A stretch of DNA of 61,558 bases, the filler included, from Globobulimina sp. (Eukaryota), in assembly GCA_003354225.1 (NCBI GenBank). It is 24 parts of 24 records of this genome, joined end to end, with 100 filler letters (N's around TTAATTAATTAA, not from the genome) between each part and the next. Parts side by side here need not be neighbours in the genome. Positions count along the whole stretch, not along the records: positions 25,699 to 28,167 come from PIVH01006508.1; 23 more parts are not named here. The stretch is one strand, 5' to 3'. Both the position numbers and the translations under genes were made by a program. This document shows positions 1 through 61,558 of the stretch, piece by piece. Positions within the stretch are counted from its first letter, which is position 1. Each line of letters begins with the position of its first letter. The notes under the pieces were generated by a model. That model saw only the letters and a list, made by a program, of their open reading frames with translations. It ran no database searches and was not told where the DNA came from.

Positions 1-2
1 GT

Positions 3-1925
3 TTGTCTATTATTCAATCACAAAGTTTGAGACAAAGTTTTTCTATTATTCAATCACGAAGTTTGAGACAAAGTTTTCCTATTATTCAATCACAAAGTTT
101 GAGACAAAGTTTTTCTATTCAGCTTACAAAAGCAGAAGAACGAGGAGTTGGCTCAATAGGAAGGAATTTATATATGAAATATATTAAAGCTATGGGTGGA
201 ATACCTTTAGTTTTATTATTTATAATTCTGAAATCGCTGGAGCATTCAAGTTTCATAGGTTTGATTTTTTTTTTGGCAAAATGGTCCGCAAGTACTTCAA
301 ATAACAATGAATATTATTTTGGTATCTTGTGCATCTTCGGGTCAGTAGTTGTACTTATGACTTGTTTATCATCTCTAGTCATCATCATTGGAGCATTTAA
401 AGCGTCTAAAAAGTTACACCAAGGATTATTATATTCGTTGTTGCATGCAAAGCAAGAATTTTTTGATGAGACACCATTAGGGAGAATAATAAATAGATTT
501 TCAAAAGATATGAATAATATCGATGAGCAATTACCAATTTATATAAGAGAATCTTTGCTATTGTTTGGTCTTATAATTGTGTCACTATTACAATCAATCA
601 TTGTAACACCATTATTTACAATATTTGTAATTCCAATAATGATCTGGTATTACTATTTACAAAAATATTTTATTGCTTCAATGCGGGAATTACGCCGGTT
701 ATCGTCAATTATGAATTCGCCCATTTATTCACATTTTAGTGAATCTTTAGATGGAATTAGTATTATTCGAACATTAAATAAATCAAAACAATTTAATAAA
801 CAAAATAAGGAATTAATTAATCGTGATTTACATTGTTATTATCCGTTAATGTCTGCAAACAGATGGTTAGGTACTCGTTTATCGTTTATCTCGTCCTGTT
901 TAGTTGGTGCTGCTGCCCTTTCCTGTGCTATTACGTTACCACCGCCTGAGTTAGTGGGTGTTTCTCTGACTGCTGTTATGATGCTAAGTGAATGTTTAAA
1001 TTGGTTTGTTGAGATGAAAGCAAGTTTAGAGCAGAATATTGTTTCTGTGGAACGAATTGACCAGTATAAAAGCGAGAATATTAAACAAGAAAAACCGTTC
1101 ATTGTAGAGAACCAAATAATTGGATTGAATAAAGAATGGCCAGTCAATGGGAAAATATATTTTCATAATGTTTGGATGAAATACAGAGATAATTTAGATT
1201 TCGTAATAAAAGGATTAACATTTGAAATAAAAGGTGGTGAAAAGGTAGGTGTAATTGGTCGAAGCGGTGCAGGGAAATCTTCATTGTTTATCACATTGTT
1301 AAGAATGGTTGAAATAAGTCAAGGAAAAATCGAAATTGATAATGTCGATATTGGTAAAATTGGTCTACATGATTTAAGAAAAAAGATATCAGTGATACCA
1401 CAAGATCCAGTATTATTTAATGGAACAATTAAACTTAATTTAGATCCATTTAATCAAACAAGTGATGAAAAATTAATAGAGTCGTTGAAGTCTGTCAATA
1501 TGTGGCAACCATTAAAGAAAATATGTGCCAGCGAGGATAATGAGCAGAGTGACGAAAATATAAATATTAATATGGATCCGTTACAAGTTATGGTTGAAGA
1601 GAATGGACACAATTTTAGTTTGGGACAAAGGCAGTTATTATGTTTGGCGCGAGCAATTGTTCGAAATTCAAAAATATTATTATTAGATGAAGCGACAAGT
1701 TCAGTGGATACAAAAACAGATAAAGAAATGCAAGAAACAATACGTAAAATATTTAAGAATCATACAATCTTAGCCATTGCACATCGAATAAATACAATCA
1801 TGGATTATGATAAAATTTTAATTGTAGATAATGGTAACATTTTAGAATATGATTCTCCAAATAATTTGTTGAATAATCCACAAAGTAAATTTAAACAAAT
1901 TGTAAAGGAATCCTTTGTTGAATAG
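3..1925 (+). CDS. ABCC/MRP-family ABC transporter, C-terminal half (TMD2+NBD2), 5'-truncated
   Basis: FFDETPLGRIINRFSKD, SPIYSHFSESLDG, Walker A GRSGAGKSS, signature FSLGQRQLLCLARA, Walker B ILLLDEATSSVD, IAHR. Confidence 0.97.
   Translation: MSIIQSQSLRQSFSIIQSRSLRQSFPIIQSQSLRQSFSIQLTKAEERGVGSIGRNLYMKYIKAMGGIPLVLLFIILKSLEHSSFIGLIFFLAKWSASTSNNNEYYFGILCIFGSVVVLMTCLSSLVIIIGAFKASKKLHQGLLYSLLHAKQEFFDETPLGRIINRFSKDMNNIDEQLPIYIRESLLLFGLIIVSLLQSIIVTPLFTIFVIPIMIWYYYLQKYFIASMRELRRLSSIMNSPIYSHFSESLDGISIIRTLNKSKQFNKQNKELINRDLHCYYPLMSANRWLGTRLSFISSCLVGAAALSCAITLPPPELVGVSLTAVMMLSECLNWFVEMKASLEQNIVSVERIDQYKSENIKQEKPFIVENQIIGLNKEWPVNGKIYFHNVWMKYRDNLDFVIKGLTFEIKGGEKVGVIGRSGAGKSSLFITLLRMVEISQGKIEIDNVDIGKIGLHDLRKKISVIPQDPVLFNGTIKLNLDPFNQTSDEKLIESLKSVNMWQPLKKICASEDNEQSDENININMDPLQVMVEENGHNFSLGQRQLLCLARAIVRNSKILLLDEATSSVDTKTDKEMQETIRKIFKNHTILAIAHRINTIMDYDKILIVDNGNILEYDSPNNLLNNPQSKFKQIVKESFVE
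6..119 (+). repeat. 36-bp tandem repeat x3 (SIIQSQSLRQSF)
   Basis: Unit tctattattcaatcacaaagtttgagacaaagtttt, three near-identical copies plus a partial. Confidence 0.95.
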
Positions 1926-2470
1926 ATATTTAAATTTTTGTGTGTCTTCTGTTTTGAATTATTAATATTCAATTTAGTATTAATTTAATATACCAAATCT
2001 CACAGTACACAAAGTTTCATGGATTAGCTATGAAGTTTTTCACAAACTTTAACTTTGCATCTTTTCCGACCTTCCTCATGAGTTCACGAAACAGAAGAGG
2101 ACGCTCATTCAGTCGTTCTGGGTCTCGTTCTCGTTCCAGATCACTTTTTTGTGTACATATTATACGAATTACATTTGTTTTATATTCATTAGAGCTGTTT
2201 AGAAACGAAAAATGGAGAACATTTTTATATTATAGTTAGAATATTAATTATACAAAATACAAATACTTTATAAACCCAATAAAAATACACTAATTATTAT
2301 AAGGCAAAAGTTAAAACTTGATCTTGATTGCCTCGAACAAAGATTAAATTATTCATATGTTTCGGAGTCAACGACTGCAAAATCTTCCTATATTCATAAC
2401 TCGTGTACTCAGAGCGCGGAAATGGCATAGTCACCACACACAAATCACTCCCTCGCGACCTCTCAATCAA

Positions 2471-2570
2471 NNNNNNNNNNNNNNNNNNNNNNNNNNNNNN
2501 NNNNNNNNNNNNNNTTAATTAATTAANNNNNNNNNNNNNNNNNNNNNNNNNNNNNNNNNNNNNNNNNNNN
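2471..2570. other. Artificial contig spacer (first of 23)
   Basis: N44-TTAATTAATTAA-N44. Identical spacers start at 5041, 7611, 10181, 12751, 15321, 17891, 20461, 23030, 25599, 28168, 30737, 33306, 35875, 38444, 41013, 43582, 46151, 48719, 51287, 53855, 56423 and 58991. Contigs are 8x2470, 10x2469 and 6x2468 bp, which with spacers sums to 61558. Confidence 0.99.
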
Positions 2571-2580
2571 CTACTTGCAA

Positions 2581-2647
2581 TTGACTTTTTAGGTTAACAC
2601 TTCTAAACACTTCTTTTGTGTTTAGAAGTGTGAACCTAAAAAGTCAA
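2581..2647. repeat. Hairpin / short inverted-repeat element
   Basis: 30-bp arms 2581-2610 and 2618-2647 with 1 mismatch and a 7-nt loop. Confidence 0.9.
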
Positions 2648-2680
2648 ATGTTTATGTAAAATAAAGACGCAAGTCACCAC

Positions 2681-4589
2681 TCACCAATACAATGTCTCAT
2701 ATTCTTGTGCGGTAACATTTGATATAAATACATTTTTCCTGCAATTATCATATTGAGCGCTTGTAGCAGTTAATAAGTCACAAACAGTTGAATTCCTATT
2801 CGGCCCTCGGCCATGAGACACTCCATTATAATAATGATAGGAAAACCTATCCCATAACGTATCATTATCAGCAAGTTTATACGCTAAATCCGCCATTGAC
2901 TGCGCAGAAATATCCTTCATATTATATTCTGACACAGCATCATACGCTTTAAACCAATATGGAGCATTATCAGTGTTCGATTTATCAGTATCAAATCTAT
3001 ATTGATAGAAATTTTCCAAAGCATAATTGTTTCGATTATATTTAAATACACGAAATGCCGGATTCCTACCTCCATATTGCACCACTGAACCAGGCGAAAA
3101 CCACGTAGCAAATGGCTTATTTGCTGACGAAGCTGTAAAATCATTGCCTAATGTATGGAAATGGTCACAATGAGTATGACCAGCAAAGATCGTTACAATT
3201 ATATCCCGATATTCCGCATAAAGATCATAATATAATGTCTGAAACTGTTTCACTGCAGAACCAATTGGATGATGTTGCCCAATGACTACCATCTCTTGCA
3301 ATATATATTTGGATTCATATAATGTCCGATTTAACCATTTATATTGTCCACCAAAGTCAATGTACGGATCATCATATTGCGTGAATTTTAAATAAAAATT
3401 ATCACGCGCAGTATAACCGGTATTTAGTGCAATGAGTCGAAATCCCGGCCGAATTAACGAAGTATAATACGAACTGTATGAAAAAATATCACTTGGTTTT
3501 TGTGAATCATATCGCACCGAATATGGTGTATCTATCCACTGCGACAACCATTGTCCAACCGGAGCATTAAACCAATTGTCAAGTTCTGGGCCACCGAAGT
3601 TATTCACAGGAAGACCCTCATGATTGCCCAAAACGAAAAATACGGGAATTCCAAATTTAGCTAAACCATCACGTAACATATTGATCCAACCTTGCATCAG
3701 ATTGAGATGTTGCACTTTACTCTGATTATAAACATCATGGCCTTCTGCGTCACCTACAAACACTATAAAATCTAAATTCTGCGCATTGATTCCATCAGAA
3801 TTGTTTAAAATGATATCATTGGCAATATAATCCACCATGGATTGGATTGTGATGTATGGAACATCACAATTGATGCTCTCCTTTGCAATTCCATATTTAC
3901 CGCCATATACCACTGGTTTGCTGTAATTATGATTATTGTCATACGATCGGCAACACACAGGCTCTCCACTATGGTGTAATTAGCACAATTGAGCATTATT
4001 ATTATACACAATCAACAATAAGAACATACCAATTGGCCACGCTGTTTGCAGCATATTGTTGTTCCCAATGCAAGTCTGAACGAACAACATTTTTGCATAA
4101 AAAACACCGAAGAGTGCGAAAAATAGCATGCATGTACAACACACCTGGAATTTGTAGCATATATCCGTATTGATTGGAACTGTTATAAATAGGACGGGTC
4201 TCATTGTCATAAATAGCATTTGGTACAGGGGTTGGATCGGGAAATGGCGGTTTCTCGCATCCAAAAGTATTGTTTTTAATATTATAACAAATCAATGCTG
4301 GATCCATATAGCGGATTAATAAATAATCAACGAGTGGCTCATAGGTTTGTACTGCCAATTCGCACACTTCTTGACACTGCCATGAATTGTGGGGCCCTTC
4401 GCATTCGCCACCGGCATCAATGAGTTCACATATTGTTGTTGCTAATGCTTCTATGGTCATTACTGTCGCATTGGCAGCAAGAATTACATCCACTTTTTTA
4501 ATTACTTCTTTACAATAATCGCATGCTAATCTACCACCTGATACTGCACCGCATAATAAAATCAAAAACCAACTGGTCGCAAGCATCAT
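2681..4589 (-). CDS. SMPD1: Acid sphingomyelinase-like protein (signal peptide, saposin B, metallophosphatase); 3 exons
   Basis: Removing GT-AG introns 4076-4144 and 3969-4029 restores QIPDLHW...NCGEPVCCR. Also GD, GNHE, GQHHP and GHTH motifs, and a saposin CDYC...C pattern. Confidence 0.9.
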
Positions 4590-4632
4590 TGTGATTTAAG
4601 TTACTCGGATACAAAGTTTGAGCTTTTTTGAC

Positions 4633-4963
4633 AATGGTTTCAATGATTGTTGGTTGGGCGTTAGTTGCTATATTTACGATATTAACTGTATTTGAAATTA
4701 GTTGGGATACATGGCAGAGAGTTAAGCTACAAATCAAACAAAACAAAACAGTAACACACAAAAATGTACTGCCATATTGGCCAACGTGGAGTTGGGTACG
4801 AATGAACATTCAATATGTTTTATGTTTGCTAAATGCTGTGATATCCATTACCATGTATCACTTGAACATGTTTTGGATATTTTTCTCGATCTTTTTAATA
4901 TTCTTATTAAGCGACATGCATGTCATGGCAATCAAAACCAGTGCAACCTATTTAGTTTGGTAA
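4633..4963 (+). CDS. Probable first exon of a multi-pass membrane protein
   Basis: ATG at 4633, three hydrophobic segments, ends at a GTAATA donor-like site near the contig end. Confidence 0.5.
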
Positions 4964-5591
4964 TATATTGATTTGGATGCGAAAACATTAAATATAACGT
5001 ACACATACGTACACACACAATCTATATAGCGCTTAAAATANNNNNNNNNNNNNNNNNNNNNNNNNNNNNNNNNNNNNNNNNNNNTTAATTAATTAANNNN
5101 NNNNNNNNNNNNNNNNNNNNNNNNNNNNNNNNNNNNNNNNAGTTGAAGGAACCGATGAAATCTCTGAAATTTGTAGGCGGTTCGTCCAAAGAGGATGTGT
5201 TTTTGCGCCAAATTGAGACTGATCAATTAATGTAATATGCAAATGTTTAAATAGTATTTCTACATTTTTATTTCTTATTATATGTTATAATATGTAATGT
5301 GTGTCGTCTTTTATCTTTTTTTTTCTCTTTTGCCAATTAAAAAATTAATGTAAATGCTTTCCGAATTGTTATAATTATATTATATCAAAACATTATGTGT
5401 CAGAAATTTATATTTGTATCAAAACATTATATTATATCGTTTCTACGGCCACAGTTTTTATCGTTTCTACGCAGAATATACATTGGGGTTTATGTCAATA
5501 CACGTACACTATAATAAAATTCAAAAGAGATCAATCAAAAAAGGCAAAAAGATATATATTATTCAATTCAACAGTGTCAAATAACTGTCGA

Positions 5592-6586
5592 TCAATAATC
5601 ATCATAATCTGCAGCTGAACCATCAGAATTCGAATTCCATCCCATCACTTCCGCTCTGTCGTTTTTTCTCAAACTCAAACTCTCAGCCAAATGCATCATT
5701 TCTTTGACCATTTCTTGTTTTTTCTTATCAACCAATGGTTTCTTCCAACGCTCTCTACTTTCATCCCGATACAAACTCGAATTTGGTAAACTTTCCTCTT
5801 TATTTACATTTGATGGCACAACTATTCGTTGACTTAATTGGTTACTTTCATTCAATTCATTAATTTCTACATACGATGCCCGTTTGGTCAAATCTTGAAG
5901 CTGCAGAGCCATCTCATTGTGCAAATCGTCGATGTCCTCCTCGTCCCACAAACTACCCGTTCCTTGTCGATATACTTTTGCTTTTGAGCCAGGAAACGGC
6001 GTCTTTTGTAGTGGTACATTTTCGGTCAAAACATCAACATTCATTGTTATCAACACATTCATTTTGGTGTTTATGTTTATGTTTATGTTTATATTTTAAC
6101 CGAAAATGTTACACTTTTGCTGGGGTTTAATTTTTTAAATTGTTCAATTTCAGCTTTTTCTGCATCACACACTGAACTATGATAACCATCGGAGAGCGAA
6201 GAGTCAGTGTCGTATTTGGCTCTTATCGAGTTTTCAAAATCGTTAACATCAGAAACGTTTTGTATTTCAAACAGACGATTATTGTTCGGCGAAACTTGCG
6301 GTTGTGTGGCTTGTGTATCCTTTTGTATTTTTCTTTGTGGTATGAGGCTGAAACTGTCATCAAAGTTCAATAAAAGTTGCATTGTTTTTTCATCCATATC
6401 CACTGTGAATCCATGTGAATGAAGTGATCGTTGGTTTGATGCTGTTTCAGGAGCGATATCTGAATTGGATATCGACGGTGGTTTAGCAACTGCCTCAAGC
6501 TTTATTGCACGACTAACCATTTGGTTATCATACAATGATATGTCTCGACCACAGCCGCATGATTTGCAGATGCAAAAGTTGCCCAT
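5592..6586 (-). CDS. N-myristoylated/palmitoylated disordered protein with two W..M helical motifs; 2 exons
   Basis: MGNFCIC start. A predicted phase-0 GT-AG intron 6003-6112 (alternative donor at 6100) joins ORFs 6089-6586 and 5592-6062. Motifs WDEEDIDDLHNEMALQL and WKKPLVDKKKQEMVKEM. Confidence 0.65.
6016..6109. repeat. Inverted-repeat element inside the predicted intron
   Basis: 25-bp arms 6016-6040 and 6085-6109 with 3 mismatches. Confidence 0.8.
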
Positions 6587-6627
6587 GCTTCAAGATAACT
6601 AATTAAATTAAATATATTTAATTGACA

Positions 6628-7413
6628 ATGGGTGTCGTGCAAGCACTCGATTGTGGCAATATATGTTTAATCTGCGATAAGTCCACGAAACCACTCAAAC
6701 AATCCAAAAAACCACTCAAACAATCAAAAATAGTGACACAAAATGAAGAAAGCTCTATTTTGATGGATACTAAAACTGCGCAATTATTAGCACAACCAAT
6801 GGATATTGGATTCACGATTCTTGGTCGTACGCCTTCGAGTGCTGCGATGCAGGCAATAGAAAACAATGTGACATATGAAAGGGTGGCACAATTATCTGGG
6901 ATTTTGGATGCCGATGAATTGCAACGAACGCTCACTGAACAATATTCAACAATGCCTTTGGTGGAAGATCTCGAAGACGAAGATGCAGAAAGTTCGTTAT
7001 CAGAAAGCGAAAAACGCGAAATAGATGAAAGGAAATCTAAATCCAACACAGAGCATTTGCCTGTGACTGATGCAGTTTTGTACAGAAAGAATCCGCCACG
7101 AAAGTGGAATGACGAACAGATTGATTCTTTGAAAAACGATATGGAAAAACAGTTATTATCTTTATCGAGTTCGAATTCAAAACCTAGGAAATATAAAATA
7201 GTCGTTGGTGATATTGATGAGGATGAGGCAGACACTGAGACTGAGAGTGAGATAGACATTGAATCTGGATCCAGATCCGGACATAATTTGTTTCGTAATA
7301 AGTCTGTGGATCAATGGAATGTCCACGATATGAATGCTACAAACGAAGAAATGCAAAAAGAACTGATGAATTTAATGTTGATTCATCAAGAAAGTGCGAA
7401 TAGCTCTATATAG
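6628..7413 (+). CDS. Probable paralogue of the 5592-6586 protein (MG start, Cys cluster, two W..M motifs)
   Basis: MGVVQALDCGNICLIC; WNDEQIDSLKNDMEKQL and WNVHDMNATNEEMQKEL. Confidence 0.75.
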   Translation: MGVVQALDCGNICLICDKSTKPLKQSKKPLKQSKIVTQNEESSILMDTKTAQLLAQPMDIGFTILGRTPSSAAMQAIENNVTYERVAQLSGILDADELQRTLTEQYSTMPLVEDLEDEDAESSLSESEKREIDERKSKSNTEHLPVTDAVLYRKNPPRKWNDEQIDSLKNDMEKQLLSLSSSNSKPRKYKIVVGDIDEDEADTETESEIDIESGSRSGHNLFRNKSVDQWNVHDMNATNEEMQKELMNLMLIHQESANSSI

Positions 7414-7710
7414 CGACTTGAGATATATAACATGTGTATATTATTAAATTAATTAGAAATTTAACATTATTACATATTTTTTTTTCACTTGCAAAAACCT
7501 ATTTGTTTTGTATTTATTAATTAGTTGGTGCGGGTTATACTTATTTCGTGTGCGGGCGGTCTGCGTTTTCTATTTTCCTCATGTGTGGGTTAATTCTTTT
7601 TGGTGCGTGGNNNNNNNNNNNNNNNNNNNNNNNNNNNNNNNNNNNNNNNNNNNNTTAATTAATTAANNNNNNNNNNNNNNNNNNNNNNNNNNNNNNNNNN
7701 NNNNNNNNNN

Positions 7711-8771
7711 CATTTCTTAACAAATATTTTCGTAAATTATTACTACATACAACTGCATTATATCCATTGTGTCTGTGTTGCCAAATAATATCCTCTGCGT
7801 TGTATAATGGTTTACCAGCGATGCATTCGTAAAGTATTAAGCCTAAGGACCACCTACATATAATTTTGTATATACAGTCTATCCGTAAACAAAATGTAAA
7901 AATGGGATCAAATTAAAAACACTCTGTTTTTTCACTCAACATATCAGCGGCTCTCGCATCATAATATCCGCCATTATATACTTGCGGTGCTTGATAACAT
8001 TCATAATCTATATTTAATCCTTGTTTATTACATTTAAATGAGTGATCTTTAAATAATTCCGCAGCACCGAAATCAATCAATTTTATTGAAACATCACTAT
8101 TTGCTTTAAACGAACCATTTGGCTGTTCAGCAGACAATCCATTTTCAACTAAAATATTTTCAAGTTGCAGGTCCAAGTGACAACCTTTTTTTTTTAAGTA
8201 TATGTTTAGAAATATGTCCATTGCGGATATGAACAGAAACGATTTACATACAATGATAAATATTATGCAACCAATGAAAAACAGCGGATAACTGCCACAT
8301 AATAAATTTAACAGATTTGGAATACTCGTTTGAATGCAATTTACCATCTTTCATTAACTGATGACACTCACATATGAATTCTTTTAAATTCATGCTGTTT
8401 GGAATATATTCAACAACTAAATAATAAAAAGCATCGGATTCAAAAAAATCTACAAATTGAACAATATAAGCATTGGAGGTATTTGATTTGCAGTCAACAG
8501 TCAAATGCTTTAAAATTGAAGCTTCTTTAACTATATTCTCAGCAACACAAAAAATCACAGCATCCTGAATTGCAATTTGTTCTGTAAATAGCGTTTTATC
8601 TGTTTTTTTAATTGCAACATAAGATCCAATATTTACATTTTTACCTTCCACAACAACTTTCGCTTTAAATAGCTCGCCTTGCAATGTATTACAGATTGTA
8701 TTAATCGATTCGTAGCCATTTTGATAAATTATAATATCTTCGTCACTATAGTATCTTCGAAAATAATTCAA
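7711..8771 (-). CDS. Ser/Thr protein kinase (CAMK-like), incomplete at both ends
   Basis: TLQGELFKA, VAIKK, HLDLQLENIL, DFG, APQ, ADMWSLG after removing introns 8185-8251 and 7854-7940. Confidence 0.92.
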
Positions 8772-9970
8772 ATTCCTGCAAGTGACAAAAAATCAATATA
8801 CATGCAATACAATTTGGATCTATGTCAGTACAATTCCAATGACTGGGATTATTTATACATACGAATTAAAACCGATGGTGGGTCATGGAGCAATCCGATA
8901 AAAACATATGCCAATGGTGGCTGTGATATGTTCAACGAAATAGCAACGTTTCCAGCATCTGCAGATGGCGCCAGTACCATTCAAATCCAATTTGAAACAG
9001 AAACATTTCCTATGGTCTATACATATGTTGATGATCTATGTTTATATGGCACAACAATCACAAATACGCCTACTACAGCTACGCCAACAACATCCATTCC
9101 GACATCGGCACCGAGCACAAACATCCCCACTACAACATCGCCAACCACTCGCATACCGACAACGAGGTCTCCAACGACTGCAGATCCAACATGTTAAGTA
9201 TGTGTATGCCTATTGATCCACGCATTGATACAGCACTGTACACAGCTGATAGTCCAACAACTGCTCAACCAACAACATTACAGCCAACTGACACACCAAC
9301 TGATACACCAACTGATACACCAACAAATTATCCGACAACATACCCAACATTTATACCATCGGAGGTGCCAATTGTTGATGGTAAGGAAGTATATGATACC
9401 ACACAAATATCGGTTACATCCGATTCTGATGGTAACAATTATCCAAAAAAGGAAAAGAACGGAAAGTTTATGTATCTAATTATTGTCGTGATATTGATTT
9501 GCATTTTTTTTGTTATTATTATTGCCTTTTCATATAAATATTTGCTATCAAAACGTAAAAAAAATGAATTTATAAAAGATATTGTATCTCATACTGATTT
9601 ACAGCTAAGTTCTGTGGCAATGCAACGCGTTCAGTCAGTGTCTCATAAAAGTGGAGAGAATATGGATGGTTTTAGCTCAAATTTAACAAATTTAGCTGGT
9701 GTTAATAATATGTTAATGGATGATGTTGTGAATGATATGAATAGTCCGCACACACTGGGACTGGGTAATGACAATATATTGAATGATGCGGAGAATATAA
9801 ATGAAAACATGGTTGTAACACCAAATGGTGATATCGATGACGGCACCGAAGAAGGAACAGATGTTGATATTGAACTTGTAGCTGATATATCCTTCGAAGG
9901 AAATACTAAAGCTGACAATTTAGGCAGTGATGAATTTGCCATTGGTGGTGATACAGACACCATCGCATAA
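8760..9970 (+). CDS. Type I membrane protein with Thr/Pro-rich mucin-like stalk; N-terminus missing
   Basis: Beta-rich ectodomain, PTT/PTDT repeats, one TM segment (FMYLIIVVILICIFFVIIIAF), acidic tail; intron 9193-9245. Confidence 0.75.
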
Positions 9971-10071
9971 AGAGCAATTTGTATATACTATATATTAAAT
10001 TAAAATGGTCTTTAATAAAGAACAATTTGTTTGTGTATAATTAAATAACTAGGTTCGAATGAAAGAGCATG

Positions 10072-10180
10072 AGGACCTTTGTCCATAAGTGTTCTATTTT
10101 TTGTATCCTCGCACTCAGTGCACAATTTCCCTTTATGTGCGAGGATAGAAAAAAATAGAATACTTATGGACAAAGGTCCT
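10072..10180. mobile_element. Palindromic MITE-like element flush with the contig end
   Basis: About 43-bp arms AGGACCTTTGTCCATAAGT...CCTCGCAC / GTGCGAGG...ACTTATGGACAAAGGTCCT with a 22-nt spacer. Confidence 0.7.
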
Positions 10181-10365
10181 NNNNNNNNNNNNNNNNNNNN
10201 NNNNNNNNNNNNNNNNNNNNNNNNTTAATTAATTAANNNNNNNNNNNNNNNNNNNNNNNNNNNNNNNNNNNNNNNNNNNNTCTTGAATTCCTGATGAAAT
10301 CATTGAGAATTATCGTCTATGACGTTTTTAAGACGATTTGTTTAGAAGCGTAATGATAATTTTAG

Positions 10366-11717
10366 ACAGGAGGTGATTTAAATGTAATTTGTTTAGGTTT
10401 GTTGCAAATTAAAATATATATACAGTACATATAAGATATATTAATTGAAATTATTGTAGAGAAACAGGCAAAACCTGGCTACCATCCGACACAAAAAGCA
10501 GTTGAGATTTTTGCAGAATCAAATGCTCGATGTGTTCAAAGTAAAATATTGACAGTAGCATCACGCGCATTTTTTGACTCTCCCGATAAAGACTGTATTG
10601 ATAATTACATTCGAGATAATTTTGGAAAAGGAATACTTGAAAAAACAGGATTGATTGCTGTCTCATCACCTTATGATTATCCGTTTTTATATGAACAATT
10701 TGGCCCAACAGAAGGCATTAAATTTAATCAAAACATTCAAGTAAAACCACAAACTGATGTCAGAAATATGGTTCCATTTTTAAATACAGATAAACTGGCA
10801 CCATATGCCATTTATGAACCCAATGCTGCCAATTTTAATATTGGGTATGTACCTTTTCACCGCGCCGACAGTGACTGACTGTGACTGTGACCATGCCTGT
10901 TTTCAACAGGTTAGTTTATCAACATTTTCTCATTGGCGGTAGTAATAACGGCGTTAAATATCATTTCGATCAAAGTGCAGTGGAGATCACAAAAAATAAC
11001 AATGGCAATTGGGAAGTAATGAGTTACAATGCGGACAGAAATGAGATTGATAGATATGAAGCCGGCATATTGGTGAATTGTACCGGTCGATGGGCTGACA
11101 AAATAGCAACAGAAGCGGCAATAAAACCGCTTGGTTTGGTATCACAGCAAAGAAATGAAATTGAATTTACATATGGGCAGAAAGCAACTGATCCAGAACA
11201 AGATCCATCTCCATTTATTAAAAGGATGCAAGGCATGCAGCAGTATGCCAGTGATGAACAGTTGCAACAGACGCCATGGCTAGGTTGGATTTCATGGGGT
11301 GAAATTTTTCATAGTTATTTCCAAAAAGGAAATGGTGTATTTTTGATGGATCGTCCTTGGCCAATGGAGGATGACATTGACATTGGTCAGACTCAGCATG
11401 AAGGACAGGATCAGGATGAAATGGCAGTTGTTTTGCATAAAATTAAGAAATATACAACATTAAAAGTACAGAATGTGGAGTCAAAAGCCGCTGGAATTAA
11501 ATGCTCCACTAAACATGATAAAAATATTGTGGTTGGACCATCAGTCGAAGATAGTTCATTTATTTGGTGTGCTGCGTTGGGGAGTTATGAGTTTCAAACT
11601 GCTCCCGCGTATTCGGAGATTATCTCATATTTGACTGTTAACCAGGGATTGCCAAATAAATATATTGATTTAGGAATTAATGTTGATAAGTTACTACCTG
11701 CCAGATTGTATAATTAA
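10366..11717 (+). CDS. DAO-family FAD-dependent oxidoreductase-like protein, 5'-truncated
   Basis: Introns 10397-10459 and 10845-10909 give VICLEKQAKPGYHPT...LTVASRAFF...LVNCTGRWADKIA...VVGP...FIWCAALGSYEFQTAPA. Confidence 0.8.
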
Positions 11718-11777
11718 TATTTATTTTTGATTGAAAAACGTTTCTTTAAGTTGTTTGAGTCCGACACTTTAACATTA

Positions 11778-12413
11778 ATGAAACATTGGTCATGGAGCTT
11801 AATGAGAGTGAACATAGCCCAAAATACACGATTATATCAAAATGATGCAATTCTAAATGGAAAAATCGATAATTTTCAGGCAACTAAATTGATAAAAAAA
11901 TTATATTGTAAAAAACATGGAAAATGCAATAAAAAAATGGATAAAGAGAACATTGTGAAAAGTGCGTTGCAAATATTTGATAAAATTAGTGAAACAAAAA
12001 ATAATTTTTCAATTAATACTTTATTAACGCTATTTTTGCATTTTGAATGCACTCAAAAAATTAATTTAATATGGAATGACATTGACAAATTATCAAAAAA
12101 TAAAAAAGACATTTCCAACTGCTATACATTATTAATTTTATGTTGCGTTAAATCATTAAATATTGATAAATGCATCGAAGTCTTATCTTGGATTGAAAAG
12201 CATAATCACACATTGACATTAACCGGAAATATTGCAAAATTATTAAATAAATGCAAGCCAACAATATCTCACTTAAAATACATTGAATATTTAATGAATA
12301 AAAAAGTAATAAATCAAAGTGAATACATTCAATCCGCATTGATAATAAATTATTGTAAACACAAAGACATTCCATCTGCTTTGAATAAGATTTGGTGCAG
12401 CCGCTCAAGTTGA
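11778..12413 (+). CDS. PPR-like helical-repeat protein, truncated by a junction
   Basis: ALQIFDKI, INTLLTLF, YTLLILCC, IQSALIINYCKHKDIPSAL resemble PPR motifs. Confidence 0.65.
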   Translation: MKHWSWSLMRVNIAQNTRLYQNDAILNGKIDNFQATKLIKKLYCKKHGKCNKKMDKENIVKSALQIFDKISETKNNFSINTLLTLFLHFECTQKINLIWNDIDKLSKNKKDISNCYTLLILCCVKSLNIDKCIEVLSWIEKHNHTLTLTGNIAKLLNKCKPTISHLKYIEYLMNKKVINQSEYIQSALIINYCKHKDIPSALNKIWCSRSS

Positions 12414-12750
12414 TTAGCGGGTTGTGTTACAGGCTGTTGCTGGTGTATTTCAATGAGTGTTACAACCAATGAATTACAATTTGCTTCTCTGGCCCAGCTT
12501 GCGCCAATAGTGGGATGTTGGGCGTGAATGACAAATGGTTTTCGCCAAACTGGACTGTTGAGTGGCGCGTTTGCCAGTTTACACAGCAGGGCGGGCCAAA
12601 AGGCTTTCAGCAGCACAATTAAAACCCGGTTGATAAGGGGCTGTCCCATTGCTTTGCCCACATCATGTAAAAGGGCGGCTTGTAATAAAGCGGAGTCATC
12701 TTCTTCCCAATGCAATATGGTTTTTAGTACGGCAATAGCATGTTTTTGGT
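12350..12750 (-). CDS. Bacterial-type HD-domain protein, 5'-truncated
   Basis: QKHAIAV...AALLHDVGK...HPTIGA...IHQ...AD. No introns, and visibly higher GC than the adjacent DNA. Confidence 0.85.
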
Positions 12751-12850
12751 NNNNNNNNNNNNNNNNNNNNNNNNNNNNNNNNNNNNNNNNNNNNTTAATT
12801 AATTAANNNNNNNNNNNNNNNNNNNNNNNNNNNNNNNNNNNNNNNNNNNN

Positions 12851-13612
12851 ATCTTTGAGTATCAGGAGAAGCAGGACGCGGTTTACACGACGCCGTCGCC
12901 GCCGAGCACCGACAGTGAGATGTTTGAGGTGCGGCAGTCGGGAAAGAATGAGGAGGAGAAGGCGCAGGCGTTCATCGCGCGGAAGTTGAGGAAGTTGGAG
13001 AAGCAGATTGAGAGAGAAAAGCTGGACCGCGCGGCGGAGGAGAAAAATAAAGGAAAGTCCGTGTTTGGCAATATACGCAATGTCAAGCGGAGGATCCCCA
13101 AATCGTATCAGCGTAACAAGAAAAGGAAGAGGGCGGATCCGGGAGGCTTTGTGGAGAAGAAACGGGCTGCGATTGTATGGAGTGACGAGGAGGAGGAGGA
13201 GGAAGATGGTGGTTTGGATGCGACGGAGGAGGAATATGATGATGATCATAAGGAGGAATATGATGGGGATTATGATGGGAATGTGGAGCAGGAGGAATAT
13301 GATGGGGGTCAGAAGGAATATGATGAGAATGGGAATTACGATGAGGATCATAATAAGGAACATGATCATGATGCAGTGTATGATGAAAATTATGATGAGG
13401 AACATAATGAGGAACATGATGCAGTTTATGATGAAAACTATGATGAAAACTACGATGAAAACTACGATGAGAATTATGATGAGAATTATGATGAGAACTA
13501 TGATGGACAATATGCAGAGAATTATGATGAGAATTATGAGAAAGTTGGCGTAAAGAAAAAGAAAAAGAAACAGGAAGAAGATGATGATTTAGGATTTTTA
13601 GAGAGTGATTGA
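12851..13612 (+). CDS. Acidic low-complexity protein with YDEN repeats and basic NLS-like tracts, 5'-truncated
   Basis: Open from the contig start; 12-bp repeats encode YDEN; KKKKKK near the C-terminus. Confidence 0.6.
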   Translation: MFEYQEKQDAVYTTPSPPSTDSEMFEVRQSGKNEEEKAQAFIARKLRKLEKQIEREKLDRAAEEKNKGKSVFGNIRNVKRRIPKSYQRNKKRKRADPGGFVEKKRAAIVWSDEEEEEEDGGLDATEEEYDDDHKEEYDGDYDGNVEQEEYDGGQKEYDENGNYDEDHNKEHDHDAVYDENYDEEHNEEHDAVYDENYDENYDENYDENYDENYDENYDGQYAENYDENYEKVGVKKKKKKQEEDDDLGFLESD

Positions 13613-14617
13613 TGATATGACATTGTTTTAATAGTGATGTTGATATGACATTGTTTGTATTTTTCAACATTTTTTTTTTCTGAGCCGGCCCGACAGACAC
13701 TTTTGTTTACAATATATTTGTTTTGTTTTGTGTTGATGTTGGTGGTTGTTTTATTTATTTCATATCGATTGCATTGTGCTTGCACGTATTGATGCAATTG
13801 AATAAAAATGAAAAAACAATAACAATTGATTCTTAAAGTTTTGAAGAAGAAGTGTCCCGAAAATGAATGCTTTATTTGGTAAAAGTAGAGTCACTTTGAA
13901 TATTTGGTAATAATTATAAAATTTAAACATACACATAAGACATGTTTGCGTTTGAATAGCCCATATTTTGCAACAACAAACCGCAAATCTCCAAAAAGTT
14001 AAAAAATACCGACATTTCAACTCTTTATCATAATCCGTAACACGATCATATTTGCTGTGACAATTTGCTGTGACAATTTGCATTGTTAACACTTAAATAT
14101 TTACACCAAATTCCATATTCTTTATTTTTATTTTATACCAACTATTCCCTGTACTTTTTTTTGTTTTAATTACATTTGAATCGGTTCCTTTATATTTTGC
14201 ATGTTAAGATCACAAGATTAGCAAAATTGAGTCAGCTGACTCGGCACAAAGATGTTTCATAATATTATTACCATATTCATACTTATAGCAACCATCAATC
14301 ATTCAAATGGAGTGTCACGAATACACCATCAAAACAGTAGAGCCTTTTTATTGAAACAGTTTGGTCCGCTTCCTTCAAAATCAACCATTTCAAAGACGTG
14401 TTAAGTTTATTCCATTACAAATCAATTTTGTTTAATTTTAATAGGAGATAATGACAGATTCATTGGGGAAATCATCAAATAGATTAACAACAAAAAAAGA
14501 CACTCAATCACAAGTATCAAGTTCAGCATATTCGATGACGCACATTCTAAAATTCTCTAAATTTCCAATGGCATTTTTGTTATAATTACATAAAACAATT
14601 AAATATAAATTCTAAAA

Positions 14618-15229
14618 GGAAAGGAAGTTGACTTACAAGCATACACTTTGAAACATGGTAAAAATGCGGATTTGCGGATGGATGAATCTATAATTTATAC
14701 ATTCTATGATCGCAATCAGCAAAAGTTTGCGTTTCAAAATCATTTTAAATTTCCGATTGATCGCTTATTGGATGTCTTATTGCAGAGTGATGAGATAAAG
14801 AGAAATTTAATAGAATTAGATATTAGCAATAATAAAGTGACAGGAATTATAGATTGGAATAAATTGGCTCAATTTCAGAGTTTAAGAGTGCTTTTAGCAG
14901 CAAATAATTTAATATTTAGTGCCAAGGTTCAATTGGATAAGGTGCCAAAATTAGAGATATTGGATTTAAGTTTTAATCCATATGTTGGTGGAGAATTATT
15001 ATGGGATAATTTACCATATAATTTGCGCGATTGTTTGGTTGACAAAACTGGAATAATTGCAAAAATTGATTGGGATGAAATACAAAAAACAAAACTAAAG
15101 CGTTTTTGTGTTGAGAATGTGACAATAGATTATATCAAAAAGTTACCAGTAAATTGGTCTGTGAAATATGGTGCAAGATATTCACAACAAACCACTTGTT
15201 TTTTTAAGCATTCTAATGTTGTCGCTTAG
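14618..15229 (+). CDS. Leucine-rich-repeat protein (last exon)
   Basis: LIELDISNNKVTG, LRVLLAANNLI, LEILDLSFNPYVGG. Confidence 0.75.
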   Translation, partial: GKEVDLQAYTLKHGKNADLRMDESIIYTFYDRNQQKFAFQNHFKFPIDRLLDVLLQSDEIKRNLIELDISNNKVTGIIDWNKLAQFQSLRVLLAANNLIFSAKVQLDKVPKLEILDLSFNPYVGGELLWDNLPYNLRDCLVDKTGIIAKIDWDEIQKTKLKRFCVENVTIDYIKKLPVNWSVKYGARYSQQTTCFFKHSNVVA

Positions 15230-15420
15230 TCATACGTTAATTCATATGTCCTGCCGTTTGAATGATGACAATATTATATCAATTATAGTTGCAAACACTG
15301 TAACAAATGTCGCATCTTTTNNNNNNNNNNNNNNNNNNNNNNNNNNNNNNNNNNNNNNNNNNNNTTAATTAATTAANNNNNNNNNNNNNNNNNNNNNNNN
15401 NNNNNNNNNNNNNNNNNNNN

Positions 15421-16645
15421 TGTTATGGCAGTTTGGTTTGAATCGATTGATATCAGCTGTCAAGGTGTTGTAGAATTTGGTGCTACGATCTGGTATTTTG
15501 GCATCATGTGGGCGTACATAATTGACTGAGAGGTACGTCGGTTTTAGCTGCTGATCAATGTCAATGGACAGCCAGACTGTGTTCAGGCCTCTCGGTTTAT
15601 GGATGTAACGTATGTTGTTTTTGAGATGTCTTTTTTTGTAAACAAGTATGCCACCGATTCTTCGAACATTGTTTGCTTTCATTGGGGGTTTATGGGCAAT
15701 CAAGGTGTAACCAGGCACCTTCCAGTTGGGTCTGGTGGGACATCTGGTATCAATTAGGCAGATGATGTCCAACTTGTGCTGGACGATGAGCTGCTGCATA
15801 TATGGGTGGGTGTGGGTGGTTTTATACTTTGCAGAGCCATTTATGTTTAGGAAGCCGATGGTTAATTTTTTGAGGGAGATTTTGGTGGCAGTTATGGGTT
15901 CAATTTTGGGTGCATAAATTTGCAGGAAAGGGAATTTTTGGATTATATTTGGGAGGTCGGCGTCAGTGAACTGCTCATTATTTAAGTGGGATTGCAGTAC
16001 TTTATGGACTAAGTACTTTTTATATTTTCTTAGGTTATTGTGGTTTGTTTGGTGGTTGGAAATGGAATGTTTGAATAGTTGGTTCAAGGCAAGAATCGCA
16101 TTATTTTTCATGTTATTAATGTGATTATTTCGGTTTAGTAAATGCAAATTGGTGCAGTTGAATCGCTGGATCGAGTCCCAGTGATCCATTACTTGTTTGT
16201 ATGGGATATTTTCAGGGACATTCCATCGGATATGGTACTTGCGGTGTTTAATGGACTGTTGTATTGTGGGTTCGCCGTCTATGTATTTGAAATCCAGTGC
16301 AAATGCATGGATGTCACGGATGACAGCGGGATCTTTGTGGTAAGCATGTAGCTGGACACAAGGTGTCTGTTCGGCAGAGGAATCGGTGTAAGGGATGGCT
16401 TTGAAGCGCAACGGGATGTGCCTGGGGAAGTTGTGCAGAATATGGTATTTTATTGGATTGTATCTATGGACAGGCATTCTTAGCGTTATCCAGCGCAGTG
16501 ATTTGTGCATTACAATTTTGATATATTTGAAGTAGTTACGGATTGAATGTTGATTTTTTTCAATGTAGCGATAAAGCTGCTGCGAGTCTTCTGCTCGTAC
16601 TGTGCTGATCATATAACCAGTACGGAAGCTTTTAGAGTCAGTCAT
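15421..16645 (-). mobile_element. Non-LTR retrotransposon ORF2-like: APE/EEP endonuclease after a ~260-aa N-terminal region; RT lies off-contig
   Basis: LTIGFLNING, LDIICLIDT, WKVPGY, GGILVY, VNYVRP; no introns. Confidence 0.75.
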
Positions 16646-16908
16646 TTGTAAGGGGTTGGTCTACAACATATATTGCAAAGTTCAATGGTAGTTTTGTGTG
16701 TAGTGTAATAAGTCTCTGATTGTGGTTCAGGTTACCAAAGGGAGAAGAGAATAATGAATTAATTAAAATAATAACAACTAATAAGAATAAAATAATACAG
16801 AGATATTGTATGCTGCACAGAAAAAGTAAAAAGATATATAACAAAAAGGAGTTGTTTTGCAAGGAATACAATATAACATAAAAAATACCAGCCATTGCCA
16901 TGCCATAA

Positions 16909-17754
16909 TTATAACACCGCAGAGACAGTTCTAAAACCAGAGCGAGGGTCATTTTGAGCACCTTGATTGTCAGCATCAATTGGGAGGGCCGCGGTGATGG
17001 TATAACGGATATCATCCATCATGCATTTCACTTTGCCAAATGAGTATTTCCTTTGGAGCAATGCATTGAGTTTCTCTTTCCTGACAATCACATCATACGC
17101 GACATCAATATCCAATGAATCAGATTTCTGCTCCTTCATTTCCACTAAATCATTAAAAAACATATCATCCAATGTCAAATTTCCAATGAGATGCATTGTC
17201 GCCTTCGATAGCCGCCAATTCATCAAATCCACAGTGCTCATCCCATACGGATCCAACCCGAATATCTTGCAAAGGACCGTGTTTTGGAAGAAATGTACCT
17301 TCGAAACATGAACCAACGAGCCGTTGCTGAAGGGGATTGCTTTCGTGCCATCGTTTGGATTATACACACGATTACTCCACGCACCACAAACAGGGTGACT
17401 ACCATGCCAAGTTTGAAAGCATTTGGTGCAATATTCCAATTTATTGGCTTTGCGTAATGCAGCGCGCTCAGATAGGGATTTGTTGGGATACGAGGCTTTG
17501 AGGATTTCGTCGCGGATCGTGTATTTCTCTTTGAATCCAGTGCAACGGCGTTCCAATGCGCCACAATCTGGGCCGAGTCTGCAATGCCAGTTACAAAAAC
17601 CGAGGCAAATCTTGGCGAGGAAGGCAGCGTTGGATCGTGAACCTTCGGTGATATTAATGAGACCAGCGCTGGTTTCAAATTTGTTGCTTTGAGTTATTAT
17701 ACGGATTTCATGCGGGAATCCTACAGTACTAATACAGAAAACTTTTACAAACCT
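16909..17754 (-). CDS. Zinc-finger ORF, candidate ORF1 of the retroelement
   Basis: CTKCFQTWHGSHPVC (CX2CX4HX5C knuckle) and CLGFCNWHCRLGPDC upstream; same strand as, and upstream of, the APE ORF. Confidence 0.5.
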   Translation of the reverse strand, partial: RFVKVFCISTVGFPHEIRIITQSNKFETSAGLINITEGSRSNAAFLAKICLGFCNWHCRLGPDCGALERRCTGFKEKYTIRDEILKASYPNKSLSERAALRKANKLEYCTKCFQTWHGSHPVCGAWSNRVYNPNDGTKAIPFSNGSLVHVSKVHFFQNTVLCKIFGLDPYGMSTVDLMNWRLSKATMHLIGNLTLDDMFFNDLVEMKEQKSDSLDIDVAYDVIVRKEKLNALLQRKYSFGKVKCMMDDIRYTITAALPIDADNQGAQNDPRSGFRTVSAVL

Positions 17755-17990
17755 TCATGTCGACAACTTTGCAAAATGTGGAACAGCAAACATATAAACA
17801 ACTAAACGAGCCAGCTGCAGCTGAAAGGTACCATGGTAGAAATGCCTGTACGTGTCGAGGACGGCGATATTATACAGCAATATTTTTATCNNNNNNNNNN
17901 NNNNNNNNNNNNNNNNNNNNNNNNNNNNNNNNNNTTAATTAATTAANNNNNNNNNNNNNNNNNNNNNNNNNNNNNNNNNNNNNNNNNNNN

Positions 17991-18111
17991 AAACCACTTC
18001 AATTTACTGTCTATGTAGATATATCTGGCAATGTTGTTGTTTCATGTTTGTAATCATTTTTTTTCCTCGCAAACCACTTCAATTTACTGTCTATGTAGAT
18101 ATATCTGGCAA
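17991..18111. repeat. 41-bp exact direct repeat, 80-bp period
   Basis: aaaccacttcaatttactgtctatgtagatatatctggcaa at 17991 and 18071. Confidence 0.9.
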
Positions 18112-18597
18112 GCGTTATTGGTACTCACGAACGGAACCATTGGCCTATAGGTACGATGATAAGTCTCTTAATCGAATTAATATTCCATTTGTAATTATTA
18201 TTTATTTGCAATTAATTGCTTATATCCATTACCAAATTGTATTTTTCGTCTGTATAAATCATATTTTATCCATGATATCATTTTGAAACGCCCATCCTAT
18301 ACTAAGCAAAATTGTAGTTGGTTTCTTCTTTGGTACAATATCATATTCAGTAATTAGATATCATTTCATCTCAAGCTGAAAATTAACGGCGGAGGAAAAT
18401 GAAGTGGACAATGCATTCCATAATTTCATACGTATACATATTTATCCTTGTTAACTCTAGATAATTTCATACGTAAATGTTTCAGATAGATAATATCACC
18501 GTTAAATTGTTTTTGCACAGTTAACTTTTTTGCAGACAAAACAAAACAAAAAAAGCGTTATGAATATCCATTCGCCTCCATCGATACCAACCATTCC

Positions 18598-20460
18598 ATG
18601 GATTTACGTCAATCCACATCCCATCCCTTACAATTCACAAACCTCAATCACAACATCCTAAACATGAATGCATTGCAAAAATCAAAATCTAATCCTTTGA
18701 CTCTTTTAAATTTAAATCCATTGTTGAGCCATAACCTCAATCATAATAACAACTCATTAGGTTTACAACTGCCATCATTAGAAGTCGGCCATTCAGAAGA
18801 ACACAAAACCAATAAATTAATTCTCCCGCCAAAGCAAACTGAAATATTATCATTGCGCATACCCAAGAAACCCAGAGAAAATCAGCAAATATTAGCCACA
18901 TTAACCGGCAATAAATTAGTGTCAAATCCCAATCCAAACCTAAATCATAGCAACTTCCTCAACAATATGAGCCTGCAATTATTGCAAACCCCAAAAATTC
19001 GCATACCAAAAAGGCGCAAACGACCAAATTTCAAACCAAACACAAACACATTGCCACAAATGGTGCAGCTCCCAAGCATTGAATTAAATATTCCCTCATT
19101 GCCACCCAAACCACACAAACCATGCTCCAATGTCGAGATTGAATCTTTGCATTCCAAATCCAGTGATGACTCTGACAAAGATTCGAGTTCCTCCTATAAC
19201 TCATCCAACAGCCAAGCTGCTAAAAAAAATGTATTCAAACATTCGCATTCATCCAAACCGAAACACAAACTTCATCGACGCGATCGACATCGAACTGGCC
19301 ACAAATATTACGATTCCTATTCCCGTTCGCGTTCGCGTTCCCGTTCTCGATCCCGTTCGCGATCGGAGACACCGACCAAAATATCACTCATTGATGTGGT
19401 GGATGACGAGGACAGACCCGAGCCGCCGCAGCGAAAACCACCGCCACCGCCACAGCATAACACAAACAACCACAATCACACCGCAGTGCCTATGTTATCC
19501 GATGAGTCCAACACTTCGTTAACACCCAATGTGATCTCATATGTTGCCACAGAACTGACTGAAACAGCAAACTCGAAGACTGTCACTCGACGTAAATGGA
19601 ATGAGATTGAGGATCTATGGTTGTCTTGGATTTATAACGCGGTTCGACAGAAGAGATACGAGATTTATTTAGTTGGTGTGAATGAGTGTCAATATAACCA
19701 TTTACCGACTAGATTTCCGTGGAGCTTCGCCCACAAACGCTTCAATGCTACGGATGCAGTGTTTGGCATTTCTTTTCGTAGCGAGGATTCCATCAAACAA
19801 CATTGGCGCAATCCGTTGTGGATGATTCAGGATAATAAGTCGAAAGAACTATATTGCGCTGAAAATAATATTCATATTGCCAATTGTGACTGGAATGATG
19901 TCTCGCAACGCATCAAATGGTTATATCGCCGAGCTGTGATGTATCAATATTTGTTGTTTAAGTTTATAAATACGCCGTTTTATGCAGGTATTGTAAGCCT
20001 ATATTTTTGTTTTGAGCTATATTAACTTTGTGCGTCTACAGGGAAATCGTTAGGGATTCGAATAATGGGCAAAGGCAAAGGTCAATGGTTGGTAACTTAC
20101 TCTGATTTGAAGATATTACGCTTTGATTCGCATTTGAAAGCAGCGCAAGGTTGGGACTATGAAGTACGTTGCAATCACGGTTTGATTATCGATTCAAATC
20201 TACCCTTGTCAGTGAATAAATATTTGCTATTAAGTCATAAAATTATTTCCATTTGGAATGATGACTCGATTGCAAATAATATCAATGCAAAATGGGTCAA
20301 GTTAAAAGTGATATTAATTGGTGAATATATGGATGCAGAATATGGCATATTTGCAACATTAGAATTGTTATTTGACAAATTAGTGATGATTTATGCATGG
20401 AAAAATAATCAAATATTAAAGATGAATGATGGGAACGTTGGAGGTTTACATAATATGATT
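18598..20460 (+). CDS. Nuclear protein with RS tract and Myb/SANT-like domain, 3'-truncated
   Basis: SRSRSRSRS; KWNEIEDLWL...PWSFAHKRF...RSEDSIKQHW; intron 19988-20041 joins ORF 20065. Confidence 0.7.
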
Positions 20461-20673
20461 NNNNNNNNNNNNNNNNNNNNNNNNNNNNNNNNNNNNNNNN
20501 NNNNTTAATTAATTAANNNNNNNNNNNNNNNNNNNNNNNNNNNNNNNNNNNNNNNNNNNNGTGTTAAATTGTTATTTAAAAACATTTAACTTTTTACGTT
20601 TTTAATAATTTTGCAAAATTAAACTTTGTACTCTGCAGATCATGTCTTCTTTGTAGAAAAACAAATATCAAAT

Positions 20674-21303
20674 ATGGCTTCACTTTGTGTGACTTGCTCC
20701 GCTCTCTCCAGTATGCAGTGCATTCTATTGATGTCACTACTATGCAGATTATATATATTCATCTAGCTTTAAATATAACTGTTGCTCAATTTGCATGTCC
20801 CAAAGCAACTATGCATGATCATTGTTTATTGCATAGCGATGAAGAAAAGAAACAAAATGATGTTTTTGATTGTGGCAATAGTGGTTGCTGTACGTTTGTA
20901 TGCGGAAAGCCAAAATGTTTTGAATCGGGCAAATTAGACGCAAGCAATGCAAGGTATGACTTAAGAGTATTGTCCGCAGCACGAGAATGCCTGAAGTCCG
21001 CCACTGTAAATGTTACAAATACTGGCAACGCCACATTTGAAATGACAGAACAAAAATCATTCCAACAGTTAACTGTCAACGATGGCGCAAACACTCAAAA
21101 TATTGAAATTAATTGCACCTTCGGATCAGGTTTATTTTCATATTTATCCGTTAATTTTATAAAATCATTTTAAATTAATACACAGGTTTATTATTTACAT
21201 ATTTCTCCATCTTAATAACACTGCAAATATATATACATCACAGTCAATGCAGAAGACACACAATATTTGGAAATCATAGTTGGTGCTGCCTCAGAATTAA
21301 AAG
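20674..21303 (+). CDS. Cys-rich secreted/surface protein fragment, exon structure partly unresolved
   Basis: ATG at 20674 followed by a GTATGC..CTAG intron; repeated C..(A/I).(V/I).V..A pattern. Confidence 0.5.
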
Positions 21304-21360
21304 GTGTATAATATGCAGACTGTACATATAATATGAGATATATATACAAAAACATTTTGT

Positions 21361-22655
21361 AAAAGAAATTCCACCGATCCCACACAACAAAGCGAAGGAA
21401 AAGCATCTCGATGGGTTAATGAACCATTACAAGAACGGCATCCATCCTTAATAGTCCACACCAATCGTCCCTTCAATGCTGAACCAGTGTGTCCATATAC
21501 ATCCCATCAATATACACAAACACAAACAACACAAATAAGTCCAATTCAGCATTACAACACATGTACACACCGAAGGGCTGTCATTACCGTCGTACCCATG
21601 CTCCAGTTCCCTTAATCGACGAAAGTGCCTACCTTTTATCGGTCGAAATTGAGCAGGAAAACGAGACCAACTGTTTACGCCAATTTTCCTTAGCGGATCT
21701 CCGCCAAAAAAGGCAAAAAGAAATCTGTGTCACGATGATGTGTACCGGTAATCGGCGCGGCGAGTTCAACAAATATGGATTCACGGCAGGTCTGCCCTGG
21801 GCCAATGGCAGTATCAGCACCGCCAAATGGAGGGGCTGTTTGGTGGCGGATGTGTTGAACGATGCGGGCGTATTCTATGCGGAAATGGCGGCCAACGGCT
21901 ACAACTTCCTCACCTTTATAGGTTTGGGCGGTTACCGAGTGTCCATCCCATTGCATAAAGGCATGGACCGCAGTTCCAACGGCGACTGTATGTTGGCCTC
22001 GGTCATGAACAACGAGGCCATCCCTCGCGACCATGGGGCTCCATTACGGGTTATTACGCCCGGCTATGTCGGGGCGCGTAGCGTGAAATGGTTGGATAAG
22101 ATCATTGTGATGAAGAAAGCGGTGGAGAGCCTGCACCAAACTGGCATTGCCTACAAACAGTTGGGGCCAAATTATAAGAAATTGTCGCCCAAATTGAAGA
22201 ATATGGTGCGGGAAGCACCGCCCATTGACATCATACCGGTGACGTCGGCCATAACGGCGCCGGATAACGAGAGCGTGGTGGAACTGGTCGGAGGGCGCGG
22301 AGACGGAGAGAGTGAGAGCCAGGAAATGGATATCCGCGGTTATGCGTATTCCGGTGGTGGGAGGGCCATTATTCGCGTGGATGTGAGCATCGATGATGGG
22401 AAGACCTGGAATCAAGCGGAGTTGACCCGGGCCACGAAGCAGCATATTCGGAGTAATAGAGCTTGGGCGTGGTGCCAATGGAGATATGGCATTCAAGTGC
22501 CCCGTGGTAGCAGTGAATTGAATATTTGCTGCAAAGCCATTGATGATCAATATAACCAACAGCCACATCATGCGGAACCGATTTGGAATGTGCGAGGAAT
22601 ATTAAATACATCGTGGGGACGGAGCAATGTCAAAACTATTCGATCGCGTTTATGA
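21361..22655 (+). CDS. SUOX: Sulfite oxidase (Moco and dimerisation domains) with C-terminal PTS1; start codon not resolved
   Basis: RHPSL..PFNAEP, intron 21487-21539, CTGNRR, GLPW, DHGAPLRVITPGYVGARSVKWL, GYAYSGGGR, WNVRG; ends SRL*. Confidence 0.92.
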
Positions 22656-22878
22656 TTGTTAGCATTTCATATTTTTATATTTGAAGCTTTCTTTTTTTAT
22701 TTGTAATTTTACTGATAAACAATGCATGGAAAATTAAGTCCAATTTCTCGAAATTTCAATTACAAAAAAAGTCTGCGGAAAATGTGTGTCCGCCGCATGT
22801 AAATCCACGAAAATGAAGAGTATCAAAAGAAATTGAAACAACAATTTTATTTGACATCGCAGGATAATAATAACTCAG

Positions 22879-22926
22879 TAGGGGTTTCCGATAAGTACTG
22901 ATTTTTTTAAAAACTTGTCAAACAGC
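22879..22926 (+). mobile_element. End of the TAGGGG TIR family also seen at 47726-48559
   Basis: 48 bp matching the reverse complement of 48512-48559 with 3 mismatches. Confidence 0.85.
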
Positions 22927-22940
22927 TTCTAAATTTCCAA

Positions 22941-23029
22941 TAGGCATTTTTGCTTTATCGTAAAAATCTATTTTCTAAGGTAAAAAACTGATATAAAAAC
23001 AGATTTTTACGATAAAGCAAAAATGCCTA
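22941..23029. mobile_element. Palindromic MITE-like element flush with the contig end
   Basis: Perfect 29-bp arms TAGGCATTTTTGCTTTATCGTAAAAATCT at 22941-22969 and 23001-23029. Confidence 0.75.
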
Positions 23030-23129
23030 NNNNNNNNNNNNNNNNNNNNNNNNNNNNNNNNNNNNNNNNNNNNTTAATTAATTAANNNNNNNNNNNNNNN
23101 NNNNNNNNNNNNNNNNNNNNNNNNNNNNN

Positions 23130-23269
23130 CATCCGGTTTTCAGCGTCAGATTTTTATTGTTTCTGAGAAACGAAGGCAAACCTATATTGTTTTTACCTTT
23201 ATCAGTCACCAGAAACGGTTTGCTTATACCTTGCCCCAATAAAAATCTGACTCTGAAGACCGGATGCTC
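23130..23269. mobile_element. MITE-like element at the contig start
   Basis: 30-bp arms 23130-23159 and 23237-23266 with 2 mismatches; the right end reads GGATGCTC|TTA. Confidence 0.7.
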
Positions 23270-23371
23270 TTAAATAATTAATGGAGTCGTGCTCTTTTTT
23301 TTCTGTATTTTAATAGTATTTTCAAGTGAGTAGAAGTGGAACAACCGTTTTTGTAAATACATATTAAAGAG

Positions 23372-24925
23372 ATGACATTTTGCGAAGTCTTTGCCTTTTT
23401 GCCAGAAATATTTGCATCGATAGCGTATGTTTCGATATTGTTTGCGACACCGGTAATTATATCGTATTGTAAATGTAAATCTGTTCTAACCGAAATAACA
23501 TATATTTATCATGGAATTGCTTTGCTTACATTGTGTGTCTTATTATTTGTGTTTATCAGATGTTATATCAATATTTTGTTAAGAACATATCTTAAAAAAC
23601 TTATATTACTGTTACCTTTTGGAACATTGATACTATGTTTTCTAGTGATATTCAATGCAAATTGTATCAAGACAATTGATTTACAGGTTATTACATTTAT
23701 TAATGTAATGTATTGTGCTGTTGCTATCCATTATTTATTACTTGATCAAAAGAATAACATCATACCAACAAATTATTATTTATTTTCCAAATTCTTATCT
23801 ATTTTTGAATGTTTATCAATATTAAGGTAGTTCAATATGATCATATGCAAAAACAAAAAAATGATGGTGCAGTTTCTGACGGAGTAGCAAGTAAATATTC
23901 TGCCAGAAACGCCACCATCAAACCTTTTAAAATACTCTCACGAATCCCGCATGTAACAGATTGTAACTACCTTAAGCTGCATAATGAGTTTTGAAACAAA
24001 TGTTACACATTTAAATATTTATCATTATTTTCCCTTGGCATGGTCAGTAACAATGATATGTGCCATTCCTTTCATGCTTAACTGGATTTATATTCATCTA
24101 TTTATTGATATTTATGTAAAATTACGATATGAGAATAAATTATTTTCATGGATTTTTCATGGAAACAATAGACAACATTCAAATTATTATCAACCAAAAC
24201 AAGTTATCATTAATAGAATATATTACATTATTCATTACGCCTCGCATTATAAATCTTTGTTGTATCAAAATCGGACAATACAATATCATTCAATGGATGC
24301 ATGTTTTTGTATTGATAAAAAAAGAGCAATTCCATTAATTAATAATACCAATAATATTGCAATGAATATGCATCAGTGTGGCCACCGCGGTGATACACAA
24401 TGTTTACAATATTTATTAAAATACATAAAATGCAAAAATTTAGTGGCAAAATCTCATTATATTTCAAAGATAACATCCAAACAATTTAAGTATCGGAGTA
24501 ATTGTAAACGTTTTTTCCAAAGACTTTTATTTTATATTTGTCTCATTCTAAAGTTTATTGCATGTTTATTATTTCCTTTCTTATGGCTTGGATTTCTATT
24601 TTTTAATTATAAACAATTACATACACAGACAATGATAAAATGTTTTATTATTTCTTCCGCGTATGGCTTGTGTGTATGTTGTTGTCTTTGTATTGGATTA
24701 AAAATTTTAGTGATTGAGTATTATTACAATTTTATTACAGATTTTGATAAAAGATATGACATCGATAAGGAAAATGTTATTATGAATCAATTAGATTCAA
24801 TGGAAAAGTCCATTCAATGTTTGAATAGGATTTATTTCCATTTGAAATGTGTATTTAATGACGAGATAAGTGACATAATCATAACTTTCATATTCTGTGG
24901 TTTTGCAAACAAATTCAAGCAATGA
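23372..24925 (+). CDS. Multi-pass membrane protein in three overlapping frames (intron or frameshifts; possible pseudogene)
   Basis: Hydrophobic ORFs 23372-23830, 23809-23994 and 23984-24925 abut with frame changes. Confidence 0.5.
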
Positions 24926-25062
24926 TTTGGCAACGACTCGCTCGCATCAGTTGAAGACACGTTTTTGAAAAGAGACACATGGAAAACACATCAACAATGT
25001 AAATAAAACGCATTCAATAATTAATGAATTCTAGCAACACATTTACAGCAACACTTGATTGA

Positions 25063-25497
25063 TTATGTCATACTATTTCTTATACTATTTTCACTACATT
25101 TTATACAACATTTATAGCAACCAAAATGGCAACAGGCGCATATTTGATAATATATACTTTTGCTAAATTTCATAGATAAATACAAACAAGTGATGATACC
25201 ACACATTCCACACAACCTCGATCCATATACAACAATTCCTAGCAAATCATTTCCTTCCCATCTTTCACTCAACGAACAAACACCAATAACATAAAATATC
25301 TGATTAAACATAACAGCCACGATGCTTAATATCGTATGCCGAGTAATAATCACAATTAGGTTTAACTGATGATCATCAAACTCGATATTCTGCCGAGTAA
25401 TGGCAGTGATTTGAGATAACAATGAATGTGTTGGAGACAACTCATTTGTTGCAGTTGACTCATTATTGGAACTTACTGATGGATCCGGAGAGTGCAT
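25063..25497 (-). CDS. C-terminal two TM helices and Cys-rich tail of a 7TM-like protein
   Basis: IITRHTILSIVAVMF..., CGIITCLYLSMKF..YYQICACCHFGCYKCC. Confidence 0.6.
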   Translation of the reverse strand: MHSPDPSVSSNNESTATNELSPTHSLLSQITAITRQNIEFDDHQLNLIVIITRHTILSIVAVMFNQIFYVIGVCSLSERWEGNDLLGIVVYGSRLCGMCGIITCLYLSMKFSKSIYYQICACCHFGCYKCCIKCSENSIRNSMT

Positions 25498-25873
25498 GGA
25501 AACATTATTTGATGATATCGATATGGATCGTTTCTCGTTACGTCGATATTTATATCTAAATATATAACGAAGAGAAATTCATCATCTTCCGTGTTTTTNN
25601 NNNNNNNNNNNNNNNNNNNNNNNNNNNNNNNNNNNNNNNNNNTTAATTAATTAANNNNNNNNNNNNNNNNNNNNNNNNNNNNNNNNNNNNNNNNNNNNAT
25701 AATTAAATAATTTATTAATGTTACAGCATATGTGTCATATTGATATGAACCTTTTTGTTTTTTTGTATATACAAAATATTAAATCAAATTTTATCCAGAT
25801 GAACAACACCAAAACAAGTATTTATACAAAAGTGTTTCCGAACATGTACAGGTACGTATTTGTTTTGGTGTTG

Positions 25874-27499
25874 CTAATATGGGTCGATGTGCAGTGAAAT
25901 ATAAAACAAAATGAAACCTGAAAGTACATCTTTAACGGACATGTGTGATATCAATACTTTATATCTATTCCTTTGCCCTTTACACGACGCCAAATCCTTC
26001 AATGATGTTAATATTTTATTCGATGCTAATATCGATATTTCGTCATTTTCATTTTCAATGCCAACCAATGTTACTAATAAAGATAAAGCTAACTCTGATA
26101 TTCTAATATCTTTTGAGTCAATTTGTTCTACGATGGTTCGAATTGAATGATTATGTTTAACCAAAGCAGACAACGCATATTCATTCGCATCGATGATTGC
26201 TTTAAATACCCGCAATAGTTCAATATCAAAATTATTATTTGTATATCGTTTATTTTTTCTAGTCGACAACGTTTTTGTTGCTAAGCGGCATAAATGATTT
26301 AAACCCATATTCTCTATAAAATCTTTTAAAAACGCATCGCTCTCATCACGCAAAACCACACTGAATTGCTGCAAAATTGATATATTTATCTTTGAATACG
26401 ACGCAAATTTATTGCTCCAATTTTTGCCCGATTCTTTTTTTTTCTCTATCTGTTTTAAAGCGTGCTGTTGTAACATTTGTATTTTGTGATTTCTATCCAA
26501 CGATAACATTTTGCCCCTTGCACTTTGCGGTATTTTCAAGGTTTTTATCAATTCATTCATTTTTTCATCAATTTCAGTCGAAGCCATATGTTCATAGTAT
26601 TCATCAATATATTCATCATCATTCATACTTTTCTTATGCGGCCGATTATGTTTACTCGACAATGATTGATATAAAATGTCGACTGCAGTATTTTTATGTG
26701 TTTGTGTCTGCATTTTTTGTGATTTTTTACGTTTTTGTTGTTCTAATCTATTTCTTAATGTTTTCGATTGTGTTCGACTACGCGTTGATACGTTTTTGGA
26801 CGCTTCGATTTGTTCAATTAAACATATCCGCCATTGCTCTAATTTCGCATTGCTATCTGTACAAAAAAAATGTTCTTCATACTGATTCATGTCAATATTG
26901 TCTTCTTTTGCTTCATTTAAAACGTTAATTTTGATGGGTTTTCGAATCATAAACGCAAACAATGTCGGTTCTTTACTTTGATATTTTTTATTGTCAAATT
27001 CTTGGTTCGCATTTCTTATTTTCACGCAATTTCGTTGTATTTTTAACATTTCTGAATGCCATTTTTTTTGTAATGAAGGAGAATCACAACGAAATTGATA
27101 CAATTCTCCCTTATCACTTTTCCATTGGATTGCATTATGTTTATCTGTACTTAAAATAAATTTGGATTTACTGATGTCAATGGATTTGATGTTACGTTTA
27201 TTTTCTGCATCGACATAATTTAAATAACCATATTTTACTAAAGCACACCAACGAGAATTCCAATATAATTTCCCTTTTTTATTCATCCATCCTTGAAATA
27301 AAATATTATCACTTCCGTTTAATAAATCTGTTGTGGTTAATAGTTCAATATAATATATTGGATCTTTATGTTGTTCGTGGTCATCTCGTTTAGTATATAT
27401 TCGTATTGCTGAGTCTGACACAATTACAAATCGTCGCATCCATGCTGCACGTGCTGAGGATGACGGTTTATGCCAAATATGGGCAGCGGCTATAGACAT
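25874..27499 (-). CDS. PH-domain protein with a diaphanous-type formin GTPase-binding (GBD/FH3-like) region; 3' part not recovered
   Basis: Two PH signatures (W.RR/W.SRW starts and C-terminal W helices); EIDEKMNELIKTLKIPQSARGKMLSLDRNHKIQML and LQQFSVVLRDESDAFLKDFIENMGL match the GBD pattern. Confidence 0.8.
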   Translation of the reverse strand: MSIAAAHIWHKPSSSARAAWMRRFVIVSDSAIRIYTKRDDHEQHKDPIYYIELLTTTDLLNGSDNILFQGWMNKKGKLYWNSRWCALVKYGYLNYVDAENKRNIKSIDISKSKFILSTDKHNAIQWKSDKGELYQFRCDSPSLQKKWHSEMLKIQRNCVKIRNANQEFDNKKYQSKEPTLFAFMIRKPIKINVLNEAKEDNIDMNQYEEHFFCTDSNAKLEQWRICLIEQIEASKNVSTRSRTQSKTLRNRLEQQKRKKSQKMQTQTHKNTAVDILYQSLSSKHNRPHKKSMNDDEYIDEYYEHMASTEIDEKMNELIKTLKIPQSARGKMLSLDRNHKIQMLQQHALKQIEKKKESGKNWSNKFASYSKINISILQQFSVVLRDESDAFLKDFIENMGLNHLCRLATKTLSTRKNKRYTNNNFDIELLRVFKAIIDANEYALSALVKHNHSIRTIVEQIDSKDIRISELALSLLVTLVGIENENDEISILASNKILTSLKDLASCKGQRNRYKVLISHMSVKDVLSGFILFYISLHIDPY

Positions 27500-27765
27500 G
27501 ATTTACAAAAGATGTTTTTTTTTACCGCTTAAATAAATCTTTTTGTGCACAAGACGATTATTCGGATGGTTGGTGGTTTGTGCAAAAACGTTGCTTTTAG
27601 AATCCTTTACTCTGACTCAAGTTTAATTTAATATTTGTTGTGTGATCAACACATTTCAAGCACAAGTATACATTGAAAAAATGTTCCAGTACACAACAAA
27701 CATACATAAATATATGTTTTTATTCTATCGTTAAATATCGAACATTGTATTTATTTTGCAGATGT

Positions 27766-28167
27766 TTAGTGAATAATATTTATGATTGCTGATGGCGCTA
27801 TACATGGCAAAATGGAGCCATCTGTATCCGAAGCATCACCACTCGACGAAAAATAATAATTTTGACCTTCTTCATCATCACTATTCACTGTTGAACACTG
27901 CATACAATAATCTGTATCACTGTTTTTATTTTCATCTGGCTGACATTCCAATTGCTTATAATCACTCTCATCATTTTTGTTTGTTGCTAAAACATGAATA
28001 TTATTACTGACTATATTTGCGGCTTTAATTACAGAAGTCCGATTTGATAATTTTTTCTTTGTTGATGCTGCAGCTGAAGGAGCTATGCAATATGATGTTG
28101 ACTGATTTGTGGATGATTCATCGTTTGCTTCGCTATCAGTGGATGAAAAATAATAATTTGTCCCTTC
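27766..28167 (-). CDS. C-terminus of an acidic protein with a duplicated EGxNYYFSS...CIAPSA motif
   Basis: Frame is open from the contig end for 133 aa; the motif occurs twice. Confidence 0.6.
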   Translation of the reverse strand, partial: EGTNYYFSSTDSEANDESSTNQSTSYCIAPSAAASTKKKLSNRTSVIKAANIVSNNIHVLATNKNDESDYKQLECQPDENKNSDTDYCMQCSTVNSDDEEGQNYYFSSSGDASDTDGSILPCIAPSAIINIIH

Positions 28168-28346
28168 NNNNNNNNNNNNNNNNNNNNNNNNNNNNNNNNN
28201 NNNNNNNNNNNTTAATTAATTAANNNNNNNNNNNNNNNNNNNNNNNNNNNNNNNNNNNNNNNNNNNNCACTACAAATAAAACAATACAGTATGAAAAATA
28301 CAAGTTGGCAAACAATAAGAAGGAACAAACAGTATACAAGTCAAGT

Positions 28347-30278
28347 TTAATCATTTTCTTTTAATGTTTTTGCATTTTCTTTTTTCCAACCATCAATTAA
28401 ATATTTTAATGCTCGATTTGTTATTAACATTTTATCCTCGCATTTCTCGCGGGTAATAGGCGATGTATTCTTATTAAGAAGCCATTCCTCAATACTCGCT
28501 CTGTTATACGTATGTCCATCGTAAGCAATTACCGGATCATGCATTATCTCAAAAGATATTGGACAGCAAAATTCCGGAGGAACCACCTTTCCATATAATA
28601 CACAATTACTTATTTTCTCTAATTTATTTTTCAATTTCATATGTTCTGCTTCCAATGATTTATATTCTTTATGCATTTTGGTGATTTTCCGTTGATGCGA
28701 ACTATGCACACTCTTTAAACTACAATTATTGTCCTGCAATTCCTGATTTTCACTCTGTACTTCTTCCAATTCACTCTCTAATGTTTTGTGTTTCTTTTTC
28801 ATTCGATTTAATGCTGCTTTTTGTTTCATATTTAACTCGCGAGTGTTATCATATTTCCTTTGTAATTTATTACATTTATTTTCCAAATCATCACGTTCTC
28901 GCTTGGCTGCATTACATTCATTTTCTAATTCATTCAACTCATTTTGCAATGTCTCCTTCCCTGACAATACATCATTTATTTCATCTTCTAACAACGCAAT
29001 ACTTTGCGCTGTCAATGTTATTGATTTAACCTCGCAATTTTTAACATATCCAGGTGGACACTCTGCGGATGAATCATTGCTGTCATACAAGCTTAACAAA
29101 CCAGGCAATGTCACTCTTTTCTCCTCCTCGTAATCATCCATATCATATGCATGTGCATCGGAAACAAGAATCATTGTATTATCATTGCCTAAATACACTG
29201 CTTTAATATATCCATTCGTTTTATCTTCAATCCGCTTATTAATACACGTTGGTTCTTTAATACATGCACTTGAACGTAAACAACAACATTCATTATATTT
29301 ATTGCTACCAAACAATAAATGTTTATTGTCCTCACTCAGCACATAACTATGCCGATAGCCACATTTGATGTCAATGATTAAATATCCACTCTCCTTCAAT
29401 GCTTGTATTACTTGTGGCTGTTTAATATGATATCCCTTATTATCAATACCGCACTGATACACATTATTCCTTCCCCACGACCAGACATTACCGGCATCAT
29501 CGAGTGATAAGTTGTAGTTCCAGCCGCAGGCCATCTGCTTTATTTTAATGCCATTATGCTTAAAATAGGAAATTGTATTCAGTTTTTGATTGACATCCAT
29601 AGATCCTAACTGACCATATATATTATCGCCGGATGCATATAAATTTCCGTTCGATCGAAGATATAATGAATGTCTCCCACCGCAGCTTATATCTACGATT
29701 TGTTTATGATTGAATGTCGATTTTAATCTCCATTTCAAATTACGTTTACATCCATTGGTTGTGTATACATTTCCATTATAATCCATGGCTATGCTACAAC
29801 CAAAACTACAACAGATTTTCTTAACATTCTCTAAGGACTGAATTAATGTGGGCGCAAATTTGTGTTTTCCGTCGGCAATCCCCAGTTCATACTGATCGTT
29901 TTTGCCATTTCCATATACTTTGTTATCGGATGTGACCCAAAAGGTAGACATGCCGGTCACAGTGGTATGTACAGACTTTATTTCTATGTTATTGTCATTG
30001 AAGTAGGTGATATGTTGGGGTTGTTTCACAAATTGGGTTTGTTGATTGATGCCACATTCACCAAAACCGTTTTTACCCATACCCCAGTAATGTCCGTTGG
30101 TGTCATGGATAATTAATCCGCTTTCAGATAAATGGATTTGATTTATATGGATATGCTTATTTGGCTTTGTCCATTCGGTTAATGATGTAATATTTTCGTC
30201 GTGGTTTAATCCCAAACGAAAACCATTGTTGTATCCGATGACTAATGCAATGCCATTTGCATTGGAATTCATTTTCAT
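28347..30278 (-). CDS. RCC1-repeat + coiled-coil + U-box E3 ubiquitin ligase
   Basis: G.N.YGQLG and ISCGGRHSL repeats; PPEFCCPISFEIMHDPV..DGHTYNRASIEEWL..TSPITRE. Confidence 0.93.
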   Translation of the reverse strand: MKMNSNANGIALVIGYNNGFRLGLNHDENITSLTEWTKPNKHIHINQIHLSESGLIIHDTNGHYWGMGKNGFGECGINQQTQFVKQPQHITYFNDNNIEIKSVHTTVTGMSTFWVTSDNKVYGNGKNDQYELGIADGKHKFAPTLIQSLENVKKICCSFGCSIAMDYNGNVYTTNGCKRNLKWRLKSTFNHKQIVDISCGGRHSLYLRSNGNLYASGDNIYGQLGSMDVNQKLNTISYFKHNGIKIKQMACGWNYNLSLDDAGNVWSWGRNNVYQCGIDNKGYHIKQPQVIQALKESGYLIIDIKCGYRHSYVLSEDNKHLLFGSNKYNECCCLRSSACIKEPTCINKRIEDKTNGYIKAVYLGNDNTMILVSDAHAYDMDDYEEEKRVTLPGLLSLYDSNDSSAECPPGYVKNCEVKSITLTAQSIALLEDEINDVLSGKETLQNELNELENECNAAKRERDDLENKCNKLQRKYDNTRELNMKQKAALNRMKKKHKTLESELEEVQSENQELQDNNCSLKSVHSSHQRKITKMHKEYKSLEAEHMKLKNKLEKISNCVLYGKVVPPEFCCPISFEIMHDPVIAYDGHTYNRASIEEWLLNKNTSPITREKCEDKMLITNRALKYLIDGWKKENAKTLKEND

Positions 30279-30418
30279 GGATGTTTGCAGTAGGTACCGA
30301 CTTAATGATTTTCAACCATGAACTGCAGATTCATTTCGGTGTTTTTGTTATTGACTGTGACATTCTATATTAATTAAGTGAAATTACTGAAAAAGTTTTA
30401 GTAAAAGAATCGCGAAGA

Positions 30419-30664
30419 ATGGCTTACGTTTCACCCCAAATGGAAGGTAGAGTTAAAAATCAAAACTCATGGACTTGTCAAAATTGTGCATTCAATGAGA
30501 ATTCTGTCGATTTGGGGCAATGTCAATATTGTGGATTTTTGAGAGCAGCTTTTGATAATGGTATGCCACAGCCCATAATCCAATCAAATGTCCCTGATAT
30601 TCCCGCACAGCCATATCCACCGCAACAATTTACTGATGATTGGTCAGTTGATTTTGAGAGTTAG
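30419..30664 (+). CDS. RanBP2-type zinc-finger protein (first exon or small ORF)
   Basis: WTCQNCAFNEN....QCQYCG. Confidence 0.65.
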   Translation: MAYVSPQMEGRVKNQNSWTCQNCAFNENSVDLGQCQYCGFLRAAFDNGMPQPIIQSNVPDIPAQPYPPQQFTDDWSVDFES

Positions 30665-30836
30665 TTGCGCGAAAGTGAGTATTTAAAATTTATTTTGAAG
30701 ATTAAAAATCAGATTTTGAAGACAAATCGATTGATANNNNNNNNNNNNNNNNNNNNNNNNNNNNNNNNNNNNNNNNNNNNTTAATTAATTAANNNNNNNN
30801 NNNNNNNNNNNNNNNNNNNNNNNNNNNNNNNNNNNN

Positions 30837-31702
30837 CAATTCCTGTTGCAAAGGACGAGAAGAATGCTGTTGTGACAGTCCATAAACAAGAAGAATTTGA
30901 CGCTATTATTGAAAATAAATGGTATCAACAACAACCTGTTATCTTTAGAAAAGGCATTGAAAACAAATGGAACTTATCATCGCTAGAATTGGCCGAATTA
31001 AGTAATATTTTGATGGAGGATACGTTCAAAGTGTCTGATATTCCGTATCAGGATCTTTATAATATGGATAAAGCAGAGGAGCAAAACCTTACCACATTCG
31101 AAGATTTTACTGATAAATATTTTGCTAAATTACAATCTGCAAACTTGGAAGTTATGTGTAATGACTTGAAGAATAAAAAAGAATATGATATTTCATATAT
31201 TTTCGATAATAACGTGTATTGGAAAAATAATAAGTTTGCTGCCAGATTCAATGTAAGTGAGTTGATACCAAAATATATTTATGATTCAATGCAAAGTATG
31301 ATTGATGACTATGATGAGCGGCATATTGATTTGGCAGAAGAGGAGAAAATTAAATTTGATTTGAATGAAATCGTGGAAAGTATCATTATGTTAAAGCAAG
31401 TCGCCATTGGTGGTATTTTCAGCGGCGCACAGCCTCATTTTCATGGTCCTGTATTTAATGCGGTATTGAAAGGACAGAAGGAATGGATAATATTTCCACC
31501 AAATAAATCGTTTCAAATGAAACAGACTGCAGTTCAATTTTTTTGTTATCACTATGGTTTGGACGAAAAAAAGAAGGAGAAATTAACATATTATACTTTT
31601 ACACAAAATGCTGGCGATGTTGTGTTTATACCACATGAATGGTCGCATGCTATCTTAAATACGCAGCCTACGATTGCTGTTGCCCTCGAACTATTTATCT
31701 AA
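30837..31702 (+). CDS. JmjC/cupin oxygenase-like protein (JMJD8-like HxH), 5'-truncated
   Basis: QPVIFR, SGAQPHFHGPVFN..GQKEW..FPP, QNAGDVVFIPHEWSHAILN. Confidence 0.88.
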
Positions 31703-31846
31703 ACTTGACTTTGTATTTTCTATTTTCACAGTGCATTCTTTTCCAATTCGGCAAAAATGCATATTGGGAGATGGTGCTTTTTATAGTTTGCTGGCTGCGA
31801 GAATATGACTGTAAGTAACTGTAACAAACACAAGAAATACAAAAAC

Positions 31847-33073
31847 TCAGTCTTTACGATATAAAGTCATTTGGCAATGTGGCCCTCCATTACCAATACA
31901 TAAACCCTTTTGGCGCACTGAAATAAATTCATTTTCAAAGGAAACAGATTCTAATTTCACAATATTTGGCGACTGAACCACATGTACTTTAAACTTTGTA
32001 TTCGGATCGTTTTTAGCTTCACAACATGATACCTTTGAGTCTGGCGGGCCTGTTACACATAGAAATGCGCCCGATTTCACATTCCTAAATTGCAACTATA
32101 TATAATTATATATAATGTTTTTATATGCGATTTTGCGTAAAATGCAATGAATAACATATTACAAACTATGGTAGAATCATCGTTTGGCAATGCTTCCCAT
32201 TGAGAGAGGATATCTTTATCGCCTTCAGAATCAACAATATTTTCATTTTTTGGATTTACGCGAATGGAGCCTCCAAACGCATGATTTATAATGATTGTGT
32301 TTTGTTGTTTTAATAAATATTCTTTTTTAAATAGACCTTCGTTGGTTTTCCCTTTACATTTTATTGATAATTTGATAGAAACACCGTCATTTTTATTGAT
32401 ATAAACAAACCTTTCACTAAAAAATACAATAAATTATGATCATTATTGACATTTTTGTTGATATAAACACCGTCATTTGGATGGACACTCAAAAACAATC
32501 CATGACAACGGTACGATTCTAATTTTACGCCACTGTCTGACATATCAATCTTGTCTGTTTTATTATTATTGCCATTGTCATAGTCGTTGCTTTTTTTATC
32601 ATCGTCGTCATCCTCCTTAGTATCACTCGAATGGTTCCCATTCATCAATATATCATCAACATCGTTGTCAGTATGATTATGTTTTATTTTTTTACCGTTT
32701 TTGCTGTGACGAATAAATTTTGAGGATAACCCGCCTTCGTTGCAAACACTTACATACTTTCCATGTTTGTCAATCTCCAAATATTTCTTTGTTTTTATAT
32801 TTTGAATTTGAATCTGTCAACGTCAGTGTATGTATAATTGTGTATATGTATCGACATTAAAAAACATATAAAGCAACACATGCACACAATGTTAGCATCG
32901 TCAATTAAGTGTATTTGCCATTTGGACCAATCTGTTTGGCCGCCCTTAAAATTACACTCTTCATGGTTTTTGGGATTGGCCCGCAGAAAACCACCATGTT
33001 TATGTTTGATCATACATACTCGTGATTCGTCCCATTGGTACGGCACTACAAAACCTGATCGAGGCTTTGCCAT
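31847..33073 (-). CDS. Multi-exon beta-trefoil/fascin-like repeat protein
   Basis: Internal repeats HKHGGFLRANPKN..W / HAFGGSIRVNPKN..W and VKLES...F.SV twice, spread over several short exons. Confidence 0.55.
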
Positions 33074-33464
33074 ATTTAAAAATTCCATATTCAATAATTT
33101 CACGCCGACATTTAACTGTTTGATAAATTTGAGTTTAACCGAAAAACTATTAATAGTTTCAAAAAACTTCTAAGAAACAATAAATATTTTTCAAAATGAC
33201 TATTTGTAATTTAATTGTATTATACAACCGATCAAAATAAAAAAATATACAAAATGTATATCAAAATAAAAAATCACAACCGATCAAAAATGATTTTTTT
33301 TAACANNNNNNNNNNNNNNNNNNNNNNNNNNNNNNNNNNNNNNNNNNNNTTAATTAATTAANNNNNNNNNNNNNNNNNNNNNNNNNNNNNNNNNNNNNNN
33401 NNNNNTATCAACAAATAATTGATTATTATTATCCTCATTTTGTACTTGTTTTTTATTTATTTGT

Positions 33465-34160
33465 TTATTTCATATTTTTGCCAATATTTATAATTTTCTG
33501 TTTTCTTTCTTGTCTTTTGTGATTTGAGGATGTTAATTCTTGGTAAATATCTAATTTTTCTTTTAAAAAATTACCAGTCTCTTTTATTTTATTTTTACAT
33601 TCAAATATTACATCACATTCTTTTTCATCACTGCCATCATTTAAATTTATATTTGCTTTCATATTATTGACTTGATTTAAAATATTTTCTTTTTTCATTT
33701 TTACGACATTTGATATATTATTAAATATTTTATTTATTTTAAGTGCTGTCATTTCAATTTGTTTCATTTTATCATTATTTATTCGATCCATACTTTGCGG
33801 ATATTCTTTATTTAATGCATCTAAAATTACTTCAATTTTATCCAATGATTGCAGGTTTTCTTCAATTTCATCATGTACTTTTTGCTCATTCTCGGAGATT
33901 ATTACTTTGATAATTGAAGGAGCTAATTTTTGCATTGCAGAAACAGCCACAGATATTAATAATGGATGATTTACAATTAATTGAGGATCAGAAATAAAAT
34001 CTTTAAACGATGATGATAATGGAGATAATGTTTCTCGTGTTTTATGCATGTTATGCTTTAAAAATATATGTTTAATATCATTTAAACCATTCTCATTCAC
34101 CCAGCTATCGAAATTAAAGCCTGCCTCACCTTCATTTGATGTTGCATCCACATAACTCAT
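33465..34160 (-). CDS. Protein with SAM-like N-terminus and coiled coil; possibly disrupted
   Basis: FDSWVNENGLNDIKHIF, then heptad-rich sequence; homology to the neighbouring ORF continues in another frame past the stop. Confidence 0.6.
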   Translation of the reverse strand: MSYVDATSNEGEAGFNFDSWVNENGLNDIKHIFLKHNMHKTRETLSPLSSSFKDFISDPQLIVNHPLLISVAVSAMQKLAPSIIKVIISENEQKVHDEIEENLQSLDKIEVILDALNKEYPQSMDRINNDKMKQIEMTALKINKIFNNISNVVKMKKENILNQVNNMKANINLNDGSDEKECDVIFECKNKIKETGNFLKEKLDIYQELTSSNHKRQERKQKIINIGKNMK

Positions 34161-34294
34161 TGTTATTTGTTAGCAACTCAGTGTTTTGGCTACGTAGGAT
34201 TTATGAGTCTACCAGTTCTTGGCCATCTATGTATTGACTTTAAACAAAATGTTGTAAGGAAAAACTTTGTGAGTTGGTTAGAAATTAAAATTCG

Positions 34295-34451
34295 GAGGCT
34301 GGGCAATCTAAATAGTTTCTAAATAGTTGCTAAATCGTTGCCTTTTGAAATCGTTTTTGTTTTGAAATAATAACTACTTAGTTGCATTTTTGTTTTGGAT
34401 TGAAATAGTCACTAAATAGTTATGTGGTAACTAATCAGATTGCCCAGCCTC
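34295..34451. mobile_element. 157-bp MITE-like element with 15-bp TIRs
   Basis: GAGGCTGGGCAATCT ... AGATTGCCCAGCCTC; internal AAATAGTT/AAATCGTT repeats. Confidence 0.7.
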
Positions 34452-34645
34452 GTATTTCGATCGATAGACGACTAAGACGAGAGTCACGATACGGTTCCGT
34501 GGAGAATCAACTTTCGTCGACAGAATCAAGAATCAGTAAATCAAGAATCAAAGTTTTCGAAATCAAAAATCAAAAAAACTAACACACAATACTTTATACA
34601 GTAGGAACATTCCAATTACGTAATACTAGAACATTCCCTAATGAC

Positions 34646-35261
34646 ATGGACAAAATAAACGAAGCACAGCAAACCATTCTCAACACATTAGTTGAGATGG
34701 GATGTGACAAACATTATTCAAAACGAGCAATTTCTGTTTATACGGTTTGTTAATTCATTTATATTACAGTTATAACAAAATATTTCTATGTTTATAATTT
34801 AGAAATATTATGGAATCAACTATAACATCACTACTCTTAAAGAAATAATGTTTAGATTGCAAATCAAAGATTCGTTGAAACAAACTCAAAATACATTCAA
34901 TTATTCCAAAATAAATGCAATGTTGACAACAATGCATTTTTCAGCAGATTATATTCATTCCAGTTTGATAGTCTATGAACTCTCAGAAACATTTCGAAAC
35001 ACAAAACAATACAATCTTCCAATCATCACTGAAATTATAATGCGATTACGAGCTAAATACAAAGCAAATGGAATCATTCCTCAATATCCCTATTATCCAT
35101 ATCCTACATTTGATGCACAGACTTTTGACATTCAGCCAAATGAATGTTTGAATGTATTGGAATGTGATTCATTTCAAAGAATAAATTATTTTCTTGATGC
35201 ATATGAAAAATGGTTAAAAAATCAGCAAATTTATCTCATTTTCTTTTTCATCATCTTTTAA
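34646..35261 (+). CDS. Protein with two UBA-like repeats, apparently truncated
   Basis: LVEMGCD..AI and LTTMHFS..SL, each followed by YN...EI..RL; intron 34745-34802. Confidence 0.6.
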
Positions 35262-35874
35262 ATACCATCGATATTTACTATTAATATTAAATGACAAAAA
35301 CGACAATAAATCACTAAAAAATTGCAGTTTCTCTCTTTTTTCTGCATTTAATTCTTCCATTAATTGTTTATTTTGTTGCTGTAATTTATTATTTTGATTT
35401 AATTCATTTGTTTTGCCAATACCACGTACACAAACTGCCACAATTACAATTACAATTAATGTTACAATCCAATTCGTTTTCGCTGTATTATTTTGATTAT
35501 TTTTCACTTGTAATTCATTTACATTTTTTTTAGATTGATTTAATTCTTTTGTTATTTGCGACATTTGAACATCTCTTAATTGTTTTTCTCGTTTTAATTG
35601 TTCGTTTTCTTGTTGTAATTTATTATTTTGCTTATTTTTTGATTGTAATTGTTGATTTAATTCATTCACCATTTTTTCATCATCGCTATCAACAAATAAT
35701 TGATTATTATCCTCATTTTCCGATTGTTTATCTATAATAATGCCAATTTCATCAATATATTTTATAATTTTTGCATATTTTTTGTCATTTAAAATAAAAT
35801 CAATATTAACAATAGTTTGATTATTATATTTTATCCCCAAGAGGAACAAGAATGCGAAGTTCATGTTGGGTTTA
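35214..35874 (-). CDS. Coiled-coil protein fragment with one TM segment
   Basis: Q/N-rich heptads, WIVTLIVIVIVAVCV; shares NEDNNQLFVD with 33406-33450. Confidence 0.55.
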
Positions 35875-35974
35875 NNNNNNNNNNNNNNNNNNNNNNNNNN
35901 NNNNNNNNNNNNNNNNNNTTAATTAATTAANNNNNNNNNNNNNNNNNNNNNNNNNNNNNNNNNNNNNNNNNNNN

Positions 35975-37073
35975 TTATCGGAGAAATGTCAAGAGTTACT
36001 GTCTCCCAAAGTCACTCCCGAAGAAGTTGAACCACCCTCTCCCCAAGAGTTACTGTCTCCCAAAGTCACTCCCGAAGAAGTTGTACCACCCTCTCCCAAG
36101 AAAGACGTTAGAAAGAGAAGATTCGATTGGAGGTTAGTTTAATATCCGATTTTGAACCAAAAGATTATTATCAATTTAAAATTTATAGGAAGAGTGAAAA
36201 TGAGGGAATACAATCACCGGTAGCTGGAGAGAAGTCTATGTAAGTACAATTAATATTAATATTTACTGATTCACGTCTGTTTGTCTAGCGGATATATACA
36301 GTATATACATACATACATGGGCACGGTTGAGCATAGCAGAGTTCGTGCCAATCGGGGAATCAGGGGAAAATCAGCCAATATTAGGTTACGAAACCGTCTT
36401 TTACATGACCAATTAATTTAATCTTTCTATCGCTAATAGTGTCCATATTTAAGTTCCGTAATTTACAATAATACATACCGTCGATTGTATATTACGGTCA
36501 ATTGTTGTGTAGTACTACTGATATGTAATAGTTTTAAAGTAGATTTATTTTCCTTAAAGTAAAGGTAACGACGTTATTTAATGATATTTATGGCAAAGGC
36601 CCACGAGTAGTTCTTTCTATCGGTAATAGTGTCCATATTTAAGGACCGTCATTTATAATAACTGATCGTCGATTGTATATCACGGTCAAATGTTGTGTAG
36701 TAGCTCAAACGAAAGCTCGTAACGATATCTACTGATATGTAATAGTTTCCATAGATTTATTTTCCATTGTACATATATATAGGTGTAGTTGGGGGGGTGG
36801 GGGCTGTTGTGAATTTTTGAAGCTTATTATGAATATAATTATTATAGTAGACCATCTTCATACTCTCTTCGCAAATCTACACCAGTGAAATGGCAATCAT
36901 CATCAGTCAAAAGGAAATGTAGCACCCCAAAAGTAGAAGACCTTTGGCTCGGATTCGGATTATGTTCAAAATCAAGAAAGAAGTTAGAGAAGCTTGTACC
37001 ATTAGATGAACGAGTCGAACGATGGATGAACAAGCTACCAACACAACGAGAAGCAGATGGGGGGGAATATTAA
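35975..37073 (+). CDS. Three-exon C-terminus of an S/TP-rich basic protein
   Basis: Exons 35975-36132, 36189-36239 and 36848-37073 are joined by phase-compatible GT-AG introns; a 54-bp coding duplication encodes QELLSPKVTPEEVxPPSP. Confidence 0.65.
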
Positions 37074-37599
37074 GTAAACATTTCTTTCTTTGTAGAAATG
37101 TAAATACAAAATGTTTTTTTTAGTTTTATGCTCTTTGAATTGGAGGAATGATTAGTTTGGATTTGTATATATGATCAATAATTTGTATTATCGACTGCTA
37201 TTGTTATATGGTTACATGGTACAATTTATATGTTGTATGTTTATATTATACAGGGTTGTATACAGGGTTACATGGTTACTGTTTTATTTATATATGGTAC
37301 AATTTGAAATGCGGTGATTAAGTATATTATTGATTGGTATCGTAGCTCTAGTTTTAATTGGTTTATATGACTGTCTTTTTAGATAAGTAAAAACATATGA
37401 TTAATTATATGTTGATATCAATTAGGCATGGAATTAGCAATATCTAATCTGTAAATTCAATATGCAAATCTTTCCGTAACTGGTTAACAGATAAGCTATT
37501 AACAATATTATTTGTGCTTAAATGTGCAAATTCTTCCGTAACTGATAATCAAATTAGCTAACTAGATAGATCCGTAGATAAGATACAAATTCTTCGGTT

Positions 37600-38320
37600 C
37601 GGAATTTCGTTATTTCTGGTTAAAGAAGGCCTAAATGTTGAAATTATAGCAAATTCTTGCTTAACTGGTTATCCAATTAGATAATGGCAAAATTATTTCA
37701 GCTTAAATATGCAAATTCTTCCGTAGATCAGATATTAGCAAAATTATTTCTGGTCAAATATGGGCTTAATTTTGAAATTATAGCAAATTCTTCCTTAACT
37801 GGTTATCCAATTAGATAATGGCAAAATTATTTCAACTTAAATATGCAAATTCTTCCTTAGATCAGATATTAGCAAAATTATTTCTGGTCAAATATGGCCT
37901 TAATTTTGAAATTATAGCAAATTCTTCCTTAACTGGTTATCCAATTAGATAATGGCAAAATTATTTCAAATTAAATATGCAAATTCTTCCGTAGATCAGA
38001 TATTAGCAAAATTATTTCTGGTCAAATATGGCCTTAATTTTGAAATTATAGCAAATTCTTCCGTAACTGGTTATCCAATTAGATAACGGCAAAATTATTT
38101 TTGCTTAAATATGCAAATTCTTCCGTAGATTAGATATTAGCAAAATTATTACTGGTTAAATATGGCCTTAATTTTGAAATTATAGCAAATTTTTCCGTAA
38201 CTGGTTATGAAATTAGCTAATGGCAAACGTATTTCAGCTTAAATATGCAAATTCTTCCATAAATGGTTATCAAATTAGTTATTAGCAAAAATATTTCTGG
38301 TTAAATATGGCCAAAATTTG
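37600..38320. repeat. 134-bp tandem satellite, about 5 copies, degenerate upstream
   Basis: The (t/g)taactggttat anchor recurs at 37661, 37795, 37929, 38063 and 38197. Confidence 0.95.
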
Positions 38321-38543
38321 GAAAAATGTCCTTGTTTCTTTTGGGTATACGATTTTATGGTGTACTAGGGTCAAAAATTTTGGAAAAATGCACTTTATTC
38401 TTCTGGAACATAAAAATCGGTAAACTGCCCATTAGTAAAAAAANNNNNNNNNNNNNNNNNNNNNNNNNNNNNNNNNNNNNNNNNNNNTTAATTAATTAAN
38501 NNNNNNNNNNNNNNNNNNNNNNNNNNNNNNNNNNNNNNNNNNN

Positions 38544-39054
38544 CCATCCATTTTAAATATTCATCTAATGCAACAAAATTAAATTGTGCCACAAAAGTCG
38601 AATCATTACCTGGTTGTTGCTGATTATATTCACCAAAGGCATCAAAGTCATTGTCCATTGCATCATCATTGTTTTTGCCATTACCTTGATCATCTTCTTT
38701 GTGGTCATTATTGTTGTCGTTATTGTGGTTATCTTGATCTGGTTCTTTTTGTTTGTTGTCGTTAAGTGCCAAAAATGATAATTCAACATATTTTTTTAAA
38801 AACTGAACATAAATTGTGATACGTTCAATTTTTTGCATAACATCATTTATTGTTTGAAATTCTGCATTAATATAATGATTGGCATACCAGATGGTTGTCA
38901 TCAAACTAGACATATACCAATCAAATAAATCAGAAACATTTTTGGGAATTATTTGTTTCCCGCTGTTATTTACTAAACCTTGTTTGGCAGTAAAGGTTAG
39001 TAAATAATACACATCACTTGTGGTTTGATAGGAATATTCACAAAATGCTATCAT
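38544..39054 (-). CDS. Uncharacterised protein fragment with an N/D-rich tract
   Basis: Long open frame with protein-like composition, open at the contig edge. Confidence 0.45.
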
Positions 39055-39459
39055 ATCAATGGCAATCTATCAATTTATGGCAAATCCGATGTGGCAATCT
39101 ATCAAAATGAGATGAGATTAATTGGTAACAATGCGATTGTGGTTTGGAGGCGATACCATGAACTAAACTTCGCCTTTTTAATTAGAGCGGTGATTTATAT
39201 GGCCTCACATCAATGGGTTATGATGGAAATTGTAAATGAGTTTGTTTTTTCTGGTTATCTTTTAGTTTGTTTTGTGCTTATTTTTTTGGTTTTGTTTGTG
39301 GCTTATTTTTTGTTTTATGCTGTGCATATTTGGTGTTGTCACAATGTCACTGACTCACTGTTGTGCATATTTTGTTGTTTTTGTGAATATTTTTTGTTTT
39401 GTGCATATTTGGTTTTGTGCATATTTTTGGTTTTGGTTTGTGTTTATATATGGATGACT

Positions 39460-39640
39460 CTCATTTTTCAATGGATTATTCTCATTTTGATGGATTATCC
39501 TCATTTTCATTGATTTTTCTCATTTTCATGGATTATCCTCATTTTCATTGATTTTTCTCATTTTCATGGATTATCCTCATTTTCATGGATTTTTCTCATT
39601 TTCATAGATTTTTCTCATTTTCATCGATTTTTCTCATTTT
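39460..39640. repeat. 19-bp minisatellite, about 9 copies
   Basis: Units ctcattttcatggattatc / ctcattttcattgattttt. Confidence 0.92.
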
Positions 39641-39692
39641 AAAAAAAAAAATCCTCTTGGGTTTTTGGGGCCTGTCCCCTCCTAGGTTTAAC

Positions 39693-40055
39693 TTAATCTG
39701 ATTGTATATCTTTGTTGGTCTGCCATAAAAGTCCTGTAATTAAATGTGCTGTATACCCATCAAAATCCAATTCTGTGATAAACTCGCTTTCATTGTATTT
39801 ATTCTGATATAAATTGATTAATCTCGCACTGGTATATTGATGTTCGACGGCACCAAACTCTTCAATGCCAATCTTTGCTTCAGATCAGTCGATGTTTGCA
39901 ATGCTTCCAAGGCCCAAATCAGGCCAAAATTCCTTTGTTCATAATTGGTCGGACAACGTCAGAAAATGAGTGACTCCACCACCCCAAGTATGCTCTCCAT
40001 TATTTTGAATATCAGTCAATATATTTTCTGGCGCAGAGTGAATAGTTTTAAACAT
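39693..40055 (-). pseudogene. 121-codon frame with two internal TGA codons
   Basis: MFKTIHSAPE...HTWGGGVTHFL..DQL*TKEFW...NID*SEAK...; TGAs at 39939-39941 and 39885-39887. Confidence 0.5.
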
Positions 40056-41170
40056 GGTAAATTACCATAAATTATAGGTGGATAAAATAAATAAAAAAAT
40101 CATAATTATTATTATCTAGCTCATTATTGTATGTGTTGTAATATTTTGCTGATTTTAATAAATATTGAAATATAAATAATGGGTTATGTGATAAGTTTGA
40201 GTTATTTAAATGAAAAGTATTATAATTTATATTACATAATAATTGATTGAATAAAGTCTTATTATTTATAATTATAGAAATATTTAATATTTCTAAACAT
40301 TTTTCAGTAATCAGTATCAAAAGAGTCAAAATGTTGTAATGATTTTTTTTTTCAAGAATGACGTGCAAGAGTAAGTTGAATTTAATTAATAACTTATATT
40401 CACAGATATTACATACAAATCAATAAAGCGCTCTCAAAGGAAAACCTAAAGAGTGCGGTGCAAAGCTTGCAAACTTATAACTCCTTATAAGTTTGAGATA
40501 TAATAAAAATGCAAAAGAAATCAAAAAATTCAAACAAACTCATACAGATAAACCCAAAAATAAACTTGAAAAACAAAGTAAGAAATTTTATCAAAATAAA
40601 CTTGCTTTCGAAGCAAAAAGAATGGCAACTTGAAGCCTAACAAAGGGCAAACTATATAAAAGAAATAATGATATGATATTACTAAGTAAATACTATTAAC
40701 ATGATCCAATTAATCAGTAACTATAAATAAGAAACGATAAATAAGAAACGTTATTGGTTAGTTATCACATTATTATCTTGAACTCAACCAGCCACTCGAT
40801 CGGGCAAATTCAGTTCCCAACAAATTCCCTTTAGACTCCACCACCAGACTCGATTCGAGTTGACTCGAATCATGTCAACTTATAAATGCCCAAGATCTAA
40901 TTATTTGACATTTACCAACTTTCACACTTAATTTCTCTGTTGGATGGTTTACGCAATTGTTCTGCGCAATGGATATTTGACATTTATGTGCGGTGTATTT
41001 TGGGAAGTGTTGNNNNNNNNNNNNNNNNNNNNNNNNNNNNNNNNNNNNNNNNNNNNTTAATTAATTAANNNNNNNNNNNNNNNNNNNNNNNNNNNNNNNN
41101 NNNNNNNNNNNNTGCAGCGGCTTTTCCAACCGTACAACAGTATGGCAATTGGAGAGAATACAGATGTGGC

Positions 41171-41309
41171 AAATAAGAAATATCCAGATCAGTTTTTGCA
41201 TTTCGGGTTATGCAGATTGAAAACAAATTCTGTTCACACTCATTTTTTGTATTTAAAATATACAGATCCACGTGGAATTGAAATAAGAAATGTCCAGATC
41301 AGTTTTTGC
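41171..41309. repeat. 29-bp direct repeat, 110-bp period
   Basis: aaataagaaat(a/g)tccagatcagtttttgc at 41171 and 41281. Confidence 0.8.
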
Positions 41310-41500
41310 CATCTTGGTTGTTTTTGTCCCCTTCTTTCCTAACTAAATTAAATTAAGTAGTTTTCAGTGCGGCAGTAGTTTTTCTCATATCTTTATCATG
41401 GCAACAGGTATTTTTTAAAACATTTGTAGCGTTTAACATTTGTTTACATCAAGGTACACGACACGAGAACGATGCAAGCAAACTAGTTTGAAAGCAATAT

Positions 41501-43303
41501 TTGCAATATCAACCAATCAGCCATACAAACACAAAAAGCAATCCACCAATTCGCCAAAACAAGCACGCATCAAACGCGACCCTCACAAACTCCGTATCCT
41601 ATCATTCCTATTCCTATGCCACATTGTTCTGGGAATTTGACCCATTTGTCTTCTTTGCCACGCCTGAGATTGGTATTTATTTGATTCATCCAAAGAGCTA
41701 TGACTTGTTTATGCATCATCTGTGGAAGGAGCACAGCAGCGAATGTCTATTATCTTCGACTGAATTCATTCAATTCCAATATTTAATATTCTATCATCAC
41801 CAAGCAATGCATATCAATGATCACAATGATCAGTGTATGAATAATGACGACTGTCTGCAAGATAAGGATTTGCATCAATTGCACCCAGACATACCGCAGT
41901 CGTCCATCGTATTTGGGGCCAATCCAACCAGCAAAATATCCGCCTACATCATGACTAAACTGAATGGGCCTTCCTTTCACGTCTCTTACGTACATAAGAA
42001 ATCCATTGCGTTCAACCAGACGCTGTCCAATCTCACACGAAACATTGCAAACACAATCTCGCCGTCCCGGTCCAAAGCAAAAAACCTAATGAACGGCAGT
42101 GGCGGTGGCAGCGGCAAACCAATCCTTGCTATGTCAGCCCCGCTAAATCGCGTCAACAGCGACCGGAAACGACATAGTTTATCGGGGAGATTGTCGAAAC
42201 GGAATAGAGCAAAAACGCCCAAATCTAAACATAAAGTACTGAAACATAGACGCAGTTTGTCATCAAACAAAGCAATTAAATTGGAACAGTCTGAGGGGAC
42301 TGAGGATAATGGCAGCAATCACAAGGGCACCAAACATGGGAAAAGCCACAGTGCGTTCCATTTGCAGTGCGAGTTAAATATAAATACAAGTGATTTACTG
42401 CAAGGGTTTGAGCCGAGATCGCCACCAAAACCTGCACAGATTTCGTCGAAGGGACCATTTTATAAAAAACCAAAGAAGCCGCAACGAACACCACCGACCT
42501 TGCCCGATTCGCGAGGCTTGGGCACTCCGCCGGTTGTTTTTGTGGCAATGCCGAGTCAATCCGTGGAAGGCACCTCGGGTTCTGAGGATATTACGGAGCC
42601 ATCATTGGTTATAAATGAATTGAAGCATACTGCACATAATACATACTCAGGGATACCAATGGTGACTGACGATACACCCACATTGAAAGCACATTACATT
42701 GACCCGAATGAGCCGCCATTACCACCGCTGAAACCATTGCCATTGCCACCGGATCCGAATGCAGACTTAGATGAAACAGTGAAGACCGTACAGAGAAAGA
42801 CGATAAGTTTACGGGATCGATTGAATAGTTTGAGACATTTAAGAGGGAATAGCCATCATGGAAGTGGACGAATTGCCTCGGGGGTATTTAACGACAATGA
42901 TGAGGATGACGACAGTTTTTGTACCTCGGATGAGGAAAAGGGAGATTCAGAGGTTGAGGATTCTGTGATTATGCTTTATAAAGCAATGGATGCGGATGAA
43001 TTGGATCAAAAAAAAGTAGAATTGATTCGAAAGTATAGGGAGATTGCCTATGATTTGTGGGTGAAATATGTGAAAGTGGGCGCGGAATATGAGATAAATA
43101 TTGATTATAATACGAGGAAAAAATTTGCAAAAGTAATGAGTAATAAAGAGGAGTGGTTAGACAATGATGAATTCAATGAAAAAGAATTGTCAATGTTGTT
43201 TAATCCATGTGTTCAAAGAATGTTTACTTTCTTATCAAATTCATTTACGCGGTTCAGAGATAAACCTGATTTTGTTCGAGTTCAAGAATTTCTTGTCATT
43301 TAG
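41501..43303 (+). CDS. RGS-domain protein with a very large internal insertion; N-terminus unresolved
   Basis: YDLFMHHLWKEHSSECLL..EF, and much later LWVKYVKVGAEYEINIDY..R...LFNPC...LSNSFTRF. Confidence 0.85.
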   Translation: MQYQPISHTNTKSNPPIRQNKHASNATLTNSVSYHSYSYATLFWEFDPFVFFATPEIGIYLIHPKSYDLFMHHLWKEHSSECLLSSTEFIQFQYLIFYHHQAMHINDHNDQCMNNDDCLQDKDLHQLHPDIPQSSIVFGANPTSKISAYIMTKLNGPSFHVSYVHKKSIAFNQTLSNLTRNIANTISPSRSKAKNLMNGSGGGSGKPILAMSAPLNRVNSDRKRHSLSGRLSKRNRAKTPKSKHKVLKHRRSLSSNKAIKLEQSEGTEDNGSNHKGTKHGKSHSAFHLQCELNINTSDLLQGFEPRSPPKPAQISSKGPFYKKPKKPQRTPPTLPDSRGLGTPPVVFVAMPSQSVEGTSGSEDITEPSLVINELKHTAHNTYSGIPMVTDDTPTLKAHYIDPNEPPLPPLKPLPLPPDPNADLDETVKTVQRKTISLRDRLNSLRHLRGNSHHGSGRIASGVFNDNDEDDDSFCTSDEEKGDSEVEDSVIMLYKAMDADELDQKKVELIRKYREIAYDLWVKYVKVGAEYEINIDYNTRKKFAKVMSNKEEWLDNDEFNEKELSMLFNPCVQRMFTFLSNSFTRFRDKPDFVRVQEFLVI

Positions 43304-43682
43304 TTGTTATTTTTACATTTTTTTGCTGTTGAATACTGACACTTGTTTGTTGTTTTATTCTTAAACAAACCCATTGTTAATTTGACCTAAAAAAGTTTTT
43401 CAGTCAAAATGAAAGTGTTTCAAGCCATGAGGACTCCAAATGGAGTTGTTCGTATTCCATCGTTGCATAGAGAACCTGCGGCAATACCGTCAACCGCAGT
43501 GATTTTATGCACAACCACAAATTGCAAGCCAGATGAAAATGAATTATGTATGGTAACCAAGACCAAAAAAACAAGTAAAAANNNNNNNNNNNNNNNNNNN
43601 NNNNNNNNNNNNNNNNNNNNNNNNNTTAATTAATTAANNNNNNNNNNNNNNNNNNNNNNNNNNNNNNNNNNNNNNNNNNNNT

Positions 43683-46150
43683 GTCATAACGCTAGCTGTA
43701 CTGTATTGCATTTTATTTCTATATTCCAATCTAAAACTACTGCTTTCATGGTGTATTGTCGGATTGCAAGTTAGATAAAAATTGCATTTTATTTAAAAAT
43801 GAATTGCAAATTACATAACTACGTACGTACACAGAAAGGAATTGTGTCAGTATTAGCAGCAGCATATATTTTACTGTTGTTCTTTGATTTATTAATGATA
43901 GTTATGATTGCATCATATCATAACGACCTGGCCCAACAACAGTATGTGGACCACAGTAAATTGCCATTATTTGTTCGCATTATCGGCGAATATATCATCT
44001 TATATTTAAATTTCGTCATCAACGGTATTATCTTATTATGTTTCCTGTTATTTTTTTCTGGTTTATTTGGTCTATCATTCAATCGAAAGCATACCATATA
44101 CGGTGTCATTATCATAGATATCATATATTTTGCCATAACTCTGATATCAGCGATGTTGATTGAATTTGCTGCTATAAATATCATATCAATCGCTATTTTA
44201 TCATACATCTATATCACGACCTTATTAATAAACACAGTGTGTTCCATTTTTTGTTTATACAAACTCCCCATTGCTCTTCCTATAGATTTATCCATTGGAT
44301 TGTATCAAAAAAATACATTGTGTTCCTGTTATACCACCGTAACAAGATATACCTGGTATATTTTAATTATTATTGCGCCGCAGATTCTATTTTTATGTGT
44401 AAACATTGTTGGAATTAATATATGGGACTTTCATATTGATATTGCTGATAATGATACATTTAATATATTGCCGAGTAAATATGCGAGGATTTTATTTTTC
44501 AGCTCGCAATTTTTTATGTTGATATGTATATGGAATGTATTACGTATTTCTATTAAACAAAATGTGGAATTAAATATTGTATTAAGTGTTGTAGATAAAT
44601 TACAAACATCTGACATTGTCAGGGAAGAGCGGATTTTATCTATATCTGACGAGTTGGCCTCGCAAAATGGAGATATTCCACAGGAAAATGCATTGAATAT
44701 CCCGCCAACACAAAATGCTTTGAATACGAAAAAAAGAGAGTTAGTACAGCAAGACAGCGAACCTTCAGATAAAGAAACAGAAACAGAAACAAATGACGAC
44801 ACAGAACCGCAAAATGATGACATTCTGTTTCTTCCCATCGTTGAAAATGAGGCAATCAAAGTTATGTAATTTTGTCGCAAATATATTCGACAAAAACGTT
44901 TATTTTTTAATATGTCGAAATGTTTTTATATGAAACTATTTTGTTTTATATGTGAATAGGATGAAATGGTGGAGGTGGAAATGATAAATATTAATAATGA
45001 CAACACCGCAAATTCCAATGTTGAAGAAAGGCACAGATTCGAAGTGATTGTGGATGGCATTATGTTATATACAGATAAACGGTTAGAAAATGAGGTGTTT
45101 TCCATCCAAATTGCTCACAAAGATGTAGTGGATGGATATTACATTGATGGAACCTGCAAAATTATTTATTTGACACAATATAAAATGTATGTATCTGGCA
45201 TGGAGCTCAATGAGTTGCCAGATATTAATATTGATGATAAGACGGATGATATAATAAACGAAGCAAACGCAGAGAGAGAAAGTGCTCGATTCAAGGTGGT
45301 CGTTGACGGAGTTTGTTTGTATAGAGACGCAAAACTGAGAGAGGAGATATTTACTGTACAGATAGTTGATGGTGAATATGTGTATGGATATTACATAGAT
45401 GGTAGTTATAAAATTGTTTATTTACCAAAATTAAAAGTATATATATCTTCGATGGATGTTCGTGAGGTTGGAGAGGAAGAAGGACAGCAATATGAAGAGC
45501 ATCAAGCGGAGGAGAAACAGTTTAAAATGGATAAGCAAACAAGTGGTCATTCCATAGGTTTGTGTACTGTCAACATTGCATTATATGAGGTTTTTGCGTG
45601 TACAAATAATAAAATATACATTTGTCAGATGCGTTGAATCCAATATTAATGAAATGCGATGAACAAAGTAATTGTAGTGAAGCCACTGAGAATGATAATA
45701 AAGATCAGTCAGTGATGGCTGAGTCAGAGAGTTTGGACATTCACAATTATTCCATGACCACAAAGATAAATATTCAGCCAAACCTGCCGCGCATACCAGA
45801 TATTGAGGAGTCTGAGAAGCTCAATAATATTGATATTACTATGCATGGTCAGGAGGATGAGTTGGAATTAAATGAGATATCTGCAGTCGTTACGCCCGTC
45901 GTAAATATGAATGAATCACAATTGCAAAATGATGCGATGATTATGGGTCATATCATTGTCAAAGGAGATGAGGGAAATGAGGGGAATGCAGAGGAAGAAT
46001 CATCGTCGTTTTCATCATCAAGTTTTGTTGCAAATGAAAAAGAAAAAACCAGTAATAATGATGAGGCTGAGGAGGAAGATGATGATGATGATGATGATGA
46101 TGAAGAAACAGTGAATACAGAGATAAATTATTCATATTCATCAACTGAAG
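43683..46150 (+). CDS. 7TM receptor-like protein with a long cytoplasmic tail containing two ~60-aa repeats; 4 exons, open at both ends
   Basis: Phase-compatible GT-AG introns 43770-43834, 44861-44959 and 45558-45628 join three listed ORFs plus a first TM exon; seven hydrophobic segments. Confidence 0.7.
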
Positions 46151-46250
46151 NNNNNNNNNNNNNNNNNNNNNNNNNNNNNNNNNNNNNNNNNNNNTTAATT
46201 AATTAANNNNNNNNNNNNNNNNNNNNNNNNNNNNNNNNNNNNNNNNNNNN

Positions 46251-47660
46251 TGCGTTCTTTGTTGTTTTTGTTGATGATCTTGTGTTAGAACTTGTCGGCG
46301 ATGGTTGCGGTTGTTGCTGCTGTTGTTGTTCCTCGTGTTGTAACGCCAAAATAATATCATTATCCCGCACTGCCGCCGACTGCGACTGTTGCTGTGAATG
46401 TTGCATCTTATCAATAATCGTATTTTGTAGATTATTCACCAGCAATTCGCTCTGTTGGCTTTGATTCTGTTTGAATTCATTCCACATGGTTTCCATTAAC
46501 GTTTTGGCCGCTTTTAACTGAGATATAGTATTCTTATACGTGGCGATTTCCTGTCGACATTGCTGTAATTGTTCATTCAACGCATCGTTATTCGATTCTA
46601 ATTCGGTCATTCTTCGTTCATAGTCTTCCGACACATTCTTGTCGTTGGCAGAGGAAAATAATAATTGCTGCTCCAATTCAATATGTTTCTTGGTTAATTC
46701 CTCGTATTTGGTGGCAAAACCTTTGGTTTCCTTCTTAAAATGCTCACATTTGTGCTGATACGCTTTTTTCTCTCGTTTGATTTTTTCCAGCTTCTTCTCG
46801 TAATCGGTATAGATTTTGTTATGTTGCAACTGCATTTTATTCAACGAGTCAGTCATTTCACTCATTTTTTTCTCGGAACGGGCAATTACATCATTGCCTA
46901 GTTTGGAGTTTGACTCTTCTAAAATACGAATTTCATTCCGTAGATTTTCATTTTCGGCACGCAATGATTCGAAGTGAATGAACTGGCCTTTTTCGAAATT
47001 TTTGTTCTCCTCAAATATTTCCACCTGTTTTTTATAAGATATTACCTCGATTTTATATCGTTCGCTTTCCTCCGAAGTGTCTGCTAATTGTTGCTTGATT
47101 TGGATATATTCCGTGTTGCAGCGTTTTGCATCGGAGACGAAATTGATTAAACCGTTTAAGTTTGGTGGGTAATGAGAGGAATTGATGGCTAATTTGGAAC
47201 ATAATACTCGCATTAAACTGTCGTCATTGAAGAAATTGTCGCGTAATGAATGCAACTGTTGTTGTAATAACACCTTTTCATGCTGTAACGACATATTTTT
47301 ATGTTGTAAGTTTTGAATTTCTTGCGATTTGTGTTTGTTTTTCTCACTCTGTTGTTCGATGCCAACTGCTAAGGTTTGGAGTTGTTCTTTGTGTGCATTG
47401 ATTTCGTGTTTTAAGGACTCATTCTCGTGGTTGAGGGATTTGTATTCGTTGGCATATTCTTCGAGATGGTCGGCGTATTCTTCGGTCTCCTTTTTGGAGA
47501 CTTGCAATAACTCGGTTTTTACTTTTGTGTTTAAATTATTGTTCTCTTTTAATTCTGCTTGTAACGATATGACTTTGTTTTGCAGTTTTTCATAGTCTTC
47601 CATTCGTATTCGAGCTTTTGGATTTACGTTCTCTTTGTCGTACTCATTAAAAAATTCCAT
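46251..47660 (-). CDS. Long coiled-coil protein with an N-terminal KEN box, 3'-truncated
   Basis: DKENVNP at residues 8-14, heptad repeats, poly-Q. Confidence 0.85.
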
Positions 47661-47725
47661 ATATACAAAAACTTAGTCAAGTAAGTTTACTTAACAATCA
47701 GTTTTGATCGTTTCATTTTATTCAT

Positions 47726-48559
47726 TAGGGGTGTCCGATAAGTACTGATTTTTTTTCCTGTTTGAAAAGGTTTTTTTATTGAGTACTGATCTTATCAAAC
47801 ACCTCGCCAATCGTCGTCATGACTGTGTCTCATCATTATATATTGATGATATTATCAATAGTTTCATTAGAACCACGTTTATTTGCAAATTACAAACGCA
47901 GCTCAAGTCCAATCAATCAAGTCTTGCACTAAAAACATCCAAACACAAAACAAACAAAACATGGACCCAATTTCATGAAAAAAAAATAAAATGTGATGGT
48001 TGGGATTTGAACCCAATTAAATAATATATGCTCTCCTTAAGCACAATCACAACAAAATGGATAGTATTGGTGCTTTGTGTGATGACACACCAAATCTTAT
48101 TTAAATCAATAGATGCGTGTCTGTGTATGCCACAAAAACACTCCTTCAAATATTCACCTTCTAGCAGTTGTGGCTGTGGATAGCCCCAAATTATTTATTT
48201 TTTTCTTTTGCTTTTCTTTGTGTGCTATGGCTGTGGATTGCCAATTAAATATCACTTAAATCAATATATGCGTGTTATTTTTGTGGCTGTGGATTGCCAC
48301 AAATTAAATATCTATCTCATTATAAATATCATTTGTTTTGTGTTGCTATGGATTGCCACGTACCAAAATTTATCATTTTTGATACCATTTCATAACAATT
48401 ATCCATTTGTGCCATCCATTCCATTCGCATAGTCATAGGCAGGATTCTTTCCTTTTCTTTGCCATGCTTTTAAAATTAGCAGCACTTATCGAACTGATTG
48501 AAAAAAAAATGGCTGTTTGAAAAGTTTTTAAAAAAATCAGTACTTATCAGACACCCCTA
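47726..48559. mobile_element. Non-autonomous TIR element (MITE), about 830 bp
   Basis: 30-bp TIRs TAGGGGTGTC(C/T)GATAAGTACTGATTTTTTT; no convincing ORF; four internal GCT(G/A)TGGAT(T/A)GCC repeats. Confidence 0.85.
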
Positions 48560-48646
48560 TTCAAACATACCTTTTGAGGCTTTTCGATTAAATTGCTTTG
48601 TTGAAAGAAAGGATTACTTTTAAGTTGAGTTGAAGTTTTCTAATAT

Positions 48647-48718
48647 TTATTATTACTGCACGCGATTATTATTACTGCACGCGATTATTTTTAATGGACG
48701 CGATTATTATTACTGCAC
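48647..48718. repeat. 19-bp tandem repeat at the contig end
   Basis: ttattattactgcacgcga, about 3.8 copies. Confidence 0.9.
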
Positions 48719-48818
48719 NNNNNNNNNNNNNNNNNNNNNNNNNNNNNNNNNNNNNNNNNNNNTTAATTAATTAANNNNNNNNNNNNNNNNNNNNNNNNNN
48801 NNNNNNNNNNNNNNNNNN

Positions 48819-49776
48819 CTGTCAATGTAAAGCCAGCTGTAAAATTTATCATATTTCCTCCCATAACCTTGGACCATATTTGTTTTAGTCTCGGTTGAAT
48901 TGAATATTTGTTTAAGGCAGAATGAAATAGCTCCATTTCTTGCGTTTGTGTATAAATATTATGTTCAATATTGGCAGTATGCAATGTCAATATTAGCTCA
49001 GCAATCAATGTGCTTAGTTCTTGTACAATATCAACATTTATTATTTCGGTTCCATAATCATTACTATTTTCTAATTTATTTTCAAAAGTTAAACATAAAT
49101 AATTTAAGCACCACGCAAACATTGTATGGTTTATATTTTTCCTATTTTGATTAACATTTAATGCGGCAACTAACAATCGTGTAAACTCTGTTATTTTTGG
49201 TAAATAACCGTTGTGTTTTACGGACCAATCCATTAATTCCGTACAAGAGTCTATATTAAACGTATTTTTATCTCCATTCATATTCGAATGTAATATCATT
49301 GTGGTCACTAAATGGTTATTGTCAGTGTTGTCTATGTCGCTGTAATTTTTATGTGATTGCCGCATTTTTGTTAACCAATATTTAATTCCGTATAACTTGA
49401 CATTATTACTTGATGTTAAATATCTCCATCTACTCAAAAAATCTCTTTTCATCCACTTTGTCATTGTCGTTGACAATGTTAAATGTACTTCATTTTCAAT
49501 TGTAAAATTTATATAAAAATTGTGCAAAATATATATTGATTCATATATGCGCTCGGAATTTATCCCAATTAATTTGGTTATTTTTTTGGTGTTAAAAAAT
49601 TCGCGACTTAATATTCTTGATATTATATGAAAATTATACTGCTCATTTTTCGGAAAATCATAGTGGAATTTACTTATTAAACACAAGTATTGTGCGTACT
49701 CGATTGAATGGAAATATTCAGCAATGATACCGAAATATGTATCGCATAACAAGACTTGTGCCATTGATGCATTCAT
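48819..49776 (-). CDS. Uncharacterised protein, weakly F-box-like N-terminus, 3'-truncated
   Basis: Open frame of about 319 aa; IIAEYF......LCLISK. Confidence 0.6.
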
Positions 49777-49991
49777 CTTTTGTTCTTTTGTGATGTTTTA
49801 GTTGAACTCTACTTAGATAGTGTGCAAAACAGCAATTATGTTCTGTACTCTTTGTCAAACTGCTGATCAATACTGACGTTATCTGCAGTACACTTAAATC
49901 CATTTCAAACACAAACAGAAGGAAGATCACATAAAAGATAAAATCACAACTTTTCAAAACATTTATCATTTAAATTAATCGATCAATATAC

Positions 49992-50357
49992 TTATTGGTC
50001 AGTAACATTATAATTTGAAGGAACTGGTGTATAAGAATCCGAATGCATACTTTGCAAATGTTTCATTTCAAGAAGCATTTCATCTTCACGGGTTTCCAAT
50101 GATTTCATACTGTGCTGTTTTTGCGTGGAAACTACATTTGGCGATTTTGTTCCTTCAATAGCATCATGTCCCGATGACCAACCATCTTGGTCTAGGTTGA
50201 GATATTTGTTACGTTTCCTAGTGGGTGTATTACTTATGAGTGTCTCGTCATTTCTCAGATAATAATGCTCTTTGGCCATTGTTTGTTTTTCTTCAATGTT
50301 ACTTTCAGGTCCATCTGCATCTCCATTTCCACAGCACTTTGTCAGAATACTGCCCAT
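49992..50357 (-). CDS. Small N-myristoylated/palmitoylated protein
   Basis: MGSILTKCCG; C-terminal LETREDEMLLEMKHL resembles the contig-3 motif. Confidence 0.65.
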   Translation of the reverse strand: MGSILTKCCGNGDADGPESNIEEKQTMAKEHYYLRNDETLISNTPTRKRNKYLNLDQDGWSSGHDAIEGTKSPNVVSTQKQHSMKSLETREDEMLLEMKHLQSMHSDSYTPVPSNYNVTDQ

Positions 50358-50493
50358 TATAAAAGCAAAACGTAAAACTTTCTTCAGATGGCTTTTGTTG
50401 CACCACTTCAAATATCAACGGTATACAAATGTTATTTTGTATATAATATTTATGCTCACGATATATTTACAAATTATAAGTATAGTGTTGGTG

Positions 50494-51286
50494 TCAGTCA
50501 TGAACAAATGGAGAACCAATGGCATGGGCAGAAAGTGCACGCGCTGTCTCCACTTTGTCAAGAGTCTTTCTTGCAGATAACAAGAATTCGCCGGTAATCC
50601 CACCATGTAATAAGCCGAAATACATTTGCTGTGCATGTTTTTTTGCTTTATTTCCTAATGGATTTATTAAGAATGAATCAATAATAAGTTGGACAATTTC
50701 AAATAATAACAATGGCACTATGAATAAGCCAATAAATTCTGGCTTATTGCTATATAAAGTCTCAATCATTGGTATTCCAAATCCAACTGTTTTTTGTGTC
50801 GCTGTTATAGTGATGGCAATTCTGTCATAAATATCAAACACAAAACAATTACCCATACATTTATTACTCCCTTTGGTTTCATCAAAGTTGTTATCCATAG
50901 CAATCGATGATGCTTTTGTTTGCCTTACACATGTTTCCACCGATTCTGTTCTTATCCCACTTAAAAACCAAACCAATGGCAAACTCAAACCATGCAACAA
51001 TGTCACAATAATTAACATGACAATAATTTCTGTAAATGATGCTTGAAACTCTTCATAAAATGTTTCTGAAATTGCACATAATATAATATACAATAAACAA
51101 ACTTCTGTTAATTTCTGTAACATAAAAAAACAACGTTTTATAAGTTATACTGAACAACGAATTCAACGTAACTTTGAAATATGGTTTTTTTGGTTTCATC
51201 CAATGTCTTATTTTGGTGCCAAGAAAATATCGAACAATCTGTCCACAGAAAAATGGCACAACAACTCTTAAACATAAAGACAACGC
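50494..51286 (-). CDS. SBF/SLC10A7-like sodium:solute symporter, C-terminal part
   Basis: VVPFFCGQIVR, intron 51115-51172, LLYIILCAISETF, DRIAITITATQKTVGFGIPM. Confidence 0.85.
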
Positions 51287-51427
51287 NNNNNNNNNNNNNN
51301 NNNNNNNNNNNNNNNNNNNNNNNNNNNNNNTTAATTAATTAANNNNNNNNNNNNNNNNNNNNNNNNNNNNNNNNNNNNNNNNNNNNATTGTGGCTATGTG
51401 AAAGAAAAAACAGTACACTTCAAAATA

Positions 51428-52813
51428 CTAAGAAATCAGTTTTTTTTTTCTCTTTTGAAGCACCAACTTTTTATAAACCTTTTCTCGAAATGCATTGTAA
51501 TTATGCTCATATCCAAAACAAATAAAATCCTGTCGGAAAAACTCGACCAGCGAATGATACGCTTCATAGCTATCCGCAATGGCTTTATACGCAGGCAATA
51601 AGTCGTGTTCCTCATAGTGCTCTAACCCCATCATCCGTACATAAATAGGCTCGTCCTTTAGATTCAAGGTACCAAATCCCGCCATTCTCTGCAAAACTTC
51701 ATCCGGTTTTGATAAAAATCTGCCAGCACAATGATCCACGATTCGGTCCAAATGAGCGCCAAACTTCTTCAACCTACCAACAAAATGAATGTCTAACTGC
51801 GCGATACTAAGCACTGACACTTGCGACATAATGTGCTCCAATGGAGAAGACACCAAAAACTCATACTTAAACTCCATCAAATTTTTGATAAATTCCAACA
51901 CTCGAAACGGCTCTCCCGTGATATTCAAAAACGAAAATATATCCGGGATTGGATAGCGTTTCTTGGCGTATTTATTGTGATGAAATATTAACTTATTCAC
52001 AGTGTAATATCCAGAGATAAATCTCGAAATAGGTTCTCTGTGCATGTGCATTGTATGCATATTATAGCAATAATAATAATGGATAACAAACCTAACAAAA
52101 GTAAACCCGCAGTCCACGTTTGTTATAACATTTTCAGAGAGATAGCTCCGATTAAATCCGCCAAATTTGCTGAGTGTGCCACCCATGCTCGAAGAGCCGG
52201 ACTTTTCTATGTGATAATAATGAGTGTCTGCGGGTAGTGAGGCGATATAATTTTTTTTGTCATTCATTAGTTTTAGTTTATGTGCACTTTGTATGTGTTG
52301 TGTATTCACTGTATCTCCTAACCGGTTGTACCATTTTACCATATGATGTGGGAGGTATTCATGGTTCCTTCCATACTCATATGCGGCGTGCGTCGACCAT
52401 GGAATTGTTACTTTTGGGGCGTGCTGTTATGTGGCAGTGACACAATTATTGCAATGTTATTTGTGTTTGTTAGTGACAGTACGTACCTTTGAAGTTACTT
52501 TCAAACGTCTGTGTAATGAGAGATGTTTAACGGTGGCATCGAGAGTTTCTCTGGACCAAAACCAAGGTGTTGGAATGCCTGAATTTTTGAGAATAGTCTC
52601 AAGGTTCTTTTCATGTTCATTGAGCAATGCTTGTGAGCATTCAGGATATAACAAGGGATTTCCATATATTGCGTGATCAGTGCTTTTTGATTGTGTCAAT
52701 AATTCAGAGAGAGTGTCTGGATATTGTCGGTTCATTGGAGAACTGAATGGATTCACACAATGCAACAATACCAATAATAATAGAACAAGTGTTGCATAGA
52801 AAGATGTTTCCAT
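51428..52813 (-). CDS. Golgi-type sulfotransferase (Sulfotransfer_2-like); 3 exons
   Basis: Signal anchor; 5'-PSB HIEKSGSSSM; 3'-PB FVREPISRFISGY after removing intron 52038-52091; intron 52424-52486; QDFICFGY. Confidence 0.88.
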
Positions 52814-53017
52814 TGTTTTGCAATTTTGTGAAAGTTGTAGCAGGTAGAATGATTTTGTTATCTCCGAAATGAACACACAAATGTTGGCCTATGAACAGTG
52901 CTTATTTTACAGACAATTACCAAGCATTTACAATTAGAGATAGTGAATCATGCAGTTACATATTTGTAGTTTATTTGATTGAGGTAAAAATTCATAACTC
53001 CGATTCTCAATATTGTA

Positions 53018-53502
53018 TCATTTGTATGCGTGTGGATATTGTTGCCCTTTAGTGATTGAACCAAATAATTCCAGTCCATCTTCTTCTTCTGCATCATCTG
53101 TTGGTTTTGAATGATTATTAAAATTTCAAGAAATTTCAAACTGACAAAATACATGAAATACGTAACCGGAAAGCGCTGATCCGTTGCTTCCAAAGCCAAT
53201 TAAATGTGCGCCATTTTCCATGTTTGATGTCAGACTGTTTTTAATTAATATCAATATTTTATAAATTAAAGTGTTTTTATATATGCAAACCTGATTGATG
53301 AACACAAGACACATGGCGGAGTTATTGCATTTATAGTTTGCGGATAAGACATGCTCATCGTTGGTAATGAGCCAGATGATTGAGTCCAAGTTGAAGCTGA
53401 TGCAAATCGTGTATAATTGGATGAAAATGATGACTTCACAGATGATTGAAACGATATTCTACGCGAAGCAGCTCGCAAACCATGACCCAAGCTATATTGC
53501 AT
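53018..53502 (-). CDS. Small three-exon protein with a mitochondrial-presequence-like N-terminus
   Basis: R/S-rich, acid-free N-terminus; introns 53235-53290 and 53098-53166 are phase-compatible. Confidence 0.55.
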
Positions 53503-53954
53503 TGTACGTATAAATACTAAGAAACCAATTTGTTTTTTCGGTGAAAACCTTTCAAGTAAAGTATAATTTGAAAATGTCTACCCTACAAAGACAAACTGAT
53601 AAAGTTATTATTTAAATTATGCAGACACCATCTCATTATTTCTTTTTCTTCTGTTGCAATAATTTTTTCTTTTTCTTTAATACTCGCGATAATGTCGACG
53701 TATTACCAATGCATAATACAAACCACGCAATGGACATTATAATAATTTGTATATATTTTAATTGCGATAATTGTTTTTTCGAAGATAAAAATAAGAAATA
53801 TATCGAAATCATAAGTTGTGCAGAATAGGTAATATACAATGCAGGGACAAGTATNNNNNNNNNNNNNNNNNNNNNNNNNNNNNNNNNNNNNNNNNNNNTT
53901 AATTAATTAANNNNNNNNNNNNNNNNNNNNNNNNNNNNNNNNNNNNNNNNNNNN

Positions 53955-54780
53955 TTATGTCTGGAATTCGTAACTGTGCAATGTGTGATAATCGCTCATC
54001 GGTAATACACTGTTTTAGTATATATTTAAATTCAGGTAAACGTGATTTAAATCCATCAAAATAAACAGGTGTAGGGGTTTTGAGTAAGTTTCGTTTTAAT
54101 CGACGTTTTACTTTTTGGACAAAGGATATGGTGCCGAAGTCAATTTTTTTTTCGTTTTTGAATTGTTTAAAATGTCGATATTCCCATAAATTTGGATGAT
54201 ATGAATGAGTGCCATCCTCTACGCAAGTTATTGAAGTTTGTGAATCAGCAGAAAGCATAGAAAGCATATGCGCCGTTTCAATGCAAGGTCGAATGAAATT
54301 GTTTTTGAAGGTTATAATGATATCGATTTGAAATATTCCCCAACCTGAAATATCTAAGAAAAATGGTGATTTTGTTTTTGTTTGTTTGGGGTTTGGGTTC
54401 GTTGGATGTAGTAAGTATGTAACGCATGAAATTGATTTTGGTTTCACTATTTCTGAGGAGGAGGTGGATATAAACACAATCCATCGATAATATTTATCAG
54501 TGGTTGAGGGTAGACATAAGTTACCGATATATAATGGTTCACGAAAAAATGGATTCAAATCTGATTTTTCGTCTTCTTTTTCATCATCTGTGCTGTCTTC
54601 AACTTCTTTTGTTTCTATGTCATTATTGTTTTGCTTTATTATTTCTTTTTCATTATTTTTGGCTTTTGCTTTTCTGTTCAATTCATCAACTTTGAATGCT
54701 GTTATATTATATGACAAACATTTATGCACAATGTTGTGTATGTCACTGTATGGAAATACCGATTTTTGTCTGCATTGACA
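53955..54780 (-). CDS. YEATS-domain protein, incomplete
   Basis: LYIGN...YRWIVFI...VTYLLHPT.PNP.....SPF.L..SGWGIFQIDI.ITF. Confidence 0.85.
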
Positions 54781-55338
54781 TCGTTTCTAGGAAAAAAAGT
54801 AAAGTAAAGTAAAGTGTTAATTTCGGAGTGTCAATATTGTATTTGTTATACACATAAATTAAAATTTGTTGAATCGGTGACAATGGCTGCAATTTAATCA
54901 CCACCATTCAAATCATACAGAATAGAAAAAGAAAAAAAAAACAATGCGGACAACATATCCGAAAAAAAACACGAATGAATTAACAAAACACACACAATAA
55001 GTTGTATAATAAAAAAAGAATAATTGATGTCAAAAACAATGTTTTACAAAAAAAAAGCTAACTTTAATCAAAAAAAAATGTAATTAATTTACTTTTATTA
55101 TTACTATTTGCAGAAAATATAAATAAAGACAACATATTGTTGCGATGAATTATAACAATGGACAAAATATACAAAATACTTAATTTATTACCAGATACAT
55201 TATTAATTAGTTAATAACAAACAAATGCAATCTACAAAAAAAGATGAAAAAAAAATACAAATTATAAAAATTTAGGCATAAAAAACGAAAAGAGATAAAT
55301 CTAACAAACAACAGTCTGACATGAAATATCACATAAAA

Positions 55339-56422
55339 TTATTTTGAATGTTGCTGTTTCCAATAAATTGGATGGAATTTTTTACTATGACCGTTTAACG
55401 AACTTTTAGACGCAAATCGTTTGGCACAGATACGACAATCAAATGGACGTTCCCCAGTATGCAATCGTCGATGAATGACCATATTATGTTTGACATTGAA
55501 TGATTTGCCACAAAACTCGCATAAAAATGGCTTTTCGCCCGTATGAATTCGTAAATGATCTTTCAATGAATGCGGTTGTTTGAATTTCTTCACACAAAAA
55601 GAACAACAATATGGCCGCTCGTCGGTATGTACTCTTAAATGTTGTTTTAAGTTTCCTTTCCTTGCAAATTTTTTATTACAAAACACACACAGCAACGCCG
55701 CTTTTGTATGGATAATTTGATGGATTTTCAAATTGGATTTGTGCTTAAATGCCTTGCCACAGTCCACACAGTCAAAACGTACTTTTATTTCAGGTTTATG
55801 CATATTGACCGGTGGGATGTCTTGGATCTGTTGGATATGCGGGATATGTGTCGGCGGGGTGACGCTGGTTAAGATATTGAATGGTTTGGAGTCAATGACA
55901 GAGGATATGCTATTTGAGATGCTCGTAGATAGCGATTGCTCCGTCCCGGTATGCGTGGTAATTTGCGGTGGGAAGAACGACATCGTTGCTATGGATGGCA
56001 CGGTTGTTGAGGAGGAGGAGGTGGTGGATGACGGGGATTGATATGTATTGATAGTATTTACAAAGGAGTTGAAATTGTTGAGTTTATTATTATGTAAGGG
56101 ATAATTATTACTCATCATATTGGTGAAATTGCATAAATTATTATGATTATGGCTCGTATTATATTTATTATAGAGGGTGTTTTGTGGCAATGTTTGCGAT
56201 GGCGATGGTTGTACATAGGTAGTGGAGGGTGGTTGGGGTTGTTGTTGTTGTTGCTGTGGTTGTTGTGTATGTGAATGTGTTTGTGTGTTTGCTGTGTTAT
56301 GTGAATGTGTATTATAACTATTGATAGCTGCGGCGGGTCTAATTGTTTTTGGTTGGGCGGTAATTAATTTCGAGTCCACATTGATATTATTGTATTGATG
56401 GTTATTGTTCATGAAATCATTG
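55339..56422 (-). CDS. C2H2 zinc-finger transcription factor (5 fingers), probably 5'-truncated
   Basis: Five CX2CX12HX3-4H fingers with TDERP/TGEKP/TGERP linkers after an N/Q/S-rich region. Confidence 0.95.
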
Positions 56423-56522
56423 NNNNNNNNNNNNNNNNNNNNNNNNNNNNNNNNNNNNNNNNNNNNTTAATTAATTAANNNNNNNNNNNNNNNNNNNNNN
56501 NNNNNNNNNNNNNNNNNNNNNN

Positions 56523-56888
56523 CTCTCCAAACCGAATATTTAAATAAAATTTACCACCAAAATACGGCGTATTCTCCGGACCGTCGATGGTGGCAATCCA
56601 TTCTAAAATGTTATCCGATGAGATTGGACACGCCGATACGCCAACGGGCGGTCTCAACAATAATAACTGTAATTCTTTTTGTACTCTCTTATATCCTGGC
56701 GGCAAATTCCTATTTTTGTGTTTGTGTTTATTCTTTTTCTTCTTTTTTTTCTTTTTCTTCTCTTTTTTTTCCTCCTTTGCTGCTGAAACGGAGCCTGACG
56801 TTGACGCTGACGCTGATTCTTCTGTTTTGTTTTGGATACCTTTTATTTCAGACATTGCTACATCTTCGGTTTCATTCTCTTCCGACAT
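56523..56888 (-). CDS. Ubiquitin-conjugating enzyme E2 (UBC4/5-like core) with N-terminal extension, 3'-truncated
   Basis: KRVQKEL..L...PP.GVSACP...NILEWIATIDGPENTPYFGGKFYLNIRF. Confidence 0.93.
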
Positions 56889-56976
56889 TGTTGTTTTTAG
56901 TCCTTACCGGTGGCGAGCGGATGGAGTCGATGTGAAAGTAGGTTTTTTTGGTTGGTTTATCTTTTACTACTTCAGC

Positions 56977-58716
56977 ATGGCTTTAGTCTTTACTATCTTT
57001 TTAGGATTGCTCTCCGTGGTATCTTCCATAAGTGACACATGTGATGCCAATACTGACCAGAATATGCAACTCGTAGTGGAAGAGATGAAATCAAAAGGAT
57101 ACGGAGTCGAAGTTGGTTGGATAGCCTGGCATCACAATGTCACTGATTATGGTTGTAATCCGCAATTAACGTACGGCCAATTTCATTTTATACGCCATAT
57201 AATGGATATCAATCAAGTAGAAGATTTATTGGGCGTTGGCATTGGTACTCCGCGACAACATCAGGGTTAGCTGTTTGATGCAGTTCTTTCATACCACCTG
57301 AATGAATATGATCATATATCATGAAAGAACTGCAACAAACACCCACCGCAATGACCGCATGCAGATTTCGATCAGTTATGGCTGCAATATGCCTCAACCG
57401 GCTTTTTATGGAACGGCTGTATAGCACCATCTGATTATTTCAGTGTCCGTTCATATCTCAACCGTCGCTTTAATCCAACAGTACCTTGCAAGCAATGCAA
57501 ATTACCCATGACTGATCCATACGGTTCATTGGGAAACATGATCAATAAAAGAATTTTAAATTACACAATCACGGACCACACGCATTATAATACCACCACA
57601 TTAATCTCGAGCAGTGATAATCAAACCTACTCTGACATTCGTGCGTCATTATTAAAATTCAATATGTCCACTCCAGACACCATTAATTTCGACATAATGC
57701 CATACAAATATGCATATGGCACTATTTATAATGGCAGCACAATTGCTCCGTACACAGAGACTGTCAATTATAAAAAATTAGATTGGAAATCGCAAATAAT
57801 TAATCATGAACCAATTGACTCCTTCAATATGATGCTTCGAAGTGGCGAGCCTTATTTTAATGACTCTGACATGATGACATATTTTAACCTCAACCAAACA
57901 GTTTATAAATTTTATCACATTGACTCCATAAACCAATCAGTACCACGCCAACCATTGCCACCATTCGTTGTCGACATGGATACTGCAGCGACAACGAATG
58001 AGTTTGAAATATTGCAGCCAGACTTTGATAACTATGTACATGCAGTCATCAACTATGTGGTGAATGAGTTTAATTCGCCCATTAATGGCTTAGGATGGCG
58101 GTATCGCGGCACTGCTGTCTCGCAATCCATGTTTGAGGGCGAGATGGGATATGGTTTTAAATGCATTAAATATGGCATTCGATGCATGGCAGATAACCGC
58201 GATTGTGTGTACTCGTTGACTTATCCGGCAACGTTTTATGCGCAGAATGAGACATTGCAATTGATTGTGGGCGTCATACATCAAGATATGGATAATTGCG
58301 AATGGGAGAATATTGAGCCGTATTATGAGTATGATGGTATTTTTAACATTATTAGTCATGGTTTGTCATTTCAAACAAATAGAACCGTTTTGGATGTAAA
58401 GCAATATAAGAACTCGTCGTTTGTGTTCCCACCGAGAGATTATACCAGGAATATTGTGAAGGATGACAATGTATTGGATAAATTCTTTATTGTCCCTGTG
58501 ATGAGAGAGAATGTGTATAATCAATACCCGTTTTTTAAAGAGAATGGGAATTTGACGAGTTGGAGTAATTGGGTGTGGGGTTTGGATAAATTGGACTATG
58601 ACAATGATTACTTTATTGCGCGGAGGATGTATTTGAACCCAACTACGCATACTATGTCGGATATTAATCGATTTATTCCGTTTGTAGTTATAAATTTTGA
58701 ACAGTATGACTTTTAA
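56977..58716 (+). CDS. Uncharacterised secreted glycoprotein; 2 exons
   Basis: Signal peptide MALVFTIFLGLLSVVSS; phase-1 intron 57266-57364 gives one continuous frame. Confidence 0.75.
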
Positions 58717-59090
58717 CCTAATTACAGCTGTATAGCGAATGCCTAGTTTTTTTACTACTTATCCTCGCACAGTGACATTTTTATCGATAACAAAACAATT
58801 TGTGACTCCTTTTTATCCTCACCACATTAACATGTTCTTACAACAACAAAAAAAAAGACTGGACAGAAATAACAACAACAAAGAAAAAATAATAGTATAT
58901 TATTCATATGCAACTTTTTCGTTGTCGAGGCAGAGTAACGTTTCCGAAAACACAGTTTTTGGCCGAGGGGGCTCCGGGGGGTGGTGGGTGNNNNNNNNNN
59001 NNNNNNNNNNNNNNNNNNNNNNNNNNNNNNNNNNTTAATTAATTAANNNNNNNNNNNNNNNNNNNNNNNNNNNNNNNNNNNNNNNNNNNN

Positions 59091-59916
59091 AGCTGGACCA
59101 AAATATTTATCCGCATTCCACCAAAATGAGGGACACGATGTCGAACAGCATGCACATAATATACACTCATACATTCCATCCAATTTCTTACGGTCTTCAA
59201 TAGACATATAATGTTCCACATTTTCATCTTGTTTTGCCGTTTTAGTTTGCAACCATGGCTCTATCGCCTTATAATGAGCATAAAACAATGATAAATCCCC
59301 CACCAAATCTTTTACAATCGACACATGCTATATTCGTAATGTTATATTATATTCATTGTATTGTGCAAGGATTAGCATATTATAAATACTAAACGGGCAA
59401 TGGTAATATTCTTGTTTTATCAGAAGATGTTTTTGTTGCACACAAACAGGCCAACGTATTGGTACCATCTACGTTCATTGAACACGAACCACATATCCCT
59501 TCACGACATGATCTACGAAATGATAACGTCTTTGATGATATATTGCATTATGCGTTACACTGCGAATCTGCGCATCAATACGCAAATATATACTAAACTG
59601 TGTCTTGTTGATCTTTTATCTTCATTAAGACGTCTAATATCATGGGACAGTCAGATACGTCAACTTCATAGTTTACTTCTGTGGGAGGATCGGATTTTGC
59701 AGGATCCCATCTATAAATACTAAATGTTTGCATTCTGGCTGGTTTTGCGGAAAATGCGCGTTGTTGATGATTTAACGATGATATTAATGGTTTTGTTGGT
59801 TTATATTTCTTCAAAGATGACAAGACTGAGCGCTTATGCAGTATTGAAAAGTGTTTTGTTGGTAGTCTCGATGGGGTTGGCAGTAATCGTATTATTCTTC
59901 GGAATGACGACGCCAT
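59091..59916 (-). CDS. SDHB: Succinate dehydrogenase iron-sulfur subunit with mitochondrial presequence, 3'-truncated
   Basis: [37 protein letters not shown]; introns 59530-59598 and 59328-59394. Confidence 0.98.
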
Positions 59917-60027
59917 GAAGGAAAGTTATCTTCAAACTATAGACTGAAACACGTGTAATTAATTTGGTCAAAACGACGTACGTTTTAATATTAGACAATT
60001 AAATATTAGTCAACAAACTATTGACTA

Positions 60028-61306
60028 TCAAACAGTTACCGTCGCTTCCTGCGGTTTTGCCAACAATGATTCAGATTTGTTGTTATTACTATCATTTGCC
60101 TCATTTTGCTTGCCAGCATTATTATTATTGACAGTCGCTTGTTGAGTTTGTTGTGGTTGTTGATAGTACATATTATTATTATTCCCATATGGATTATTTG
60201 GCTGATAATATCCATATGGATTATTTTGCGCAAATGCTAAATTTTGCTGATATGGGTTCATTGGATTCATCATTTGTTGTTGTTGCAATTGCTGTTGTTG
60301 CTGTTGTTGCATTTGTACTTTTTTCTGTTGATCCAATTCGCGTGAAATTGACTTCCAAATCCATTGAATCACATATAAAATGCCAAAACAATAAAACCCA
60401 ATACTTAGCCAACTATAATGTGTCGATGACGATGATGGAGTATTGTCATTTTGTTTTGCTTCCGCTGTGGCATCAACTGCACTTTTAAACATTTCTTCAA
60501 ATTGTTCTTTTGTTGATGGTTTTTTACCGATGATCCAAAATAGAAATTTCCTGATTTTCAGATATAACCATTTTAGAAATCGAAAGATATAAACTCCACT
60601 CAAAAAGCCACCAAATTCGCGAGCTAACATTCCAATGCCACCGGCAAATTGAACCAATGAACTAAATGTCATATGCAAAGCCTGTATGTCATGATCAATA
60701 ATCACATTATGATTACATTTGAGTGCAAGGATAAGGGGATAACAATATAAATGTTGACCTGTGATGCGAGTTGTAATAATTGGGAGAATCTGCCAACATT
60801 ATTGACAGACATTTGCATAAACCCCATGGGACCCATTGGTCCTTGCATGGGGCCATACATTCCATTCATGCCATTCATACCGTATCCCATTCCCATCCCG
60901 CCGCCATACATTGAATTGCCATACATACCGCCACCATACATCGAATTGCCGCCATACATACCACCGCCCATACCACCGCCATACCCACCATATCCACCAC
61001 CATAGCTAGGTTGCATTAACTGCTGTGGTTGCGGTTGTGGCGCAGTTGTGGTCTGTGGAGTGGTATTATTATTTGTGTTTGTACTTGTATTTCCCGGTAT
61101 ATCTGCAGTGTTTGGTGCATTTAGTGACGATCCGGAACGATTTATGTGTGGATTGTTATTATGTTTAGTGACTGGTGCGGGTGGTGTGATTACACTGACA
61201 CTGTTGTTTTGTGACTCCCATGGCTTTGCTGGGGATTCTGTTATATTATATTGATAATTCAGTGTGAATCAAAAAAAATAAGGAACGTTACTAAACTTGC
61301 TGCCAT
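60028..61306 (-). CDS. PEX13: Peroxin 13 without an SH3 domain; 3 exons
   Basis: MAAKSPAKPWE, YG-rich region, VGRFSQLL...QALHMTFSSLVQF; introns 61238-61296 and 60682-60758. Confidence 0.82.
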
Positions 61307-61406
61307 TTAAAGAAAGTGCATGTGTTTTCATGCGAAAAACTCTTCTGCTACGTTGCATGTGTGAATGACTTGAAGACCATCAAATTATAGATTGAATTGT
61401 TTGAAT

Positions 61407-61558
61407 ATGGAGGAAACATTGATCGGTTCATCCATTAAGGACATCGGCAGGAACATTCAAAAATTATCTCGTGACAATAAGAAATTAGAGCGTTATTTAA
61501 AAAATCTCGGAACATCATCGGACACACAAGAATTTCGCAACAATTTACGATCCGAAAT
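61407..61558 (+). CDS. Syntaxin (STX7/12-like) N-terminus
   Basis: IGRNIQKL...LERYLKNLGTSSDTQEFRNNL matches the Habc start; not in the ORF track. Confidence 0.72.
   Translation, partial: MEETLIGSSIKDIGRNIQKLSRDNKKLERYLKNLGTSSDTQEFRNNLRSE

Follow-up and report, generated by a model that had tools for sequence, protein, structure and literature searches.

A minus-strand gene in the Globobulimina sp. genome, present here with its 5' exon, probably encodes a Diaphanous-related formin. Its product has a predicted PH-in-PH head, a disordered basic linker, a Drf GTPase-binding domain (GBD) and probably FH3, and would assemble actin under membrane and Rho control by the mechanism proposed below. According to the structure model, the head consists of two complete PH folds, the inner one being nested in the β5/β6 loop of the outer one. 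The window, which is the whole stretch of DNA analyzed (61,558 nucleotides), joins 24 pieces that are not linked to each other, each about 2469 nt long and separated from the next by spacers of the form N44-TTAATTAATTAA-N44. The coordinates of the features are listed in Table 1.

Table 1. Features of the candidate formin gene, with positions in the window
Feature	Position	Strand	Basis
Short 5' UTR	27500..27521	-	End point of the contigs at 27521
Coding exon 1 (527 codons and the first base of Gly528)	25918..27499	-	ORF and contig splice joint
Predicted outer PH, N-part (residues 4-61, five strands)	27317..27490	-	Model, VIA-align, family conservation
Inner complete PH (residues 66-169, seven strands and a long helix with Trp147)	26993..27304	-	Pfam, model, VIA-align
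Predicted outer PH, C-part (residues 181-233, two strands and a helix with Trp223)	26801..26959	-	Model, VIA-align ranges, conservation
Basic low-complexity linker (residues 234-304)	26588..26800	-	Low pLDDT, indels in the X6 relative
Drf GTPase-binding domain and armadillo start (residues 305-479)	26063..26587	-	Pfam, Foldseek
Probable FH3/DID armadillo start (residues 480-527)	25919..26062	-	Weak Pfam match, P0001 alignment
Intron (167 nt, GT..AG)	25751..25917	-	Contig joints skipping 167 nt
Exon 2 start (GSYQYDTYAVTLINYLI), cut by the piece end	25699..25750	-

The ORF scan of the window confirmed the ORF of 541 aa at 25874..27499 on the minus strand that had been reported in the preliminary description, although its extent had to be revised. 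An in-frame TAA (27503-27505) lies one codon before the ATG, and the contig cover ended at 27521 in X1, 27518 in X6, and 27482 in X3. Sequencing-adapter loose ends were seen at these X3 and X6 contig ends. One contig each in X1, X3, and X6, that is, in three studies, joined 25918 directly to 25750, and the contig depth was zero across 25782-25864 of the intron in all four runs aligned. According to these joints, the last 13 residues of the ORF (FILFYISLHIDPY) are intron read-through and were rejected as coding sequence, so that the true coding exon is the shorter one given in Table 1. The gene is transcribed and spliced, as read from the contig joints of the three studies, the runs of which are not recorded as RNA.

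The piece carrying the gene stops at 25699 and includes 17 codons of exon 2, and record 16 of X6 runs 621 nt past this end. The start of exon 2 was matched by the relative P0002 in tblastn (25751..25701, 82% over 17 residues), and another relative, P0001, has GSMNYDVYTLTLINYLIM where exon 2 of the window gene begins. Continuation of the gene into the adjoining piece (23130..25598) was rejected, as a spacer lies between the two; Pfam assigned no family to the ORF at 25063..25578 of that piece at E ≤ 1e-4, and the full-length formin relatives had no tblastn match to it. Nothing was found when the window was scanned for Rfam families and tRNAs. The host eukaryote is AT-rich and gene-dense.

For the head (residues 1-240), AlphaFold2 was run with an alignment of 23 sequences, and the best model reached a pLDDT of 88.7 and a pTM of 0.79. 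It comprised strands at residues 4-11, 21-28, 31-35, 49-52, and 58-61 before the insert, a seven-strand domain with a helix at residues 66-169, and strands at 181-188 and 207-214 followed by a helix at 217-233 after the insert, with a variable loop at 189-206. The inner domain was also recognized by Pfam as PH at residues 68-151 (E 3.6e-6, 27.9 bits vs. a cut-off of 25.1), while the outer split PH was seen by structure only. In the VIA-align comparison, 15 of the best 50 rows were whole single PH domains aligned over a range starting at residues 1-3 and ending at 232-240, with 92-120 residues aligned. The best whole-PH row across the outer range (2..235) was the CERT PH (5jjd_A), with a Z score of 15.5. 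A further 34 of these 50 rows lay on the inner domain (62-67..156-180), for example the Akt PH (1unr, Z 13.9), and the remaining one (PLC-gamma) lay on 60..216. Single PH domains thus fit either residues 63-170 or residues 2-235 with a skip of approximately 137 residues, indicating that the outer PH is split by the inner one. The outer halves had indeed been proposed earlier to form one PH around a complete second PH, and the segments then assigned (residues ~3-53, ~66-155, and ~158-233) were right within about 10 residues, but the inner helix reaches as far as residue 169, and the outer C-half does not begin until 181.

The proteins sharing the head module form a small family, with 25 matches among 1.84 billion representative proteins. 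The family keeps both outer halves, the helix tryptophans Trp147 and Trp223, and the junction segments GSDNI and EPTLFAF, and Trp147 was invariant in alignment A1. The outer N-part follows the pattern W.Kp...W...Fv..sDs.i.IY, and in the outer C-part the conserved stretches are EPTLFAF and H.FCad....Le.WkkCi.eQI. Word-indexed searches retrieved 2 relatives from 5483 candidates in the class of longer proteins, 3 from 7291 near the length of the query, and 11 from 4199 for the FH2 region; with so few relatives, these searches are a weak survey of the architecture. The Atlas searches returned only generic PH or RCC1 clusters, with scores below 0.9.

Behind the head, residues 261-296 of the linker (residues 26-61 of the second model) had a pLDDT below 50, and in the close relative in X6 the linker has gained 6 nt in frame and lost 9 nt. 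The diaphanous-type GBD that had been expected to follow was clearly recognized, as Pfam Drf_GBD matched residues 305-479 with an E value of 3.4e-14 and 53.2 bits (cut-off 30.1), covering profile positions 4-187 of 188. For the FH3/DID region after it, only the first part of which lies in the window, the Pfam match to FH3_FHOD1-3 at residues 443-496 was weak (E 0.018, under the cut-off); residues 480-527 align with P0001, whose Drf_FH3 covers residues 492-672. The model of residues 236-527, built from 6 sequences, was all-helical with a pLDDT of 71.9. In the Foldseek search with this model, all 12 rows listed to rank 13 were formin N-terminal regulatory domains (GBD-FH3), just one of them at E ≤ 0.001. 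The structures matched by the model include those of DIDs (for example 2bap and 8fg1), and three of the matches were complexes with Rho-family GTPases, namely FMNL1-Cdc42 (4ydh), mDia1-RhoC (1z2c), and EhFormin1-EhRho1 (4dvg). One X7 contig (depth 6.46) has a 1-nt insertion after 26434, which, if not an error of assembly, would be a frameshift in the relative concerned.

The closest full-length relative, P0001 (1461 aa), was 55% identical over 98% of the 541-aa ORF. P0001 carries Drf_GBD, Drf_FH3 (E 4.4e-11), and FH2 (E 4.6e-70), and P0002 carries FH2 with an E value of 8.1e-74. The nearest solved chains to the FH2 of P0001 came from the Diaphanous-related formins mDia1 (3o4x_E, 7e-33) and DAAM1 (2j1d_G, 1.1e-31). 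FH2 was not found in the window, and tblastn with P0001 and P0002 hit no other piece, because the window consists of unlinked 2.47-kb pieces; from the relatives we infer that FH2 lies downstream in the window gene. A polyproline FH1 was absent from the relatives: PP pairs are lacking altogether in P0002 and number three in P0001, where no run of prolines is longer than a pair, and proline makes up 5-6% of the 300 residues before FH2 in both. The closest relatives have two CCDC53-like motifs in its place. No Drf_DAD was reported in P0001 or P0002 at E ≤ 0.01. The relatives end in a short conserved tail, SDVV.QTL...F.QRL, which we take to resemble DAD.

Two alternatives would leave less of the architecture standing, and both are improbable. 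That the nesting is a modeling artefact, so that residues 1-61 and 181-233 form no PH and only the central Pfam PH is real, is the least credible of the readings considered. It could appeal to Pfam, which detects the central PH alone, to the shallow alignment behind the model, and to the way in which the model was examined, via the DSSP string and aligned ranges and not via coordinates. However, all five models had a mean pLDDT of at least 71.8, with 82-97 for the N-part blocks of the best one, all 97 of the 97 residues of the solved CERT PH superposed at an rmsd of 2.0 over 2..235, and both outer parts co-occur and stay conserved in every relative spanning the region, including P0001, P0003, P0006, P0007, P0010, and P0011. 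The window gene might also be a non-formin paralogue, in which the PH-in-PH head and GBD/FH3 precede another C-terminal domain. Such a protein exists: in P0011 (1172 aa), the head and GBD/FH3 are followed by a non-FH2 tail, which P0007 shares, so the head alone is no proof of a formin, and the window piece stops before any tail. But the window protein was 55-59% identical to the FH2-bearing P0001 and P0002 and only 42% to P0011, which itself was 42% identical to P0001 over 250 residues. Moreover, exon 2 opens with an xxYDxYxxTLINYLI stretch that P0001 and P0002 share and that P0011 has in a shortened form. A paralogue of this kind is therefore very unlikely, and a formin gene remains the preferred reading.

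A third alternative accepts the fold and the formin identity but takes the PH-in-PH head for a protein-binding or intramolecular regulatory module, which might dock the GBD/FH3 or a partner, instead of a lipid sensor. It deserves more weight than the other two, although we consider it unlikely. Many PH domains bind proteins and not lipids, and, to our knowledge, strong phosphoinositide binding is absent in most of them. The basic residues of the β1/β2 pocket are Lys74, Lys75, Lys77, and Arg83 in the inner PH and Lys11, Arg22, and Arg23 in the outer PH. The motif K-Xn-(K/R)-X-R, which we take to be the basic pocket pattern, is complete in neither, with a conserved Asn at inner position 81 and Met at outer position 21. 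The head is also found on unrelated tails, such as the Mo25-like tail of P0025 and the tail of P0007 and P0011, which fits a general adaptor role. On the other side, Lys74, Lys75, and Arg83 of the inner pocket and Lys11 of the outer one are conserved at pocket positions, as is Arg22/Arg23, and many of the best structural matches bind lipid (CERT, Grp1, Akt, ARAP3, ASAP1), though a shared fold is not a shared function. In addition, the PH-in-PH tandem of myosin X binds PI(3,4,5)P3, according to the available text of PMC3216653.

If the head of the candidate formin does sense lipid, its two PH pockets could give avidity or coincidence binding to a membrane that is acidic or rich in phosphoinositides. 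It would then sit where mDia-type formins have their lipid-binding basic N-terminal region. Binding of a GTP-bound Rho-family GTPase to the GBD would release the autoinhibition by FH3/DID, after which the FH2 dimer might build actin filaments at the bound membrane. The rest of the protein would be as in the closest relatives, with more FH3, two CCDC53-like motifs, FH2, and the short conserved tail. All four activities (binding of lipid and of GTPase, autoinhibition, and actin assembly) are predictions here.

We also put forward, more tentatively, a broader evolutionary scenario, which is possible but rather doubtful at present. The PH-in-PH head may have arisen in one poorly sampled lineage as a membrane-coincidence module, independently of myosin X and at another loop, and may have become portable before at least three tails (a Drf formin, a Mo25-like scaffold, and an uncharacterized one). 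The formin branch would then have lost the polyproline FH1 and gained two motifs similar to the WASH subunit CCDC53 before FH2. If true, this would mean profilin-independent or differently fed filament elongation under joint lipid and Rho control. In any case, FH1-less relatives with CCDC53-like motifs pose the question of how actin reaches FH2; no literature linking CCDC53 with an FH2 domain was found. The architecture would add to the formin family, whose domain shuffling serves to trace cytoskeletal evolution, and would give formins a folded, putatively lipid-binding head at a position that holds just a basic stretch in the mDia type. Being based on prediction, the finding carries moderate weight at present.

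The window protein shares with Diaphanous-related formins (mDia1, FMNL1/2, DAAM1, and Entamoeba Formin1) a Drf_GBD, probably followed by FH3 armadillo repeats. It differs from them in the PH-in-PH head ahead of the GBD, and its relatives differ in the CCDC53-like motifs in place of polyproline FH1 and in having no reported Drf_DAD. As described in the accessible part of PMC3020915, mDia2 binds acidic phospholipids via an N-terminal basic domain adjoining the GBD. PH-bearing formins are already known. The holozoan PHCF formins, as far as the available text of PMC5047451 and PMC5628938 describes them, have the order PH-PH-FH1-FH2-PH and lack recognizable G, DID, DD, or WH2-like sequence. They resemble the window protein in the N-terminal PH pair, for which these texts do not state whether it is tandem or nested, whereas the window protein has a Drf GBD and probably FH3, and P0001 has neither FH1 nor, by Pfam, a C-terminal PH. 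An N-terminal PH is also described for apusozoan FHOD/FMN-related formins (Pruyne 2017, PMC5628938), and PH-FH2 formins are described for stramenopiles or Monosiga (Grunt 2008, PMC2386819), again judging from partial texts. In both groups the PH is N-terminal to the GTPase-binding/DID region, as in the window protein, but there it is a single PH accompanied by an FHOD-type G2 fold, whereas the window protein has two nested PH domains and a GBD of the Drf type. Dictyostelium ForC, cited as an FH1-less formin in the part of Grunt 2008 (PMC2386819) available, is like the present relatives in this respect but, according to that text, has no PH head. The accessible portions of PMC2386819, PMC5047451, and PMC5628938 describe no nested PH before a Drf GBD, and the titles and abstracts of the papers listed in a literature search disclosed no split-PH formin, in line with the earlier impression that the architecture was uncatalogued.

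Outside formins, the PH of PIKE is split at the same loop as the outer PH of the formin head (β5/β6), but its insert is a nuclear localization sequence and not a domain, according to the available text of PMC3216653. The same text calls myosin X unique for the splitting of one of its PH domains by another (Lu et al. 2011). The likeness to myosin X had been pointed out in the preliminary description, and the Foldseek search with the model of residues 1-240 bore out the nested fold, as the top PDB match was the myosin X PH1N-PH2-PH1C structure 3tfm (E 3.4e-7, 256 columns), which covers both domains. Both proteins have a complete PH inserted in a loop of another PH, and both have conserved junction segments. 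However, the match is topological only (TM 0.35/0.39, rmsd 13.2, 14% identity), and the relative orientation of the domains differs. By strand count, the formin head is split after the fifth strand, with two strands and the helix left after the insert, whereas the available text of PMC3216653 places the myosin X insertion in the β3/β4 loop of PH1. The host proteins differ as well, a formin here and a myosin tail there, and phmmer with the window protein against PDB sequences gave no matches at E ≤ 0.01, so sequence similarity to myosin X was not part of the likeness. We read it as convergence. If this is true, the formin head would be a second PH-in-PH, made at another split loop, and the supramodule would be a recurrent route to a two-pocket membrane sensor.

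The 541-aa ORF at 25874..27499 (minus strand) was confirmed to be real, with an in-frame TAA one codon 5′ of the formin ATG and a Met-Ser start common to several aligned relatives. Contigs from four public sequencing runs were aligned to the piece carrying it, 25699..28167. One contig each from runs X1, X3 and X6, representing three studies, contained a joint of 25918 to 25750, and the contig depth inside the skipped intron was zero in all four runs. Contig cover stopped at 27482-27521, where the X3 and X6 ends carried sequencing adapter. We took the contigs as transcripts from their spliced joints; these joints and the ends of cover indicate that the gene is transcribed and spliced, with a short 5′ UTR. 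The coding exon ends at 25918, and the last 13 residues of the ORF as first delimited were recognized as intron read-through. The X6 and X7 contigs were 90-99% alike to the window and represent a relative. In the linker between the head (residues ~1-235) and the GTPase-binding domain (GBD), at 26642 and 26709, X6 alone had an in-frame 6-nt insertion and the X6/X7-type relative a 9-nt deletion; the in-frame indels of X6 fit coding constraint. One X7 contig had a 1-nt insertion after 26434, which would put that relative's gene out of frame unless it reflects faulty assembly.

Features of the formin gene, its head, its relatives and the window
Feature	Position	Strand	Description	Basis
5′ UTR		-	~20 nt	End of contig cover
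Coding exon 1	25918..27499	-		Contig splice joint
Intron	skipped by 25918/25750 joint	-	167 nt	GT..AG ends
Exon 2	truncated by piece end at 25699	-	starts GSYQYDTYAVTLINYLI
Head model	residues 4-61		five strands	AlphaFold2
Head model	residues 66-169		seven-strand domain and long helix	AlphaFold2
Head model	residues 181-233		two strands, then helix	AlphaFold2
Outer PH, N-part			W.Kp...W...Fv..sDs.i.IY conserved	Family alignment
First junction			GSDNI conserved	Family alignment
Inner PH			KKGK..WN.RWC and Trp147 conserved	Family alignment
Second junction			EPTLFAF conserved	Family alignment
Outer PH, C-part			H.FCad....Le.WkkCi.eQI, including Trp223, conserved	Family alignment
CCDC53-like motif	P0001 855-876, 940-961; P0002 798-819, 891-912		KY.KM.K..[IM]PK.S..NRMRQD	Pfam PF10152
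Spacers	2471-2570, 5041-5140, ... 58991-59090

Pfam recognized a single PH domain in the head (residues 68-151, E 3.6e-6, slightly over the cut-off). Conservation in the family alignment, however, spanned the full 235-residue unit, beyond this central domain. Searched with HMMER, 1.84 billion representative proteins yielded only 25 matches to residues 1-240 at E <= 0.001 (20 at E <= 1e-10, eight at E <= 1e-30), the weakest few being generic multi-PH proteins.

The AlphaFold2 model of the head, built from a 23-sequence alignment, had a pLDDT of 88.7 and a pTM of 0.79, with low confidence only at a variable loop (~189-206). The model's best PDB match by Foldseek was the myosin X PH1N-PH2-PH1C tandem (3tfm, E 3.4e-7, 256 columns), the only top match covering both PH domains. 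The TM-score of 0.35/0.39 and rmsd of 13.2 indicate that the relative domain orientation differs from that of myosin X. The decisive test came from VIA-align. Among its 50 best rows, 15 were whole single PH domains laid over 1-3..232-240 with just 92-120 residues aligned, led by the CERT PH domain (5jjd_A, 97 of 97 residues, Z 15.5, rmsd 2.0), 34 fell on residues 62-67..156-180 (for example Akt, Z 13.9), and one (PLC-gamma) covered 60..216. Since a compact PH domain superposes at 2 Å while skipping ~137 residues, the outer PH is predicted to be split by the inner one. Strand count in the model places the predicted split in the beta5/beta6 loop.

Behind the head, Pfam identified Drf_GBD at residues 305-479 (E 3.4e-14), which, with the modelled nesting, bears out the proposal of a nested PH module followed by a diaphanous-type GBD. 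A model of residues 236-527 from six sequences was all-helical with a disordered linker (pLDDT 71.9). All 12 structure matches listed to rank 13 were formin N-terminal regulatory domains, only one reaching E <= 0.001; they included FMNL1-Cdc42 (4ydh), FHOD1, mDia1-RhoC (1z2c), mDia1 DID-DAD and Entamoeba Formin1-Rho1 (4dvg).

The FH2 domain is not in the window, and relatives were used for formin identity. The closest full-length one, P0001 (1461 aa, 55% identity over 98% of the ORF), contained PH, Drf_GBD, Drf_FH3 (E 4.4e-11) and FH2 (E 4.6e-70) domains, the solved chains nearest to its FH2 being those of mDia1 and DAAM1; P0002 (1496 aa) was shorter N-terminally, with FH2 at E 8.1e-74. No polyproline FH1 was found in either (no PP pairs in P0002, three isolated ones in P0001). 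Between FH3 and FH2, both carried two copies of a motif that matched the Pfam family of the WASH-complex subunit CCDC53 (PF10152; E 3.4e-11 and 1.3e-10). PF10152 and FH2 occurred together in all five proteins of at least 50% identity in the FH2-region search, query counted, and a literature search gave no paper combining CCDC53 with an FH2 domain. The two proteins also had a common C-terminal tail, SDVV.QTL....F.QRL followed by basic residues, which we take to resemble the Diaphanous autoregulatory motif; Pfam reported no Drf_DAD match in them at E <= 0.01.

The PH-in-PH head was also observed on non-formin tails (P0011, P0007, P0025, P0010 and P0017). P0011 had the head and GBD/FH3 (42% identity to P0001 over 250 residues), then a tail common to P0007 and no FH2, and P0025 had a partial head and a Mo25-like domain (PF08569, E 3.6e-24), so the window gene might itself be a non-formin with the same head. 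We consider this very improbable, because the window protein shares 55-59% identity with FH2-bearing proteins against 42% with P0011, and its exon 2 start matches the FH2-bearing relatives.

The gene being read as a formin, its product may act as a Drf-type switch: the two pockets of the head would bring it to membrane that is acidic or rich in phosphoinositides, FH3/DID autoinhibition would be lifted by a GTP-bound Rho-family GTPase docked on the GBD, and the FH2 dimer would thereafter build filaments. The head occupies the position of the lipid-binding basic domain of mDia2, as described in an excerpt of PMC3020915. Both pockets keep the beta1 lysine and beta2 arginine in the alignment, in favor of lipid binding over a role of the head as a protein adaptor. 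But the central basic position of the canonical PH motif is not basic in either pocket, which makes the adaptor role a serious rival, if a rather unlikely one.

The window contained 46 runs of exactly 44 N, paired around TTAATTAATTAA with a period of 2,570 bases. These repeating spacers (N44-TTAATTAATTAA-N44) indicate 24 unlinked pieces of ~2,469 nt each, and genes on either side of a spacer are therefore not genomic neighbors. GC content was about 27-38%. Of the 81 listed frames of at least 110 residues, 53 were scanned with Pfam, which revealed ordinary eukaryotic domains (ABC transporter, Mo-co oxidoreductase, RCC1 with U-box, C2H2 zinc fingers, YEATS and peroxin-13), and many of the 53 had no family. 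Upstream of the formin on the same strand, at 27589-28167, was a gene whose ORF (27769..28167) leaves the piece at its end and had no Pfam family. Its contigs, several-fold deeper, stopped at ~27589, ~67 nt from the formin transcript 5′ end, a gap indicating a very compact genome. The next piece carried an intronless 643-aa ORF (28347-30278, minus strand) with RCC1 repeats (RCC1-like domain, E 1.5e-53), a coiled coil and, at its C-terminus, a U-box (E 1.7e-23); an Atlas search returned only generic RCC1 clusters with scores <0.9.

PH-bearing formins are known from print. The portions of the surveys compared describe PH-FH2 formins in stramenopiles and Monosiga (Grunt 2008, PMC2386819), the holozoan PHCF subtype, PH-PH-FH1-FH2-PH without G, DID and DD (Pruyne 2016, PMC5047451; Pruyne 2017, PMC5628938), and apusozoan formins of the FHOD/FMN-like type, in which one N-terminal PH precedes a G2-DID region (Pruyne 2017). 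The PHCF description sets that subtype apart from the window formin, although its PH pair may be nested or tandem. A nested PH pair ahead of a Drf GBD is absent from these portions of the three surveys, and the literature matches listed held no split-PH formin by title or abstract; to this extent, the architecture is unlike described formins, as proposed. The earlier interpretation is supported, with corrections to the exon boundary and split site, the FH2 missing from the window and FH1-less relatives.

In excerpts of Lu et al. 2011 (PMC3216653), a PH split by another PH is called unique to myosin X, whose PH1 is split at beta3/beta4, and PIKE is split at beta5/beta6. The predicted formin head shares with myosin X the nesting of PH within PH, whereas the site of the split differs by strand count. 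In sequence the head does not resemble myosin X (14% identity within the Foldseek alignment), and a PDB sequence search gave no match at E <= 0.01. We read the structural resemblance as convergence. Drf formins and split PH domains are each known already, and the window gene joins them in a new variant.
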